From Candidatus Lloydbacteria bacterium RIFCSPHIGHO2_02_FULL_50_18 (lineage in GTDB: Bacteria; Patescibacteriota; Minisyncoccia; Phycocordibacterales; UBA6899), in NCBI GenBank assembly GCA_001821395.1, contig MHLM01000001.1, positions 144,021 to 208,020 on the forward strand: DNA of 64,000 nucleotides. The letters run 5' to 3'. Below the pieces are notes generated by a model. The model saw nothing but the letters and a program-made list of their open reading frames with translations, was not told the DNA's origin and did not search any database. This document shows, one piece after another, positions 1-64,000 of the stretch; within the stretch, counting starts at the first letter, position 1; each line of letters begins with the position of its first letter. The position numbers and the translations under genes are program-made.

Positions 1-6
1 TTTGGC

Positions 7-2223
7 ATGATACTTATTGAAAGCATGTCAGTAGCAATGAAAAACAAAACGCTGGTCATTGTCGAGTCACCGACAAAGATCAAGAAGCTTGAAGCCTACC
101 TTGGCGATGACTACATCGTCCTCGCTTCCGTTGGACATATTCGCGACCTCCCAAAATCCAATAAGGTCGCTATCGATATCGATGGCGGTTTTGTACCGCA
201 TTATGAAATTGTTCCGGGGAAGGACAAGGTGGTTCGCGAACTCAAGGAGGCGGCGAAGGTCGTCAAAGAAGTCCTCCTCGCAACCGACCCCGACCGCGAA
301 GGCGAGGCTATCGCCTGGCACATCGTCGAAGTCCTCGGCCTAAAAAATGCAAAACGTATCGTATTTCATGAAATCACTGAATCTGCAATACAAGAAGCGG
401 TGAAACACCCCCGTCCAATCGATGAAAACCTCCGCCAGGCACAGGAAGCACGACGCATCCTTGATCGTCTCGTAGGATATGACCTTTCGGGACTTATCTG
501 GAAAAAAGTTCGCTATGGCCTCTCTGCGGGACGCGTGCAATCCCCGGCGCTCCGTATCATCATGGAGCGGGAACGAGAGATCCGTGCGTTCATTCCGGAA
601 ACATTCTGGAGACTGACCGCGGACGTTGCGACCGCAAAAAAAGAACCATTCACGCTCACCTGTAGCGAGGAGCCGAGAGACAAAGAACTTGTAGACAGGA
701 TCCTCAAAGAAGGAAAGATGAATGACTGGTATGTCCTCGAAGTGAAAGAAACCCAGGTTGCGCGCACGCCGAAGACTCCTTTTACTACCTCAACACTCCA
801 GCAGTCCGCATCAACTCGACTCGGACTGTCCCCCTCGCGCACGATGCAGATCGCACAGAAACTTTATGAGGCCGGACTCATCAGTTATATGCGTACCGAT
901 AGCACCAATCTCGCGCAAGAGGCGCAGAAAGAAATTCTCGCTATGATCGAAAAGACCTATGGCAAGGAAAAGGCGATGGCACGTACCTACAAAACGAAGA
1001 GCAAGAATGCACAAGAAGCACATGAAGCAATTCGTCCCACGAGCGCATCAAAGAAAAAGGCGGGACTAACTCCAGAGCAGCAAAGTCTCTATGCCCTGAT
1101 ATGGGAGCGCACGATCGCATCGCAGATGATCGATGCCACCACATTGCGTACAAAAATAGTGGCGAATATAGAGGGAGCAAAGCAGCCAATTCCCGATTTT
1201 CATGCGAACGGATCGCGTATCATCGCAAAAGGATGGCTCGAAGCGGATCCCGATGCCGCTGGCGAAGAAGTCACTCTTCCAAAAGTTTCATCCGGAGATA
1301 AGCTCATACTAAAACAGCTCGACGCCCTCGAGAAGCAAACCGAACCGCTTCCCCGTTACACCGAGGCGGGTCTCATTAAGGAGCTCGACAAACGCGACAT
1401 CGGTCGACCGTCGACCTATGCTTCCATCCTCCGGACCATCACCACGAGAGGTTACGTGAATAAAGAAGGCAAGACGCTCATACCGACTGATACCGGGGAT
1501 GTCGTCAGTTCATTCCTCGAACAACACTTTGCCAAATACATCAGTGACACATTCACTGCAGAGATAGAGCAAAAACTCGATGATATCGCCCTCGGGAAAC
1601 GAAAATATGCAAAGACGCTGAAAGAATTTTATGATCCATTCAAAAAAGATGTGAAATCGAAAGATAAAATTGAGAAGATTACCAACCTTGGTGAGGCACC
1701 GATGGGACTGCTTTGTCCAAAGTGCGGCGGCAATATGATCATCAAGCTCGGCAAGAACGGCAAGTTCTTATCATGCGCAAAATTTCCGGATTGTGACGGA
1801 TTGCGCGGTATCGACGGACAAGAGATCGAGGGCCCCCGTCTCACCGGAGAAAAATGCCCCGACTGCGAGAAGGGTGACCTCATCGAGCGCGAGGGTAAGT
1901 TCGGACGATTCATTGCTTGTGCAAACTATCCGAAATGCAAATACATCAAAAAAGATGCCAATCTTAACCCGGTCACCTCAAGCGGAGTCAAATGTAATAT
2001 CTGCAACGAGGGCGACATGATCGAGCGACGTGGCAGATTCGGGATATTTTGGTCATGTTCGAACTATCCGAAATGCAAACATGCGATCAAGGCGAAACCG
2101 ACGGGGAAATTATGCCCAATGTGCCAAGCACTCATGATGGAAGGTACGAAAACAATTCCCGAGAGATGTTCAAAAAAGGAGTGCCCCAACCATAACCCGC
2201 ACAAGCTCAATAAACCCAAATAG
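7..2223 (+). CDS. topA: DNA topoisomerase I. Toprim N-terminus (VIVESPTKIKKLEAYLG), catalytic Tyr region (LISYMRTDS), and four C-terminal Cys4 zinc ribbons (CPKCGG, CPDCEKG, CNICNEG, CPMCQA). True start probably at M of MKNKTLVIV (near 37).
   Basis: 738-aa ORF; Topo IA motifs read directly from the translation. Confidence 0.9.
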   Translation: MILIESMSVAMKNKTLVIVESPTKIKKLEAYLGDDYIVLASVGHIRDLPKSNKVAIDIDGGFVPHYEIVPGKDKVVRELKEAAKVVKEVLLATDPDREGEAIAWHIVEVLGLKNAKRIVFHEITESAIQEAVKHPRPIDENLRQAQEARRILDRLVGYDLSGLIWKKVRYGLSAGRVQSPALRIIMEREREIRAFIPETFWRLTADVATAKKEPFTLTCSEEPRDKELVDRILKEGKMNDWYVLEVKETQVARTPKTPFTTSTLQQSASTRLGLSPSRTMQIAQKLYEAGLISYMRTDSTNLAQEAQKEILAMIEKTYGKEKAMARTYKTKSKNAQEAHEAIRPTSASKKKAGLTPEQQSLYALIWERTIASQMIDATTLRTKIVANIEGAKQPIPDFHANGSRIIAKGWLEADPDAAGEEVTLPKVSSGDKLILKQLDALEKQTEPLPRYTEAGLIKELDKRDIGRPSTYASILRTITTRGYVNKEGKTLIPTDTGDVVSSFLEQHFAKYISDTFTAEIEQKLDDIALGKRKYAKTLKEFYDPFKKDVKSKDKIEKITNLGEAPMGLLCPKCGGNMIIKLGKNGKFLSCAKFPDCDGLRGIDGQEIEGPRLTGEKCPDCEKGDLIEREGKFGRFIACANYPKCKYIKKDANLNPVTSSGVKCNICNEGDMIERRGRFGIFWSCSNYPKCKHAIKAKPTGKLCPMCQALMMEGTKTIPERCSKKECPNHNPHKLNKPK

Positions 2224-2440
2224 GTAGCTTGCAATCTGCATTGCAAGCGGAAAATTGTTTTTGTGAGACGGAGCATTGTTTCGCCAGCAGGCGAAACGCG
2301 AGTCGGGGTCGCGAGCGTTTTCGTTCGACGGAACGAAAACGACTTGTGACCAAAAACTATTCCCGAACGATGCAGCAAGAAGGAGTGCCCGAATCATAAC
2401 CCCCACAAACTGAACAAGCTCACATAACACAAATACCACC
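2224..2440 (+). repeat. About 125-nt hairpin-rich insert (2224-2350) followed by a diverged duplicate of the last 66 nt of topA (2352-2420). The duplicate encodes IPERCSKKECPNHNPHKLNKLT*; the gene ends IPERCSKKECPNHNPHKLNKPK*. Same element family as the tRNA-linked repeats (motifs TTGTGAGACGGAG, GAGTCGGGGTCGCG, TTGTGACC).
   Basis: Direct repeat of the gene 3' end visible in the sequence. Hairpins gcttgcaat/attgcaagc, gtttcgcc/ggcgaaac, cgttttcgttc/gaacgaaaacg. Confidence 0.6.
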
Positions 2441-2465
2441 CGCTCCAGAGAGCGGGTGATTGATT
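2437..2465 (+). terminator. Stem-loop cacccgctc-caga-gagcgggtg after the topA duplicate; putative terminator.
   Basis: Inverted repeat read in sequence; the downstream T-tract is weak. Confidence 0.35.
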
Positions 2466-2523
2466 CTTGCTCAACTACCTACTTTTTCATCTGTACACAG
2501 TTGCACAAATCTGATTTTTCGTT

Positions 2524-3996
2524 ATGATAAAAAATATGGAACATGTCAAGACACTCACCGAAATTACTGAAGTCATGCGCAGTAAGGAAAAAGAGCACAT
2601 CGATCTCGTGACAAAGGCCTATAACTTTGCTGAACAAGCGCACCACGGACAGAAACGCTACTCCGGGGATCCGTACTTTATCCACGTTGCAGCGGTAGGA
2701 TATACCCTTGCGGAGATGGGCATGGATACGACCACCATCTCAGCAGGGCTCCTGCATGACGTCGTCGAGGACGCAATGGTATCTGAAGATGATATCGAGC
2801 GAGAATTCGGAAAAGAGATCCGTTTTCTTGTCGACGGTGTCACAAAGCTCGGTAAGCTCAAATATCATGGGGTCGAAAGACATGTCGAAAGCTTGCGCAA
2901 ACTTTTCGTTTCCACCGCAAAGGACCTGCGAGTCATCATCATCAAGCTTGCCGATCGATTGCATAATGTGAGCACACTTAAATATATACCGAAGGCCAAG
3001 CAGCATCGTATCGCCATGGAGACACTCGAGATCTATGCACCGATCGCAAATCGTCTCTCCATCGGTAAGATCAAGGGCCAGCTCGAGGATTACTCCTTCC
3101 CTTTTGCTTATCCCGAAAAATACGAAGAACTTCAAGCACTGCTCAAGGAGCGAAATAAGGACAATGAAAAGCGTTTGGAAAAAATATATCGCGGAATCCA
3201 GATAGAGCTTGTAAAGAGCGGAATCGTAAATGTGCATGGTGAGTACCGCATCAAGCGCATGTACAGTCTTTATAAGAAACTCGCGGAACATGACATGGAC
3301 ATCAGCAAGATCTATGACCTGTCTGCACTGCGGATCGTTGTCCCGACCCTTGCGGACTGTTATCGTGCGCTTGGTATCGTACACAGCGTCTGGAGACCGC
3401 TTCCCGGCCGCATCAAAGACTATATTGCCTTTCCAAAACCAAACGGCTACCAATCACTGCACACAACGATATTCACCGGCGACGGCGGCATCGTTGAGGT
3501 ACAATTTCGCACCGAGGAGATGGACCGCGATGCGGCGCTCGGAATTGCAGCGCACTTTGCATACAAAGAAGGAATTCCGGGCGACGTGAGTGGCAAACTT
3601 CCCAATAAGCTCGATTGGGTGAAGCAAGTTTCGCTATTACAGAAAAATATTTCCGCGTCTGGAGAATACCTTGAAAATCTTAAGGTTGATTTTTTCGGTG
3701 ATCGCATATTTCTTTTCACTCCCAAGGGTGACGTTGTCGATCTTCCTCAGGACTCCAGTCCGATCGATTTTGCCTATGCCATCCACTCGGATATCGGAGA
3801 ACATATTTCCGGCGCAAAGATCAACGGAAAATTTCTCGCACTTGATACAAAATTGCACAACGGGGATATCGTCGAAGTCATCACCAAAAAAAATGCGAAG
3901 CCGTCGATCAAATGGGTTGATTATGCGAAAACAACTTTTGCAAAGCGCAGTATTCGTTCATATCTGCAAAAAGAAGAGGAGAAACGAAAGCGTTAA
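2524..3996 (+). CDS. rel: Bifunctional (p)ppGpp synthetase/hydrolase, RelA/SpoT homolog. HD domain (HDVVEDA), synthetase domain (GYQSLHTT), TGS domain. Start may be at M5 (2536).
   Basis: 490-aa ORF with HD and RelA/SpoT motifs. Confidence 0.85.
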   Translation: MIKNMEHVKTLTEITEVMRSKEKEHIDLVTKAYNFAEQAHHGQKRYSGDPYFIHVAAVGYTLAEMGMDTTTISAGLLHDVVEDAMVSEDDIEREFGKEIRFLVDGVTKLGKLKYHGVERHVESLRKLFVSTAKDLRVIIIKLADRLHNVSTLKYIPKAKQHRIAMETLEIYAPIANRLSIGKIKGQLEDYSFPFAYPEKYEELQALLKERNKDNEKRLEKIYRGIQIELVKSGIVNVHGEYRIKRMYSLYKKLAEHDMDISKIYDLSALRIVVPTLADCYRALGIVHSVWRPLPGRIKDYIAFPKPNGYQSLHTTIFTGDGGIVEVQFRTEEMDRDAALGIAAHFAYKEGIPGDVSGKLPNKLDWVKQVSLLQKNISASGEYLENLKVDFFGDRIFLFTPKGDVVDLPQDSSPIDFAYAIHSDIGEHISGAKINGKFLALDTKLHNGDIVEVITKKNAKPSIKWVDYAKTTFAKRSIRSYLQKEEEKRKR

Positions 3997-4094
3997 GGCC
4001 TCATCCATTAATAAGTTGCTATAAAAAATGGCTGATGCACAGAGGACCGTCAACACCAATAACGATGAGGTTATTGGTGGACGAGTCCTAAGCC

Positions 4095-5270
4095 CTAGAT
4101 CGAAAAATTGCTGACCGAGTAGAGAGCGTCGTCTTCGGACTCATCGGTCTTTTTTATCTCACCTTCTGCTTCCGGTATCGCTTCTCGGTCACCTGGAGGC
4201 TCATGATGCTCATCGTCGGAAATATCGGTACTGAATCGTTGGAACGAGTCGAGGTGGTCGGGGGCGTCATCAAGAGGTATGAGCGGGGCTTGCGGAGCCT
4301 CAAACGGCGCAAAAGAATGTCCATCACGGGGAATGACCTCGTCGTGCGATATGCGAATCGGAGTACTCTCCTCGAGTGTTTTCATTGCCTTGCTTGTGTC
4401 CGATGCGGCGGTCGAGGCTTTACGCAGCAGTGAAAGCTGTTCGGAAAAATGCACCTTATCGAGCAATGCACGCAGGTCATCACTGGAGAAGAAATCAATG
4501 ACCAACTTTCCGCCCCCTACCTGTCGACGTTCGATGGAAACGCGCGTTCCTAGGGTTTCCGCAAGCTCCTTTTCAATGAGCTCCATCTCGGGATCGCGAG
4601 GGATCTTGCTGCGTACCCGCTCTTTTGCGATGTGCCGCGCGATCTGTTCTGCCTCCCTCACGGTGAGCTTTTTGAAAAGAATTTCTTTATAGAGCGTATT
4701 CTGTTCTTCTTTTCGATCGGTAAGCATCATCAAAGGGCGTGCATGCCCCTCAGTGATGCGCCCCTGCGCAAGCGCATCGAGGATCTCTTTCGGAAGTACG
4801 AGCAATCGCAATGTATTCGAAACATACTCACGACTCTTCCCCACTTTCTTTGCGATCTCAGTGTGCTTCAAGCTAAATTCTTGTGCAAGCCGCGCAAATG
4901 AAATAGCGCGATCAACGGGATTGAGGTCTTCGCGCTGCAAGTTCTCGATGATGGCGAGCTCGAGCTTGAGACGCGGATCGGTCACCGCCTGAATGATAGC
5001 CGGCACACGCAAGAGTCCCGCAAGCCTGGAGGCGCGCAAACGACGCTCTCCTGCGATGAGTTCGTATTCCACGACCATTCCCCCATCAGGTAGCTCAACT
5101 TCGCTTCGCGTGACGACGAGCGGCTGAAGCACCCCATACTGGCGGATAGAGTCTGCAAGGTCACGCAAATGAGCTTCGTCAAACTCTTTTCTCGGCTGAT
5201 AGGGATTCGGTTTGATCTTCTCGACTTCGATCCAAAAAATGGCGTTGTTTATAAATTCAGACATGCGCAC
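4095..5270 (-). CDS. parB: Chromosome partitioning protein ParB/Spo0J (KIKPNPYQPRKEF, GERRLRASRLAG) with an acidic C-terminal tail.
   Basis: ParB box motifs in the translation. Confidence 0.85.
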   Translation of the reverse strand: MRMSEFINNAIFWIEVEKIKPNPYQPRKEFDEAHLRDLADSIRQYGVLQPLVVTRSEVELPDGGMVVEYELIAGERRLRASRLAGLLRVPAIIQAVTDPRLKLELAIIENLQREDLNPVDRAISFARLAQEFSLKHTEIAKKVGKSREYVSNTLRLLVLPKEILDALAQGRITEGHARPLMMLTDRKEEQNTLYKEILFKKLTVREAEQIARHIAKERVRSKIPRDPEMELIEKELAETLGTRVSIERRQVGGGKLVIDFFSSDDLRALLDKVHFSEQLSLLRKASTAASDTSKAMKTLEESTPIRISHDEVIPRDGHSFAPFEAPQAPLIPLDDAPDHLDSFQRFSTDISDDEHHEPPGDREAIPEAEGEIKKTDESEDDALYSVSNFSI

Positions 5271-5362
5271 ATTCTAGCATAGAACCACCCGCCGCAATGA
5301 TGTGTACAAAGTGTTGATGAGTTTGATTTTTGGATGCGAGTTCGTTACACTATCCCCACAAG

Positions 5363-5400
5363 CTGGAGTGGCGGAATGGTAGACGCGTGAGGTGCTGGAT
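5363..5400 (+). pseudogene. 5' fragment of a tRNA-Leu. It matches 25 of 26 nt to the start of the tRNA-Leu(CAA) gene 215 bp downstream. There is no anticodon or T-arm half.
   Basis: gctggagtggcggaatggtagacgcg vs gccggagtggcggaatggtagacgcg. Confidence 0.5.
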
Positions 5401-5575
5401 TAGCGAAGCAGCGCTTCGCAAGCACCGCAAGGTCGGAGCCATGTCGAGGCTTTGTGAGACAGGCGAGACGGGGTCGCAAGAACTTATGAGCGAAGCGAAT
5501 TAGTTACTTGAGACCGACGTAGTCGTGCGCAGTGTGGATGTCGTGAGAATTGTTCAAAAAAATAAATAGTTCGTA
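5401..5575 (+). repeat. tRNA-linked element copy (core TTGTGAGACAGGCGAGACGGGGTCGCAAG, hairpin gcgaagcagcgcttcgc) between the tRNA fragment and tRNA-Leu(CAA).
   Basis: Motifs shared with 2262-2350, 9362-9532, 57225-57420 and 63270-63300. Confidence 0.5.
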
Positions 5576-5577
5576 TT

Positions 5578-5658
5578 GCCGGAGTGGCGGAATGGTAGAC
5601 GCGCACGACTCAAAATCGTGTTTCGAAAGAAGTGAGGGTTCAAGTCCCTCCTCCGGCA
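5578..5658 (+). tRNA. tRNA-Leu(CAA), type II with a long variable arm. The 3' end is ACA; CCA is not encoded.
   Basis: Cloverleaf folded by hand. Acceptor gccggag/ctccggc, anticodon loop cuCAAaa, T-arm gaggg-ttcaagt-ccctc. Confidence 0.85.
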
Positions 5659-5663
5659 CATTT

Positions 5664-6060
5664 TGAAAAATCAGCCCATGTGGGCGATTTTTCTTATGTG
5701 CCGGAGAGAAAGTGCTCTGCGGCACTTTCGTGAGGGACTTGAAAAGCTTTGCGATGTTTATAAAGAATTCTTATTCTGAATAAACCGCAAGGGTGTACTG
5801 ACCGAGTAGCGGTCAAGTCCCCTCTTTCTTTGACAAAAAACGTAGTAACTCGTGACCAAGTCTGATACCCTTGCGTGCTTTCGTGAGGGACTTGAAAGGG
5901 ATTTCGATATTTTCAAGGAGCCATGCTCCGAGAAAATCGAAATCCACCTGGCGAAGTAATCGCCAAGTCCCTCGTTAATTGCATCAATAAGACCTAGTGA
6001 TTCGTGACCAAGTCCGAGAGTACTGCTCGGCTTCCGTGAGGTGACCCACTAGAGACGCGC
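5664..6060 (+). repeat. tRNA-linked elements, about 2.5 tandem units. Terminator hairpin 5666-5692. Mirror copy of the tRNA 3' end split by a hairpin (tgtgccggag[agaaagtgctctgcggcactttcgt]gagggacttgaa, 5697-5742). Core ATTCTTATTCTGAATAAA ... GGGTGTACTGACCGAGTAGCGG. Direct copies of the T-arm (tcaagtcccctc, ccaagtccctcg, ccaagtccgag).
   Basis: Read directly from the sequence; the same architecture recurs at 10 other loci. Confidence 0.7.
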
Positions 6061-6142
6061 ATGATTGTACCTGCGCATTGCACTCATACATATTCTCAAG
6101 TAGAGTTGACTCAGAATCTCATAGTCAATTTACGGAGGAAAA

Positions 6143-6622
6143 ATGCAACAAATATCGTCCCTCGGTGAGCTTTCGGCGATACAAAGTACCGCACTCGATG
6201 AAGCACTTCTAGTGCTAGAAAACTCCTACAATCCCTATTCTCACTTTTGTGTCGGGGCATGCCTCTATACACAAGACGGAAAACTGGTATCCGGAACAAA
6301 TGTCGAAAACGCTGCGTATGGTTCAACCATTTGCGCCGAACGTTCCGCCATTTTGAGTGCAAATGCACTCGGAATCAGACGATTCATTGGCATTGCGATC
6401 ATCGCGCGCGGAGAAAATTTCGACACAACGGAAGTCACTGGTCCGTGCGGAAGCTGTCGGCAAATGCTTTATGAACTTTCGCAAATTTCGAACTGCGACC
6501 TAGAGATCGTTCTTTCGACGTCAAAGAAGGATAAGATCATCGTAACAACAATCAAGGAACTTCTCCCGCTCGCCTTTGGCCCAGTTGATCTCGGCATCGA
6601 CATCACCAAGTATCAAAAATAA
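6143..6622 (+). CDS. cdd: Cytidine deaminase. Zinc ligands CAE and PCGSCRQ. RBS GGAGG 6 nt upstream of the start.
   Basis: 159-aa ORF with the CDA zinc-binding motifs. Confidence 0.8.
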   Translation: MQQISSLGELSAIQSTALDEALLVLENSYNPYSHFCVGACLYTQDGKLVSGTNVENAAYGSTICAERSAILSANALGIRRFIGIAIIARGENFDTTEVTGPCGSCRQMLYELSQISNCDLEIVLSTSKKDKIIVTTIKELLPLAFGPVDLGIDITKYQK

Positions 6623-6670
6623 TATGTCGGCAATAAAAAAGCGCTCTGATCGAGCGCTTTTTACTTGTAA

Positions 6671-7294
6671 CTATATCTTCCCAACCAGCTCAATCCCCGG
6701 CTTGAGTGTGACCTCTCCCGGTTCCCAGCTTGCGGGACACACATTGCCACCATGCTCAGCGACAAACTTTGCCGCACGTAATTTGCGGAGCAACTCCTTT
6801 CCGCTTCGTCCGATCGCATTGTCGTTGATCTCCATCGTCTTCAGCACCCCCTCAGGATCAACAATGAAGCTTCCGCGCAGAGAAAGCCCCGAGTCCCCGC
6901 CATCGGCAATATACGTTCCGAAGAGCATCGAAAGACTTCCGTCGGGGTCGGCGACCATCGGATATTGGATCTTCTTGATTGCAACCGAAGAATCGTGCCA
7001 TGCTTTGTGTGCGTACACCGTGTCAGTAGAAACCGAAAGCACCTCTGCACCTTCCTTTTTAAATTCTTCATACATGTCCGCCATTTCTTCAAGCTCAGTC
7101 GGGCAGACGAACGTAAAGTCTGCAGGGTAAAAGAAATAGATAACCCACTTTCCAAGGAGGTCTTTTGTCTTAATTTTCGTCAATGCATCATTTTTAGTAT
7201 CGTAGACGGCAAGCTCCATCTCTGGGAGCTTATCTCCGATCGACAGTGATACGTCAACCAGATCTCCACCGCATGCACAGGTCTCTTCATTCAT
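6671..7294 (-). CDS. 2-Cys peroxiredoxin (AhpC/TSA family). Active site FTFVCPTEL; resolving Cys in VCPA.
   Basis: Prx motifs in the translation. Confidence 0.8.
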   Translation of the reverse strand: MNEETCACGGDLVDVSLSIGDKLPEMELAVYDTKNDALTKIKTKDLLGKWVIYFFYPADFTFVCPTELEEMADMYEEFKKEGAEVLSVSTDTVYAHKAWHDSSVAIKKIQYPMVADPDGSLSMLFGTYIADGGDSGLSLRGSFIVDPEGVLKTMEINDNAIGRSGKELLRKLRAAKFVAEHGGNVCPASWEPGEVTLKPGIELVGKI

Positions 7295-7362
7295 AAGTGT
7301 ATAATTTTATATGTAAGGCCCAAATTATAGCATTTTTCGTGAAAAGTTCTATACTCTCAAAC

Positions 7363-8265
7363 ATGAATAATGAGAAGCCAAAAATAGTCGTCGTTGTCGG
7401 TCCGACGGCATCGGGAAAGAGCGATCTCGCGGTAATTATCGCGCAAAAATTTAACGGCGAAGTAATTTCCGCGGATTCACGTCAAGTATATACAGGGCTC
7501 GATATCGGAACAGGAAAAGTGACCGAAGAAGAGATGGGCGGAGTCACTCATCACCTGCTTTCTGTCGTATCTCCGGAGGTCATCTTTACGGTAAGTGAGT
7601 ATCGCACCATGGCACAACATGCGATCGACGAGATACTTGCGCGGGGAAAACTGCCCATCATCTGCGGTGGTACAGGATTTTATATTCAAGCTCTCGTTGA
7701 CGGGATACAGTTGCCCGATGCACCACCGAACCCAAGGCTGCGCGAAACACTGTCTGCGTTCACGACAACAGCGCTTTTTGAAAAACTCACAGCCCTTGAT
7801 CCGGATTTCGCCGACATCGTCGACAAGCACAATCCGCACCGACTCATTCGCGCCATCGAGATCGCGTCAGCGCTCGGGCACGTTCCCTCTCTCGAAAAAC
7901 ATCCGCTGTATGATCCGTGCTTTATCGGCATCTCAACAGATCTCTATACACTCCGTGAGCGCATTCACAAAAGACTCCTCGCACGCCTCAATGCCGGAAT
8001 GCTTGATGAAATAAAAAGACTTCACGCGGAGGGACTGTTGTGGGAGCGAATGGAGGCGCTCGGACTGGAATATCGCTATCTTGCGCGCCACCTCACGGGG
8101 AAGCTTTCGTTCGACGAGATGACGAAAGAGTTAGAAAATGAGATCTTCCATTATGCCAAAAGACAAATGACCTGGTTCAAACGCGATAACCGTATTCATT
8201 GGTTTGAAAAAGATGATCTCGTCGCTGTCGAAAAGGAGGTAGGGAAACATCTCCTTCGAGAATGA
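7363..8265 (+). CDS. miaA: tRNA dimethylallyltransferase (P-loop VVVGPTASGKS). The ORF opens at 7297; the start is probably M23.
   Basis: MiaA N-terminal P-loop and overall length. Confidence 0.8.
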   Translation: MNNEKPKIVVVVGPTASGKSDLAVIIAQKFNGEVISADSRQVYTGLDIGTGKVTEEEMGGVTHHLLSVVSPEVIFTVSEYRTMAQHAIDEILARGKLPIICGGTGFYIQALVDGIQLPDAPPNPRLRETLSAFTTTALFEKLTALDPDFADIVDKHNPHRLIRAIEIASALGHVPSLEKHPLYDPCFIGISTDLYTLRERIHKRLLARLNAGMLDEIKRLHAEGLLWERMEALGLEYRYLARHLTGKLSFDEMTKELENEIFHYAKRQMTWFKRDNRIHWFEKDDLVAVEKEVGKHLLRE

Positions 8266-8328
8266 TCCTTAAAATATAAATTATGTAATTCATATCGGTC
8301 GATACAAATTACATAATATATTAACATC

Positions 8329-8358
8329 AAAAACCCCACTCATGGTGGGGTTTTTTAC
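8329..8358. terminator. Bidirectional rho-independent terminator aaaaccccactcatggtggggtttttt between the convergent miaA and peptidase genes. An 11-bp palindrome (attatgtaatt ... aattacataat) lies just upstream.
   Basis: GC stem flanked by A/T runs. Confidence 0.6.
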
Positions 8359-8360
8359 GA

Positions 8361-9293
8361 CTATTCCTCGCCCATATATTCGGGCGGGAGAACAAAGACG
8401 TGATAATGCGAACGCTCAATGATGAACAGAATTTTATGCTTTTGTTGATCGGCGATAAGCCGGGCCTCAAGCCATGCGCGTTTCTGTTGACCAATATCCT
8501 TCAGACCGAGATCAAGCGAGGACCCACTTGTATGGGTGGAGCACAGAAATGCATAGCGACAGTCTGCGGGCGATAGCCCTCGCCTCACCTCTTTTGCCTG
8601 ATCCTCAAAGGAGCGAATCATCGAAGTAACGCGAAGCGGAACGAAATGCTCACCGGCCTGCTCTTCCAGCGCAAAATGCTGATGCATATCATGAGCAAGT
8701 CCCGCGATATAATCGCGCACCCATGGACGAGTGAACCTCCTGTCGGGAGGGATCTCTTTTGACACCACTTCAACGTAAGGAGACGATATCTCCACAAGCT
8801 GACCTCCCGCTTCACGTCGGATATCCGCGAGATCGCGATATCCTCGAAGCCGAAATGTGCGCGCGAGACAAACTTCATGCCCATGATGCGCCGTGGATCC
8901 GCGCAGTGCGGACCAAAAGGCCCTGAGTCCGTTTTCCTCGCGTGCGGTCTGCTCTCGAAACACGAAATCCACTACAGCTCCAGTGCGATTCGTCTCAGTC
9001 ACATGGCGGATGCATTCCGAAAATGCATCACGTATCGCCTCTTGCTTCGAGGAAAGCAATAGCTTCGCACCAAGCGGCACTCGAGATGGATCGGCAACCG
9101 GTGGCAGCTTATTCTGTCTCACTTTGTGCTTTCCGGACCGTTGGGGCTTCTTTACCTTCTTGCACAGCTTTTGTTTATGATTCTTCCGGCACTCCGCGCG
9201 AACGGACGTGTACTCCGTAGCCGGTGCGGCAAATGTGCTTCCAAAAAGGAGCACCATGAACAAAGCGGCTATCGCTCGTGCAATATGCTTCAT
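8361..9293 (-). CDS. Secreted peptidase M15-like protein (VanY/D-Ala-D-Ala carboxypeptidase fold). Signal peptide; motifs STHTSGSSLD (SxHxxGxAxD-like) and ERSHYH.
   Basis: Signal peptide plus partial M15 zinc-ligand motifs; assignment tentative. Confidence 0.45.
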   Translation of the reverse strand: MKHIARAIAALFMVLLFGSTFAAPATEYTSVRAECRKNHKQKLCKKVKKPQRSGKHKVRQNKLPPVADPSRVPLGAKLLLSSKQEAIRDAFSECIRHVTETNRTGAVVDFVFREQTAREENGLRAFWSALRGSTAHHGHEVCLARTFRLRGYRDLADIRREAGGQLVEISSPYVEVVSKEIPPDRRFTRPWVRDYIAGLAHDMHQHFALEEQAGEHFVPLRVTSMIRSFEDQAKEVRRGLSPADCRYAFLCSTHTSGSSLDLGLKDIGQQKRAWLEARLIADQQKHKILFIIERSHYHVFVLPPEYMGEE

Positions 9294-9361
9294 TGCGTTC
9301 CCCCTTCAAAGAAACCTCTACGTTCACGCTAACATGCCTTAGGGTTTGCGCAAGGAGAGAA

Positions 9362-9532
9362 ATCAGCGGGCCCACGAGGAATCGATCGCAGTACCGTTCG
9401 TTGCGGTCACAGATAATTTCCTCGCCGTCGCACGGAAATTTCCGCGACCCCGACTCGCAACCTCGCTTGCTAGCTCGGTATCAGCTCCGTCTCCCGCAAA
9501 GCGAAAAACTGCATTCGCAGTTATTTCGTCTT
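9362..9532 (-). repeat. tRNA-Trp-linked element. Core GAGTCGGGGTCGCGGAAATTTCCGTGCGACGGCGAGGAAATTATCTGTGACC, hairpin CGGTACTGCGATCG, direct copy of the tRNA 3' end (cgattcctcgtgggcccgc, 9362-9385), partial mirror tgcggg...gagtcgggg.
   Basis: Read on the minus strand. Confidence 0.6.
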
Positions 9533-9534
9533 TG

Positions 9535-9605
9535 CGGGCCCACGAGGAGTCGAACCTCGGACTCTTCTTTTGGAGAGAAGAATTTTACCGCTAAACTATA
9601 GGCCC
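9535..9605 (-). tRNA. tRNA-Trp(CCA).
   Basis: Hand-folded. Acceptor gggccua/ugggccc, anticodon stem cttct/agaag with loop cuCCAaa, T-arm cgagg-ttcgact-cctcg. Confidence 0.8.
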
Positions 9606-9645
9606 TGTATGGGAGAATATAACACGCAACGGGTATTGCTTCAAC

Positions 9646-9671
9646 AAAAAACCACCGAGGGGTGGTTTTTT
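9646..9671. terminator. Hairpin aaaaaaccaccgaggggtggtttttt, terminator for rpmG.
   Basis: Perfect 8-bp GC-rich stem with flanking A/T runs. Confidence 0.6.
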
Positions 9672-9673
9672 GA

Positions 9674-9829
9674 TTACTTCTTTGCTTCTTTGAACGTGAC
9701 GCGCTTGCGGAGTTTTGCGCTGTATTTCTTGAGTTCGATCTTGCGCGTGACGAGCTTCTTATTCTTGCTGGTCCAGTAGACCTCGCCTGTTTCCTTGTGT
9801 TTAAGCTGTATGAGATTATCTTGTGACAT
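9674..9829 (-). CDS. rpmG: 50S ribosomal protein L33. 51 aa: [51 protein letters not shown]. Below the 60-aa cutoff of the supplied ORF track.
   Basis: Translated by hand. L33 pattern (TG..Y.T.KNK...KLELKKY.P..RKHV..KE.K). Conserved rpmG then tRNA-Trp synteny. Confidence 0.6.
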
Positions 9830-9903
9830 ATGGGTCTTGTTAGGTGTTAGCAGGTTACCAAATACCCCTCAAAATGGCAAGTAGGGCCACCAAATAACAG
9901 ACC

Positions 9904-11046
9904 CTAAATAACGTAAAATCGCTTGATGAGTGGATTCAGCCTCGTCACCACCTCATAATGCGTCGTAGCGGCAAATTGAGCCATTTCAGAGGACTCGATA
10001 AGCTCTTTGCCTTGTTTGCCGATGAGCACCACTTCATCCCCCATGCGCACGTTCGGAATGTCGGTCACGTCGACCACGATCATGTCCATAGCGACACGCC
10101 CGACAATGCCGGCGCTTTTCCCCCCGATGAGTACCCTTCCCTTGCTCGACAACATCCTTGGTATTCCGTGCCAATACCCAACAGGGATCACCGCAAGCCG
10201 CGAATCGCGCCGGAGCATCTCCGTAGAGTCATACCCCACGCGCTCACCTTTCTTTACCTCCTTAACCTCGCCGACAACGGCCTTCCAGGCAAGTACGGGA
10301 TACAGGGCGATCGACCGCGACAGATGGTACTTCGCCTCATCAGACGGCCAGAGCCCATAGCAGCCAATACCGATGCGTACCATATCGTAATGCGTATTCG
10401 GATAAAGCATCGCGCCGCCCGTTGCCGCAGCATGACAGATCGGGTCGTGCCCCGCTTCATAGAATAATACTTTCCACTTTTCAAATTCAGCCGCTTGCCG
10501 TTTCGTAGCATCGCTATTCCTCGGGTTTTTTGCTTCAGCGAAATGGGTGTACAGACCTTCGACACGAAAAATACGGAGTGGAGTTTGAGCAATTTCACGA
10601 AGTAGCTTTAGTGCTTCTTCCATCTGGAATCCTTGACGATGCATTCCGGTATCGACCTTGATGTGTACGAGGAGTGGTTTTTTTGACGGTGGTAATTTGC
10701 ACACCTCTTTGAACTGAGCAAAAGAAGATATCGTAATACTGATGTTGTGTTTTCTCGCGTCACGGTAAAGTGAAGGCAACGTGAAACCGAGAACGAGGAT
10801 GGGTACATTGATTCCATTTTTTCGTAACGCCATCGCTTCGGTGATCGAATCAACACCAAGCCAGTCAGCGCCGAGGCGCACCATTTCCGGCGCAAATTCA
10901 TGCAGATTGTGCCCATACGCATTCGACTTCACCACCGCCATCATCATCGTCTTCTTCCCGATCAACTTCCGAAACGTACGATAATTTTTCGCTATCGCGC
11001 GTTTGTCGACCTCGATCCATGTACGTAAATTCTCTGCATATTTCAT
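9904..11046 (-). CDS. alr: Alanine racemase. PLP-lysine motif AVVKSNAYGH. The start is probably M34 of the tracked ORF.
   Basis: Alr N-terminal motif and length. Confidence 0.8.
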   Translation of the reverse strand: MKYAENLRTWIEVDKRAIAKNYRTFRKLIGKKTMMMAVVKSNAYGHNLHEFAPEMVRLGADWLGVDSITEAMALRKNGINVPILVLGFTLPSLYRDARKHNISITISSFAQFKEVCKLPPSKKPLLVHIKVDTGMHRQGFQMEEALKLLREIAQTPLRIFRVEGLYTHFAEAKNPRNSDATKRQAAEFEKWKVLFYEAGHDPICHAAATGGAMLYPNTHYDMVRIGIGCYGLWPSDEAKYHLSRSIALYPVLAWKAVVGEVKEVKKGERVGYDSTEMLRRDSRLAVIPVGYWHGIPRMLSSKGRVLIGGKSAGIVGRVAMDMIVVDVTDIPNVRMGDEVVLIGKQGKELIESSEMAQFAATTHYEVVTRLNPLIKRFYVI

Positions 11047-11242
11047 AACAACATCATAACACTGAACAAACGATATGGAGCAGACTTTAGGCCTCAATGC
11101 GATTGAATAGCTATGCACCGATTGCAATACAGAGGGATGTCGCAACCGAAAGCACGGCGATGGCGAATCATTCTATGACAGCAATACGACGAAACGGTGT
11201 TTTACAAATAAAGACGAAGCTGTTATATTGCATTCACAAATG

Positions 11243-11326
11243 CGTAGGTGGCGGAGCGGTCAATCGCAATAGACTGTAAATCTATCGTCCTATGGGCTAC
11301 GCAGGTTCGAATCCTGCCCTACGCAC
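11243..11326 (+). tRNA. tRNA-Tyr(GTA) with a long variable arm. CCA is encoded (11327-11329).
   Basis: Hand-folded. Anticodon stem ataga/tctat with loop cuGUAaa, T-arm gcagg-ttcgaat-cctgc. Confidence 0.8.
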
Positions 11327-11329
11327 CAA

Positions 11330-11372
11330 ATAAAATGAGCATCCCTTCCGAGGGATGCTCATTTTATTATGC
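11330..11372 (+). terminator. Perfect hairpin aaataaaatgagcatccc-ttccga-gggatgctcattttatt.
   Basis: 17-bp perfect stem. Confidence 0.65.
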
Positions 11373-11374
11373 GT

Positions 11375-11640
11375 AGAGCAAGCGAAGCTTGCGGGCAGGA
11401 TTCGAAGACCCTGAGTTTATCGTAGCGAGCTTGTCCTCAAGCGATGCGAGATTCGAAGGGTGTACTGTCCATGTAATGGAAGAAACTCCTGCCCTTTCAA
11501 TATGGCTTCCGGCAGGATTCGAAGCCGTTCTCCCATGTTTTTGAGCGATGGCTTTGCATCGTGAAAAAATGGGCGACATTGTTTACTTGCGAACAAACCG
11601 ACCCTATGGTCGGTTTTACGTATGGTGTCCAGATATATGC
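11375..11640 (+). repeat. tRNA-linked elements. Mirror of the tRNA-Tyr 3' end split by the hairpin gcaagcgaagcttgc. Core GGGTGTACTGTCCATGTAATGG plus direct copy agaaactcctgccc. Then a second partial unit whose mirror (ggcaggattcgaagccgttctcccatgtttttgag) is identical to the tRNA-Lys element at 24738-24775. Ends in the hairpin aaaccgaccctatggtcggtttt.
   Basis: Read directly from the sequence. Confidence 0.6.
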
Positions 11641-11643
11641 CCT

Positions 11644-13758
11644 CTAAATAGCACCACTCTTACATTGCTTACATAAGTCACGTACATTCTCGGGAACATA
11701 ATCACACGACGGTGCGAGTTTGAAATTCTCGCAGACATTTGCGGGCATTCCGCCACCCGACGCGCCAGCAGGAGGCATCATACCGGTCGGAATTCCTGCG
11801 GGAAGCTCTCCGCTCTTTGGAACTCCCTCGGGACGATAACCTGCTTCGGGGATGCCCTCCTTAGGAATACCCGCTGGCATTCCGGCAGGTCTAAAACTCT
11901 GCATGCACTCAGCGATAAACGGCTGTACGTCTTCCGGTCCTCGTATTGTAGAAACATCACCGATCTTCGACTTGATACAGTCACGCATTTCCGCTGGCGC
12001 CTGCTCGAGCATCTTATCCATTATTGCAGTCGCATTAGCCGCACATGATTGAAATGCATTCCCCATGTCGGGAGAAAGCTCGATGCCGTCTCCATTCATG
12101 ATCTTTTCTACGACATCTTTTCCAAGTTTCTCTTCGATACATGCGCGCATTTCCGGCGGCATCTTCTCAAGACCTTCGCGCGCCTGTTGCATTCCGCTCT
12201 CACGCATGGACTCAAAACACTTTCTCACGATATCTCCGCTTTGCGCATCCATTTCCCCACCCGAAAGCATCTTATCGAGCCCGCTCGACCCAAGCCCTTT
12301 TTCGATACAGGCTTTTGCCTCGGGTGTTGCGATATCCATCGCTGCACTTATCTTTTCTTTTATCTTAGGCATCATATCTGCCATGCAACCCTTGATCAAC
12401 TGACCCATATTTTGTGTGGGCATGAACGTACCTTCTGATATCTTTGCCAGCGCTTCTTCTCCTAATTTTTCCTTTAGGCATACACGCGCTTCTTCAGGAA
12501 GCTGCGGCAAACCGGCACGCAATTGACCCATTCCATCTTTGATCTCTTTCAATTGCTCGGCTGGAATGAGGCCATACTTTTCGGCAAACTTAAAACATTC
12601 TTCCTGGTGCGACGTATCATTACAATACGCCTCACAAGTTTCACGAGAACGGCACCCACCGGGACCCTCTCCGCCGGTCTTCCTCGCCATCTCGGCATCT
12701 TCCTTTGAAATGAGCCCTGCTTTCTCGGCGAAGTTCACACATTCATCGGCATGATCACTTTCGGAACAATATGCTTCACAAAGCGCTTTTGTTGTGCACT
12801 TTCCGGGAGTTTCACCCGACTTCATAAATGGGAGTACTCTGCGCGACTCTGCGACATCTTTTGGATCAATGAACCCTGCTTTCTCGGCAAACGTGAGACA
12901 TTCATCAGCATGGGTCGTATCAGCGCAATATGATTCACATGATTTTTTGTCTGTGCAGCCACCCGGAAGCGTCGCGCCTTCTGCAAGTACTCTGGATATC
13001 CGTTTCGCGTCCTGCAATACATCTTTCGGTATCAGGTTGTGTCGTTCTGCAAATAAGAGGCATTCATCCAAATGCGCGACTCCATTGCAGTACGCCTCGC
13101 ATGTTTTTTGGTCCTTACATGCACCGGGACCGTCTCCTCGGAGAACATCGGCAAACTCCCTCGCGCGAGCAGCCTCTTCCTTTGAGATCATGCCATTTTC
13201 TTCCGCATAATCCGTACACGCTACGATGTGCGCCTTGTCATCACAGTACGTCTTGCAGGACGACTGGTCCTTACAATTTCCGAGCTTAGTGATGGGAAAT
13301 TTATTCTTCTCAGTTTCCGATCGCTGCAGATGCCCGACCGCACCAAACACACTATCGGTCACGACACCGTCATTGGTGAACGTATACACGCGCCCCCACA
13401 AATTCAACCTCATATCATCGGGACGCTGCGTCTGATACGAAGTGGAATATATCCCTTTTGTACCCTCGTTGAAACCACTGACGCTCCAGTTCATGTCGGC
13501 GGCAGTGTATCGAATCGTATATATTTTTCCTGCCATGAGCGTTCCCATGGGGTCGCTCGAACCCTTCCAGCCGGAATCATCAAAATTGGCTGTATCAAAA
13601 TTCACGTAAAATGTTTTTCCCGACTTGATGTACGACTGCCATGGCCCGAGTTCGGGTGCCGCAAACGCAACGATCACCGAGCTCATGAATATTCCCGCAC
13701 AAACGATCAGCACTGCAATGTGTCCTGCGAGCACATTCTTCATGTGAAAATTTTTCAT
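11644..13758 (-). CDS. Secreted or membrane-anchored cysteine-rich tandem-repeat protein. Five ~45-aa modules (C-x5-C-x3-C-x8-9-C, e.g. CKDQKTCEAYCNGVAHLDECLLFAERHNLIPKD) are followed by four ~35-aa repeats (PEEARVCLKEKLGEEALAKI...). The ORF track extends it to 13926, but the start is MKNFHMKNV at 13758.
   Basis: Repeats visible in the protein, and echoed as opposite-strand ORFs in the track. Confidence 0.6.
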   Translation of the reverse strand: MKNFHMKNVLAGHIAVLIVCAGIFMSSVIVAFAAPELGPWQSYIKSGKTFYVNFDTANFDDSGWKGSSDPMGTLMAGKIYTIRYTAADMNWSVSGFNEGTKGIYSTSYQTQRPDDMRLNLWGRVYTFTNDGVVTDSVFGAVGHLQRSETEKNKFPITKLGNCKDQSSCKTYCDDKAHIVACTDYAEENGMISKEEAARAREFADVLRGDGPGACKDQKTCEAYCNGVAHLDECLLFAERHNLIPKDVLQDAKRISRVLAEGATLPGGCTDKKSCESYCADTTHADECLTFAEKAGFIDPKDVAESRRVLPFMKSGETPGKCTTKALCEAYCSESDHADECVNFAEKAGLISKEDAEMARKTGGEGPGGCRSRETCEAYCNDTSHQEECFKFAEKYGLIPAEQLKEIKDGMGQLRAGLPQLPEEARVCLKEKLGEEALAKISEGTFMPTQNMGQLIKGCMADMMPKIKEKISAAMDIATPEAKACIEKGLGSSGLDKMLSGGEMDAQSGDIVRKCFESMRESGMQQAREGLEKMPPEMRACIEEKLGKDVVEKIMNGDGIELSPDMGNAFQSCAANATAIMDKMLEQAPAEMRDCIKSKIGDVSTIRGPEDVQPFIAECMQSFRPAGMPAGIPKEGIPEAGYRPEGVPKSGELPAGIPTGMMPPAGASGGGMPANVCENFKLAPSCDYVPENVRDLCKQCKSGAI

Positions 13759-13762
13759 ATCG

Positions 13763-14050
13763 CTAGAAAGGATTCTGATAAGTGTCGGTATACGGATTGA
13801 CCGTTTTTTCGAACGGATTCGTATCAGGCATCTTTTCGACTGGATTGGATGCACCAGTTTTTTGATAAATATCTCCACCAAAAGATTCGGCGGGTACCGC
13901 CTCTGCCGGTGTGGCATTTGTATCACTTCCTGATAATGTGTTGTCGGTCCCCTTTTGAGAAGTACCGAAATAAAACCAAAACATAAACCCTAAAATGACG
14001 GCGAACACGAGCGCGGCAAGCGCAAGTAGTACATTTTTTTTCATGATCAA
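13763..14050 (-). CDS. Small membrane-anchored hypothetical protein (N-terminal TM, Thr/Pro-rich tail).
   Basis: ORF with a hydrophobic N-terminus. Confidence 0.4.
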   Translation of the reverse strand: MIMKKNVLLALAALVFAVILGFMFWFYFGTSQKGTDNTLSGSDTNATPAEAVPAESFGGDIYQKTGASNPVEKMPDTNPFEKTVNPYTDTYQNPF

Positions 14051-14238
14051 ATTTTATCATATCAAAAAGTATAGTGCGAACAGCCGGACTCCACTATGTC
14101 GTACCTGATCGACAACATATCGTTACAGAGACACATCTTTACCAGGATCTCGATCATCAATTCAAAACGATGAGCTGTGACCATAATGACCCAGCGACTC
14201 TGCTCAAAGAAAAACCGGCGTTCGCCGGTTTTTCTTTA

Positions 14239-16923
14239 TTACACCTTCACATTGGACTTCACTCTCACTTTTGAGCGAATGGGTTCTCTCTTTTTGTCCA
14301 CCTTGATGTCGATCTCTTCGCCTTTCATTCCGACAGTGACTAACCCCCCGGACATCATACGTTCTCTGATGATCGCTGAAGCGACCGGAGTGAGGATCTT
14401 GTCTTGGATCAGTCTGCGAAGCGGCCGCGCACCATACTGCGGATTGTATCCGGCCTTTGCAAGATAGCCGAGCGCATCATTCGAGATGACCAGCTTGATT
14501 TCTTTCGTGAGCAATCGTTCACGAAGTTTTTCAACCTGTAGCGTGACAATATTCTTCAGCGCTTCAGGAGAAAGAATATCAAACATGATGATGTCATCGA
14601 GACGATTCAGAAACTCGGGTCTGAAGTAATCTTTCAACCGAAGCATCACCTTGTCCTTGGTCTGGGTATATTCCTCCGCATCGTTCGCATTACCAAAGCC
14701 GATCGTCTGCATCTTGTCGATGAATTCGCTTCCGATATTGGAAGTCATCACAATGACGGTATTCTTAAAGTTGACAACGCGACCCTTGGAATCAGTGAGT
14801 CGTCCATCGTCTAAGACTTGAAGCAGGATGTTGAATACCTCAGGATGGGCTTTTTCTATTTCGTCGAAAAGAATGACGGAGTACGGGCGATGGCGCACCA
14901 TTTCAGTCAAATTGCCTGACTCTTCATAGCCCACATAGCCGGGAGGAGCTCCGATCAGCTTGGAAACGGCAAATTTCTCCATGTATTCGGACATATCAAC
15001 ACGGATCATCGACTTCTCATCGTCGAAGAGAAATCCCGTAAGCGCCTTGGTAAGTTCGGTCTTACCGACTCCTGTTGGACCCAAAAAGAGGAACGATCCA
15101 ATCGGTCGACCCGGGTCGGCGATGCCGACACGCGAACGCTTGATAGCATCGGCGATCTTTTGGATGGCCGCATCCTGCCCGACCACGCGCTTGCGCAGCT
15201 CGTCCTCGATGCGGTTCAGCTTGGATGCCTCTTCCTCAAGCATGCGCGACAAAGGAACTCCGGTCCATTTCGAAACAACTTTGGCGATGTCCGGCTCGGT
15301 CACCTCCTCGTGCAATATCCGCCGTGAGCTTTGCAATTTTTTTAACTTGGCGGTTTTCTCGATCAGCGATTTTTCCAGTGCGGGAATTTTCCCATAACGG
15401 ATCTCTGCCGCCTTCGCAAGATCACTACGCAATTCAGCATTTTCAGCCTCGAGTCGAAATGTTTCAAGCTCTTTTTTGATATTGCGGAGTGCTAACACAA
15501 GCTCTTTTTCATTCTTCCATTTTAATTCAAATTCACGCGTTTCTTCTTTGAGATCAGCAATCTCCTTGCTGATGATCTTCATGCGGTCCTTTGCCTTTTT
15601 CCCCGCAGCGCCTTCGGACTCCTGTTTCAAGGCTTCATTTTCAATTTCCAGGCGCATGATCTTGCGATGTGTCTGCTCAAGGATCGTTGGCTTGTTTTCC
15701 AATTCGATGCGCAGTGACGATGCGGCTTCGTCGATAAGATCGACCGCCTTGTCGGGAAGAAAACGATCGGAGATATAACGGCTCGACAGATTCACTGCCG
15801 CCAAGATAGAGTCATCGGTGATCTTCACGCCGTGAAATATCTCGTATTTCTCCTTGAGTCCGCGCAAAATAGCCACCGCATCCTCGATCGAGGGTTCGTT
15901 GATATAGACCGGCTGAAAACGTCGCGTAAGCGCCGGGTCCTTTTCGATATATTTTTGATACTCCTTAAGTGTGGTCGCACCGATCGCGCGAAGTTCCCCT
16001 CGCGCAAGTGCAGGTTTCAGCATATTTGAGGCATCCATTGCCCCTTCTGCCGCACCGGCTCCGACGATAGTATGGATCTCATCGATGAAAAGAATGATCT
16101 TTCCTTCAGACCTCTCGATCTCCTTCATGATGGCCTTCAGGCGCTCCTCGAATTCTCCGCGGTATTTCGTACCCGCGATCAGGAGACCAAGATCAAGTGA
16201 AACAAGCTCCTTATCCCGCAAAAATTCGGGAATATCTCCTTTTGCGATACGTTGTGCAAGACCCTCAACGGCTGCGGTCTTTCCCGTTCCTGCCTCACCG
16301 ATGAGTATGGGATTATTTTTTGTACGACGAGAAAGAATCTGAATGATACGGCTGATCTCTTCGTCTCGGCCAACGACGGGATCGAGCTTGTCTTCCTTGG
16401 CAAGCTTCGTGAGCGAGCGCGTGTACTTTCCGATAGCGCGCATTTTCTTTTGCCCTTCGCCTTCGCCATTTCCGCTATCACGCAGCTCATAGAGTACGCG
16501 CAAAACACTTTCTTTATCGATGCGAAATTTCGCTATGATCTCCTGCGCACCTGACGGGACGTTCATGAGCGAAAGAAAAAGATGCTCGGTTGAAATGAAT
16601 TGATCGCTCAACTCCTTTGCAACCGCTTGCGACGCTTCAAGTGCTTGTGCGAGCTCGGGAGTAAGATACAGCTGATAGGACGAGGCGGTCTGACTGCTCG
16701 GCTGATTTCCCTCCTCAAGAGTCTCGATGATCGTCTCCGTCATGATGACGGGATCGATATCGAGCTTCTCGAGAATAGACAGAACCATACTCTCATCCTG
16801 GAGCACAAGACCCGCCAAAAGATGGACTGGTGTGACATGAGTCTGCCCACGCTCAATGGCGAGCTCGTGGGCACGCCTAATCGCATCTCTCGCTTTTGTG
16901 GTGAAATTATTGAATGGTGGCAT
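14239..16923 (-). CDS. clpB: ATP-dependent chaperone ClpB. Clp N-domain, two AAA+ modules (GEAGTGKTA and GPTGVGKTE), coiled-coil middle domain.
   Basis: 894-aa ORF with Walker A boxes and ClpB architecture. Confidence 0.9.
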
Positions 16924-16997
16924 ATGAGTTTACGGTTGAATATAATACTTTTTGTCTGATAACCGCTACAATACAATATATCTTTCTATTGTCAACA

Positions 16998-17909
16998 CTA
17001 CGATGCGCTCACGATATCCTTGGGTTCCCCCGAAGTGGGTGTGGACTGTGCAACACCTGATGAAACTGCGGTAACAAGCTCAAGGATGCGCGATGCCGGA
17101 TAGATTGCCAGACCTGTCCCCACCAGAGGATTCACCACAATACCAACCGCCTGTGCATCGAGATTGACCACGAGAGCGCCGGCATAATCCTCCGGAATCT
17201 TTGGATTCGTGTCTATCGCGGTGACGTGGTCGGGGGTCGTCGTGCTTTCGCTTTTCGTATAATGGAATTTCGAAAGTGTCCCCTTAAAAACCCCCGCTCC
17301 GTCCGCTCCACCCAACGCAATGATCGTTTGCGCTATTTTCGCATCAGTCTGCCGCCCAAAGGTCACGGAATCGAATATATCGGAAGGTATCGTGTCACTG
17401 ATCTTGAGCAACGCGAGCGGAGTCTTCCCGATCGCATCGTGCTTGATCGGTACCGCCAGATAGGATCTCTCTCCGATGGTAATGCGATAGCTGGCGAGTA
17501 CAACAGACTCAACGGAGATGCTCTTTTGGTCTGCAACAATCACACCATCACGAGATACCACAAATCCCGTTGCGAGCGGAGGAGTGCCTGTCGCCTCTGC
17601 CGCAGCAAAGATGAGCGCGATACGAGGCTGATTTTTTTCCACAGCAGCAACAATAAAATCGTCTTCCTTGGCATAGATGGTTACCTCCTTCGTGATAGTT
17701 GTGACCGGCCTTACCGTCGAACTTTCCGGGGTACTCGATCCTGTTACGACACGTTCGATCGTGCGCTCTACTACGCGATTGACTGTTTGCGTCAGCGTCG
17801 GCGGTGCCTCTTCGAGCATAGCAACGGTGATCACTCCCGTGCCAACAGAAACCACGAATGAGGTAAGCATCGTGAGAAGGATCATCTGTTTGTTATTGAG
17901 CTCATCCAT
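16998..17909 (-). CDS. Membrane-anchored secreted protein with an S1/HtrA-like segment (GFVVSRDGVIVADQ, LALLKI). The canonical His/Asp/Ser catalytic motifs are not evident, so it may be a pseudo-protease.
   Basis: Weak motif similarity only. Confidence 0.35.
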   Translation of the reverse strand: MDELNNKQMILLTMLTSFVVSVGTGVITVAMLEEAPPTLTQTVNRVVERTIERVVTGSSTPESSTVRPVTTITKEVTIYAKEDDFIVAAVEKNQPRIALIFAAAEATGTPPLATGFVVSRDGVIVADQKSISVESVVLASYRITIGERSYLAVPIKHDAIGKTPLALLKISDTIPSDIFDSVTFGRQTDAKIAQTIIALGGADGAGVFKGTLSKFHYTKSESTTTPDHVTAIDTNPKIPEDYAGALVVNLDAQAVGIVVNPLVGTGLAIYPASRILELVTAVSSGVAQSTPTSGEPKDIVSAS

Positions 17910-17993
17910 GAGAACAGTATATCGTATTATAAATAAAGTATCGAGTACAAAAATCCGCCCCCATGGTGGGACGGCTTATGCTAAAAAGACAGC

Positions 17994-18569
17994 CTAGAGA
18001 CGACGAGAAACGACTTCCCAGTCGATCGAAGCCCAGAATGCCTCAATATAATCAGCACGCTTTACCCCGTAATCAAGCACGAACGCATGTTCAAAAACAT
18101 CCATCACCAAAAGCGGTGTCGCGCCGGCCAAATGCCCCGTATCGTGTTCATTGATCCATACGTTGAAGAGCGCATCGGACTCCTTATCGTGAACGAGCAT
18201 TGCCCAACCAATACCTCGCATTGCACCCGTAGCCTTGAAATCTTTTTCCCATGCACCCACACTTCCCCAGGTTGAGATAATCTTTTGCATGAGAGGATGC
18301 CCTTCGGCTATCATCTTTCCCATGGAAGCCATATTTCCGAAATAAAGTTCGTGCAAACGCATGCCATCATACTCCCACCCGAATCTCCGCTTGAGTTCAG
18401 CATATTCGGGAGTTGTGAATGCTCCATCTGCAGATAATGAATTTAATTTCTCAACAAGCGCATTCGTATTCTTGACATAACCCTCATAGAGACCAAAATG
18501 ATTTTTCAGTAATGCGTCGCTAAAACCCTTTGTCCCCAAAAGATACTCGAACTTTTTTGCTGTGTACAT
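17994..18569 (-). CDS. sod: Fe/Mn superoxide dismutase (DVFEHAF ... LDY).
   Basis: SOD metal-ligand motifs. Confidence 0.85.
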   Translation of the reverse strand: MYTAKKFEYLLGTKGFSDALLKNHFGLYEGYVKNTNALVEKLNSLSADGAFTTPEYAELKRRFGWEYDGMRLHELYFGNMASMGKMIAEGHPLMQKIISTWGSVGAWEKDFKATGAMRGIGWAMLVHDKESDALFNVWINEHDTGHLAGATPLLVMDVFEHAFVLDYGVKRADYIEAFWASIDWEVVSRRL

Positions 18570-18622
18570 AATTGCTCTGTTAATTATAAAAATATTTTAA
18601 TGATCATACCGATTCTAACATA

Positions 18623-19372
18623 CTATTCGGTCATGACTTTTCCCCACAATTCGCGATCAAGACTTTCTTTCCCGTGTGTCAAAATAAAATAATTAAGGTA
18701 CATGAACGGGATGTTGAGCAATCCCACGACCCACTTGAGTACGAGCTGCCCCCAGATCAGCGCCAACATAAGTTCCATACTCACACCAACATATGCAATA
18801 AAAACAAAAAGCACACTATCAATCGTTAGTGCGGGAATCGTCGAGATAACGTTGCGTAACCATAAATGTTTTCCATGGGTACGTTCTTTGAACCACGCAT
18901 AGATATACGCATCGATATTTTCCGAGATGAAAAAGGCGACCCATGATGCGATGGTCATCTGGGGAACAACGACAAAGAGGCTATCCCAATATTTTCCTTG
19001 TTCACTCCAAAACGGATGAGGTTCGAACTGTGCACCAAGCCAGAGAAAGAAGACCATCGCCATCTGAGCAATGAGCGCAATGAAGATCATGCGCTGCGTT
19101 GCCTTGCGTCCGAATCGTTCATTGACGATATCGGTAAGCAGAAATGTCACAGAAAATACCAATACTCCCGCTGAGGTGGTGAACAAACCCATGCTGCCGA
19201 GATCGAACGAAGCAACTTTGGTCGCGAGTATTTGTGACATCAGTACGAACGCAACGTACAGTCCGACCAAGAGGTCCGAACTTCCCAGCCTGCGTGCATA
19301 CAAGCTTCCGAGCAACGTAAAGCTCGTTACTCCTATGACCCAATACGCAAAAAGAGGAATCAGCATATGCAA
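18623..19372 (-). CDS. Polytopic membrane protein resembling YhhQ/DUF165 (queuosine-precursor transporter family).
   Basis: About 6 TM helices and family-like length. Confidence 0.4.
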   Translation of the reverse strand: MHMLIPLFAYWVIGVTSFTLLGSLYARRLGSSDLLVGLYVAFVLMSQILATKVASFDLGSMGLFTTSAGVLVFSVTFLLTDIVNERFGRKATQRMIFIALIAQMAMVFFLWLGAQFEPHPFWSEQGKYWDSLFVVVPQMTIASWVAFFISENIDAYIYAWFKERTHGKHLWLRNVISTIPALTIDSVLFVFIAYVGVSMELMLALIWGQLVLKWVVGLLNIPFMYLNYFILTHGKESLDRELWGKVMTE

Positions 19373-19386
19373 CCATTATACGATTC

Positions 19387-20601
19387 CTATACCAATGCAA
19401 CAACGAGTGTTTTACGGATCTCCAGAAGCGCGAAAAGAAAGAGGTCGATATCTTTTTTTGTTGTGCTCCGCCCAAGACTGATGCGCAGACCGCTTGGCTC
19501 TCCGTCATGCCCTGCGGCCTGAAGCGCCATCAGTACGTGAGAATGTTCCGCATCTGCTTCATTGCATGCACTCTTGGTTGAAACGGCTATACCCTTCGCA
19601 TCGAGTGCGATCGTAACAAATTCATGATCGGCACCACGGAGAGCAATATTTATATTATTGGGAAGTCGTGACGTAAGACTGCCGTTAATGGTCACATCTT
19701 CCTGCGTTTGAAGTTCCGCGATCAAATAATCTTGAAGTTGCATGAGGCGGTCGCATTCATTCCTTCTTTCGGACGCAGCGATCCGTAGCGCCTCCGCGAA
19801 TCCGACGATGAGCGGAATGTTCTCAGTCCCTGCACGTAATCCCCTCTCCTGACCTCCACCCGTGATCAACGGATAAACGGGGATCGTTCGTCCGACAAAA
19901 AGGAGCCCAATCCCCTTCGGTCCGTAAATTTTTGCCGCATTCAATGTCATAAGATCGACGCCAAGCTGCGGAACTCGAAGCTCAAGATAATTTGTCGCCT
20001 GGCACGCATCGGTATGAAACAGGGGGTAGCAATCATCGCCCTCCGCACGCACGTCGCGAGACGTCCCTCGTACTTCTTTTTTCCAATTGCGTATCGCACG
20101 TGCAATTGCTCGGATCGGCTGCACAACGCCGATCTCATTGTTCGCGTACCCGATTGAAATGATCACCGTATCCTTGGTTATCGCACGAAGCAATTCATCA
20201 ATGTCGATAATACCCTCTTTATCAACGGAAATAATGGAAAGCGTTGCACCTTCCCTCTCCAATGCGCGTGCCGCAGCGAGCACGGCATCATGCTCGATCG
20301 CGCAGACGACAATATGAGGGGTTTGCTCGGGATGATTCTGCCTCCACGACATCACCGTTCCCCTGAGCGCCAAATTACAGGATTCTGTTGCACTTCCCGT
20401 GAAAATTATTTCATCGGCATGCACCCCAAGTTCTTCTGCAATAGACCTTCGGGCATTCGCCATGGCACTCTTAGCAAGAACACCCTCCTCGTGGATCGAT
20501 GATGGGTTACCGAACGTTTCTCCCCAGTATAGGGCCATTGCTTTCTGCACCTCGGTTGAGACAGGTGTCGCGGCGGCATGATCAAGATAAATGCGTTTCA
20601 T
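19387..20601 (-). CDS. Cysteine desulfurase, class V aminotransferase (NifS/IscS-like). PLP-lysine region NAAKIYGPKG.
   Basis: N-terminal LDHAAATP and PLP motif. Confidence 0.85.
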   Translation of the reverse strand: MKRIYLDHAAATPVSTEVQKAMALYWGETFGNPSSIHEEGVLAKSAMANARRSIAEELGVHADEIIFTGSATESCNLALRGTVMSWRQNHPEQTPHIVVCAIEHDAVLAAARALEREGATLSIISVDKEGIIDIDELLRAITKDTVIISIGYANNEIGVVQPIRAIARAIRNWKKEVRGTSRDVRAEGDDCYPLFHTDACQATNYLELRVPQLGVDLMTLNAAKIYGPKGIGLLFVGRTIPVYPLITGGGQERGLRAGTENIPLIVGFAEALRIAASERRNECDRLMQLQDYLIAELQTQEDVTINGSLTSRLPNNINIALRGADHEFVTIALDAKGIAVSTKSACNEADAEHSHVLMALQAAGHDGEPSGLRISLGRSTTKKDIDLFLFALLEIRKTLVVALV

Positions 20602-20695
20602 GTATTTTTCAGTCTATGATGCAACGCCTTGTTTGACAATATATTTTGAATACGTAACCTGAGGCAAGGATACTTCTTTCATTTCAAGGAAATTT

Positions 20696-20953
20696 ATGAT
20701 TTGGTCAATCGTGATTACGCTCGTGGTTGCACTTTGCGCAGGGTTCTGGCTCAAGTCCTCGGCACTTGCATGGCTTTCGGTATGCGCTGTCATCATCACG
20801 TTGATCCGCACCAACAAAAACGGTGACGCGTTAGCATTTGTCTACGCAATTATCGCAATCATCATCGCGTGGACTACGTTCTATTTTTCGACATACCAGC
20901 ACTGGGTCGGCGATCTCTTTGGATATTTTATGAAAGAGTTCGTACTTCGATGA
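20696..20953 (+). CDS. Small hypothetical membrane protein (2 TM).
   Basis: ORF with hydrophobic segments. Confidence 0.3.
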   Translation: MIWSIVITLVVALCAGFWLKSSALAWLSVCAVIITLIRTNKNGDALAFVYAIIAIIIAWTTFYFSTYQHWVGDLFGYFMKEFVLR

Positions 20954-21047
20954 GACACGAGGACGGCATGCCGTCCTTTTTATTTTTTTGCATAATAGTC
21001 CGCAGTTGATAGCATTGGGGTAGGACAAAATAGTACGAGGAGTTTCA

Positions 21048-21215
21048 GTGAAAGCACTCAAAAGTGAGCGAGCAAAAAGGATATTGAGCGGCTGCAATGG
21101 TGCACACCAGGGGATGATGCGGACGCCCACACGCGGCGGGAGCGCAAAAGGTGAGTTTGATTGTCCGGTATGTCGTCAAACCTTCAGGTGGGTGAAGGTA
21201 CCCAAAGCCAAGTAG
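21048..21215 (+). CDS. Putative 55-aa CxxC protein (VKALKSERAKRILSGCNGAHQGMMRTPTRGGSAKGEFDCPVCRQTFRWVKVPKAK) with a GTG start. RBS GAGGAG 7 nt upstream. A rho-independent terminator (gcacccgaaagggtgttttttg) follows the stop.
   Basis: RBS plus terminator bracket a short ORF; not in the ORF track (<60 aa). Confidence 0.3.
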   Translation: MKALKSERAKRILSGCNGAHQGMMRTPTRGGSAKGEFDCPVCRQTFRWVKVPKAK

Positions 21216-21259
21216 CACCCGAAAGGGTGTTTTTTGCAAATTTGGGAAGCTGGGCTATT

Positions 21260-21712
21260 ATGTACTGCATGACACCATCACTCATCACCATTGTAATTCT
21301 GGGAATAGCAATTATCGTCCTCGTTGTATGGCTTATCTTGCTCGAGCGACGCATTGCCAAACTCGTCGGAGGGAGTGACGCATCTTCACTCGAAGACACT
21401 ATCACCAAGAATCAGAAAGATCTCGGCGAACTGTTCGCATTCAAACAAGCGGTGGAAACCGAGATCAATGAGATCGACAAGCGAATGAAGAAAAAGCTTC
21501 ACGGCGTGCGCATGCTCCGCTTCAACCCATTTCATGGCACCGGCTCCGGAGGAAACCAGAGCTTTGCCACTGCGTTTCTTGATGAAGAAGGCAACGGAGC
21601 AGTACTTTCTTCTCTCTACTCACGTGAAAAGGTCAGCATTTTTGCAAAACCGGTTGTCAACCGAACATCTGAGTTCGAATTGAGCGAGGAAGAGAAAGAA
21701 GTACTCAAATAG
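21260..21712 (+). CDS. Hypothetical membrane-anchored protein (N-terminal TM, coiled-coil, GTGSGGNQSF motif).
   Basis: ORF; start taken at MYCMTPS. Confidence 0.45.
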   Translation: MYCMTPSLITIVILGIAIIVLVVWLILLERRIAKLVGGSDASSLEDTITKNQKDLGELFAFKQAVETEINEIDKRMKKKLHGVRMLRFNPFHGTGSGGNQSFATAFLDEEGNGAVLSSLYSREKVSIFAKPVVNRTSEFELSEEEKEVLK

Positions 21713-21787
21713 CTGAATAAGTTTGTTGTTGAGCCGTGGTTTCTCGACACTATTAATATTGTGTGGTAGTATCGCCATATTGCAATT

Positions 21788-23293
21788 ATGGCTGAAAAAA
21801 ACACAACATCATCCGTAGAACGCTCGCCAATCGTCGTCATTATGGGTCACGTTGACCACGGAAAATCGACGCTTTTGGACTACATCAGGAAAACGAATAT
21901 CGTAGCTACTGAAGCGGGTGGTATTACCCAGCATATTTCCGCATATGAGGTAACCCACAAGGACGCAAAAGAAACGGAAAAGAGGATCACCTTCTTGGAC
22001 ACGCCGGGGCACGCAGCATTCCAAAGTATGCGCTCACGCGGGGCACGCGTTGCCGACATTGCCGTACTCGTCGTATCTGCGGAAGATGGAGTAAAGACTC
22101 AAACGATAGAGGCGCACAAGGCGATCGTAGAGGCGAAGATCCCCTACATCGTAGCAATCAACAAGATTGACAAGCCAAATGCGAATATTGAGAAAACGAA
22201 ACAGACACTCGCAGAAGCTGAGATATATATCGAGGGATACGGCGGCGACATTCCCTTTGTCCTGATCTCCGCAAAAACAGGGCAAGGAGTTCCGGAGCTG
22301 CTCGACATGATGCTGCTCATCGCAGAAATGAACGAACTCACCGGTGATACAAGCATCCCCGCAAAAGGTGTGATCATTGAATCTAAGATGGATCCTAAAA
22401 AGGGTATTATTGCGACCGTCGTGATCACTGACGGCACATTAAACAAAGGGATGTTCGTCGTTGCCGAAGGGGCAATGACGCCCGTACGCGCGATCGAGAA
22501 CTTCTTGGGAAAACCTCTGGAATCGGCAACATTCTCGTCCCCAATTCTCCTTTCAGGATGGACTGCCGTACCGAACGTCGGGGCAGAATTCACTGCACTG
22601 GAAAACAAAAAAGGGGCGGAGGCCTTGGTGGGACAAGCAAATCTCGTTAAAAAGATCGTTGTCAAAGACTCGTTACCGGCTGATGGAGTGCTCTTTCCCA
22701 TCATCATCCGTGCCGATGTTGCTGGGTCGCTTGAAGCTATTGTTTCCGAGATAGGAAAACTGAAACATGAGCGGGTCATATTAAAGGTCATCCAAAAGGG
22801 CGTCGGGGCCGTCAATGAAAGCGACATCAAACTTGCCTTTGGAACGAACAATCCCGTCGTGATCGCTTTTCACACAAAGGCTGACACGCCTGCGATCGAT
22901 CTCGCTGCACGCACCGATGTCACCATCCATCAATTTGACGTCATCTATAAGCTAACCGAATGGCTTGAGGAAGAGATCAAGCGTCGCGCGCCGCATATCG
23001 AAATGGAAGAAAGACTCGGAGAATTCCGCATCATTCGCTGTTTCAGCCAACAAAAAAATCTTCAGGTTGTCGGTGGCGCCGTTCTATCGGGAAAAATGGT
23101 CAACGGTGCGAGGGTGAAGATCATGCGCCGCGAGGTTGAGATTGGGGAAGGAAAGGTCGTTGAACTGCAGTCACAAAAAGTGAAGGCGGCCGAAGTTCTT
23201 GAGGGCCATGAATGCGGGCTTCAGGTAGAATCCAAATTCACCCTTGCTGAACGCGATGTGCTTATCCCCTATATTATTGTCAAAAAACAATAA
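21788..23293 (+). CDS. infB: Translation initiation factor IF-2, short form ([17 protein letters not shown]).
   Basis: GTPase G1-G3 motifs. Confidence 0.9.
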
Positions 23294-23431
23294 CATGATG
23301 GAACTTTCCCAAATGGCGAACTTCTTTGTTGCGGGTCCCCAGCGACTCGGTCAACATATCGGAATATGTCTTCCTCGTCCCCTTCCCCGCGTCGCGAATT
23401 TCATCCATTTGAGTAAGTTCCACTGCAAAAT

Positions 23432-23791
23432 ATGAGTAAGCTCAAACATCAGCGTGAGGAATTCATGCTCAAGGATCTCGCCGCGGATTTCCTTTCGCGT
23501 CAATCGAACAGAACTTCACTTATCACCGTCACGCGCGTGATTCTTTCTGACGACCAGAAACGCGTCGACATACTGTTATCTGTTCTTCCCAAAGAAGCAG
23601 AAAAGGCGGCACTCATTTTTGCTAATCGCATGACGACAGAATTCAAAGAATACATCAAAGCACACAGCAGAATCCGCATTCTTCCGAAGATACATTTTTC
23701 ACCTGATTTCGGCGAGCAAAATCGACAGCGCATCCAAGAGCTCCTCGAACTTGTTGACGGTGAGCAAGAAACTGGAACTTCGCAAAAATAA
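23432..23791 (+). CDS. rbfA: Ribosome-binding factor A.
   Basis: Size, KH-like core, and conserved infB-rbfA synteny. Confidence 0.7.
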   Translation: MSKLKHQREEFMLKDLAADFLSRQSNRTSLITVTRVILSDDQKRVDILLSVLPKEAEKAALIFANRMTTEFKEYIKAHSRIRILPKIHFSPDFGEQNRQRIQELLELVDGEQETGTSQK

Positions 23792-23810
23792 TTGGTATAG
23801 TTTGCGCTAT

Positions 23811-23882
23811 GGCGTAGTGGCGAAGTGGTAACGCATAGATCTGCAAAATCTACATGCACCGGTCCGATTCCGGTCTACGCCT
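23811..23882 (+). tRNA. tRNA-Cys(GCA).
   Basis: Hand-folded. Anticodon loop cuGCAaa, T-arm accgg-tccgatt-ccggt. Confidence 0.8.
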
Positions 23883-23955
23883 CCCTAAAACATTTTGTTG
23901 CAAAATGTTCGGGCGATCATTTTGCAACAAAATGATTTAGCCATGAACAAATGCT

Positions 23956-24036
23956 GCCCGGGTGGTGAAATGGTATACACAGGAGACTTAAAATCTCCCG
24001 TCGCAAGGCATGTGGGTTCGACTCCCACCCCGGGCA
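23956..24036 (+). tRNA. tRNA-Leu(TAA).
   Basis: Hand-folded. Loop cuUAAaa, long variable arm, T-arm gtggg-ttcgact-cccac. Confidence 0.85.
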
Positions 24037-24038
24037 CA

Positions 24039-24205
24039 AAGTAAATAAATCCCTGATGGGATTTATTTACTTTGTGCCCGGGAGAAAGCAAGCTGCCTTG
24101 CTTTCGCGTGGGAGTCGAAGCCCGTTTCGTTATTTGCGAAGAATTCCTATTCTGAGAAAATCGAAATGGGGTGCTGACCCAGCAAAGATCGAACCTCCCA
24201 CGTTA
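24039..24205 (+). repeat. tRNA-linked element. Terminator agtaaataaatccc-tgat-gggatttatttact. Mirror tgtgcccggg[agaaagcaagctgccttgctttcgc]gtgggagtcgaagccc. Core GAATTCCTATTCTGAGAAAATCGAAATGGGGTGCTGACCCAGCA. Direct copy gatcgaacctcccacg.
   Basis: Read directly from the sequence. Confidence 0.7.
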
Positions 24206-24623
24206 ATAGTGTAAAATGAGTCAATGAATAAAAAGATCGTCGCATCACTGACTCTCTCAATCGTTGTTTCATTTCTGATAATAGTTACTGTTTCGAATTA
24301 TTTTGCTGAGAAAGAAATAGCGAACCAGCGCTCTGAATACACAACTCGAGGAATAGCCTTTGGCGAAACTCTTGCCCCGTAGGCATACCTTTTCCATATG
24401 CATGCATGGGGCTTTGTGTTCGTGAAACCAATATAAAAAATTTGCTTGTAGATGTGGTGATCTTTTGCATTCCCACATACATTCTTGTCTATGCTTTACT
24501 TGTTTTGATAGCCAAAAGAAGATCTCGAATAGGTGACGTTTCATCAAACGTAAATTAGCCCCAGTGTTCGAATCTATTGCGAATCTTCCTTGATTTGCTA
24601 TGATAGCGAAGTTAGGGAAAATT

Positions 24624-24697
24624 GCCTTCGTAGCTCAGTTGGTAGAGCAGCTCGCTCTTAACGAGACGGTCGCAGGTTCGAATCCTGCCGGGGGCAC
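24624..24697 (+). tRNA. tRNA-Lys(CTT). CCA is encoded.
   Basis: Hand-folded. Loop cuCUUaa, T-arm gcagg-ttcgaat-cctgc. Confidence 0.8.
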
Positions 24698-24700
24698 CAT

Positions 24701-24880
24701 AAAAAAATCCGCGACAAGCGGATTTTTTTATGGTGCCCCCGAAGAAGTGCCCTGCGGCACTTCTGGCAGGATTCGAAGCCGTTCTCCCATATTTCTGAAT
24801 GATTCATATCATGAGGAAATGGGAAACGGGTACTGACGCAGTAGGCGTCGAAACTCCTGCCGTGAGATTTCAAAAGACTG
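24701..24880 (+). repeat. tRNA-linked element. Terminator aaaaaaatccgcgacaagcggattttttt. Mirror tggtgcccccg[aagaagtgccctgcggcacttctg]gcaggattcgaagcc. Core GTTCTCCCATATTTCTGAATGATTCATATCATGAGGAAATGGGAAACGGGTACTGACGCAGTAGGCG. Direct copy tcgaaactcctgccgtgag.
   Basis: Read directly from the sequence; the core is about 80% identical to the unit after tRNA-Val(GAC). Confidence 0.7.
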
Positions 24881-25070
24881 AGTATATTTCGCATGCCTGC
24901 GCATGCAGGTCTTCAAAATACGAAACCCAACATGCAGAGCTTGTCTTCGTGTCCCCAATGGCATCGGTGTGATTTCGCACTTGCGAACAAGTCTATGAGA
25001 ACCCAACTGATGTCGGTTTATTCTTCCACTTCCCTTTTATCCAAATTCCAGTACTATAGCCCTACACCCT

Positions 25071-25152
25071 GCCCAGGTGGCGTAATTGGTAGCCGCGCCA
25101 GTCTTAGGAACTGGTCTCGCAAGAGGTGGAGGTTCAAGTCCTCTCCTGGGCA
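25071..25152 (+). tRNA. tRNA-Leu(TAG).
   Basis: Hand-folded. Anticodon stem ccagt/actgg, loop cuUAGga, long variable arm. Confidence 0.8.
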
Positions 25153-25400
25153 CAAAGAAAACCGCGTAAGCGGTTTTTGTGTGCCCAGAGCGACTGAATA
25201 CTACAAAGAGTACTTCATTTTTCTAAAGCAGAATACTGCTAAGAAAAATTGGTCGCACCACAGAGAGTACTTCATTTTTCTAGAGCAGAATACTGCTAAG
25301 AAAAATTGGTCGCTGCTTCAGTCGCGCGAGAGGACTTGAAGCCGTTCTCCTGTATTTTTGAAGATTTCTTAATCTGACAGGTAGCCCAAATCTTGCACGC
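25153..25400 (+). repeat. tRNA-linked element. Terminator aaaaccgcgtaagcggtttt. Mirror tgtgcccagag[~130-nt insert]gagaggacttgaagcc. The insert is a hairpin (gcgactgaa ... ttcagtcgc) whose loop holds 2 x 52-bp tandem repeats (AGAGTACTTCATTTTTCTARAGCAGAATACTGCTAAGAAAAATTGGTCGC). Core spacer GTTCTCCTGTATTTTTGAAGATTTCTTAATCTGACAGG.
   Basis: Read directly from the sequence. Confidence 0.65.
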
Positions 25401-25438
25401 CAGTCTCTACGTAATCATCATGGATAGATTCATGATGA

Positions 25439-27166
25439 TCATTCATTTCCCATCAATTCGTTTATTTTAGCCGAAGTGGTTTTACCAACATATCCGGTCC
25501 CCCTAACAAGACCCCAGGGCGCTAAAACATCTTCGGTATATTTTTCTTGGAATTTTATAACTGCTTTATAAGTCAAGAGGCCGAAATAATCAGTTTCCTT
25601 ACCCGGAGAGCCAACACCCGAATCAGCCAATCGAGTATCGGGGTCGGAATTGAGGAAAATTTGCAAGCGTTTTATGTCTGCATTTGTTTGTCGGTATTGT
25701 CGGTATTGAGTAAATGGGTTAGTAAATGGCAAAATATTTATTCGCAAATTTTCCGTTACAGTAGTACCCGATCTTAGAACGATTATGCTTGAAGCAGTAT
25801 CTGATGATCTGCCGTAGGCAGTGTAAAATTTAACATAAACGGTATATTGTCCATCCGGACAGATTAGATTTTTAAGTGTACCGCCAAATTTTGAGCATAA
25901 GTCCCATAGCTTGAAGGCGACATAATCTTCTCGGCTGGCATCAGTGAAATCTCCAGTCATTGAAATCGCCAATTGCTTGATGTCCATTCCCGCATTAAAA
26001 CCAAGTATGACATTTCTATTTGACGTTGTGCTTGATCCGGAATTTACAAAAACCTTAAATCCACCTGTCGGCGTTATCGGCAAATTACTCCAACCTGCTG
26101 GCATACCACCTCCCCCACTTGAAGTTACAGCAGGAGTTACTAAGACGGCGTCCCAAATCAAAGTAAAATTATGAGAGTTGGAATTTCCGACGTTATCTGA
26201 GGCAGTAAAACTGATTACATAAGTTCCGTTAGTATCGACTGAGATAGTTGTGCTCGACGCGGTACCGTCTCCAAACGTTACCGCACCAGGTCCTGAAACT
26301 TTTGCCCACTGATAAGTTGAAGCGTTCATATCGCTCCCGGAATCTGAAGCTGCAGCGACTTGAGTAAATGTAGCTCCTTTATTTTGATCATCTCCAGCAC
26401 TAATGGTGGGATTTTGTTTATCAATTTTTATGATATTTGACGATTCTGTGTTCTCAATATTCCCTAAATTATCTACTGAGTAGTACCTTATATATTGCTG
26501 ACAACTAGAACCTGAGTCACACGACAAACTAACACTTGTTCCTTCAGTGGTTGGCACGCAGCTATTATTAGTGTCAACGCAATAATATGTATGCGCTATT
26601 CCGCTTCCGCTATTATCAGACGGGTTCAAATTAATAGTAAGATCTGAACTATGCCAATTATCATCAGCATTATCGGTTGTAGTTGGAGACGTATTTCCCA
26701 CTACAATCGATTCATTAAATGAAACGCTCCAATCGTAAAGGGGCAGTCCGGTACTGCCTGAAGATGGCGATACGCTCGTATCTGTATCTCGAATATTACC
26801 ACCTACGGCAGTAGCATCGCCGGCTTGTGCGCACCAAGATGCAACAACATAGCAACTCCAGGCGTATCTCAAATGTTGATCTGTGCCAGTCGGCGTATCA
26901 CTTAGAGTAATTTTTACTTGACTGTTATTATTTATAAGTTCTACTGAATCTATTGAAACACTATTGCCACCAGCCTGTGTAAATTCAAACCCATAATCAG
27001 GACGCTCCGCAACGTTGGCAGTATCAATAGCTAATGTTCCATAAGGGATATTATAATTGGCGATTATTACGTTACTCGATCTCAAAATCGATGATGGCAT
27101 GAGGGGATTCCAAGTCTGTCCCTCAAACAATACTTTATCCATAACTTTTGCAAACATCTCTCCCAT
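25439..27166 (-). CDS. C-terminal part of a giant surface protein: Ig-like/beta-rich region plus a C-terminal peptidoglycan-binding domain (YFGLLTYKAVIKFQ ... GYVGKTTSAKINEL). Probably continuous with the upstream ORF via an A8 homopolymer frameshift.
   Basis: PGBD motif. The 85-nt overlap with the upstream ORF contains A8 at 27166-27173; one extra A would fuse the two frames. Confidence 0.6.
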   Translation of the reverse strand: MGEMFAKVMDKVLFEGQTWNPLMPSSILRSSNVIIANYNIPYGTLAIDTANVAERPDYGFEFTQAGGNSVSIDSVELINNNSQVKITLSDTPTGTDQHLRYAWSCYVVASWCAQAGDATAVGGNIRDTDTSVSPSSGSTGLPLYDWSVSFNESIVVGNTSPTTTDNADDNWHSSDLTINLNPSDNSGSGIAHTYYCVDTNNSCVPTTEGTSVSLSCDSGSSCQQYIRYYSVDNLGNIENTESSNIIKIDKQNPTISAGDDQNKGATFTQVAAASDSGSDMNASTYQWAKVSGPGAVTFGDGTASSTTISVDTNGTYVISFTASDNVGNSNSHNFTLIWDAVLVTPAVTSSGGGGMPAGWSNLPITPTGGFKVFVNSGSSTTSNRNVILGFNAGMDIKQLAISMTGDFTDASREDYVAFKLWDLCSKFGGTLKNLICPDGQYTVYVKFYTAYGRSSDTASSIIVLRSGTTVTENLRINILPFTNPFTQYRQYRQTNADIKRLQIFLNSDPDTRLADSGVGSPGKETDYFGLLTYKAVIKFQEKYTEDVLAPWGLVRGTGYVGKTTSAKINELMGNE

Positions 27167-29169
27167 TTTTTTTCTTGGGTATTCACGTCCATATGGAGCT
27201 TGTCCGACCGATAATGATATTGATACTTTGGCTGGACCAAAATAATTTTTCCGGGATTATCTATATGCGCGTTTAATTGTGCTTCAGCTATTTCCCCCGT
27301 TGGCGCGGAATTCATTTGATTTATAAATAATGGGATAGTGTCGTTACGGCTAGTCAGAGTATTAAGATCGGTTTCATAATCCAACTGCCATTCTTCAAGA
27401 TAACTTTTATAATTTGCTCCGGCACCACCCACATAATCACTTTCTCCGTGAATTGAAGTAACTGCGATGGGTCGATACAGCTCGCCTAGCGTACTCTCAA
27501 CGTAAGTTTTAGTTACACTTGCCTGTGTCATACCCTTGTTATACCAAGATGTCCCCTTTTTTAAACCACTGTAGTTAGTTCCACCATGTGCATGGAGGCC
27601 AACGACAATTGGACTGAGAAGATCTTCATACGCATGAAGGCTATTGGCCATTCCTGATGAGATTGTTTCCACATTACCGCCCTCTCCTTGCCCAGACTCA
27701 ATTAATGGTATGAGCGGAGCAGCTGTTCCTTCAACTCCGGGGGTAAGCATAAGATTATTATAAGGCTGCGTAACGCTTATAGGCGGTGAAGCATAATAAA
27801 CTACGGCCAGACTTTGCCCCGTTGACAATATCTGATAGTAGGTTGTTTGCTCATTTACCGCGAAGGAAACAGTCCCGGAATTATTTGTAAGAGCAGGAGT
27901 TGCTGACACGCTTATTATATGAGGAGACCCACTCGTACTTGTAGGTGTATAGGTGAATGTTTTTGCATCTGACGAACCGGACCACGACAACGAAGTTGGC
28001 GCAAACGTTCCGGCACCAGTTGATGACGATGTAATCGTGCCGGTATATTCGCCATCAGGCGTCACAATAAAATTACCGGATGCTGTAGCCATCGTGCCAG
28101 ACGACGGGCCGGCAAAAGTAAATGATGTAGCGGGTGGCGCAAGGGTGACGACTGAAAATTCAGAACTGTCTGCGGTTGCAGGGACGCCATCGGTAACCCT
28201 GAGCTTGTAATAATAAATCGTAGCGGGAGATAGTCCGGTATCTGATAATGTGAGCGATGTTTGTCCGCTTAAAATATTCCCAACACCCGGCGTAAAACCG
28301 CTGCTTATGCTACGGTACCACTGATAAATATAGGGTGCTATTCCTCCTGTTGCTTCCGAAGATGAAAGATCGATACTTGAATCTGTTTTCTCCATTAAAC
28401 TAATTGAGCCGGCGCTAAAAGTAGAAAACGGATATTCAAGCCCTGTGCCCGAATTGTATAAACTCGTGATCTCATCTGGAGTTAGTATTTTTTTCCAAAA
28501 ACCAACAGAATCAATGCGCCCGTCCAAATACATTGTAGCACCAGAAGCCTGAAATCTCCCGATTGTAAATGCTGCGCTAGTATTTGCCGGCTCGGAACCG
28601 GCGACGCTTGTATTGGTATACGTATTATTAACAGTTATGGTATTAGTATGAGTGGTAGCATTGTGGCTACATGTGAGAAAATACCATTGGCCAATCTGGA
28701 CTCCCCCCGTTGGAGTCACATATGCATCTACCGATGGAAAAGTAGAACAGCGAAACGTGTCGGAACTAACACCGTAATACAAAGCATATTCTCCGGTGCT
28801 GCCATATTTTCCAACAAACGTCATATTTGTTGATTTGGTATCAAGATAGACCCATGCAGAAATAGTAAAATCTATACCGCCTATACTCAAACTGGGATTA
28901 TCAACGATGCTTAAATATTCTGAGTTAGCCATAGTTAACTGCGCAGAATTTCCAAGTTTGCCAACTCCTTGAGTCACCGTATTGTTGTCGGTCAGATTAT
29001 TTGAACTAACACTATCTGCTCGCGTACCACTTACCTCATCTAATTTCCAATAAGAAATAAGTGATGTGGATAAATCCGTTGCAAAAACATGAGAGAAAAA
29101 TTGTGTGTACAACGACACCGAAATTAAAAGCAGGGCAAATATTTTAAAATTTTTTCGAAAGGTTTTCAT
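27082..29169 (-). CDS. N-terminal part of the giant surface protein: signal peptide, LamG/concanavalin-like domain (DFTISAWVYLD), Ig/FN3-like Thr/Ser-rich repeats.
   Basis: Signal peptide and LamG-like motif. Confidence 0.6.
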   Translation of the reverse strand: MKTFRKNFKIFALLLISVSLYTQFFSHVFATDLSTSLISYWKLDEVSGTRADSVSSNNLTDNNTVTQGVGKLGNSAQLTMANSEYLSIVDNPSLSIGGIDFTISAWVYLDTKSTNMTFVGKYGSTGEYALYYGVSSDTFRCSTFPSVDAYVTPTGGVQIGQWYFLTCSHNATTHTNTITVNNTYTNTSVAGSEPANTSAAFTIGRFQASGATMYLDGRIDSVGFWKKILTPDEITSLYNSGTGLEYPFSTFSAGSISLMEKTDSSIDLSSSEATGGIAPYIYQWYRSISSGFTPGVGNILSGQTSLTLSDTGLSPATIYYYKLRVTDGVPATADSSEFSVVTLAPPATSFTFAGPSSGTMATASGNFIVTPDGEYTGTITSSSTGAGTFAPTSLSWSGSSDAKTFTYTPTSTSGSPHIISVSATPALTNNSGTVSFAVNEQTTYYQILSTGQSLAVVYYASPPISVTQPYNNLMLTPGVEGTAAPLIPLIESGQGEGGNVETISSGMANSLHAYEDLLSPIVVGLHAHGGTNYSGLKKGTSWYNKGMTQASVTKTYVESTLGELYRPIAVTSIHGESDYVGGAGANYKSYLEEWQLDYETDLNTLTSRNDTIPLFINQMNSAPTGEIAEAQLNAHIDNPGKIILVQPKYQYHYRSDKLHMDVNTQEKKWERCLQKLWIKYCLRDRLGIPSCHHRF

Positions 29170-29503
29170 AATTCGTTACTCTTTCGCCATTGAAGATATA
29201 TCATAAAATGATGGTTTTTAAAAAAATATTTTGTAAACACTTTCCAAAAAATCACCACCAACACAACCAACGATGAACCACCACCACCCGGCTTACGCCG
29301 CAAAGTATTGTAGGGCGAATAAAAGCTAAGGCCGTGGTGAATTCACCAAGCCCGAAAAAAATTAACCCCTTGCTCATTTTAGCCCAAAATATTTCGTATT
29401 TTGTTTCTAATCTTGTATCTCTTGTTCGTATTGTACCATATTTTTCCAAGTCAAAGACAAAATCGCCAATATTGAATTAGCCGCTTACCTCCTCTCAAAA
29501 CCC

Positions 29504-29531
29504 TTGACTTTTCCCCTATTTTTGCTATAAT
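29504..29531 (+). promoter_or_regulatory. Near-consensus sigma70 promoter: TTGACT, 16-nt spacer, TATAAT. A second TTGACA sits at 29566. RBS AGGAG at 29590, ATG at 29600.
   Basis: Hexamers read in the intergenic region upstream of the 328-aa gene. Confidence 0.55.
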
Positions 29532-29599
29532 GCTGACAGATATTTTCGTACTATCCGTAAGGGTAGATTGACACTTTCATAGTTTTTTTAGGAGCTACC

Positions 29600-30586
29600 A
29601 TGACTATTTCTGAAAGCACCTTAGACAAGGTCGGCGCAATGGGCGCTGCATTCTCTCTCATTGACCTCATTCGCGGGTTCAGCCATGGAGGCGTTCACGT
29701 CGGCGGAGGCACGGGCGGAGTAGGTTTTCTTACTTCTCTTCTCACTGTGCTCGTCAGAGTATGGGAAGAAAAAGGCGGGAGCATGAAAGACGAAAGCGAA
29801 ATGCTCGAGTCAATGTTTGCAAACCCGCAAGCAAAGAATGAAAAACTCACACCGCAGGAACGTACCAAGATCGCGGCCGTCATCAAGGCGATGACTCCGG
29901 CAGAGCAGAAAGTGTTCCGCATCGCAATTTTTGTGATGGACCCCGATGTGACGACGATCGAAGTACCGGAGAAAAAAGACAAGGACGGCAAAGTCATCGC
30001 TGTAGCCGGAAAACGAACCGAAAAAACGGGAATTGATCCTCGGGTCAATGTCCTGCACGGTATCGCCGAGCACGTCCATGACAACCTCGATAACGTCACC
30101 GAAGTGGCCGAATTACTTCGCGGTACGGGGGCGCTGGGTGGAAACAACGAGGCACTTAAGTTTCTCGTCAAGGTACAAGTAGAGCTCAAAAAGCTTCTTT
30201 GCACGTTCTTCGGGGTCGAATCCGTCGATCTTATCACCTTCGACATGGTCAAAGAAAAGGCAACCGTGCTCATCGGAAATATCGGTGTGCCGAATGCCAA
30301 TTTGCCGGGACCTCCGGTCGGTCCGCTCATGCGAGTGGGTCGCCTCATCACGCCGGGGAGTTATCGCAATGCTCCTGCATCGAAAAGCGTGAAGTCCAAG
30401 AAAGAGGTAAGGTCGACGAGCCTGCTGAAGATGTTTGCAGTGGTAGCATGTATCACCGGCATCCTCGCTTACGGCTTGTACTTCGGAGCTTCAAAGTACC
30501 GAGCGTACCAAAGAGATACTGAGATTGACAACATCATCAACGCGTATCAACCGACCAAAACGTCGGCTGAGCAGCCGATGAAATAG
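29600..30586 (+). CDS. Hypothetical protein, 328 aa. Gly-rich N-terminus (GGVHVGGGTGGVGF), C-terminal TM anchor.
   Basis: ORF with strong promoter and RBS. Confidence 0.55.
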   Translation: MTISESTLDKVGAMGAAFSLIDLIRGFSHGGVHVGGGTGGVGFLTSLLTVLVRVWEEKGGSMKDESEMLESMFANPQAKNEKLTPQERTKIAAVIKAMTPAEQKVFRIAIFVMDPDVTTIEVPEKKDKDGKVIAVAGKRTEKTGIDPRVNVLHGIAEHVHDNLDNVTEVAELLRGTGALGGNNEALKFLVKVQVELKKLLCTFFGVESVDLITFDMVKEKATVLIGNIGVPNANLPGPPVGPLMRVGRLITPGSYRNAPASKSVKSKKEVRSTSLLKMFAVVACITGILAYGLYFGASKYRAYQRDTEIDNIINAYQPTKTSAEQPMK

Positions 30587-30604
30587 GTCTCAAGGAGAAA
30601 TCTC

Positions 30605-32227
30605 ATGAGTTTATGGAAAAAAGCAGGCTACGGCCTTTTGGGAATTTCGGCCATTCTCGGTCGAAGGACCCTCTCGTCCGCATACGACCGCCAGATCGAG
30701 GGCATTACCGACGCGCATATCAAATATGTCGGCGGCGCAATGCTCTTCGGAGTTTGCGGTCTCGTGCTTAACTTCATCTTTTTGATGAATGGGATGCACG
30801 GCATGCAAACAGCGCTCTTCGGAGTTATCTGTCTTGCGTCACTGTATTACATGATCGCGCCAAAAATGAGCATTCCGCTCATCATCGCGGCCGCAGCGGT
30901 TCATGCCGGAGAGGCGAAAGATCAAGCGAAGCTCAAACTGCTCGGCGACGGAGTGAAAGACATTGTCAATCTGGCAAGTCTGGCACTCTTTTGGATCGGT
31001 GTGTACATCGTCGGAACGATCATTGCCCCATGGGACTTGAGTTGGGAATTCTTTCTTTTCCTTCACATGTTCATCATCATGGCACTACTGCTCTTTGTGA
31101 GCGGCAAGGCATCGGTCAGCACGAAAGTGTACGATAATTGCTTCAAGTTCACCATTGCTGTGATCGTTGTCAGCGTACTCACGATCGCAATCGGACGTGA
31201 GCACGTAGGACCATTATGGGCGCAATTCTCCGCAAGCAAAACTTCTCGTATCGAGGCCAAGTTGAACGCAAGTTCGATTAAGACCGCAGACGAAGCGTCA
31301 GCCGAGTGGATTGAGAAGAATGTTCACATCGATAAGCGGACCGGTGAGCAATTCGTCATCGTTACCGACAAGGTCACCGGCAAACAAAAACCGGTCGCCG
31401 CACAGCCCTACATTGAGAGGGAGAAGCAACGCAGGAACGAAACCATCCGCTCGGTCACGGAAAAAGGCGGAAAGACCAATGCGACAAACACGAGACAGGA
31501 TAATAAGGGAGGTTACTTCTCTTATGAATACTGGAACGCAAAAGCGCATGAATGGTCGGAATCCTGGGGGGTACCACTCTTCGTCGGCATCATTGCAGTA
31601 TTGGCAATGGTCGTGGCACACTTCATTCCCGTCATCTGGGGAGGAAAGAAACTCTTTGGAAAGTCAGGTACTGAAACGGCAAAGGTTGTTAGTACGCCGA
31701 AGGAGTCCGGAAACGGACTTGTTGCCACATTACTCGTTGCGGGTGCTCTCGTGTATATTGGCTTTCAGTATACGCAAGGTGAACGAGGAGCAAAAGCCAA
31801 TATGGCACCGCAAACAAGCGTTGCGACATATGCCACACTAAAGAAAGGAGATGCCGGTCTGTGGATGGCCTACTGGAGTGACATGAACGGGCACTCCATT
31901 TACAGACTTCCTCAAGATAGATGGCATGGGCGAACTGTTTCGCTTTTGCCAGGCAGCTCTGTTTCGAATGTGTCCGACATCACGCTTGTTTTTGATCCTA
32001 ATGATCCAAGTACCAATATCTCATTTAACGGAGATTGCGTTGCCGGTAGCTACGATATTCAAAAAGAGTGCGTCGGATACTGGAGAACAGAAGTGGGGTC
32101 CGGTACTTTCAGGCTTGAATGGTGGGGAAGCCAGGAAACATTCCACATTGCACTGTTTCCGGGACAACTGCCGGCAAAAGGACAGGCACAAGCCATCAAG
32201 GAGATACGCTTCGTAAAAAAACAATGA
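30605..32227 (+). CDS. Hypothetical polytopic membrane protein, 540 aa. About 5-6 N-terminal TM helices, two further TMs, and a C-terminal soluble domain. No ATPase motifs.
   Basis: ORF with hydrophobic segments. Confidence 0.55.
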   Translation: MSLWKKAGYGLLGISAILGRRTLSSAYDRQIEGITDAHIKYVGGAMLFGVCGLVLNFIFLMNGMHGMQTALFGVICLASLYYMIAPKMSIPLIIAAAAVHAGEAKDQAKLKLLGDGVKDIVNLASLALFWIGVYIVGTIIAPWDLSWEFFLFLHMFIIMALLLFVSGKASVSTKVYDNCFKFTIAVIVVSVLTIAIGREHVGPLWAQFSASKTSRIEAKLNASSIKTADEASAEWIEKNVHIDKRTGEQFVIVTDKVTGKQKPVAAQPYIEREKQRRNETIRSVTEKGGKTNATNTRQDNKGGYFSYEYWNAKAHEWSESWGVPLFVGIIAVLAMVVAHFIPVIWGGKKLFGKSGTETAKVVSTPKESGNGLVATLLVAGALVYIGFQYTQGERGAKANMAPQTSVATYATLKKGDAGLWMAYWSDMNGHSIYRLPQDRWHGRTVSLLPGSSVSNVSDITLVFDPNDPSTNISFNGDCVAGSYDIQKECVGYWRTEVGSGTFRLEWWGSQETFHIALFPGQLPAKGQAQAIKEIRFVKKQ

Positions 32228-32239
32228 ACGTTCTTTTGC

Positions 32240-32275
32240 TCACAAGAGCAAAGACCAAGGCATGATTGCCTTGGT
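32240..32275. terminator. Bidirectional terminator aaagaccaaggc-atgatt-gccttggtctttttttt between convergent genes.
   Basis: Perfect 12-bp stem plus a T-run. Confidence 0.65.
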
Positions 32276-32311
32276 CTTTTTTTTAAAAAACAAAGTATTC
32301 AGACCTACGCC

Positions 32312-32668
32312 CTAAATAGGAACAGTTGTTTGAATAGTAGGCGCGGTACCCAGTCCGCCGAGCGGTGCAAGTCCCAATTCTGTTTGGATGAATCCGATGA
32401 TCGACCAGAGCGCTACAATCACAAAAATACCCACCATGCCCCATACGAGAAACATCCTCCCCTCCTGCACCGCCTTCTCATCATCGGCATGCCAAATGAA
32501 TTTTACGACACCCCAAAAAAATACCGCAACCGCACAACCCAACAGTACGGGCATGATGGTCTGCATGAGATTAATGAGATCATCCATGATGGTGATCACC
32601 GACGTCTGAGCAAGTGCAAATGTTGGTAAGAAAAAAAACGTACCGAGAATAAAAGATCGTTTAGACAT
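32312..32668 (-). CDS. Small secreted 2-TM protein, paralog 1 of 8. VirB2/TrbC pilin-like topology (signal peptide, TM1 FFWGVVKFI, loop HADDEKAVQEGR, TM2 WGMVGIFVIVALW).
   Basis: Paralog alignment by eye. Confidence 0.55.
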   Translation of the reverse strand: MSKRSFILGTFFFLPTFALAQTSVITIMDDLINLMQTIMPVLLGCAVAVFFWGVVKFIWHADDEKAVQEGRMFLVWGMVGIFVIVALWSIIGFIQTELGLAPLGGLGTAPTIQTTVPI

Positions 32669-32981
32669 AATTCATCAGCGTCATATCGCCGCCTATTGAG
32701 CTAATAAGGAATCGCATGATACCAAACACGGCAACCATGATGAACATGCCAATGATACCCCATATCATACCGAGACGCCCCTTATCGCGCATCTCCGCAT
32801 TATCCGGATTCCAGATATACGCGACCACTCCGTAGATAAAATAGACGGTCGCGAGTGCAAAGAGCAAAGCGATGATAGGATTCAAAATATACGTCGAGAT
32901 GTTGCCGACGAAAGTGAGCACCGATGCGGGAATCGGGGGCGCAGCTGCTTCTGCTACGCTTGGAAAAAAAATGTTTAACAT
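32661..32981 (-). CDS. Small secreted 2-TM protein, paralog 2 (start at MLNIFF; loop NPDNAEMRDKGR).
   Basis: Paralog alignment by eye. Confidence 0.5.
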   Translation of the reverse strand: MLNIFFPSVAEAAAPPIPASVLTFVGNISTYILNPIIALLFALATVYFIYGVVAYIWNPDNAEMRDKGRLGMIWGIIGMFIMVAVFGIMRFLISSIGGDMTLMNYV

Positions 32982-33084
32982 GAATAAATTATAGCATCTC
33001 AATAAAAATTGACTATCCGAATGAGCAAACAAAAACCCCCGAGAACATTCTCGGGGGGTTTTTGTAATCCTATTTTTATCAGGA

Positions 33085-33441
33085 CTAGACTCCAGGAACA
33101 GCAAATGCTGGTGGTGTTGACGTGGTTATTGTCCCAGTCAATCCAAGCTGAGTCTGAGCCCAACCAAGAATACCCCAGAGAGCGACCATGACAAAGATCG
33201 CAACCATACCCCAGATCATAAGCGTCTTACCCTGCTCCTTTGCGGCTTCATCGCTTGCATTAGCGATATATTTGACCAAGCCCCAAAAGAACGCAACGAC
33301 CGCAAGACCCATGAGTAATGGGATCAAAAGCGAGATAATACCCTGAACGCTGTTTACGAGATCGGCGATACCGGTGAGCACGGTTGCTGCAGAAGCAACT
33401 GCGGGACCCACAAGCATCATTCCGATGATAAATTTCTTCAT
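33085..33441 (-). CDS. Small secreted 2-TM protein, paralog 3 (start MKKFIIG, signal peptide ending ASA; loop NASDEAAKEQGK).
   Basis: Paralog alignment by eye. Confidence 0.55.
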   Translation of the reverse strand: MKKFIIGMMLVGPAVASAATVLTGIADLVNSVQGIISLLIPLLMGLAVVAFFWGLVKYIANASDEAAKEQGKTLMIWGMVAIFVMVALWGILGWAQTQLGLTGTITTSTPPAFAVPGV

Positions 33442-33615
33442 AGATTTGATAATAATTAATAAATACACCGCCAAAACTATAACTTAATGCTATCGCACAA
33501 ACCGATGTCAAGCAATAGAAAAAAAAGATACCTGTGGATTACTGTTTCCGTTACCCGGAATCACAAAAATCGACCTCTTCACATGCCTGATGATCATATT
33601 TTTGTACGATAAGAG

Positions 33616-33978
33616 CTAATGGATGCCGCCAGTCGAATCCACATAATCCGGTGCGCCTCCCGGCATAATCCCAAATGTATCAACAAGAAGAATTCGCACT
33701 ATTCCCCATACGGAGAAGAGCACGACGAACGCGATAATCCCCCAAATGATGAATTGCTTTCCTTTTTCACGTTCAACGGGATCGTTCGCATTACCGATAA
33801 ATTTTACGACGCCCCAGAAAAAGAACATGATGGCAGCGATCCAGAAAAATTGTCCGGCCTTCACCAAAATATTGTAGACAAGCACCTCGAGGTCAAAGAC
33901 GTCCGTGACTTGCGCGAAAACAAGGGATGGAGTGCCAAGAAGCGTCGCAATACCGAACTGTTTGTTTATTGTTCTCAT
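33616..33978 (-). CDS. Small secreted 2-TM protein, paralog 4 (loop NANDPVEREKGK).
   Basis: Paralog alignment by eye. Confidence 0.55.
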   Translation of the reverse strand: MRTINKQFGIATLLGTPSLVFAQVTDVFDLEVLVYNILVKAGQFFWIAAIMFFFWGVVKFIGNANDPVEREKGKQFIIWGIIAFVVLFSVWGIVRILLVDTFGIMPGGAPDYVDSTGGIH

Positions 33979-33993
33979 GAAAATAAAAAATAA

Positions 33994-34338
33994 TTATGAG
34001 GGCGTACTCAAAAAAGGAATACCGAACGAACCTCCAAAGAGTGTTGAATTCAAGATACCGATGAGTCCCCACATCCCAAGCACAACCGCGATACCGATGA
34101 TGGCCCACAGCAGATAGGGCTTGATCTCTTCGCGCCTTTTCTCATTATCTGAATTCATCATATAGAGCGCGATACCATATACGAGTCCGGCGATAAGCGC
34201 GGCAAAGAAAATGGAGATAATGTTCTTTAAGACTCCCAAGAGCAACTCGACGAAACTCTTGAAGTCCGTCGGCGTAGTAGCGGCAAAAGTAATAAGGGGG
34301 GAACAGAAGACTAGCGTCGCAAAGATGAATTTTTTCAT
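33994..34338 (-). CDS. Small secreted 2-TM protein, paralog 5 (start MKKFIFATL; loop NSDNEKRREEIK).
   Basis: Paralog alignment by eye. Confidence 0.5.
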   Translation of the reverse strand: MKKFIFATLVFCSPLITFAATTPTDFKSFVELLLGVLKNIISIFFAALIAGLVYGIALYMMNSDNEKRREEIKPYLLWAIIGIAVVLGMWGLIGILNSTLFGGSFGIPFLSTPS

Positions 34339-34345
34339 ATACATA

Positions 34346-34684
34346 TTAAAATAATATCGCCGTACCATATACCATGTCTGCGATGACTTTTGCACCAAGG
34401 ATAATGAGCCCGCCAACGAGTGTCCACGTGAGCCAGATCTTCGCCTTCGTCACCTGCGCTTCATCCCCCCCCGCGGTGACGAACTGAAAACCAGCATAAA
34501 TAATACAGCACGCGAGCGCGGGTATGCCGACCAGCTGCATGATCTCGATCAGCCAATAGATAAAATCCTGAAGCGTAAGAATTGAGGGAGCCGGATTTGA
34601 TAGCAGTGTCCATGATGCAGCAAGTGAAATTCTTGGTTGCGAGAGGGTGAGTGTGGCGAAAGATACTAAGGCTGTTTTTTTCAT
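34346..34684 (-). CDS. Small secreted 2-TM protein, paralog 6 (loop AGGDEAQVTKAK).
   Basis: Paralog alignment by eye. Confidence 0.55.
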   Translation of the reverse strand: MKKTALVSFATLTLSQPRISLAASWTLLSNPAPSILTLQDFIYWLIEIMQLVGIPALACCIIYAGFQFVTAGGDEAQVTKAKIWLTWTLVGGLIILGAKVIADMVYGTAILF

Positions 34685-34703
34685 AAAGGTATTGGGATTC
34701 AGA

Positions 34704-35063
34704 TCACAATGAGCTAATAGTCGCCTGTATCGCTGCGGCGATCACTTTCGCACCGAGCAGCACGAGTGCCCCCAACAGTGTCCACTTGAAGGTGGTACGA
34801 GCCTTCGCAATCTGCGCCTCATTGTCCCCCGCGGTCACAAAGAGAAATCCGCCATAAATGATGAACATCACAATAATGGGCACTCCGATAAGAAAAACGA
34901 GGTCGACGATAGCGAGCAGGAGATCGGGAATAGAGGTAATCCCACCGTAAGTGATCGGGTTTACATAGCTTGACGAAGCAGCAGACGCCGTATGCGTACC
35001 CATTAAAAGTCCGAGCGTTGTCAGGTTTAATGGTTTTGTTATGTAGTGTTGCATAAGTATCAT
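34704..35063 (-). CDS. Small secreted 2-TM protein, paralog 7 (loop AGDNEAQIAKAR; start uncertain).
   Basis: Paralog alignment by eye. Confidence 0.5.
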   Translation of the reverse strand: MILMQHYITKPLNLTTLGLLMGTHTASAASSSYVNPITYGGITSIPDLLLAIVDLVFLIGVPIIVMFIIYGGFLFVTAGDNEAQIAKARTTFKWTLLGALVLLGAKVIAAAIQATISSL

Positions 35064-35067
35064 GAAT

Positions 35068-35541
35068 TTATGGCCCCAAGAAATTAAATGACGATCCGGT
35101 ACCAAGGAAGAATTCGAGGATGAAATTAACAGTCACCCACGCCGCAAGTGCGATAATGAGTCCCCAGAACACATTCAAGAAAACGTCGTGCGCCTGTTTG
35201 ACTTGGCCTTCATTGCCACGATTGGTCACGTAGAGAAAACCGGCATAGGCGAACATGACCGCACCCAATGGTGCTGCGATCTTGAAAATGAGGAAATTGA
35301 TCACATTCTGCGCAGTCTCGATCACGTCGTTAAAATAACATTCCTCATGATTACCCGGGGTGGTAGCATTTGATGCCCAGACCAAGGGGCTCGGATCTTT
35401 GACCGCACCGTCTCCATTAATGTCAAATCCGCAAGGAATGATCGTTGACGGTGAAGCTGCGAATACAGAGAATGGGGTCACGAGTATCAAAACACCGAGG
35501 AATATCGCAGAAACAAATCGATGAGTGACACTGTTGTGCAT
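35068..35541 (-). CDS. Small secreted 2-TM protein, paralog 8 (longer N-terminal domain with 2 Cys; loop NRGNEGQVKQAH).
   Basis: Paralog alignment by eye. Confidence 0.5.
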   Translation of the reverse strand: MHNSVTHRFVSAIFLGVLILVTPFSVFAASPSTIIPCGFDINGDGAVKDPSPLVWASNATTPGNHEECYFNDVIETAQNVINFLIFKIAAPLGAVMFAYAGFLYVTNRGNEGQVKQAHDVFLNVFWGLIIALAAWVTVNFILEFFLGTGSSFNFLGP

Positions 35542-35556
35542 AGCAATAAGTGAAGT

Positions 35557-36876
35557 TTAGTAGCGAGACAAAGCAACGTCAAGTTCCGTGTTCAATTTTG
35601 CAACAGCCGTAGCGGTGTCATTCCTCCCTGACGAGACTGATTCGACCATCGCTTGGAATGCTTTGTCGGAAATTTCCGGCTTTGGATCAAGCCAGGTACG
35701 TGCACGAATGGCCGCTTCGAAAAATACCGCCATCGCCGCATCGGTCGGAGGAACCGCGAGCAGGTCTCTTCGAACGGGGGGCAGATTGTACGCCGCAGCA
35801 AAGTCTTTTGCGGGATTCGCATCAAAGAGCAGTTTCTGCATAGCAACAAAGGCGGTGCTTTTATTTTTGGAGGTCTTCAGCACAGCGAGACCATGCACCT
35901 TTGCAAATGTTACCTCAGCCGTCGTTCCTCGCGGTTCCGGAACCTGTGCGACCGCAAAATTCAGGTGTGGATTTTTTGCCTTGATCTCGCTATATGCACT
36001 CGCGTAATCGAAATATACCGCGAGATTTCCGTTGATGAATTCATTGCGCGAATCACTGCGCGCACGACTCCATGTAAAAATATTTTTGAGCGGATTCGAA
36101 AAATCCATAAAGAAACGGAGGGCAGAAACAACATCCTGATCGGCAACAAATTGACCGGCATCGGATTTTGCAACCATGCTCTTGGGTGTTTTCCCATTCA
36201 TCTTGACGATAGGGTTACCCACCTGAAGAAAGAGCATCGCAAGAATGTCTTTCGCATGGGTCACATTGACATACTCCCCAAATGAAATTGCGCTCTGAAC
36301 AAGTTCGGAGGTACGTACGTCGCGTTTTGTGAATTTGGGGGTAAGCGTCAAGAACTCATCCCAGAACTTGGGCACTTCGGTAACCGATGCATTGGTAAAA
36401 ATATCTCTGTTCCAATACATGACCATCGGGTCGATCGCAAACGGGAGCGCGACCAGCCCCTCATCGCGCATATATATCTCCGATGCCTGAATGAAGCTCG
36501 ATGAAAAAAGACCCGGTGAAACAGCAGTGTACGGTACCAGCTCGATCTTATCGAAATGGCGCAGAATGAGATCATCGGGCAAAAGCAGAACATCGGGGCC
36601 CGTTCCGCTTGCGAGCGCCTCAACGATATCACTATCGAAATTTTTCGGATCATGAAATTGATACGAAATACTAAAATTCTTTTTATATATATCGTTAAAT
36701 TTCTTGATCGTCTCCGAAAGACCCGCGGTGTCCTGAAAAGTACCCCATATGACGACGTTCCCCTGAGCCCCAGGAACGGTCGTGTCACCCTTTTTAGGAT
36801 CCGACGTTGCAAACACAAGAAGACCGACAACGGCCATTATTCCAAAAAAAGTAAGAAGAATCGTCTGAAATTTCAT
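35557..36876 (-). CDS. Extracellular solute-binding protein (ABC transporter SBP family 1, MalE-like), membrane-anchored.
   Basis: N-terminal TM, length and SBP-like composition. Confidence 0.6.
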   Translation of the reverse strand: MKFQTILLTFFGIMAVVGLLVFATSDPKKGDTTVPGAQGNVVIWGTFQDTAGLSETIKKFNDIYKKNFSISYQFHDPKNFDSDIVEALASGTGPDVLLLPDDLILRHFDKIELVPYTAVSPGLFSSSFIQASEIYMRDEGLVALPFAIDPMVMYWNRDIFTNASVTEVPKFWDEFLTLTPKFTKRDVRTSELVQSAISFGEYVNVTHAKDILAMLFLQVGNPIVKMNGKTPKSMVAKSDAGQFVADQDVVSALRFFMDFSNPLKNIFTWSRARSDSRNEFINGNLAVYFDYASAYSEIKAKNPHLNFAVAQVPEPRGTTAEVTFAKVHGLAVLKTSKNKSTAFVAMQKLLFDANPAKDFAAAYNLPPVRRDLLAVPPTDAAMAVFFEAAIRARTWLDPKPEISDKAFQAMVESVSSGRNDTATAVAKLNTELDVALSRY

Positions 36877-36891
36877 AGGTACAACGTAGCG

Positions 36892-37452
36892 CTATGCCCG
36901 CATCTCCGTACTATTCACCTGATAAAGACCTTTCCGAAATATAAGACCATAATGAAAATTTCCCGCATTGACTGTTTTTTCAAAGGTGAAATTCAGCGAT
37001 TCAACGAGCTTTCGCGCTTCTGTTTCAGGAAACACTTGTTCGGTCGTCGGTCCCATATTATTGAAAGACGCCGTCCAGTCGATCAGCATGAGTCTTCCAC
37101 CCTGCTTGAGTACTCGGCGTGCCTCATCCAGAACGTTTTTTTTATCGGATGCCTGAAAGAGCACGTTCGAAACAACGACGACATCGCATACCCCATCGCT
37201 CAATTTCGTCCCGCCCAAAAGTTCGACATCTCCCCAGAGAAATGAAACATTGCCGATGTGCTTTTCTTTACAGGTATTTTCGAGGCGCGTAAGCAAGTCC
37301 TTTTGCACCTCGATCGCGTACACCTTCCCTGTTCCGTGCATGGCTTCTGCCGCAGCGATTGTATATGCACCCGACCCCGCGCCAAAATCTGCAACCACCA
37401 AATTATCGGCTAACCCTAATTGTTCGATATTCTTCTCCGGTGCTGAAAACAT
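36892..37452 (-). CDS. Class I SAM-dependent methyltransferase (motif I VADFGAGSG).
   Basis: Rossmann MTase motif. Confidence 0.7.
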   Translation of the reverse strand: MFSAPEKNIEQLGLADNLVVADFGAGSGAYTIAAAEAMHGTGKVYAIEVQKDLLTRLENTCKEKHIGNVSFLWGDVELLGGTKLSDGVCDVVVVSNVLFQASDKKNVLDEARRVLKQGGRLMLIDWTASFNNMGPTTEQVFPETEARKLVESLNFTFEKTVNAGNFHYGLIFRKGLYQVNSTEMRA

Positions 37453-37541
37453 TCGTCAATTATAGCATTTTCTGAAGATATACGGGAAGCGCACAATCCC
37501 CACCTACATTGCTCCTGCTCTTTGGGGGCGTAGAACTTACC

Positions 37542-37796
37542 CTATCGATAGATATCATGAGTACCCACATCAAGATAATAGATGGCATCCTTTTCTTTTT
37601 TAATGATCACCCGATAGGTAAAGTTTGCGGAAAAGGCATACCAAGATCTGAATTTTCCATGAAGTTTGTGAAACTTCAAAGATTCAGCGTCTTTTTCTTT
37701 CTCAAATAAAGATACCGCGCGAAAGACGTCATTTTGCACTTCCTCGTCGCATTTTTTGAGTGAGCGAAGGAAGCGTGCCGTATAGAGATACAGCAT
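37542..37796 (-). CDS. Type II toxin, RelE/ParE family.
   Basis: 84-aa basic protein immediately downstream of a small antitoxin-like ORF; paralog of 48753-49028. Confidence 0.6.
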   Translation of the reverse strand: MLYLYTARFLRSLKKCDEEVQNDVFRAVSLFEKEKDAESLKFHKLHGKFRSWYAFSANFTYRVIIKKEKDAIYYLDVGTHDIYR

Positions 37797-37797
37797 A

Positions 37798-38016
37798 TTA
37801 GAATTTCTTAAATAATTTCTTCAGGTCTCCTCTATACACGCGTCCGGCCTTAATGTCCGCCTCTGCTTCGTTGAGACGGCTCAGTGCGCGCTCCTCCTGC
37901 AATCGCCCAAGCGCAAAACGCACGAGATGTGCTTTCGACTCACTCGTCCCCGCTCGTAACTCTTCTTCAATGAACGACTCCAGCTCTTTGGTGATCGGTA
38001 CGGTAATTGTTGACAT
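37798..38016 (-). CDS. Antitoxin (RHH/ParD-like), partner of the RelE/ParE toxin.
   Basis: 72-aa ORF overlapping the toxin start; paralog of 48543-48752. Confidence 0.55.
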   Translation of the reverse strand: MSTITVPITKELESFIEEELRAGTSESKAHLVRFALGRLQEERALSRLNEAEADIKAGRVYRGDLKKLFKKF

Positions 38017-38276
38017 GTACTATATCCTAGTACTATCTGATAGTACTGTCAATATCACCTTAACTTTACTTTCATTCTTCACCAAACATGAATGAAGCGA
38101 TCTGTGCGAGGAATTGGAGAATCTTTATATCGGCCAAATTATCTCAAGCTTGCAGATAGAGATGCAGTGCGAGGCAAAACAGAAATACGCAAGCAAGCCT
38201 TACTCAGAGTAAGGTGCAGCGCATATTTTTGTTTTAACAAAGCAATGCGCTCTATGTGCAAGCTTTTCTCTCCTGC

Positions 38277-40754
38277 TTACAGGGTTATTAGGGAAGCGAT
38301 GGAATCGCCTTCCCGCAGCTTCATGATCCGTACCCCCTGTGTCTGACGACCAAGGATCGGCACTTCTTTCAGTGTCACACGAATGACCTGGCTATTCTTT
38401 GAGATCGCAACAATCTCCCCATCGCGATCGGCGACCACAAGTCCCGTCATAATTTTTCCCGTCTTTGGTGTCACTTTTGCAGTTTTGATCCCTGACCCGC
38501 CGCGTTTCTGCACTTTATACTCTGAGAGTTTACTCATTTTACCGTAACCCTTTTCTGAGAGCACGACAAGAAGCGGATCGGCATCGGTTTTCTTGATGAC
38601 ATCGGCGGTCACGATCTTATCTTTGCCCTTCAGGTTCATACCGCGCACCCCTCCGGCGCTCCTTCCCATTTCGCGCACGTCAGAGTGCTTAAAACGGATA
38701 GACTGACCCTCTTGCGAAACAAGGGAGATATCATCGCCCGTTTCAACAAAACGTGCGGTGAGGAGCTGGTCGTTCGGCTGAAGCTTGATCGCAATGAGTC
38801 CGCTGCGGCGCACATCGCGGAAACCGTCTGCGGCGACCTTTTTGACCACTCCGCACTCGGTCACCATAACTAAGGAGAGTTTTTCTGCTGTCTTCATCTC
38901 CTTCGGCATCGCGAGCATCGAGGTCACCGACTCGTCTCCTCCGAGCGACAGATAATTCATGATGGATTTCCCCTTTGTTGCCCGCCGCCCCTCCGGAAGC
39001 TCATAGGCTTTTATCTGGTACGCTTTACCCTTGTCCGTAAAAAACAGGATGTCGGCGTGCGTTGATGTCGTCAAGAACATCTTCACGAAATCTTCTTCTT
39101 TCGTATCGAGATCCATCACGCCCACTCCGCCGCGTTTCTGCGTATGATATTCCACGGGATCGGTACGCTTAATGTATCCGCCATCAGAAAAAACAAGTAC
39201 GGTTTCCTTCTCCGGAATGGTGTCCTCGATGGAGATCGTCTGCACTCCGCCTTTCATGATCTTTGTACGACGCTCATCTCCATACTTCTCTTTCATTTCT
39301 ATCATCTCCGCCTTGATGACGCCCATCATCTTCTTCATACTTGCGAGGATCGACTCAAGCTCTTTGATGATCTCACTAAGTGCCTTCAGTTCATCATCGA
39401 TCTTCTTGCGCTCAAGGCCTGCAAGTTTTGCAAGTTTCATTTCAAGAATTGCGGCAGCTTGCTTATCAGAGAACTTGAATTCCTTCATCAGATTTGCATG
39501 AGCGGTCGGAGTATCTTTTGAGGCCTTGATGAGTTTGATAATCGCATCAATATGGTCGAGTGCCTTTTTAAGCCCAAGTAAAATGTGCTCGCGGTCTTTT
39601 GCTTTTGCAAGATCAAACTCTGTGCGTCGCTTCACTACCGCTTTGCGATGTTTGATGAAGACCTCGAGAATACTCTTGATCGAAAGTGTCTGGGGGACTC
39701 CGTCAACAAGCCCGACCATATTGTAGTGGAACGTTGTTTCGATCTCGGTATGTTTGTAGAGATAGTTCAAGACTTTCTGCGGAGGTACGCCCTGCTTCAA
39801 ATATACGGCAATACGAATATCGCCCTTTGCGGACTCATCACGAAGATCTTTGATGCCTTCAAGTTTTTTCTCACGCACAAGGTCGGCGATCTTCTCGAGA
39901 AGCATCGCCTTGTTCACGCGGTACGGTAAGCTCGTGATAATGATTTCTGTTTGCCCTGCCTTCTGCTCCACGATCTCCGCCTCACCGCGGCAAACGACTC
40001 CCCCGCGCCCTGTTGCATATGCATGACGGATATCTAACTTATTGTAGGCAACTCCACCGGTCGGAAAATCCGGACCTTTGATGAATTCGAGCAGATCCTC
40101 TCCCGTTGCCTCTGGGTTATCGATGAGATGAGTCAATGCATCAACGACTTCACCGAGATTGTGCGGAGGGATAGAGGTCGCCATACCAACCGCAATACCC
40201 AGCGTACCGTTCAAAAGAAGATTCGGGACAACCGACGGCAATACCGAAGGTTCTTTTTTTGAACCGTCATAGTTCGGACGGAAGTCAACGGTATCCTTAT
40301 CGAGGTCACGAAGTACCTCCCCCGCAATACGCGACATCTTTGCTTCCGTATAACGATATGCAGCAGCGGAGTCTCCATCGATCGAGCCAAAGTTCCCTTG
40401 ACCCAAGACCAGAGGGTAGCGCATCGAGAAAAGCTGGGCCATCTTGACCATCGCATCATAGACAGATGAGTCTCCGTGGGGATGGTACGATCCGAGCACC
40501 GCACCAACCACCGTCGCTGATTTTTTGAATCGCGCAGAGGAGGAAAGCCCCATTTCATGCATCGCATAGAGGATGCGACGATGGACGGGCTTCAGTCCAT
40601 CACGCACATCGGGAAGTGCGCGGTCCACAATAACAGACATCGCGTAATCAATGAATGACTCTCGCATCTCTGTGACGATGTTGACCGGCAATACTCCAAC
40701 CGTACCGATCTCCGGAGTTGGGCTTTCTTCTTTTTTTTCTACTGCTTTGCTCAT
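38277..40754 (-). CDS. gyrA: DNA gyrase subunit A.
   Basis: 825-aa ORF with GyrA N-terminal breakage-reunion domain and C-terminal beta-pinwheel repeats. Confidence 0.9.
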
Positions 40755-40769
40755 AATGATGAAATAATT

Positions 40770-41114
40770 TTATGGGTTGGTATTCAATGATCCTATATCA
40801 ATGGCGCTCGTTGTTGCTACGTCACTTGCTCCAACGCTCGCCACAAGCTGGTTTTGTTCAGCGGCATATTGCAACTGCCCGGTAGTTTCGCTCCATTGCG
40901 AAAGTGCGCTGTTTTTCATGTCAGCAAATATGTTGCCAACTACTTCCGTCGGCGATACTTCCTGCACGCTCTTGTCGGATGCTCTTACCTCAGAGTTCCG
41001 CCCCTCCCACCAGACTGAAACGATCAGCACCGACAGAAGCACCGTCGTTACCACAGCAATCTGCTGGCGAACATGACGGGGTTTTGCTTTTAATGTATCT
41101 AAATAATCAAGCAT
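40770..41114 (-). CDS. Hypothetical membrane-anchored protein.
   Basis: ORF with one TM. Confidence 0.4.
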   Translation of the reverse strand: MLDYLDTLKAKPRHVRQQIAVVTTVLLSVLIVSVWWEGRNSEVRASDKSVQEVSPTEVVGNIFADMKNSALSQWSETTGQLQYAAEQNQLVASVGASDVATTSAIDIGSLNTNP

Positions 41115-41122
41115 AAATATAG

Positions 41123-41791
41123 TTACGCATGGAGAAGCGGTTCAAGGACGATAACGTCCCCTTCCTTTCCTTCAAGGTCTTTCTTTTTCAATATCAATTT
41201 TTCTATTTGTACGACATCTTCCGCTCCTGCTTCTTTCAAAAATGCTTTCAGTTGCTTGTCGTTCTTATCTTCAAAATCAACGGGAATGATAAGCTTGGCG
41301 TCGAGCATGACCGCGATCTTGCCGGCATCAGAAGGGGTCAACACATCACCTCCCGATATCGGAACAACGAGAATATCAACTTCCCCGATACCCTCGATGG
41401 TCTCAGGCGATAGCTCTGTCCCCGCAAGCGCTCCAAGGATGCAGATCCGGATGCCTTCGAGCTCTACTGTATATATAGTATTCAACAGACCGGCCTCTCC
41501 GACGGATTTCGGTGATAAAAAACCGGAGACGGCGACTCCGCCTATCTCATACTCCCCCGGACCGGACACAACGAACGGCACCTTGTCGCCATGCGAAAGG
41601 TTTTCTACTCCGTTCAATTCCGGGTGATTCATCGATACCAAACCGATGCGTGCAGCAAAACGGATCGGCTTCATGCGCGACTGTTTTCCAAAAGGATTCG
41701 CAGCAATAACAGTATCTCCTTGAGCGATCTTTATGAACTGGCCTCCATGGTACGTGATTATCATGCGGTTGAGTATAACAATTTCATTCAA
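41123..41791 (-). CDS. MBL-fold metal-dependent hydrolase (COG2220-like; N-terminus MIITYHGGQFIKI).
   Basis: Family-like N-terminus. Confidence 0.5.
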   Translation of the reverse strand: MNEIVILNRMIITYHGGQFIKIAQGDTVIAANPFGKQSRMKPIRFAARIGLVSMNHPELNGVENLSHGDKVPFVVSGPGEYEIGGVAVSGFLSPKSVGEAGLLNTIYTVELEGIRICILGALAGTELSPETIEGIGEVDILVVPISGGDVLTPSDAGKIAVMLDAKLIIPVDFEDKNDKQLKAFLKEAGAEDVVQIEKLILKKKDLEGKEGDVIVLEPLLHA

Positions 41792-41889
41792 AAAGGGAAA
41801 GACAAAAACAGTTGAAAAATAGCGACATATTGTGTGTAATGCACTAGTCTAATGGGTATTGACATTATACACATATAATGCTATTACTC

Positions 41890-42220
41890 TAGAAGAGGTG
41901 ATTGGAATTCCCACAAGGGTTGCTGGCAAAAGAAGGACGAGCATGATGCTCATCTGTGCCGTGCAAACCATCGACTGCCGCGTATGACGCGCCCCGTCCC
42001 CGACAACATGTAGGGATGCGGCCAAAGACTGCGGCGCGCGGGTTCATATCCGTCACCATTTCGTCGCCGTCGGGCGACAGCACGGACCAAGGGAGTTGCC
42101 TTCCCCTGGTCCACAACAATGAAAGGGGCAGGATGCACCACATTCGCGATCCCACCTGATCTTTCCCACCTCCCCCAAACCGCTCGCGAACCCCATTCAA
42201 TTGGTAACGCATATGAGCTT
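41890..42220. ncRNA. GC-rich, ORF-poor island with many stable hairpins (ggaccaaggg...cccctggtcc, gtcgccgtcgggcgac). Candidate structured RNA such as RNase P RNA or tmRNA; class and strand not resolved.
   Basis: Compositional contrast with the AT-rich flanks and lack of a credible ORF. I could not convincingly align the P4/CR-I motifs by eye. Confidence 0.3.
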
Positions 42221-42955
42221 CAAAAAAAGCTGATCATCAATCAGCACTGCGCCGAGTCGACTGCATGGAAAGAGATGAGCCCCGAAAGGATAGTAAAGAG
42301 AAACGCTTCGTAAAAAGCAGATCTCCTGGCCGAGCTCCACACCAAGTGCAAAGATTCACAGCAGACAGGCCACGCCATAAAAACGCGTGGTCTTCTTTTA
42401 TTTACCAAAACTTGACAGTATTTGAGGAGATGGATAGATTAAGGCCTCGTGGTAAGCACTGAGCAATCAGACACAAACCTTGTTCATTCCCTTTGCTAAG
42501 GAGAGAGTATCGATGAAACGCAGTCAACAGAGTTTTATTTAAACGCCAGCCGGCCGGTGCTCGAAATAGGTTTGTCCCCAAAAGGACTCCCGTATTGAGC
42601 GCGAAAGCCCAAAGCCCCCACCCTAAAAGTGGGGGCCAATTTTTTACATAGGGTACCCCTCTGTACATAGGGTACTCCTATGTAGCAGTGACTTGCATAA
42701 TTGGGACTCATTTGATAGTCTTTTGGCACAACTGAATATTAACAACACTATTGGGATTAACCCGTCATCAAGTAAGGGGGTTCCTCAAAATGGATGAAGT
42801 TCGAGACGTGGAGAAAGGGACGAGGAAGACATATTCATATATGTTGACCGAGTCACAGAGGCTCCACAACGAAGAAATTCGCCATTTTTAGAAACACTCA
42901 CTGAGACGACCCCCAAGAGGAACAGTTATCTGCCCTCACGCAGATTTTTATTTTT

Positions 42956-44080
42956 ATGACTACAATAGAAGAAGATGAAGTGATCATCATTGGCGGCGAG
43001 CAAGTGCTCGACCCTGGCCACGTGATGACGAAGTATATGGCGGAGATCGTGAAGCGCCCGGAGCCGGGTGAGATTGTTGAAGGTCCCGTCATCAAAGTAG
43101 ACAAGAAGGCTGTGTATATCAACATGCCTCCTTACGGCATCGGTATCATCTATGGCCGTGAGTACATGAACGCGCGCGACCTCGTGAAGCACATGAACAT
43201 CGGTGACGTCATCACCGCAAAGGTCGTTGAGAGCGAGAATGAGAATGGTTACGTCGAGCTTTCACTCAAGGAAGCACGTCAGTCGCTTATCTGGGCCGAG
43301 GCGGAAGATTACGTACGCAAGAAAACCGTACTGGACCTTATGGTAAAGGATGCGAACAAGGGCGGACTCATGCTCGACTGGCAGGGTATCTCAGGATTCC
43401 TTCCCGCATCACAACTCTCGGGAGATCATTACCCTCGCGTCACGGATGGTGACAAGGATAAGATCCTCGAGGAATTGAAGCGACTCGTTGGAGAGAAGCT
43501 TTCGGTCGTGATGATCACCGCGGTTCCAAAGGAAGGCAAACTCATCTTCTCGGAGAAGGAGCAGAATCAGAAAGAGAAGGAAGAGATCGTCGCGAAGTAT
43601 CGACTCGGCTCGATTGTCGAAGGAGAGATCACCGGCATCGTCGACTTCGGTGCATTCATGAAGATTGAGGAGGGTCTCGAGGGGCTCATCCATATCTCAG
43701 AGATGGATTGGGGTCTTGTGGACGATCCACGCAAGCTCTTCAAGGTTGGTGAGCATGTGAAAGCGCAGATCATCGAGATCAAGGATAATAAGGTTTCGCT
43801 TTCCGTAAAGGTTCTAAAAGAAAACCCATGGAAAAGTGCTGAGAAGAAATATAAGAAAGGTGATGTCGTGAAAGGTGTTGTTATCAAATTCAACAAGTAC
43901 GGCGCACTTGCCTCCATTGAGGAAGGTGTTGCGGGACTCGTCCATGTTTCGGAATTCGGCACAGAAGAGAAGCTTCGCGCCGCGATCGAACTTGGCAAGG
44001 TCTATCCGTTCACCATTACCCTCTTTGAGCCAAAGGACCAGCGCATGACGCTCTCGTTTACGACAGAGAAGAAGGCATAA
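42956..44080 (+). CDS. rpsA: 30S ribosomal protein S1, short 4-domain form.
   Basis: Repeated S1 domains. Confidence 0.75.
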   Translation: MTTIEEDEVIIIGGEQVLDPGHVMTKYMAEIVKRPEPGEIVEGPVIKVDKKAVYINMPPYGIGIIYGREYMNARDLVKHMNIGDVITAKVVESENENGYVELSLKEARQSLIWAEAEDYVRKKTVLDLMVKDANKGGLMLDWQGISGFLPASQLSGDHYPRVTDGDKDKILEELKRLVGEKLSVVMITAVPKEGKLIFSEKEQNQKEKEEIVAKYRLGSIVEGEITGIVDFGAFMKIEEGLEGLIHISEMDWGLVDDPRKLFKVGEHVKAQIIEIKDNKVSLSVKVLKENPWKSAEKKYKKGDVVKGVVIKFNKYGALASIEEGVAGLVHVSEFGTEEKLRAAIELGKVYPFTITLFEPKDQRMTLSFTTEKKA

Positions 44081-44107
44081 GCTCGCTCTCGGTATTGCTT
44101 GTCGAAA

Positions 44108-44150
44108 GAAAACACCACCCACTTGGCCTGCCTGCGCAGGCAGGGTGGTG
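44108..44150 (+). terminator. Terminator aaaacaccaccc...gcctgcctgcgcaggcaggc...gggtggtgttttcg after rpsA.
   Basis: Long GC stem with flanking A/T runs. Confidence 0.6.
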
Positions 44151-44222
44151 TTTTCGTTCGGGAATTGACAACACTATCGCAGTTGATAGCATGAGTATCA
44201 GCAATGTTGTTTGGAGGGAAAA

Positions 44223-44456
44223 ATGGCTGAGATCAAACGTGAACCCACGGGAATTCGCTGCAAACTTGAAAACTGTGAGGACGGGATCATCATCAAGAAA
44301 ACGGTCATCGAACTCGCTATCCCAAAAAGTGAGATTCGCATGGGAGGAGGACCCTTACCGATGCAGCATGTTGTGACCTGCTACTGCAATTCATGCGGGA
44401 CCGTCTACGAGCCCGAAGTCATTCTCAAGAAGATGGGTTCCATGTCTCACCCATGA
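44223..44456 (+). CDS. Small zinc-ribbon protein (CKLENC ... CNSC). Promoter-like TTGACA-N16-TAGCAT. RBS GGAGG 6 nt before the ATG.
   Basis: ORF with expression signals. Confidence 0.45.
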   Translation: MAEIKREPTGIRCKLENCEDGIIIKKTVIELAIPKSEIRMGGGPLPMQHVVTCYCNSCGTVYEPEVILKKMGSMSHP

Positions 44457-44509
44457 ACTGGCAAAATTTTTTGCAAAAAAACCGTACCAATTGGTACGGT
44501 TTTGCTATT

Positions 44510-45022
44510 TCAAAAGAGTTCTCTGCGCCAAAGATAGGCCGGTATCGCGAGTCGTTCGCGGAACGTGAACGATGAGCGGGAGCGAACCCACCATTCGTCA
44601 GCATCGAAATGATAACCGATCGATGGGTCGGTCATTCCCTTTGCGCCGGGGAATCTGGCATTACGGAGACACCGTATGCAGCGTTCCACATGATCCGGAT
44701 GAGCCGCGGCATAAACCTGAGAAACCAAGTGGCGTCGTGCTGACAGAAAACCTGCTGCTGCGTCGGCGACATCGCGCGAAGAGAGATAGCCTCTTTCTTT
44801 CAGCGGAACGGTGTAATGGACCTGCGCACCGAGCGACCGGAGCTCTATAGCGACTTCCCACTGCGCGATCACATAGCAACCTTCTTGGTCACCGCGTACG
44901 TATGACGCGACCATCCTCGCGATCTCCCGAGAACTGAGCGAGGGCTGGGTCTTTCCGATTCTGCCGAAAGAAAATGCAACAATAGCCTTCAAGGAACACC
45001 TCCGTGTATCACGATGCTGCAT
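44510..45022 (-). CDS. Hypothetical protein. Compositionally atypical (GC-rich), function unknown.
   Basis: ORF only. Confidence 0.35.
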   Translation of the reverse strand: MQHRDTRRCSLKAIVAFSFGRIGKTQPSLSSREIARMVASYVRGDQEGCYVIAQWEVAIELRSLGAQVHYTVPLKERGYLSSRDVADAAAGFLSARRHLVSQVYAAAHPDHVERCIRCLRNARFPGAKGMTDPSIGYHFDADEWWVRSRSSFTFRERLAIPAYLWRRELF

Positions 45023-45126
45023 CCAGACTACTTATTCATAAGCATGTCTGCAAGTGCCGAGCAATGAGCCGATGTAACAACTGCAATTCAGGTATCTCGA
45101 CCGAAGAGCGAATTTTCCGAGCGTTC

Positions 45127-45726
45127 TCAGCTCTTCAGGTCCTGCGATCTTACTTTTTTGATCGTATCTTTAAATTTTTCATGACCATTAGTGATCAAAA
45201 AGACAATACGTTCCGCAATACCGATACTCCGACTTTTTATCGTGGACAATTCTTCAACAGTAAATTTTTCCAATACAAAATCCCCTGCTTTTCTCCGTGG
45301 TGCGTCCAAGGTGATTGCTGGCGCGACTCCGACGCGGAAGCGGTAGAAATCGCGTGTCTTAATAGCGGCAATAATAGACACCACCCCATTCTGTCCTCCT
45401 GCCCCACGGTCGCGTGCCGAACGCCAGTCTCCGGTTGGAAGATCGGCGTCGTCATGAATAACGATAAGCTGTGCGGCCTGATCGGGACTTTTCACGAGCG
45501 TAAGAAGACTTTTGCCGGACTGATTCATATAAGTCTCCGGCTCGAGAAGGACAACCTCGTTCCCCGCGATCTCACCGTATGACGCTAATGCATCATATGT
45601 TTTTTTATATTCCCAAGAAGAAAAGTTATATTTTTTTCGAAATTGCTCGATTACGATGCGTCCGGCATTATGACGCGTCTTTGCATATTCTCCTCCGGGA
45701 TTTCCCAACCCTACGATAATCCATTT
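45127..45726 (-). CDS. pth: Peptidyl-tRNA hydrolase (MKWIIVGLGNPG).
   Basis: Pth N-terminal motif. Confidence 0.85.
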   Translation of the reverse strand, partial: KWIIVGLGNPGGEYAKTRHNAGRIVIEQFRKKYNFSSWEYKKTYDALASYGEIAGNEVVLLEPETYMNQSGKSLLTLVKSPDQAAQLIVIHDDADLPTGDWRSARDRGAGGQNGVVSIIAAIKTRDFYRFRVGVAPAITLDAPRRKAGDFVLEKFTVEELSTIKSRSIGIAERIVFLITNGHEKFKDTIKKVRSQDLKS

Positions 45727-45860
45727 CATTCCTGCATTGTAACGTAAATTCCTTTTTTTCATAGCATTGTATTTTCCGCGACGTAAATGACGAGCGCTTC
45801 GCGGCGTGTCACACTTATTGCTATTGTGTCAAGGGGTTTTTTCCCGTATGATAAGCGGAA

Positions 45861-46511
45861 ATGAGCACCCAAAATAACCCCGTTTCAGATCAGCAAGACA
45901 CGCACAACATCAACACAGAGAGCACAGAGGGGACGAACAGGAATGAGGGGAAAATTTCTACACTCAGGGTCATTTGGGAAACCGTGCGCTACGCGATCAT
46001 CGCCGCACTCATCATCATCCCCATTCGCACCTTCGTCGCACAGCCGTTTGTCGTATCCGGTAACTCTATGTATCCCACCTTTGAGAATGGGCAATATCTT
46101 ATCGTCGATGAAACAGCAAAATACATCGGTGAATATCATCGTGGTGATGTGGTCATTCTTCGCTACCCCAATGATCCGTCAAAATTCTTCATCAAGCGCG
46201 TAATCGGACTCCCCGGAGAAACGGTGACCATTCAAAATGGCAAGGTTTCAATCACCAGCGCAACACAGAAAGAACCGTTGCTGTTGGATGAGCCCTATGT
46301 GAAAAATCCAAAGTTCGACAGCTCTTCACGCACGCTCGATAACGAAGAATTCTTCGTGATGGGCGACAATCGCGCACAAAGCTCCGACTCGCGTGTATGG
46401 GGCCCGGTACCAAGACGGCTCATGGACGGCAATGCGTTACTCCGACTGTATCCCCTCACGCTCGTCGCTCTCCATCCGGGAGGAATTCAAAGCTTTGGGG
46501 TCACCTATTGA
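45861..46511 (+). CDS. lepB: Signal peptidase I (SGNSMYPTF; GDNRAQSSDSR).
   Basis: S26 Ser and Lys boxes. Confidence 0.8.
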   Translation: MSTQNNPVSDQQDTHNINTESTEGTNRNEGKISTLRVIWETVRYAIIAALIIIPIRTFVAQPFVVSGNSMYPTFENGQYLIVDETAKYIGEYHRGDVVILRYPNDPSKFFIKRVIGLPGETVTIQNGKVSITSATQKEPLLLDEPYVKNPKFDSSSRTLDNEEFFVMGDNRAQSSDSRVWGPVPRRLMDGNALLRLYPLTLVALHPGGIQSFGVTY

Positions 46512-46546
46512 TTATTTTTATTATTTATTCATTTAGTCTTCACGCT

Positions 46547-47938
46547 ATGACAAAGAAAGAGTCCGAAAAGAAAGAGATACCGACAGCCCTCAAGGGAATG
46601 AGAGACCTGATCGGTGATGAATCACACAAGTACCAGGGCTTTTTTGAAAAGGCAGCGGAGGTTGCTATCTATTACGGATTTCAGCCGATCGATGTGCCGA
46701 TCATGGAGCGCGAGGAGGTGTTCCTCTCTACGCAAAGCGAAGACACCGATCTCGTGGGGAAAGAAATGTACTCACTCAAGACAAAGAGCGGGGAAAAACT
46801 CGCGTTGCGTCCCGAGGGTACCGCTCCCGTGATGCGCGCGTATCTTGAGCATGGCATGCAGTCACATCCGCAGCCCGTAAAATTCTACTACTACGGCTCA
46901 TTTTTTCGTCACGACAATCCTCAACGCGGTCGCTATCGTGAATTCAAGCAGTTTGGCATTGAGATGATCGGCTCATCGAAATCGATCAGTGACGCAATGG
47001 TGATCTATTTGAACGCTACCATCCTAAAAGAGGTCGGTCTCACAAACATCATGATTGATGTGAACTCGATCGGAGACAAGGAATCACGCGCGCCATATCT
47101 TCGTGAACTCACCGCATACTACCGAAAACATATCAATCACCTGTGTGCGAACTGTAAGCAGCGCATCAAGACGAACCCCCTGCGCCTGCTCGATTGTAAA
47201 AGTCCCGAGTGCCAACCATTCAAAGAGAAAGCTCCGCAATCGATCGCCCATCTTTCACCTGCAGCAAAACAGCACTTCAAGGAGGTCCTCGAGTTCCTTG
47301 ATGCGCTCAAGCTCACCTATCGCATCAATACTAATCTCGTTCGCGGTCTCGACTATTACACACATACGGTCTTTGAGATCACCGAGATCCCCGACGACCG
47401 ACCGGCTGAGATCTTTGCCGAGAACGCAACACAGCTCGAAGCCACAGATAAGGAGAAGGACGACAAGAAAAAGAAGCATGAGCGTGAAGACGCGGAAAAT
47501 GCGCCGATGTCCATCGCCGGAGGAGGTCGTTATGATTACCTTGCGAAACGCCTCGGAAGCAAAAAAGACATTCCCGCAGTCGGAAGCTCCATCGGTGTCG
47601 ATCGTGTGCTATTGTCCCCCAACTACAAAGGCTCGGCACCACGCATCGTAAAGAAGCCGAAGATCTATTTCATCCAGCTTGGTTTCGAGGCAAAACTAAA
47701 GTCACTCGAGATCATTGAAGTACTGCGTAACGCACGTATTCCCGTTGTTCATGCACTCAACAAAGATTCGCTCGGAGCACAGCTTGGTATCGCCGAGAGA
47801 ATGCAGGTTCCCTATGCGCTCATCTTTGGACAGAAGGAAGCGCTTGAAGGCACGGTGATTGTGCGCAACATGCTCACCCGCTCACAGGAGACAATAAAGA
47901 TCGCAAAGCTGGCGGATTATATAAAAGCCATCAAATAG
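46547..47938 (+). CDS. hisS: Histidyl-tRNA synthetase (start MTKKESEKK; motif LRPEGTAPVMRAY).
   Basis: Class II aaRS HisRS motifs. Confidence 0.85.
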   Translation: MTKKESEKKEIPTALKGMRDLIGDESHKYQGFFEKAAEVAIYYGFQPIDVPIMEREEVFLSTQSEDTDLVGKEMYSLKTKSGEKLALRPEGTAPVMRAYLEHGMQSHPQPVKFYYYGSFFRHDNPQRGRYREFKQFGIEMIGSSKSISDAMVIYLNATILKEVGLTNIMIDVNSIGDKESRAPYLRELTAYYRKHINHLCANCKQRIKTNPLRLLDCKSPECQPFKEKAPQSIAHLSPAAKQHFKEVLEFLDALKLTYRINTNLVRGLDYYTHTVFEITEIPDDRPAEIFAENATQLEATDKEKDDKKKKHEREDAENAPMSIAGGGRYDYLAKRLGSKKDIPAVGSSIGVDRVLLSPNYKGSAPRIVKKPKIYFIQLGFEAKLKSLEIIEVLRNARIPVVHALNKDSLGAQLGIAERMQVPYALIFGQKEALEGTVIVRNMLTRSQETIKIAKLADYIKAIK

Positions 47939-48108
47939 AAACCGCTCGGCATTGCTTTTTGAGGGCACGCATAAAAGTCTGCTGACTTTTTGCTCAGACT
48001 CCGCTCCGTCGAGCTCCGTAGCCCCTCAAAAAGTAACACCTCGCTCCCAGGTGCGTATTTCGAGTTGGCATGTGTATAATATGAATAGTTTGAAGACACC
48101 AAAAAAAT

Positions 48109-48477
48109 ATGCTTGCTAAAATAAATTATCTTTTTGCCTCGAGGTGGGAGCATCTTAAAAAGTACGGGCAGACATCCGAGTATGAGGCTGTGCCAGGGTC
48201 TGCACTGCCAAGATTAAAATACAAAACACCAAAAGATAATTTACTCTTTTTAATTGAATTTCTTGGTCTTTTCTTATTCGTGCTGCCAACCTTGGCACTG
48301 TGTGTTTGGCTCATAGAAAAGTGTATAGAAAAATTTATTCATTATGCATATCCAGTAGTTCACATACTCGTCTATGTGCCAGTTGCAACTGCAATTTGTC
48401 TCGTGATCTATTATGCGATTTTCCCTTCATTGGTAGACTTTTTAAAACGCAACAAAAGGGAATCAAAAGGTACCTGA
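48109..48477 (+). CDS. Hypothetical membrane protein.
   Basis: ORF with TM segments. Confidence 0.35.
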   Translation: MLAKINYLFASRWEHLKKYGQTSEYEAVPGSALPRLKYKTPKDNLLFLIEFLGLFLFVLPTLALCVWLIEKCIEKFIHYAYPVVHILVYVPVATAICLVIYYAIFPSLVDFLKRNKRESKGT

Positions 48478-48542
48478 CACCTTTTTCTTGACTCTACATC
48501 CTTACGTGATATGATATTATCATATTTAATTATCATATATTT

Positions 48543-48752
48543 ATGTCTACCCTTTCCGTGCCCCTCACCCCTCAACTTGAGATTGAAATTGATCGGATGG
48601 TCAAAAATGGCGTTGCTTCGAACAAGGCCGCAGTCGTGCGCCGTGCAATCGAGAAACTTGTCGAGGATGAGGCGGTGAACGCGGTGCTTCTTGCGCAAAA
48701 TGAGCCAACGCTGAAGGGTGACCTGCGCAAGCTCATGAAAAAAATTCGCTAA
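48543..48752 (+). CDS. Antitoxin (paralog of 37798-38016).
   Basis: MST(I/L)SVP N-terminus shared with the paralog. Confidence 0.55.
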   Translation: MSTLSVPLTPQLEIEIDRMVKNGVASNKAAVVRRAIEKLVEDEAVNAVLLAQNEPTLKGDLRKLMKKIR

Positions 48753-49028
48753 ATGAGCACTATGGCTATCCTTTTTATCTCATTCAAGCCGACTTTTGTA
48801 CGGCAACTCAACAAGCTTGAGTCCGGCTTACAAAATGAGGTATTTGAAAAAATATCCTTGCTCAAGGATGTTAATAACCATAAACTTATTGCAGTCCACA
48901 AATTACACGGGCGACTGTCTGATTGCCACAGCTTTTCAGTGAACTTTAAATACAGAATTGTCTTTCAATATCTCTCAAAAAGTGAAATCGTTCTTCTCGC
49001 GATCGGTGATCATGGCGTGTACAGATAA
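48753..49028 (+). CDS. RelE/ParE-family toxin (paralog of 37542-37796; shared KLHG...FSVNFKYR and GDHGVYR / GTHDIYR).
   Basis: Paralogy read from the sequences. Confidence 0.6.
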   Translation: MSTMAILFISFKPTFVRQLNKLESGLQNEVFEKISLLKDVNNHKLIAVHKLHGRLSDCHSFSVNFKYRIVFQYLSKSEIVLLAIGDHGVYR

Positions 49029-49266
49029 AAATACCCCGCCAAGATAGCGGTTTATATCAAGGCAAACAAATAGAAGGATGCTCGGGGTTACGTACTTTTG
49101 AAAGGCACATGGTCGGGCTCTCCTGCGGAGCCCGCCATCACTCTTTGCCAATTGCTCCATAAGAAATGAACGAAGCCGGAAACTCTTCAAATTTCTAGCG
49201 ACTTGCAATCTAGACGAAGTGTGCTATGGTAATATCAGATTTTTCAACCAAAGCTGGAGAATCAAA

Positions 49267-49665
49267 ATGTTCAGTGCAACACGCATCTTGAATGGGATCG
49301 TGGCGGCGTTACTACTACCAGTAAGCAGCTTCCTTATTCTGGGAACCGCCATCGGTACCGTCATGTGGTGGTCTGGTGCACAACTCGCGCTTGTGCCACT
49401 CCTTTATGTGTTTGATCTTTTTTTTCGCAGGCGAGATTCACGAAGCGATATGACTTGTTCCATTGCGTGGACCCTTCTTTTCTTGCTTGCTACCCTCAGG
49501 AGTATTACAAGATTTTCGCTTGATATTCCTCAAGAAATAGGCGGTCCATTATTTTATCTCTTTACCGCCACGGTTCTGTGCGTACTACCGCTCCTCCTCA
49601 ATGGCACCTATCTTGTGCGACTGATCCTGCAGAAACGGATCGACACGCAGTTGCCTGCAGCCTAA
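49267..49665 (+). CDS. Hypothetical membrane protein (4 TM).
   Basis: ORF. Confidence 0.4.
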   Translation: MFSATRILNGIVAALLLPVSSFLILGTAIGTVMWWSGAQLALVPLLYVFDLFFRRRDSRSDMTCSIAWTLLFLLATLRSITRFSLDIPQEIGGPLFYLFTATVLCVLPLLLNGTYLVRLILQKRIDTQLPAA

Positions 49666-49913
49666 CAATTATCACCGTCCATCTGGACGGTGATTTTTTC
49701 TTACATCCCCCGATCGAAACGCTAAATGTACTGAGACCGAGACATTGTTTTTTGGGACAATAAGGAACTCGAACGCCGTTTCCCAGAATGGATCGCAATA
49801 TTTTCAATACATTGCTCGCTGCGGCGAAGCGAGCACGACAAAAAACAGCAGACCCTTAGAGTGTTTTGAAAACATTGCAACCGAACTGGGTCTATGTTAG
49901 GATTTCCCCACGT

Positions 49914-50168
49914 ATGAAAATCATCGCAGAAGTCAAAAAACAAGGGAGCGAATCAGGGGCGGCAATTATCCGTCGTTTTACTAAACGCGTTCAGGGAACA
50001 AAGGCGCTCATCAAAGTGCGCGCAGATCGTTACTTTACTCGCAAATTGTCCAAATTAAAGACGAAGCGCCGTGCGCTTGTCTCTATGGGTATGCGCGCGA
50101 ATTACGATAAACTGAAAAAACTTGGCAAGATCCCCGACAAAGTGGAAGGTCGCCATGCCCACAAGTAA
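49914..50168 (+). CDS. rpsU: 30S ribosomal protein S21 (IEVK ... AIIRRFTKR ... basic tail).
   Basis: S21-like pattern and rpsU-ybeY synteny. Confidence 0.55.
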   Translation: MKIIAEVKKQGSESGAAIIRRFTKRVQGTKALIKVRADRYFTRKLSKLKTKRRALVSMGMRANYDKLKKLGKIPDKVEGRHAHK

Positions 50169-50565
50169 GAGCCCGGCATCATTTGCGATCACACAACTCT
50201 CAAAAGACAGGGTTCCTCCCCTGCCTTTTTTGGCATTAAAAGAAAAAGTGCTTGGAAAAAAATATAACCTTTCTCTCGCCATTGTCGGTGATGCGCGCGC
50301 AAGGGCGCTCAATATGAAATATAGAAATAAAGAGTACACGCCAAACGTGCTCTCGTTTCCCATCGACAAAATGAACGGGGAGATCTTTATGAACCTCAAA
50401 CAAGCAAAGCGTGAACATCGCGCGCGAGGTGAATCGTTCGAGTACTTTGTGGCACTCCTGTTTATCCACTCCATGCTCCATTTGATTGGGAAGCGTCATG
50501 GCAGTACAATGGAAGGTGAAGAGCAAAAACTTCTCAACGCCTTCAAGATCAAAAACATTCTTTGA
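50155..50565 (+). CDS. ybeY: Endoribonuclease YbeY (zinc motif HSMLHLIGKRH).
   Basis: H-x3-H-x5-H motif. Confidence 0.7.
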   Translation: MPTSKSPASFAITQLSKDRVPPLPFLALKEKVLGKKYNLSLAIVGDARARALNMKYRNKEYTPNVLSFPIDKMNGEIFMNLKQAKREHRARGESFEYFVALLFIHSMLHLIGKRHGSTMEGEEQKLLNAFKIKNIL

Positions 50566-50605
50566 ACTTATCCGGCGCTGACTCGTATCACTCCTAATTT
50601 TAAAC

Positions 50606-51784
50606 ATGGCCAAGCGTATTATTTCCGGAATAGACATCGGCACACACACCGTTCGTGTGGTCATTGCTGAGCATACCGATGGTGGCGGACTGCCGCACAT
50701 TCTTGGTGTGGGAAAGGCAGAATCACGAGGCCTTCGACATGGCTACATCATCAATATTTCCGATGCAATAAAAGGAGTGAGAACGGCAGTCGAGCAAGCG
50801 GAACAATCAGCGGGTGTGCGTATTCGGGAGGCGTATATTTCTATCGGCGGAGTCGGACTTGAAGGAACACAAACAACCGGAGCGGCGATCATCTCGCGAG
50901 CAGATTCTGAGATCACCGAGGCTGACGTCGAACGTGCACATCGCGCATGTGAACAAAATCTGGTAAATGCCGCCAACAAAAAAATCCTCCACATCATACC
51001 GATCGAATACCTGATCGACGGCAAGAAGATATATGGGAGACCGGCGGGAATGAAGGGGCTCAAGCTTGAGGCAAAGTGTCTCATCGTCACATGCCTCGAA
51101 CAGCACTTAAGCGACCTCATTCGCGCCGTAGAAGAAGCGGGAATTGAGCCGGTTGACGCTTGTGCCTCTCCTATTGCTGCGTCATTTGTTGCGCTCACAA
51201 AAGCACAACGCATGGCAGGCGTCATTCTGGCAAATATCGGAGCAGAAACGATCTCTATTGTTGTATATGAAGAAGGAATACCTATTTCCCTGGAAGTATT
51301 CCCCATCGGCTCGACCGACATTACGAACGACATCGCGCTCGGACTAAAAATACCACTCGAAGAAGCGGAGCTAATCAAGCTCGGAAAGAAAGCGCACGAG
51401 TTCCCCAAAAAGAAATTGAACGACATCATTCTTTCTCGTCTTGAAGATATGTTCAGTCTCGTTATCGCACATTTAAAAAAGATCGGGAAGCATGAACTCT
51501 TGCCTGCCGGCATCGTGCTCACGGGTGGCGGGTCGGGCATCGAAACGATCGAGGACTTTGCTCGTGCAGCAATGCGACTCCCATCCACGATCCCCACCAA
51601 TACGATCGATTTCACCAATAACCCCAAATCAAAAAAACAGATAAAAGATACGTCTTGGTTCGTCGCGTATGGACTTGCCATTTGGGGTGCGACCAATGAT
51701 CGCCCGTCCATGGCCGCTGCAGGAAATTTCTTGAACAACATAAAAGCGATGGCGTCCAATCTCTTGAAGCAACTGATGCCGTAA
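50606..51784 (+). CDS. ftsA: Cell division protein FtsA (actin-like ATPase).
   Basis: N-terminal GIDIGT motif and position before ftsZ. Confidence 0.8.
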   Translation: MAKRIISGIDIGTHTVRVVIAEHTDGGGLPHILGVGKAESRGLRHGYIINISDAIKGVRTAVEQAEQSAGVRIREAYISIGGVGLEGTQTTGAAIISRADSEITEADVERAHRACEQNLVNAANKKILHIIPIEYLIDGKKIYGRPAGMKGLKLEAKCLIVTCLEQHLSDLIRAVEEAGIEPVDACASPIAASFVALTKAQRMAGVILANIGAETISIVVYEEGIPISLEVFPIGSTDITNDIALGLKIPLEEAELIKLGKKAHEFPKKKLNDIILSRLEDMFSLVIAHLKKIGKHELLPAGIVLTGGGSGIETIEDFARAAMRLPSTIPTNTIDFTNNPKSKKQIKDTSWFVAYGLAIWGATNDRPSMAAAGNFLNNIKAMASNLLKQLMP

Positions 51785-51931
51785 CAGCAGAGCGCCTTGG
51801 CAACCGATCATTTATGATCTGTATAACAGCCTGCTCCCCGAGCGTTCGCTTTCCTTCTCTTTTTTGTTATACTCTAGGGTATTATCGACTAATTCAGCAC
51901 GGGTGGAGCCGTGTCATTAATACGTATTATC

Positions 51932-53179
51932 ATGCCCAAAGTTAATCCGGAGATCGAAGCTTTTGCCCGCATCAAGGTTGTTGGTATTGGAGGTTCAGGA
52001 AGGAATGCAGTCAATCACATGGTGCGTTCAAAGGTGAACGGTGTCGAATTTATCGTTGCGAACACTGATGCGCAAGACCTGCACAATTCGCTCGCGTCGA
52101 AAAAGATCCATATCGGAAAAAATCTTACACGCGGACTCGGTACGGGAATGAATCCCGAGCTCGGTAAGCGCGCCGCAGAAGAGACAAAGGAGGAGATCCA
52201 GGAAGCGCTCAAGGGGGCAGACATGGTCTTCATCGCGAGCGGAATGGGTGGTGGTACGGGCACCGGTGCATCCCCCGTCTTTGCACGTACTGCACGCGAG
52301 CTGAACGCACTCACTATCGGCGTCGTCACGAAACCTTTCTTCTTTGAAGGTACGCAGCGTATGTTCCTCGCAGACAAAGGTCTTGAGGCACTTGAGGCTG
52401 AAGTAGATGCGCTTATCGTCATTCCGAATGATAAACTGCTCAATAACTCCAAAGACACGACCGTCCTCAATGCATTCGCTCAATGCGATGAAGTGCTTCG
52501 TCAGGCGGTCGAAGGTATCTCCGACCTGATCACCACGCCGGGCCTCATCAACGTCGACTTTGCAGACATCAAAGCTGTCATGGCCGATGCGGGAACCGCA
52601 CTCATGGGTATCGGTCTTGCGTCCGGTGAAAATCGCGCGGTTGAAGCGGCGCGGATCGCGATCAACTCTCCGCTCCTCGACGTTTCGATCAACGGAGCAC
52701 GCGGAGTACTATTTGCGATCGCGGGCGGCGAGGATATGACCATGAGTGAGATTCAGGAAGCGGCAAAAGTGATTACAGAATCCGTTGACGCGAACGCTCG
52801 CGTCATATTCGGAGCGATCATCGATAGTAAATTGCGCAAAGGTGAACTCAAGATTACCGTCATTGCTTCCGGCTTCCCTGAAACAGGACGAGCTTCAAAA
52901 AATCAGCAGAAAACGATCGAAAACAAAACTGAGGAATCCGAGGATGACGAGGCTAATGAAGATACGCTTTTCGCGCCAAAAGAAGAAAAATTTGCAGACA
53001 TGGTGCGCAAAGATAAGAGTGGTGCCGAACGCGCGATCTTCAATACTATTCCCGAAGAGAAGCAGCGTGTCGTCTCGGTAAAGCGTGAAGAAGCACAGCC
53101 AAAATTCGAAGCGGAAGACGAAGAGGATGACGACTTGGGAGTGATACCCTCATTCCTTCGCCGCTCCAAGCTTCGCTAA
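51932..53179 (+). CDS. ftsZ: Cell division protein FtsZ (GGGTGTG).
   Basis: Tubulin signature. Confidence 0.9.
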   Translation: MPKVNPEIEAFARIKVVGIGGSGRNAVNHMVRSKVNGVEFIVANTDAQDLHNSLASKKIHIGKNLTRGLGTGMNPELGKRAAEETKEEIQEALKGADMVFIASGMGGGTGTGASPVFARTARELNALTIGVVTKPFFFEGTQRMFLADKGLEALEAEVDALIVIPNDKLLNNSKDTTVLNAFAQCDEVLRQAVEGISDLITTPGLINVDFADIKAVMADAGTALMGIGLASGENRAVEAARIAINSPLLDVSINGARGVLFAIAGGEDMTMSEIQEAAKVITESVDANARVIFGAIIDSKLRKGELKITVIASGFPETGRASKNQQKTIENKTEESEDDEANEDTLFAPKEEKFADMVRKDKSGAERAIFNTIPEEKQRVVSVKREEAQPKFEAEDEEDDDLGVIPSFLRRSKLR

Positions 53180-53342
53180 TAAATTTTGCGAGCTGCTTCG
53201 TTGTCTGCGACGATCGATCCGGAGAACTTATAGGAGTAAGTCCTCTCGGATACGCTCGTCTTGACGCCTTGTATCTCATCAAATTTTATTAAGCGAACGC
53301 GTGCTGGTTTTTCAATATAACTTTTATTTTTAATTATTTTTT

Positions 53343-54266
53343 ATGTACGACTTAGTGATTATTGGAGGAGGACCGGGCGGTGTGGCTGCGGGAGTATACG
53401 CGGCACGCAAGCGTTTAAAAACACTATTCATCACCTTTGACTGGGGCGGGCAATCGACGGTATCCCCCGGTATACAGAACTGGATCGGTACGATAAATAT
53501 TCCCGGAGCCGAACTCGCAGAGAAACTGAAAGCCCACTTAGATGCATATAGGTCTGACATCGTAGAGATCAGAGAACATGAACTCGTTACAAAAATTGAG
53601 AAAACTGAGCATGGTTTCACTGCAACCACCGATGCGGGAGGATCATACGAAACAAAGACCGTACTCGTGACGTCAGGAAGTAAGCGCCGAAAGCTTGAAA
53701 TTCCTGGTGCTGATAAATTTGAACATAAGGGAATCACGTATTGCGCATCATGCGATGGTCCCATGTTTGCCGACCAGGATGTTGTTGTTATCGGCGGAGG
53801 GAATGCGGGTTTTGAAACAGCAGCGCAACTCCTTGCATACGCAAAGAGCGTCACACTTCTTCAGCGCGGCGTAGAATATCGCGCAGACCCAGTGACGGTT
53901 CAGAAAGTACTTTCGAACCCAAAAATGAAAGGTATCACCAATACGGAACTGCTCGAAGTGAAAGGCGGTAATTTCGTCACAGGCCTTACTTACAAAGATC
54001 TGACAGATGGGCAGACGAAGGAGATTCCCTGCAGCGGGATATTTGTTGAAGTCGGTCTCGTTCCGGCAACAGACTATATCAAAGAACTTGTCCCTCTCAA
54101 CAAATACGGACAGGTCATCACCGATCCCCGCACGCAACAAACGCAAACCCCCGGTATTTGGGCAGCGGGCGACTGCACTGATGGTCTCTATCATCAAAAC
54201 AATATTGCCACAGGTGACGGTGTGCGCGCTCTTGAGGATATCTACATGCACATCCACGCAAAATGA
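53343..54266 (+). CDS. trxB: Thioredoxin reductase (FAD GGGPGG; redox CASCDG).
   Basis: Motifs in the translation. Confidence 0.85.
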   Translation: MYDLVIIGGGPGGVAAGVYAARKRLKTLFITFDWGGQSTVSPGIQNWIGTINIPGAELAEKLKAHLDAYRSDIVEIREHELVTKIEKTEHGFTATTDAGGSYETKTVLVTSGSKRRKLEIPGADKFEHKGITYCASCDGPMFADQDVVVIGGGNAGFETAAQLLAYAKSVTLLQRGVEYRADPVTVQKVLSNPKMKGITNTELLEVKGGNFVTGLTYKDLTDGQTKEIPCSGIFVEVGLVPATDYIKELVPLNKYGQVITDPRTQQTQTPGIWAAGDCTDGLYHQNNIATGDGVRALEDIYMHIHAK

Positions 54267-54319
54267 TTTTCTTGCATAAAAAAACCCCGCTGATCGGCGG
54301 GGTTTTACTGTCTTCGAAA

Positions 54320-55960
54320 TTATTTTCCGGCTTTTTGAGATGCTTTCGGCTCCTTGTCCGACATCTTCAATACCTTTTTGACACGTTCGAGTCGAAGGTA
54401 TTCCACGTGGTCCATCGCTTTGACTGCGTCCCGTGCCTTTTCGCCAAAGAGATACAAGGCTGGGTCGCGTTCAATTAACGGTGCCCGTGTCGCGCTCGGG
54501 TCGCTTGATGCTCCCCCTGAGACAATAGCCCCATCGAGGTCACACTCATGGATATCCTTTTTCTGATCGATAACGCCTTCTATGTCGTAATCAATATCAG
54601 GATCGATGCCCTTGCATTGAACAGCGACGTAACTTGTCGGAGAACCGAGGAGATATTCAGCCTCATTCAAACGAACATAGCTGCCATCGCCAAATGGTCC
54701 GATGTTCTGCATCGAGCCTTTTCGCCATGTCCCCTTGCCGATGATCACGCACCTGCCAAGCTTCTTCAGGTCCCCAGCAAAGATCTCCGCGGCTGATGCT
54801 GAACTACCGTTAATGAGCACTGCGCATGCGAGACCATTCGTGATATCGCCACGTTGAGGTTCCGGAATTCTCTCACCGGCTACCGTACCGTATGCATGAA
54901 CACCATTGTTATCGCGGATCGATACCAATGGATCAGTGCTGTCTGCTATCGCGTCAACTGCTTCGTAGGCCTCGGTCAGCAACCCCCCGGGATTGTTTCG
55001 GACATCAAAAATGATCCCCTTCACACCCGAATGTCGAGCGAGCATTTGCTTCACTGACTCGACCATTTTTGAACGTAGCGCAGTCCCGAATTGGACGAGT
55101 TCCACATAGGCGTACTTGGCATTTGGATCGTTCGGCATCCTGAGGATCCGTGTCTTCACCATCGGGACCTTGATTGAGGCACGCACGACAGTGATAGTGA
55201 GGAGTTGATCTTTGTCTCCTCTCAAAATCTCAAGGATGACGGGTGTGTTCGGCTTACCGGCGATCTGTCCGATCGCTGCTTCCATATCAGGAAGAGAAGT
55301 GGTTAACACACGTTTATTACCGTTCACAATGGCGACGATTCGATCACCATCTTTTACCCCAGCCTTTTCTGCGGGTGATCCTTCCATGACATGAACGACA
55401 CCAATTGCCCGCTCATCGGTAAATCCAAAATGTACACCGATCCCCTGCATATCCCCTGACATGCTTTTCATGAATGCAGCAGATTCTTCTTCGTTCATGT
55501 AACCTGAATGCGGGTCGCGTGACGAAAGAATACTGTGATACACGCCGTTCATGCAGGTCTTGAAGTCCACTATCTGCGGCTCGATCACGCACGAGAGCTG
55601 AATGACATCAAACAATTTAAACACCAGAGCCGAAAGGTGGATCTGTTGCGCGGTCATGTTTTCACCGAATTGTTGGGGATGCCGTGCTGCAAACGTTTGC
55701 TCAAGCTCCCGAAGGACCTCTTCCTGGCGATCAGAAGACATATTCCGATCCGATAGGATCTTACGAACGACCTTGTCCACGCACACATCATCATCGGTGA
55801 TAGCGGGGTAAATATTGCAAGCCATGACCGTCAGTGAGACAGCCTTTTGGGACAATACCGCATCGGGCGAATCTTCGGGCGTTCTAGCCCATGCGGTAGT
55901 GGCCATGAACACGTATGACATCACGACCAATGCCACGATACTCCGGAGAGTTGTTTTCAT
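54320..55960 (-). CDS. C-terminal processing (tail-specific) protease, S41 family, with a PDZ domain (FDVRNNPGG).
   Basis: S41 motif and PDZ. Confidence 0.8.
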   Translation of the reverse strand: MKTTLRSIVALVVMSYVFMATTAWARTPEDSPDAVLSQKAVSLTVMACNIYPAITDDDVCVDKVVRKILSDRNMSSDRQEEVLRELEQTFAARHPQQFGENMTAQQIHLSALVFKLFDVIQLSCVIEPQIVDFKTCMNGVYHSILSSRDPHSGYMNEEESAAFMKSMSGDMQGIGVHFGFTDERAIGVVHVMEGSPAEKAGVKDGDRIVAIVNGNKRVLTTSLPDMEAAIGQIAGKPNTPVILEILRGDKDQLLTITVVRASIKVPMVKTRILRMPNDPNAKYAYVELVQFGTALRSKMVESVKQMLARHSGVKGIIFDVRNNPGGLLTEAYEAVDAIADSTDPLVSIRDNNGVHAYGTVAGERIPEPQRGDITNGLACAVLINGSSASAAEIFAGDLKKLGRCVIIGKGTWRKGSMQNIGPFGDGSYVRLNEAEYLLGSPTSYVAVQCKGIDPDIDYDIEGVIDQKKDIHECDLDGAIVSGGASSDPSATRAPLIERDPALYLFGEKARDAVKAMDHVEYLRLERVKKVLKMSDKEPKASQKAGK

Positions 55961-56224
55961 GGTAATCTCCTTTCAAAAAACTTCACTTGTTCCTTATTTA
56001 CCCTATACCAGTTTCAAAATATTGCAAGAGAATTGTCAATAATCAAAAAATAGACGCAAAATTATCGCTTTTGGTGTCTGTCGGTCATTGATTTTTTCTG
56101 CTAAGTTTCCGAAACATTACCTCAAATACAACCGCGCAAACGGAGTCTTGCGGAGACTATGAAAATAGAGATTGTCCTACAACGCACGATATGTTAGTAT
56201 CTCCTTATTCAGATAAACGATATT

Positions 56225-56297
56225 GGGCGGTTAGCTCAGTTGGTAGAGCGCCACTTTGACGTAGTGGATGTCAGAGGTTCGACTCCTCTATCGCCCA
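56225..56297 (+). tRNA. tRNA-Val(GAC).
   Basis: Hand-folded. Loop uuGACgu, T-arm agagg-ttcgact-cctct. Confidence 0.8.
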
Positions 56298-56600
56298 CAA
56301 GAAAAAGCCCCATTGGGGGCTTTTGATTTGTGGGCGAAGAAAGCCAACTGCTTGGCTTTCGCTGGAGGAGTCGAAAAGCTTGGTGATGTTTTTGAGAAAT
56401 TCATATTTTGAAAAAACCACCAAAGTATACTGTCCCCGTAGGGGAAGACTCCTCGATTCGTGACCGACTATTCTGTTGTCTGCATGACTTTCGTTAGAGG
56501 AGTCGAAGACCTTCTCCCATATTTTTGAGGATTTCCTAATCTAAAAAATGTGAAAGGGGTACTGACGCAGTAGGCGTTGAATCTCCTCTATCACCCACGC
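56298..56600 (+). repeat. tRNA-linked elements, 2 units. Terminator aaaaagccccattgggggcttttt. Mirror tgtgggcga[agaaagccaactgcttggctttcgc]tggaggagtcgaa. Unit 1 core GTATACTGTCCCCGTAGGGGAAGACTCCTCGATTCGTGACC. Unit 2 is about 80% identical to the tRNA-Lys unit and ends with a direct copy ttgaatctcctctatcacccacg.
   Basis: Read directly from the sequence. Confidence 0.7.
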
Positions 56601-56691
56601 AGCGACAAAGAAATTATCTGTACCAAGACCTCTTTACATACTAATCCTGAATGCTATGCTTTCACAGGATTGCAACAATGGGTGGACAAAT

Positions 56692-56943
56692 ATGAATCGC
56701 ACATGGAAAGCTTTTTTAGCGAGCATTTTTTTGGGGATTCTCATTGGGATCGGAATATACATGCTCACGGGCAACATGCAGGCAACATTATTTCTCGGGG
56801 TTGGCATCTGGGGCGTCGCGTATTTCATTTGCGTAGGAATCACCTCAATGGCCGCTTCGCTCTCAAAGATCAGGAGTCTTATCGAAAAGCAATGCTCGAA
56901 ATATCAGTCATGTCAGTGCAAAAATGATGCAAAACCGGATTAA
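56692..56943 (+). CDS. Small hypothetical membrane protein (2 TM, C-terminal Cys cluster).
   Basis: ORF. Confidence 0.3.
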   Translation: MNRTWKAFLASIFLGILIGIGIYMLTGNMQATLFLGVGIWGVAYFICVGITSMAASLSKIRSLIEKQCSKYQSCQCKNDAKPD

Positions 56944-57010
56944 CTCCGGTTTTTTATTGGGGCAGACGCTCATTGAACCTCCACTCTTCCTATGCTAGTA
57001 TTTCATCATC

Positions 57011-57084
57011 GCATCCTTAGCTCAGTTGGTTAGAGCATTGCATTCACATTGCAGGGGTCGGAGGTTCGAATCCTCCAGGGTGCA
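57011..57084 (+). tRNA. tRNA-Val(CAC). CCA is encoded.
   Basis: Hand-folded. Loop uuCACau, T-arm ggagg-ttcgaat-cctcc. Confidence 0.75.
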
Positions 57085-57087
57085 CCA

Positions 57088-57425
57088 ACCTAGGACGCAA
57101 CTGCTTGCGTCCGTGGAGGATTTGAAAGGATTTTCATTATCGAGTCCGCGAGGTTGAAAATCACCTGCGGCGGTAGCCGAGAATCCTCCAGGGTGCACAA
57201 ATCAGACACAAAACCTTCCCTGCGGAAGGTTTTGTGTCTGATTTGTGAGACAGAGTCATGTTTTTTCAGCAGAAAAAACAGACGAGTCGGGGTCGCGGAA
57301 ATTTTCGAGTGGCGACGAGAAATTATCTGTGACCAAGGATGGCTTTTCGTCATCGAAATACGAAACCCGTACCACTCCCGTAGGGAGAGAAATTCCTCCA
57401 GGGGTACACCATCAGCAAGAAATTC
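57088..57425 (+). repeat. tRNA-linked elements. Hairpin ggacgcaactgcttgcgtcc. Partial mirror gtggaggatttgaa. Direct copy 1 cgagaatcctccagggtgcaca. 20-bp perfect hairpin aatcagacacaaaaccttcc/ggaaggttttgtgtctgatt. Core TTGTGAGACAGAG ... GAGTCGGGGTCGCGGAAATTTTCGAGTGGCGACGAGAAATTATCTGTGACC ... CCCGTACCACTCCCGTAGGGAGAG. Direct copy 2 gaaattcctccaggggtacacc.
   Basis: Read directly from the sequence. Confidence 0.65.
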
Positions 57426-57432
57426 CTCCTTC

Positions 57433-58152
57433 CTACCTCCACTTCACCCCCTCAAACCAATCTCCCGGGCAGGTGGTCTTTGGATTCGCCATGCGATGAG
57501 GAATGATCCGATCGATTGCAACATTCGGGTAGTGTTCTTGAATGATCCTTTTTGCACCCTCTATCATAGTGTCGGGTGGTGGAGTATGTTCAAAATCCCC
57601 ATCAAGACAAATACCGATACTACGGCAATTGATACCCCAATTCCCCGCCTGCCAGCCTATCTCATCATCATTCAGCAACCGCTCCGCTGTGCCGTCCGTG
57701 CGCACGAGCCAATGATATGCATAGAATACCATCCGCCTCTTTCCTTCTTCTACTCGAAAATGATTTGACCAGACCGGAGTTCCTTCTATCTTTTTTTCCG
57801 TTGACGGGGACAGATAGGACTTCGCGTAAAGCCTGAGAAGATGCATGGCATCAAGTCGCTGCCAGGTGATCCCGCTTTCACCTTTCGTGTGGTGGATGAC
57901 AATCGTATCGAGGGGCTTCCGCTCGGCATCCCAATCCTTTCCTTCTCCCCCCAGAATAACCATTCCATCACTCAAAAGAGCCTCAAAAAAGCCGTATACC
58001 GCGTCTCGCGCCGCCTTACGGGTGCTCCGGTCGGAACCCTCGTATTTGGTCAAAATTGCTTCAAATTCGGGGTATATGACACGATACCAATCATGCCGTT
58101 TTACGGCTGCATTCTTCCACTTGTCTTGGTCAAAAAATGGACTTTCAGGCAT
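57433..58152 (-). CDS. N-acetylmuramoyl-L-alanine amidase (Amidase_2/PGRP fold; IVIHHT, AYHWLV, CPG).
   Basis: Amidase_2 motifs. Confidence 0.6.
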   Translation of the reverse strand: MPESPFFDQDKWKNAAVKRHDWYRVIYPEFEAILTKYEGSDRSTRKAARDAVYGFFEALLSDGMVILGGEGKDWDAERKPLDTIVIHHTKGESGITWQRLDAMHLLRLYAKSYLSPSTEKKIEGTPVWSNHFRVEEGKRRMVFYAYHWLVRTDGTAERLLNDDEIGWQAGNWGINCRSIGICLDGDFEHTPPPDTMIEGAKRIIQEHYPNVAIDRIIPHRMANPKTTCPGDWFEGVKWR

Positions 58153-58215
58153 ACAAAGATTATACCTGAAAACTATCGCTGAAATTAAACTGAATGCGGT
58201 TTGCCGCTGATCGCA

Positions 58216-58878
58216 CTACTCCGCTTCCTTGTCCGTGAACACGATGAGCCGATCTGCGTAACTTTTTTTTGCCTTGTTCCACACCCCGCCACAAGTAATG
58301 AGGTTAAGATGTATTCTTCCGTCGCTTGAACCAAACACCTCTCCGGCATCCGAATTTTCTTTGTACGTACGAACCTCGCGCACGACGAATGTCGTCATCG
58401 TATTTTTATCGTCAACAACGGAGAGTTTGTCTCCGCTTTGCAGTTTGTTGAGGTCATCGAATACTGCGGGTATGCCATTTTTCCATCCATAATGTCCGGC
58501 AACGACGGAGCTCCCAACCTCTCCGGGTCTTGGGCCAAACTCGAACCATGCGACATCATTTGGACCTTTTGGTACCGCCATTGCCCCGTCAGGAGTAACT
58601 CCCACAAATTCAAATGCTGCATCAACGTTGATCTTTGGTATCTTGAGTCGGATCGGAAATCCTACACTCGACTGCTCACCAAGATAAGCAAGGTCTGCAA
58701 TTGACGCAACGGCGATCGGATGCTGCGATACGCGAGTCTCATTCTGCAATAGTTGTCGAGCAAAAAAAGCCCGTCCGAAAAAACCGATCCCGGCTACCAC
58801 AACAAATCCGACCCCCACAATACTGAGGGCAACAAACGATCTTTTGAACGATTTTTTTGATTGCATGGATATGTTCAC
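58216..58878 (-). CDS. Sortase (N-terminal TM anchor; active-site LITCGG).
   Basis: TLxTC-type motif and His-containing core. Confidence 0.75.
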   Translation of the reverse strand: MNISMQSKKSFKRSFVALSIVGVGFVVVAGIGFFGRAFFARQLLQNETRVSQHPIAVASIADLAYLGEQSSVGFPIRLKIPKINVDAAFEFVGVTPDGAMAVPKGPNDVAWFEFGPRPGEVGSSVVAGHYGWKNGIPAVFDDLNKLQSGDKLSVVDDKNTMTTFVVREVRTYKENSDAGEVFGSSDGRIHLNLITCGGVWNKAKKSYADRLIVFTDKEAE

Positions 58879-58887
58879 TCCTTGATA

Positions 58888-59400
58888 CTACTGCGCCGGT
58901 GCCGATTCGCCAACAGCCTCATCTGCGATGTCGGCATCCGCATCGGCCTTGGTATGATGCACGCGTCCATCAATATGATTCGGTGGTGCATAGACCGTAT
59001 AGATCTTTAGGGCTACTGCACCGATATTTCGGAAATTATGCTTCGTACCGGGAACAACGACCACGACGTCACCCGAACTGACCGGAAACTTTTCGTCGTC
59101 AAGTATTCCTTCACCCGTACCGCTCAAGAAGAACAGCGTCTGCTCGGTATATTTATGCGTTTCCTCTCCGACCTCACCATCGGGCGGGATGCTCATGACG
59201 ACGAGTTGGCTATTTGTGCCGGTGAATAAAACGCGCCTAAAGTCTTCGTTTTCTTCCGTCTTTTTTACGATGTTTGTATGGTAGCTCATATATTGCGTAG
59301 GCTGACCGCTTATAGACGAGATCGGCTTCTTGGAGAAATTGAAACCAAGCATATCTGAGGTCAGAAAAATAATGATCAATAAAGAAAATACAATTCCCAC
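58888..59400 (-). CDS. Membrane-anchored cupin-domain protein.
   Basis: Cupin_2-like G(x)5HxH...E...G pattern. Confidence 0.5.
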   Translation of the reverse strand: MGIVFSLLIIIFLTSDMLGFNFSKKPISSISGQPTQYMSYHTNIVKKTEENEDFRRVLFTGTNSQLVVMSIPPDGEVGEETHKYTEQTLFFLSGTGEGILDDEKFPVSSGDVVVVVPGTKHNFRNIGAVALKIYTVYAPPNHIDGRVHHTKADADADIADEAVGESAPAQ

Positions 59401-59539
59401 GATACCACGATACTAATAATGATTTTCATTGTTTTCAGTTGCATATGTTTTTTCAAAGGATTCGTAGCACAAAGGCCCTGCCAACGCAGGGCCTTTCCTG
59501 CCACTAGTTACAAACTACTTCTTTGAAACAGTGTGGGGG

Positions 59540-61348
59540 TTACGCAATGCGTTTTCGGAGCACCATAACCGAAACGAACATGAACATACCGACTGCAAAG
59601 AGCGGCAATGCAAGTCCGTTATCTGTTCCGGCATAACCCGTGTTTGGTAACATCGGAGTAGCAGCGACAACGACCGTCGCGAGCGCAATGTCTCTTGCCG
59701 TCAAGCCATTGGCATCACCCTCGGCAATGACCGTATTGGTCGTGGTCTCTGTCATCATCATACTGCACGTGTAGACCCAGGTCTCGGTGGGATCAAGCTT
59801 TGAATCGCCATTCGTATCACCGTAGACAAATCTCACCGCGTTGCACTTGTCATCAGTAAGGCGAACATTGCTGAGTGCAACTGTTCCCGGATTCGTCACT
59901 GTTTTGGTATACGCAACGATCCCTCCTCCCGCGCGAAGTGCGAGCGGACTCGGAACCTTTGTCACATGGATCAATGGGGGCACGACGGGCAAACCGACGA
60001 CGACTGTCGCACGTGCGATGTCGACCGCGGAGATACCGTTAGCCCATCCGGTCGCGGTAACAATGTTCGTGTGAGTTTCCGAGATCACACTGGAACACGT
60101 ATGGACCCACGTTTCATTCAGGTCAAGCTTACTATCGTTGTTGGTGTCACCTGAAACTAGCACGATAGGACTACAGGTATCGCCGACCATCGTGATATTC
60201 TCGACGGGCACAATTCCGATATTACGAAGTGTGTAGGTGTACGTGACCAAGCCTGGGCCACCGGGTAACGACAAGGGGCTCGCGACCTTGATAACGTCCA
60301 TAAGCGGCGGAACGAGCGGGACGATAGGTGCGGCGATGTCGTTATTCGTGATGATACAGAACTTATTATCACCAGGATTAAGACTTACGCCTCCTTGAAG
60401 GTCACAATCGCCTGAGAACGTACGCGTGTATTTGGTAAGGTCGACTGTTTCAGTGACCTTGTACGCAAGCGCAGGCGCAGGGAATGTGTTGGTCACCCCG
60501 GAGAGGACCGACGCACCGTTAACGAACAACGGGAAATCGGAGATCTTCTTGGTTCCTCCGCCGTCATTCACGACATGCTTCACGACCGTGATCGTTGCAG
60601 GCTGCTTGGAGGACACCGGCACTACAGCACCGGTAGCACATCCGGAAATATTGGTCACACCGCCCGTCGACAAGGTTCCAGTGAGCGCCATCATGCGACC
60701 GACAACCGTTGCACCGGTCAAGAGAGACACATTGCTATTTGCAATAAGCGTCCCCACAAACTGTGTGCCTGGAGATCCTTGTATCGTAGCGTCTCGATCG
60801 ATCTGCCAATAGACGTTGCAGGCATTGACGCCGGCACCCAAAACAACCGTAGCGGCGTTAGTGAATGTAAGGTCGTTATTGATCTGGAAGATCCAAACAT
60901 CCGTAGGGCTTCCGTTCAAGGTAAGCGTCGTATTGATCGTTGCGTCGCCGGAGCGAATATATAGGCCCGGGGCCGGAGTCATGTCCGGAGGAGAAGCAGG
61001 GTCCCACGTCGTTCCAAGAGGTTGATTCGTAGGATTCATACTTGTCCATGCAGCCGTCGCATCGGTCTTTGCAGTTCCCGACAGTCCGCCTGTCCCAAAA
61101 TAGCTTGAACCCCCAACTGTCCAAGGACCGCTGGCTGAAAGACCCGGGTTGACACCGAGGTCACCGGAGACCGTGGCTCCGGAACCGTCGGCAGTCATTG
61201 CCGAACCACCGAAGACAGAGAAACTTGCCGCCGTACCGAGGTTCGGTGCGACCGCAACCGTCGCGAACGCAACACTGGGACCGGTAAAACCGAGAGCCAA
61301 GGAGGCAACGAAGGCTGTTGTTATCGAAACTTTATTAAAAATTTTCAT
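59540..61348 (-). CDS. Sortase-anchored surface protein. Signal peptide, DUF3494 (ice-binding-like beta-helix) domain (LGTAASFSVFGGSAMT ... GDLGVNPG), two DUF11-like repeat domains, C-terminal LPNTG sorting signal with TM and RKR tail.
   Basis: LPNTG plus hydrophobic segment plus basic tail; internal ~110-aa duplication. Confidence 0.7.
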   Translation of the reverse strand: MKIFNKVSITTAFVASLALGFTGPSVAFATVAVAPNLGTAASFSVFGGSAMTADGSGATVSGDLGVNPGLSASGPWTVGGSSYFGTGGLSGTAKTDATAAWTSMNPTNQPLGTTWDPASPPDMTPAPGLYIRSGDATINTTLTLNGSPTDVWIFQINNDLTFTNAATVVLGAGVNACNVYWQIDRDATIQGSPGTQFVGTLIANSNVSLLTGATVVGRMMALTGTLSTGGVTNISGCATGAVVPVSSKQPATITVVKHVVNDGGGTKKISDFPLFVNGASVLSGVTNTFPAPALAYKVTETVDLTKYTRTFSGDCDLQGGVSLNPGDNKFCIITNNDIAAPIVPLVPPLMDVIKVASPLSLPGGPGLVTYTYTLRNIGIVPVENITMVGDTCSPIVLVSGDTNNDSKLDLNETWVHTCSSVISETHTNIVTATGWANGISAVDIARATVVVGLPVVPPLIHVTKVPSPLALRAGGGIVAYTKTVTNPGTVALSNVRLTDDKCNAVRFVYGDTNGDSKLDPTETWVYTCSMMMTETTTNTVIAEGDANGLTARDIALATVVVAATPMLPNTGYAGTDNGLALPLFAVGMFMFVSVMVLRKRIA

Positions 61349-61488
61349 CTTATTTATTGCTAATCTTTTAAGACCATTAATTACTATATTTTACAAGCAT
61401 CTACAAAGAGGCACAAGGCTGATGTGCACAGCAGTGATAGCTGCTATAAAAAACGGAAACCTTTTATAGTTCCCGTTTTTAATGTGAG

Positions 61489-62742
61489 CTATTGATAATG
61501 TGCACTAATATAGGCACGAGTTATCGGTCCAAAATTCCCCAAAGGCGGAGTGATTCCTGCCTGAGCTTGGAATTCTGCAAGTGCTGCGCGGGTAAGGGAG
61601 CCAAAATACGTCGTTGCACCATTTTTTCCAAGTGCTTGTGCCGCCGGACCCTTTCCTTCTGAGATCAGGAATTGCTGAAGTGCGGTGACACTGGTCCCCC
61701 TACTCCCTTCATTGAGACTTATCGCAATCGCGCGCACTTGCTGTCCAAAAGCCGAAGCTGAGGCCCCCTGCTGTGCAGCCTGCGCCGCCTTGAGTGTTCG
61801 CAAGGTTGCCTGCAGTTCGACAAGTCGAGCCTGTAAGGCAATCAGATTTGCACTCGGTGCGACCGACGTAGTCGACGTCTGTGCTTGTGTCGATACTGTT
61901 TGTCCGGCACTCGAAGAAGTGACGGTCGGTGTCGATACAGGCGTCACTACGGGTGTCGGCGTCACGACCGGAGCGACAATCGCTGCGGAAGTTGGCATGA
62001 CAACGGTGTTTGCATCAAGCGTGACTGCCGACTGTGCCAATGCGCGGCCGTTCAATTGGGCGCCGGTATTGAGTACGATTGCCGTCTGATCCAAGATATT
62101 ACCGTTCATGACCGCGGTTGTATTGATGGTCGTCTGTCCGGCAACAACCCAGAAAATATTATTTGCCTGCGCACCTCCGGCGAGGATGATCTTCGCACCG
62201 GAGCTGATGTCGAGGTTCTGTGCGACCTGAAAGATCCAGATACCGTTTGCCGAACCCGAAAGCGTCACATCGGTGGGAATCGTCAGCCCAGTACCCCATT
62301 TATAGACGCCGGCAGGAAGGGTAAGTCCGCCAATGTTTCCCGCGCCAAGTTCAGTAACCGTAGGCGCACGCCCCGCGGCGTCAGTATATGCGTTTTGCAT
62401 GTCGAGTATCGCGGTGGTGAGATTTGCAGGAGTTGGGTCCGCATAGCTCGGTGCATATACTTTTCCGGTCACTAATGCTGATGTAGAAAACGCACTCGCT
62501 GCAGGAAGCGTTAAATCGAATCCGGTAATATACGTCGCAGCCGCCGGACTAACACCAATGTCACCGACAACGGCGGTAGTCCCCGTTGTTGAGATCCCTG
62601 TTTTTGCAAGGATCACGAAATTGCCTGCTGATCCGAGATTTACCGTTCCACCCTCGACCGCTAATGCGATCTGCCCGGTAAGACCGAGCGCTGCAGAGAC
62701 AAGCAGCGTCGCAAACATTGAATACTTATTGAATTTCTTCAT
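61489..62742 (-). CDS. Secreted DUF3494 (ice-binding-like) protein with a C-terminal peptidoglycan-binding domain (ALQQFLISEG ... FGSLTRAALAEFQ).
   Basis: Paralogous N-terminal domain to 59540-61348; PGBD motif. Confidence 0.65.
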   Translation of the reverse strand: MKKFNKYSMFATLLVSAALGLTGQIALAVEGGTVNLGSAGNFVILAKTGISTTGTTAVVGDIGVSPAAATYITGFDLTLPAASAFSTSALVTGKVYAPSYADPTPANLTTAILDMQNAYTDAAGRAPTVTELGAGNIGGLTLPAGVYKWGTGLTIPTDVTLSGSANGIWIFQVAQNLDISSGAKIILAGGAQANNIFWVVAGQTTINTTAVMNGNILDQTAIVLNTGAQLNGRALAQSAVTLDANTVVMPTSAAIVAPVVTPTPVVTPVSTPTVTSSSAGQTVSTQAQTSTTSVAPSANLIALQARLVELQATLRTLKAAQAAQQGASASAFGQQVRAIAISLNEGSRGTSVTALQQFLISEGKGPAAQALGKNGATTYFGSLTRAALAEFQAQAGITPPLGNFGPITRAYISAHYQ

Positions 62743-63229
62743 AGCTATTATTTATTTATTGATAACTTGTTAATTTAACTTACTGACCCCTTAGGGTGCG
62801 GGTCACGTGATATATACGCGATGCGTGTAATGATCCACGGATCAAATTCAACGATGATAACAAGCATGGTCGACAGCCATCCTTGCACTTCGATAATAGT
62901 AACATACTTATTCTCCAATAAGTTAATGCTATGCTTTAAAGCTACTATACTTTATTTATATCATTCCCCAGCCTATCAAACGAACAGATTTTAAGGCCTC
63001 CACGATGATCAGGTCATTGATTATTACAAATAAATGTTTATGCTGTCCGGCGATCTCCCCAACATTCGCGTTGCAGGCATCCGTATAAACAATGGAGCCT
63101 CGCGCACCTTGCGCAATATCATTCATATGTGACAAATATATTGACAGGGTCGTCGCGATTGGTGATGACGATGGGTGCATGGTCCGACATCATTCCGCTC
63201 AACAAAATAACCGCCTAAAGCGGTATTTT

Positions 63230-63434
63230 GTACGAGCGGAGATGAGAGGATATTCGGTCACAGGTTACTAAGCCTTTTAGCGCAAAGCCTACTAAAAGTC
63301 TAAGTATCTTCGACCCCGACTCGGCGACAATACTTTTCAAAACTAAAGTATCGTAAACCGCCTCCGTCTTTCGAATCCTCTCATCTCTCGCAGTGATAAA
63401 TTAAAAAAGACCTTACGGTCTTTTTTAAACCACC
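63230..63434 (-). repeat. tRNA-Ser-linked element. Terminator aaaaaagaccttacggtctttttt. Unsplit mirror tttcgaatcctctcatctctcgcag. Core GCCGAGTCGGGGTCGAAG ... CCTGTGACC. Direct copy gaatatcctctcatctccgc (63238-63258).
   Basis: Read directly from the sequence. Confidence 0.6.
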
Positions 63435-63436
63435 TG

Positions 63437-63523
63437 CGGAGATGAGAGGATTCGAACCTCTGGTGGGGTTACCCCCACGGCAGTTTTCGAAACTGCTGCC
63501 TTCAACCGCTCAGCCACATCTCC
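63437..63523 (-). tRNA. tRNA-Ser(CGA), type II.
   Basis: Hand-folded. Loop uuCGAaa, long variable arm cgtgggggtaaccccacc, T-arm agagg-ttcgaat-cctct. Confidence 0.8.
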
Positions 63524-63607
63524 AATGTGTCCTAGATTCGAGCGATTGGCAAAATCTACCATATCTATCTAGATTTTTCCAGACATTGTGCTAGTATGTG
63601 ACGCATC

Positions 63608-63679
63608 GGCCTCATCGTCTAACGGTTAGGACAGCACCCTTTCACGGTGTAGATCCGGGTTCGATTCCCGGTGAGGTCA
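63608..63679 (+). tRNA. tRNA-Glu(TTC).
   Basis: Hand-folded. Loop cuUUCac, T-arm ccggg-ttcgatt-cccgg. Confidence 0.75.
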
Positions 63680-63860
63680 CTAGTACAAATATGAGCACTC
63701 GTCGAGAGTGCCTTTTTGTCTGTGACCCCAAGTGAGTAAGCTACTTTGCTCACGTCAGATAATCGAAGCCTTTTCCATTATTTGTGAAGGATTCCTATCC
63801 TGAATAAATTGGAAAACGGGTACTGCTCCTATAGGGAGAGATTCTCTGTTGATTCTAGTG
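63680..63860 (+). repeat. tRNA-linked element. Terminator gagcactc-gtcgag-agtgc. Mirror tgtgacc[ccaagtgagtaagctactttgctcac]gtcagataatcgaagcc. Core GGATTCCTATCCTGAATAAATTGGAAAACGGGTACTGCTCCTATAGGGAGAG.
   Basis: Read directly from the sequence. Confidence 0.55.
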
Positions 63861-64000
63861 AAAAGTTTTTGAAATTCTCTGCACCACAAAATTTGCTAAA
63901 TAACGTACTAACTTAAATTCTAACCTGAATTGCAACAAGGAATTATTGGCGCGCTGTCAATAAAACAACATACCCGTCGGGATATACTGGGAGTGCTTTA

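Follow-up and report, generated by a model that had tools for sequence, protein, structure and literature searches.

Direct repeats of tRNA 3′ ends are a hallmark of tRNA-integrating islands. Among systems that choose their target with a guide, IS200/IS605 elements reportedly use one of 4 nt, a figure that goes back to Barabas et al. in 2008, and class C group II introns are said, after the work of Robart et al. in 2007, to insert just after intrinsic terminator hairpins, with the hairpin and a short base-pairing as the target. IStrons, in turn, are group I introns fused to an IS200/IS605-type element. For IS200/IS605 and REP/RAYT, published work on their mechanism describes strand-specific hairpins, insertion 3′ of a short sequence and read-out of this sequence by a guide (PMC5027513, PMC3597680, PMC3333891). 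Moreover, group I introns are described as abundant in the tRNA genes of Patescibacteria (PMC13011429; PMC4227781).

Here we analyse the DNA behind two tRNA-Val genes within a stretch of 64 kb from a Candidatus Lloydbacteria genome (hereafter, the window). An earlier sequence-only reading had proposed that both genes carry multi-unit elements, and these were found where it had placed them or close by. On the tRNA strand, a unit comprises, in this order, a hairpin (in many cases with CTGC as its loop), a guide that can pair with the insertion site and a conserved two-hairpin core. We consider it probable that both arrays result from the serial, nested, guide-specified insertion of non-autonomous elements that fold as single strands and work like IS200/IS605 ends. 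A search of the published literature returned no description of this family; the one thing it brought up, group I introns in the anticodon loop of tRNAs of Patescibacteria, is distinct.

As in IS200/IS605, PATEs and REP/BIME-RAYT, the hairpins are strand-specific (here subterminal and in one folding strand), insertion occurs directly 3′ of a short specific sequence, and this tetranucleotide is read by a guide located just 5′ of a hairpin foot, with target and guide covarying. The copies are also non-autonomous, protein-less and cargo-free, like PATEs and REPs. In contrast to IS200/IS605, which do not duplicate the target gene end, a direct repeat of the gene 3′ end of 19 to ~90 nt is found here, and the guide, in place of 4 nt, extends over 6-20 nt and is matched to each individual tRNA. 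Neither IS200/IS605 nor REPs show three different hairpins in a three-way junction with tandem G·A motifs, or a core conserved across phyla, and no gene for TnpA (Y1 HUH) or RAYT occurs in the window or next to 90 loci with type B cores (see below).

With group I introns and IStrons the elements share an internal guide that can pair on either side of the insertion point (the P1/P10 logic) and an insertion into essential genes that is made harmless. Unlike group I introns, however, they have no P3-P9 core and no match to RF00028 (gathering threshold or E ≤ 10), the junction is formed by an invariant C-G and a terminal C versus the U·G and omega-G of the introns, and it is a duplicated 3′ end, not splicing, that preserves the gene; their sites are the T-loop or the acceptor end, not the anticodon loop occupied by the group I introns of Patescibacteria. 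As with tRNA-integrating islands, prophages and CIMEs, the element would supply a replacement tRNA 3′ end and leave the displaced one as a direct repeat, and repeated integration would build tandem arrays, as it does for islands and CIMEs. In contrast to islands, the units measure 100-200 nt instead of kilobases, no integrase was found for them, they have a structured core with a target-complementary guide, and several distinct insertion points are used within one tRNA. Class C group II introns are comparable in their insertion after terminator hairpins and in the use of a hairpin plus a short pairing to find the target, but they have intron domains and a reverse transcriptase, both lacking here.

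Organization of the two arrays

Two types of core, A and B, were distinguished. Behind tRNA-Val(GAC) the array is built as follows:

56225-56298, + strand: tRNA-Val(GAC) (ARAGORN, Rfam, repeat analysis)
56300-56337, + strand: terminator-like hairpin behind tRNA-Val(GAC) (inverted repeat I2, 56291-56311 / 56317-56337)
56339-56360, + strand: 9-bp hairpin with CTGC loop, gaaagccaaCTGCttggctttc, the module 5′ of the guide in type A units
56362-56375, + strand: guide a′ of type A unit 1, ctggaggagtcGAA (inverted repeat I5, 88% over 16 nt against 56278-56293)
56376-56454, + strand: type A core of unit 1 (three-way junction) and truncated tail copy (fold z = -4.5; type A alignment and consensus fold)
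56455-56493, + strand: what is left of the 3′ end of an earlier type B core, the tRNA-tail tetranucleotide gact and a decayed CTGC hairpin
56494-56598, + strand: type A unit 2, with guide ttagaggagtcGAA, core and full-length tail copy tgaatctcctctatcacccac (inverted repeat I3, 94% over 16 nt)
56600-56624, + strand: second type B 3′-end remnant, cagcgacaaagaaattatctgtacc (exact 13-nt match AGAAATTATCTGT to the intact core, 57318-57330)

The insertion point in this tRNA is the T-loop GTTC (G53-C56), and repeat copy y1, the tRNA 3′ part from C56, spans 56280-56299 in the repeat analysis. A short segment b′ (tgtgggcga, 56329-56337), complementary to the 3′ strand of the tRNA acceptor, lengthens the stem of the terminator-like hairpin, whereas the guide of unit 1 pairs with the T-loop and the 3′ strand of the T-stem. 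The two units announced by the sequence-only reading are thus two type A units, each of ~130 nt and together covering 56329-56598; it had put the second one at about 80% identity to the tRNA-Lys unit, and we measured 78%. Unit 1 ends in a truncated tail copy (agactcctc, 56446-56454) and unit 2 in a full-length one (56578-56598), which at 56581-56598 has 3 mismatches over 18 nt, when 0.02 chance matches are expected in the window. The first type B remnant (gattCGTGACC, 56455-56465) was recognized from the orthologous locus of relative L128, where an intact type B core ending in CTCGTGACC and followed by gactcc precedes a CTGC hairpin and a type A unit, the latter sitting exactly at the 3′ GACC junction of the core. 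The second trapped fragment of an older type B (56600-56624) reads ...gaaattatctgtacc.

Behind tRNA-Val(CAC), a short type A unit is followed by a long hairpin and an entire type B core, and finally by what remains of an older type A unit:

57011-57087, + strand: tRNA-Val(CAC) with encoded CCA (ARAGORN, Rfam)
57093-57126, + strand: CTGC-loop hairpin (57093-57112) and guide a′ gtggaggatttGAA (57113-57126) (inverted repeat I6, 88% over 16 nt)
57127-57198, + strand: short type A core and tail copy gagaatcctccagggtgcac (57179-57198) (fold z = -3.8; exact 18-nt repeat)
57196-57247, + strand: perfect 24-bp hairpin with CTGC loop, the type B 5′ hairpin (H1) (inverted repeat I1, 100%)
57248-57334, + strand: complete type B core (covariance model R1, 91.4 bits, E = 8e-22)
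57335-57411, + strand: older type A variant, of which the 3′ two-thirds are present (P2 hairpin, CGTACC, P3 ctcccGTAGggag), and the oldest tail copy

Guide gtggaggatttGAA pairs with the T-loop and T-stem of this tRNA, and in the predicted fold the short type A core is closed by the pairing of a′ with the tail. Its tail copy ends in GCAC, the target of the next element, and the outermost 3 bp of H1 (arms 57196-57219 / 57224-57247) join CAC of this flank, the end of the tail copy, to GTG of the element guide. Two copies of the tRNA 3′ end had been claimed here. The first, placed at 57166-57190, is real, with GAATCCTCCAGGGTGCAC repeated exactly at 57181-57198 (0.01 chance matches expected in the window), although its start had been set ~13 nt too early; the second, placed at 57389-57410, is a diverged copy, gaaattcctccaggggtacacca, at 57389-57411, with two small indels (87% over 15 nt; 19 of 22 tRNA positions in a gapped alignment). 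The type B core described between both copies is there and complete, as judged with a covariance model made from 45 type B copies of other genomes; it runs AGACAGAG, hairpin A (AGCA loop), CGAGTCGGGGTCGCG, hairpin B and CTGTGACC. A hairpin with a perfect 20-bp stem had also been located inside. Its stem is indeed perfect, but has 24 bp and lies between the first tail copy and the core, not within the latter. Far from being incidental, it corresponds to the 5′ hairpin of the type B element, with a homologue after tRNA-Leu(TAG) in relative L133 that carries a compensatory A>G / T>C change. The older type A variant resembles the unit of L023, ...tatatttcgtcttcaaaatacgaaacctgtaccgtccctgtagggga. 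When the tail copies are ordered by divergence, as had been suggested, those farther from the tRNA are the more diverged, in favour of serial insertion.

Anatomy and fold of the elements

The guide is composed of a′, of 6-13 nt, followed by G-N-N-A or G-N-N-R, and is found directly 5′ of each core. It pairs with the sequence 3′ of the core, which turns the whole unit into a three-way junction, and every unit finishes with a direct repeat of the tRNA 3′ end. CTGC is the commonest tetraloop among the hairpins of the window, and the nine hairpins with this loop all lie on the + strand (no GCAG loop), eight of them inside elements.

Among 45 distinct type B copies, the proposed fold pairs 95.3% of the cells, against 73.9% in shuffles and 37-49% in slid controls, with compensatory changes at 28 of the 38 pairs, covariation in the H1, P2 and P3 hairpins and two conserved G-U pairs, which mark the tRNA-sense strand as the folding one. 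For type A, 13 of the 16 pairs predicted in the consensus fold are compensatory. Folded as single sequences, five of eight sense-strand units reach z values of -3.8 to -6.3, and the other three of -1.3 to -2.5. Junction nucleotides, both G-U pairs, the tandem G·A motifs and the loops are strongly conserved in type B; motifs AGACGGAG, CGAGUCGGGGUCG and UGUGACC and the loop sequences are kept across whole phylum-level lineages, a conservation imposed in part by the search pattern itself. Such a conserved core is more typical of a catalytic or host-factor-binding RNA than of transposon ends. If a type B circle were formed, with its 3′ end joined to H1, it would read ...TGTGACC followed directly by AAATCAGACAC...

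Target rule and duplication of the gene end

Type B elements insert immediately 3′ of G-N-N-C, which constitutes the last four bases 5′ of the insertion point in 53 of 55 copies. The two middle bases covary with those of the guide G-N-N-A at the foot of P2 (GAAA with GTTC, GTGA with GCAC, GCGA with GCGC and GTAA with GTAC), and a′-GNN reads as the reverse complement of the bases on both sides of the insertion point. Targets of type B are the T-loop G53-T54-T55-C56, GCAC at the acceptor end, and GCAC or GTAC in topA, ~75-100 nt before the end of the gene. Each element creates in addition a new G-N-N-C site with its own 3′ end, GACC. The sequence-only reading had deduced serial insertion at one same attachment site; the serial character holds, but at least three kinds of site are in use, after the GTTC of the T-loop, after the GCAC of the acceptor end and after the GACC at the 3′ end of an earlier element. 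In this line, own-tail repeats follow 85 of 158 tRNAs with a GTTC T-loop versus 2 of 11 with other T-loops (Fisher p = 0.03), and an inverted 9-mer of the own tail lies downstream of 64 of 158 tRNAs in type B loci, frequencies biased upwards because the loci were chosen for having type B. The tRNA-Cys of the window has a non-GTTC T-loop and is element-free.

The target gene stays complete, and the sequence from the insertion point to the end of the gene or transcript is present twice. Of these two copies, for tRNAs as well as for topA, the proximal one is intact and the distal one decays. For tRNAs, C56 is the first repeated base in 29 of 60 cases, and in the clean ones the repeat ends at C74, the CCA being retained by the distal copy. 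In the youngest case, topA in L059, the copies are near-identical, with 2 mismatches in the 91 nt that reach to the terminator, and the guide comes directly after.

Turnover among relatives and distribution

Relatives with ClpB at least 90% identical carry differing unit types at the same tRNAs. At tRNA-Val(GAC), L127, L128 and L130 have type B, and the window type A plus A with B remnants; tRNA-Trp has type A in L133, and type B with a type A remnant in the window; tRNA-Lys has type B in L135/L136 and type A in the window. All this evidence of mobility comes from comparisons between species. No empty versus filled allele at the strain level appeared among contigs with an identical amidase, which all belong to one strain and show 100% identity wherever they cover the array; a metagenome scan with the neighbouring S41 peptidase retrieved no relatives, and the small ORF that lies between both tRNAs had no exact match on record. 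The type B pattern occurs at >117 loci, mostly of Patescibacteria of many classes.

Searches for known families and for a partner enzyme

Rfam detected only tRNAs, in the whole window at the gathering threshold and in two sub-regions at E ≤ 10, where matches below threshold were hairpin noise. Pfam models applied to 30 ORFs of the 64-kb window revealed neither a transposase nor an integrase nor a reverse transcriptase, and clustering of 685 ORFs adjoining 90 type B loci yielded housekeeping genes only, with no recurrent enzyme gene. Among 2.9 million viral contigs there was no true type B match, the lone hit being a chance one to high-GC sequence lacking the other motifs of the element.

Several known RNAs were considered and discarded. 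The hammerhead would need another order of junction lengths, and its CUGANGA and GAAA motifs are missing. In a group I P7-P3-P8-P9 remnant the P3 strand would lack a partner and the junction bases would be wrong; here, hairpin A stacks straight onto the GAC/GUC helix through tandem G·A pairs. Group II domain V, the ZTP riboswitch and other aptamers gave no match, and a kissing interaction between the CTGC and AGCA loops showed no covariation. We also rejected a TnpB/IscB omega-RNA guided by the tail copy, since it would equally target the intact tRNA upstream. In template/variable repeats of a DGR the copies should differ only at adenines, which is not the case here, and the complement of the tRNA runs past A58 and is interrupted by a hairpin, unlike a retroviral-type primer-binding site. 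A classical DDE-derived MITE should have terminal inverted repeats of its own and leave a short target duplication of fixed length. Here the duplication ranges from 4 to ~90 nt, and the sole inverted repeat (a′/tail) comes from the target, with a different version at each tRNA.

How the elements may move

Under the reading that we favour, the DNA behind both tRNA-Val genes would be a graveyard of small non-coding mobile elements, inserted after and into one another. The element would move as a folded single strand handled by a putative trans-acting enzyme, with cleavage and joining after a tetranucleotide picked by base-pairing to the guide at the hairpin foot, following the logic of IS200/IS605 ends and REP/RAYT. 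This enzyme is hypothetical, since none is present in the window or recurs near type B loci. The inserted DNA would bring the proximal copy of the gene end and, therefore, the displaced original 3′ end would remain as a direct repeat. The long, target-specific part of the guide probably derives from the snap-back (template-switch) extension of the terminator palindrome. Repeated hits at regenerated sites, together with deletions between repeats, would then have given rise to the Val arrays, for which we infer at least four events at Val(GAC) and at least three at Val(CAC). The arrays have been shaped by deletions and inversions as well as by insertions.

If this is right, genomes of ~1 Mb thought to be streamlined are riddled with undescribed guide-bearing mini-elements. 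The spare gene end that each carries would offer a harmless entry to single-copy essential genes such as tRNAs and topA, and an insertion would be hard to lose because the host relies on the element-borne end. With targets chosen by base-pairing (through G-N-N-C and the extended guide), the system may be programmable, which would be of interest to the field of RNA- or DNA-guided recombinases and transposons, and the nested arrays could serve as insertion markers for the phylogeny of the Candidate Phyla Radiation (CPR).

Alternative explanations

A rather unlikely alternative, though the best of them, places the process at the RNA level. The three-way junction would be a ribozyme or a processed RNA that, guided by a′-GNN, cleaves and joins target transcripts after G-N-N-C, much as group I introns and IStrons do through their internal guide sequence (P1/P10); the resulting RNA chimera would enter the genome by reverse transcription and recombination, and the duplication would be the 3′-terminal piece of the target RNA. 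It would fit that the guide spans the junction, as the reverse complement of the 5′ exon end and the 3′ exon start, that the duplication stops at an RNA end (C74 in tRNAs, the terminator U-run in topA of L059 and in L013) and that the guide begins straight after the duplicated segment. The conservation across phyla of junction nucleotides, G-U pairs, G·A motifs and loops, the lack of a protein partner among the adjoining ORFs and the plentiful group I introns of Patescibacteria (PMC13011429) point the same way. However, no ribozyme or intron model of Rfam matches even at E ≤ 10, the junction bases are not those of group I introns, and in several units (Lys and Leu(TAA) of the window; L090, L116, L119) the tRNA and the core are separated by a hairpin of terminator type with its U-run, which would limit transcription of the core. 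Nor is there a reverse transcriptase in the window or next to type B loci, and group II introns are reported as absent from Patescibacteria in the same source (PMC13011429).

It is unlikely, in our opinion, that the three-way junction is itself the catalyst, as RNA or folded single-stranded DNA and perhaps with the help of housekeeping enzymes only. It would cut and join after G-N-N-C through its own guide, and acquire a new target by snap-back copying of the 3′ end of the terminated transcript or strand behind which it landed. Should this be true, we would face a protein-gene-free, self-programming mobile element at the ends of essential genes across the CPR and, if the core is catalytic, a new class of ribozymes.

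We regard as quite unlikely that the units are host-functional 3′ trailers, inherited vertically as portions of the tRNA genes and possibly serving for termination, for processing or for regulation by pairing with the tRNA 3′ end, whose arrays come from local tandem duplication and whose similarity between loci comes from gene conversion. Their near-universal association with the tRNAs of the window (10 of 11), the strong structural conservation of the cores, guides that are always specific to the local tRNA, terminator hairpins integral to the units and a perfect 199-nt tandem duplication in L080, compatible with unequal crossing-over, would all be expected from trailers. They would not explain, however, why the same core lies behind the protein gene topA together with decaying copies of its coding 3′ end, or why orthologous tRNAs of close relatives differ in type and number of cores. 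Moreover, cores are nested in one another and in each other's hairpins, many copies are truncated or decayed, and about half of the CPR tRNAs examined are devoid of any unit.

It is very improbable that we are dealing with classical integrase scars, the remains (attL/attR copies of the tRNA tail and conserved element ends) of phages or genomic islands that entered the tRNA 3′ end time after time and were later lost by deletion. The direct repeats themselves, a longer tRNA-Ala duplication with an ORF in between (L025) and a tRNA-Tyr allele of L133 that was wholly replaced, with the old 3′ end remaining next to a LAGLIDADG gene, are reminiscent of such events. Nothing in the arrays points to an att-type integrase system, however: integrases are missing from the window and from the ORFs adjoining type B loci, the type B core is absent from the viral contigs, and the units are just 100-200 nt long with a covarying fold. 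A simple att scar is insufficient because every unit has an inverted, target-complementary guide, and neither this guide nor its covariation with G-N-N-C has a counterpart in att sites.

Finally, chance similarity can be practically dismissed, and so can repeat mis-assembly in a metagenome-assembled genome, which the sequence-only reading had named as what could undo its proposal: short-read contigs of this population do often break exactly at these elements, but positions 55901-57500 (1.6 kb) are 100% identical in the short-read contigs of three independent samples (ENA ERZ27254752, JGI 3300025323 and JGI 3300002502), the repeat matches are far above chance and the family was found again in >100 other genomes. 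The elements would themselves account for contig breaks, and probably for tRNA inversions, in CPR metagenome assemblies; the tRNA genes of L127 and L133 have the opposite orientation to those of the window.

Layout of the tRNA-Val arrays

The arrays behind the two tRNA-Val genes genuinely belong to a family of guide-bearing mini-elements extending across the Candidate Phyla Radiation (CPR), of which they are an informative example. The earlier description of them, made without database searches, holds apart from small corrections. The units are small, protein-less and hairpin-folded, with cores of two kinds (types A and B), and are accompanied by copies of the tRNA 3' part (tail copies).

Features of the tRNA-Val arrays
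56225-56298: tRNA-Val(GAC); on its 3' side, a terminator hairpin and then two ~130-nt units
57011-57087: tRNA-Val(CAC); a CTGC-loop hairpin comes first on its 3' side
57181-57198: second in the Val(CAC) array, exact 18-nt tail copy closing a short unit (0.01 expected by chance)
57196-57247: third, perfect 24-bp hairpin with a CTGC loop (H1, the 5' hairpin of the type B element)
57248-57334: fourth, complete type B core
5' of the third tail copy: fifth, 3' part of an older unit
57389-57411: last, third tail copy, more diverged

Mis-assembly, which the sequence-only reading had named as what would refute its description, is unlikely, since the 1.6 kb spanning the arrays is 100% identical among contigs of three independent samples. 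The two units described behind tRNA-Val(GAC) are present, the second being 78% identical to the unit behind tRNA-Lys (about 80% had been estimated) and closed by a tail copy of tRNA-Val(GAC) (56581-56598) that differs from it at 3 of 18 nt (chance expectation 0.02). Behind tRNA-Val(CAC), the tail copies reported around a type B core were recovered as well, with the first of them now placed at 57181-57198, and the hairpin reported as 20 bp is indeed a perfect stem, of 24 bp and located 5' of the core. A homologue of this hairpin occurs in a locus from another genome, L133, after tRNA-Leu(TAG), 3' of GCAC and 5' of a type B core, and differs from it by a compensatory A>G / T>C change; H1 is therefore part of the element.

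Unit anatomy and fold

Among the 11 tRNA genes of the window, all except tRNA-Cys are followed by units (10/11), and the regions downstream of all 11 revealed the anatomy of the unit.

Order of parts, read on the tRNA strand
1: 3' part of the tRNA (y1, the proximal copy)
2: terminator-type hairpin, often with a stem lengthened by b', which is complementary to the acceptor 3' strand
3: CTGC-loop hairpin of 9 bp (type A units)
4: a' (the guide), complementary to the T-loop and the T-stem 3' strand
5: core
6: y2 (the distal copy), direct tRNA copy from mid-T-loop onwards

Each tRNA has its own specific versions of a', b' and y2. All nine CTGC-loop hairpins of the window lie on the + strand, eight of them within units, and every annotated ORF was assigned by Pfam to a housekeeping or cell-surface gene or gave no match. 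In the type A core the junctions read GAA-R and GGUACUG and the P3 hairpin has a loop of GUAA or GUAG, and the type B core comprises AGACGGAG, hairpin A (AGCA loop), CGAGUCGGGGUCGCG, hairpin B (GACG loop) and UGUGACC. Pairing of a' with y2 gives helix P1 in both core types, and y2 directly follows the last core hairpin, without a linker.

The three-way-junction fold predicted for the units (helices P1, P2 and P3) is real, as judged by modelling of multiple copies. For type B, 45 distinct copies from many genomes had 95.3% of cells paired, versus 73.9% when shuffled and 37-49% with the partners slid, and compensatory changes were found in 28 of the 38 pairs. Two G-U pairs adjoining the 3' junction are conserved, one in 45/45 copies and the other as 36 G-U and 9 A-U, which identifies the tRNA-sense strand as the folding strand. 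The same topology was predicted for type A from 19 copies (compensatory pairs 13/16), and eight sense-strand units folded singly lay below their shuffled controls, five of them by 3.8-6.3 SD and the other three by 1.3-2.5 SD.

Distribution and database identity

A search for the pattern CGAGTCGGGGTCG-N28-50-TGTGACC in one genome per species gave more than 117 matching stretches for type B. Among the matches listed, the true ones came from Saccharibacteria, Paceibacterota and Lloyd-, Kaiser-, Morani-, Nomura-, Taylor-, Zambryskii-, Yonath- and Adlerbacteria, and type A is spread as widely. Actinobacterial and archaeal matches, with high GC, were rejected as chance occurrences inside genes, and the sole match in 2.9 million viral contigs was also due to chance, in a high-GC sequence where the other element motifs are absent. 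At the type B loci, an inverted 9-mer of the own tail was found downstream of 64/158 tRNAs, and a direct one downstream of 66/158. The family has no match in Rfam or in the literature searched: Rfam gave none to the units at either the gathering threshold or E <= 10, and the literature searches returned only the group I introns of Patescibacteria tRNAs, which are located in anticodon loops (PMC13011429), and no element in a T-loop or 3' of a tRNA.

Target rule

The strand-specific folded units carry a guide complementary to the target and follow a G-N-N-C rule with covariation. Together, a' and the three bases that separate it from the type B core are reverse-complementary to the sequence on both sides of the insertion point, and the tetranucleotide before the cut has the form G-N-N-C in 53/55 type B copies (GTTC in 32, GCAC in 15, GCGC in 2, and GTGC, GAGC, GTAC and GCCC in 1 each). 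The matching guide tetranucleotides are GAAA (30), GTGA (14) and others in fewer copies, with a conserved guide A opposite the conserved target G. GTTC corresponds to G53-T54-T55-C56 of the T-loop, and GCAC to the acceptor end. Moreover, since the type B 3' end is GACC, every insertion recreates a site of G-N-N-C form. Own-tail repeats accompany 85/158 tRNAs with a GTTC T-loop versus 2/11 with a deviant one (p = 0.03), in loci picked for type B content, which inflates the absolute frequencies. The T-loop of tRNA-Cys (window 23811-23955 with its trailer), counted among the deviant tRNAs and the sole window tRNA without a unit, has GTCC in place of GTTC, as does that of L133.

Gene-end duplication

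Gene ends are duplicated around the units, which are also found nested and turned over. The repeat starts at C56 in 29/60 tRNA cases, and clean repeats end at C74, with the CCA kept by the distal copy and absent from the proximal one. A type B core also lies behind topA (DNA topoisomerase I), in the window and in 12/90 loci, where the last 75-100 nt of coding sequence are doubled, the upstream copy being intact and the downstream copy decaying.

2224-2440, + strand: full type B topA element with CTGC hairpin, GTG guide and core (108.7 bits), directly 3' of the stop at 2223

Downstream of this element, the window has the last ~75 nt of topA again, in a decaying copy, and then the original terminator. 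The youngest topA case (L059) keeps two near-identical copies of 91 nt, with 2 mismatches, that extend to the terminator. Its guide, directly 3' of the duplicated segment, is complementary first to the last 8 nt of that segment and then to its first 8 nt together with 2 nt of flank upstream. The topA arrangement in CPR loci is at times a 2-unit array (L109).

Turnover, nesting and order of insertion

Between-species comparisons show a rapid turnover of units; no strain-level empty site was found. At the tRNA-Val(GAC) locus, beside an S41 peptidase gene, L127, L128 and L130 have a type B unit, L127 with a peptidase 89% identical to that of the window and with tRNA-Val(GAC) (1-300) in the opposite orientation. 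In L128 the type B core is joined precisely at its CGTGACC end by a type A unit (6-nt tail, CTGC hairpin, guide). All that the window retains of that core, between its two type A units, is gattCGTGACC/gact (56455-56469, the slash marking the junction), and a second type B remnant lies at 56600-56624. The tRNA-Leu(CAA) array contains type B remnants of the same kind, its cgtgaccaag motifs. Among relatives with a ClpB at least 90% identical to that of the window, tRNA-Trp has type A in L133 versus type B and a type A remnant in the window, and tRNA-Lys has type B in L135 and L136 versus type A in the window. The tRNA-Lys of L133 (2278-2353) lies opposite to that of the window, an inversion that, like that of tRNA-Val(GAC) in L127, presumably came from recombination between inverted element copies. 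The tRNA-Tyr of L133 (13930-15240) is an allele other than that of the window, with an exact copy of the window-type 3' end (gaatcctgccctacgcacca) left downstream among units; a LAGLIDADG homing-endonuclease gene adjoins its 5' end.

The proposal of serial insertion was right in substance, with its single attachment site and the role of the hairpin to be revised. When ordered by divergence, as had been suggested, the distal tail copies are the more diverged, a gradient that fits arrivals at the gene-proximal site or at the 3' junction of the previous element. Read from one genome, which does not fix the sequence of the middle events, the Val(CAC) array fits an old type A variant (57335-57411), then type B with H1, and then the short type A unit beside the tRNA, and Val(GAC) underwent at least two type B and at least two type A events, plus deletions.

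A third mini-element of ~57 nt, CGACYAATTTTTCYTAGC.GTA.TC.GCT.TAGAAAAATGAAGTACTC.CTGTGGTG, lies in or beside CTGC hairpin loops of type A units, which suggests a further nesting layer.

Window 25199-25312, opposite strand: two tandem copies of the ~57-nt mini-element
L128 ~2856-2912 and L133 ~18984-19040: the same mini-element

In the window, a ~4-kb block (~25380-29500) with two large surface proteins (PKD, LamG) cuts the tRNA-Leu(TAG) type A unit short within its P2 loop and is absent from the syntenic relative L133. Behind the tRNA-Lys unit, a type A variant remnant (24860-24960; gagtatatttcg...tcttcaaaatacgaaaccc) is broken up by a 6-bp CTGC-loop mini-hairpin (24891-24906), its L023 homologue being unbroken there. 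An intergenic graveyard in L133 (18800-19480) contains a tRNA-Trp 3' remnant, a type A unit whose P2 is split by an 82-nt miniature type B core, and further type B and type A fragments. In a saccharibacterial locus (L080, 6500-6990, - strand), tRNA-Val(GAC) is followed by two tandem type B units of 199 nt, 100% identical, and both distal tail copies have a common 2-nt insertion absent from the tRNA, which makes the first unit, and not the tRNA, the source of the second.

Mechanism and origin of the guide

We infer that the most likely process would be a single-strand cut-and-join after the tetranucleotide that the guide, at the P2 foot, would select. Folding would bring the base of H1 or P1, at the element 5' end, to the junction together with the base of P3, at its 3' end, which suits a cut-and-join reaction and a circular intermediate. 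The same logic is described for IS200/IS605 'peel and paste' and for REP/RAYT (PMC5027513, PMC3597680, PMC3333891). Membership in the IS200/IS605 family is opposed by a long target duplication, a long tailored guide, a core conserved phylum-wide and the failure to see a TnpA. The guide of IS200/IS605 elements comprises 4 nt. Neither a TnpA nor any recurrent adjoining protein gene was seen by Pfam on the window ORFs or among the ORFs flanking type B loci.

The main rival to cut-and-join is an RNA-level process. In its favour, the guide resembles a group I internal guide sequence, the end of the duplicated segment coincides with that of the RNA, and the conservation is of ribozyme kind. Against it, the junction bases are wrong for group I, known ribozyme and intron models all fail to fit, a terminator-type hairpin precedes the core in several units, and no RT was seen near units. 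That the units are purely host-functional trailers or integrase scars is less likely, as both fit poorly with the topA copies, nesting and turnover.

The tailored guide probably arises through snap-back or template-switch extension of the terminator palindrome, as suggested by extended and often perfect palindromes that have real terminator hairpins at their centre (for example window tRNA-Lys and Val(CAC), L013 and L090). Upstream of tRNA-Leu(CAA) (window 5363-5577, + strand; also L106, 3700-3930), 25 nt of the tRNA 5' end are present a second time, followed by a hairpin, by a type B core that has diverged (46.5 bits) and, 3' of that core, by an inverted copy of tRNA positions ~24-33, a mirror of the usual layout in which the duplicated part is the 5' end of the gene.
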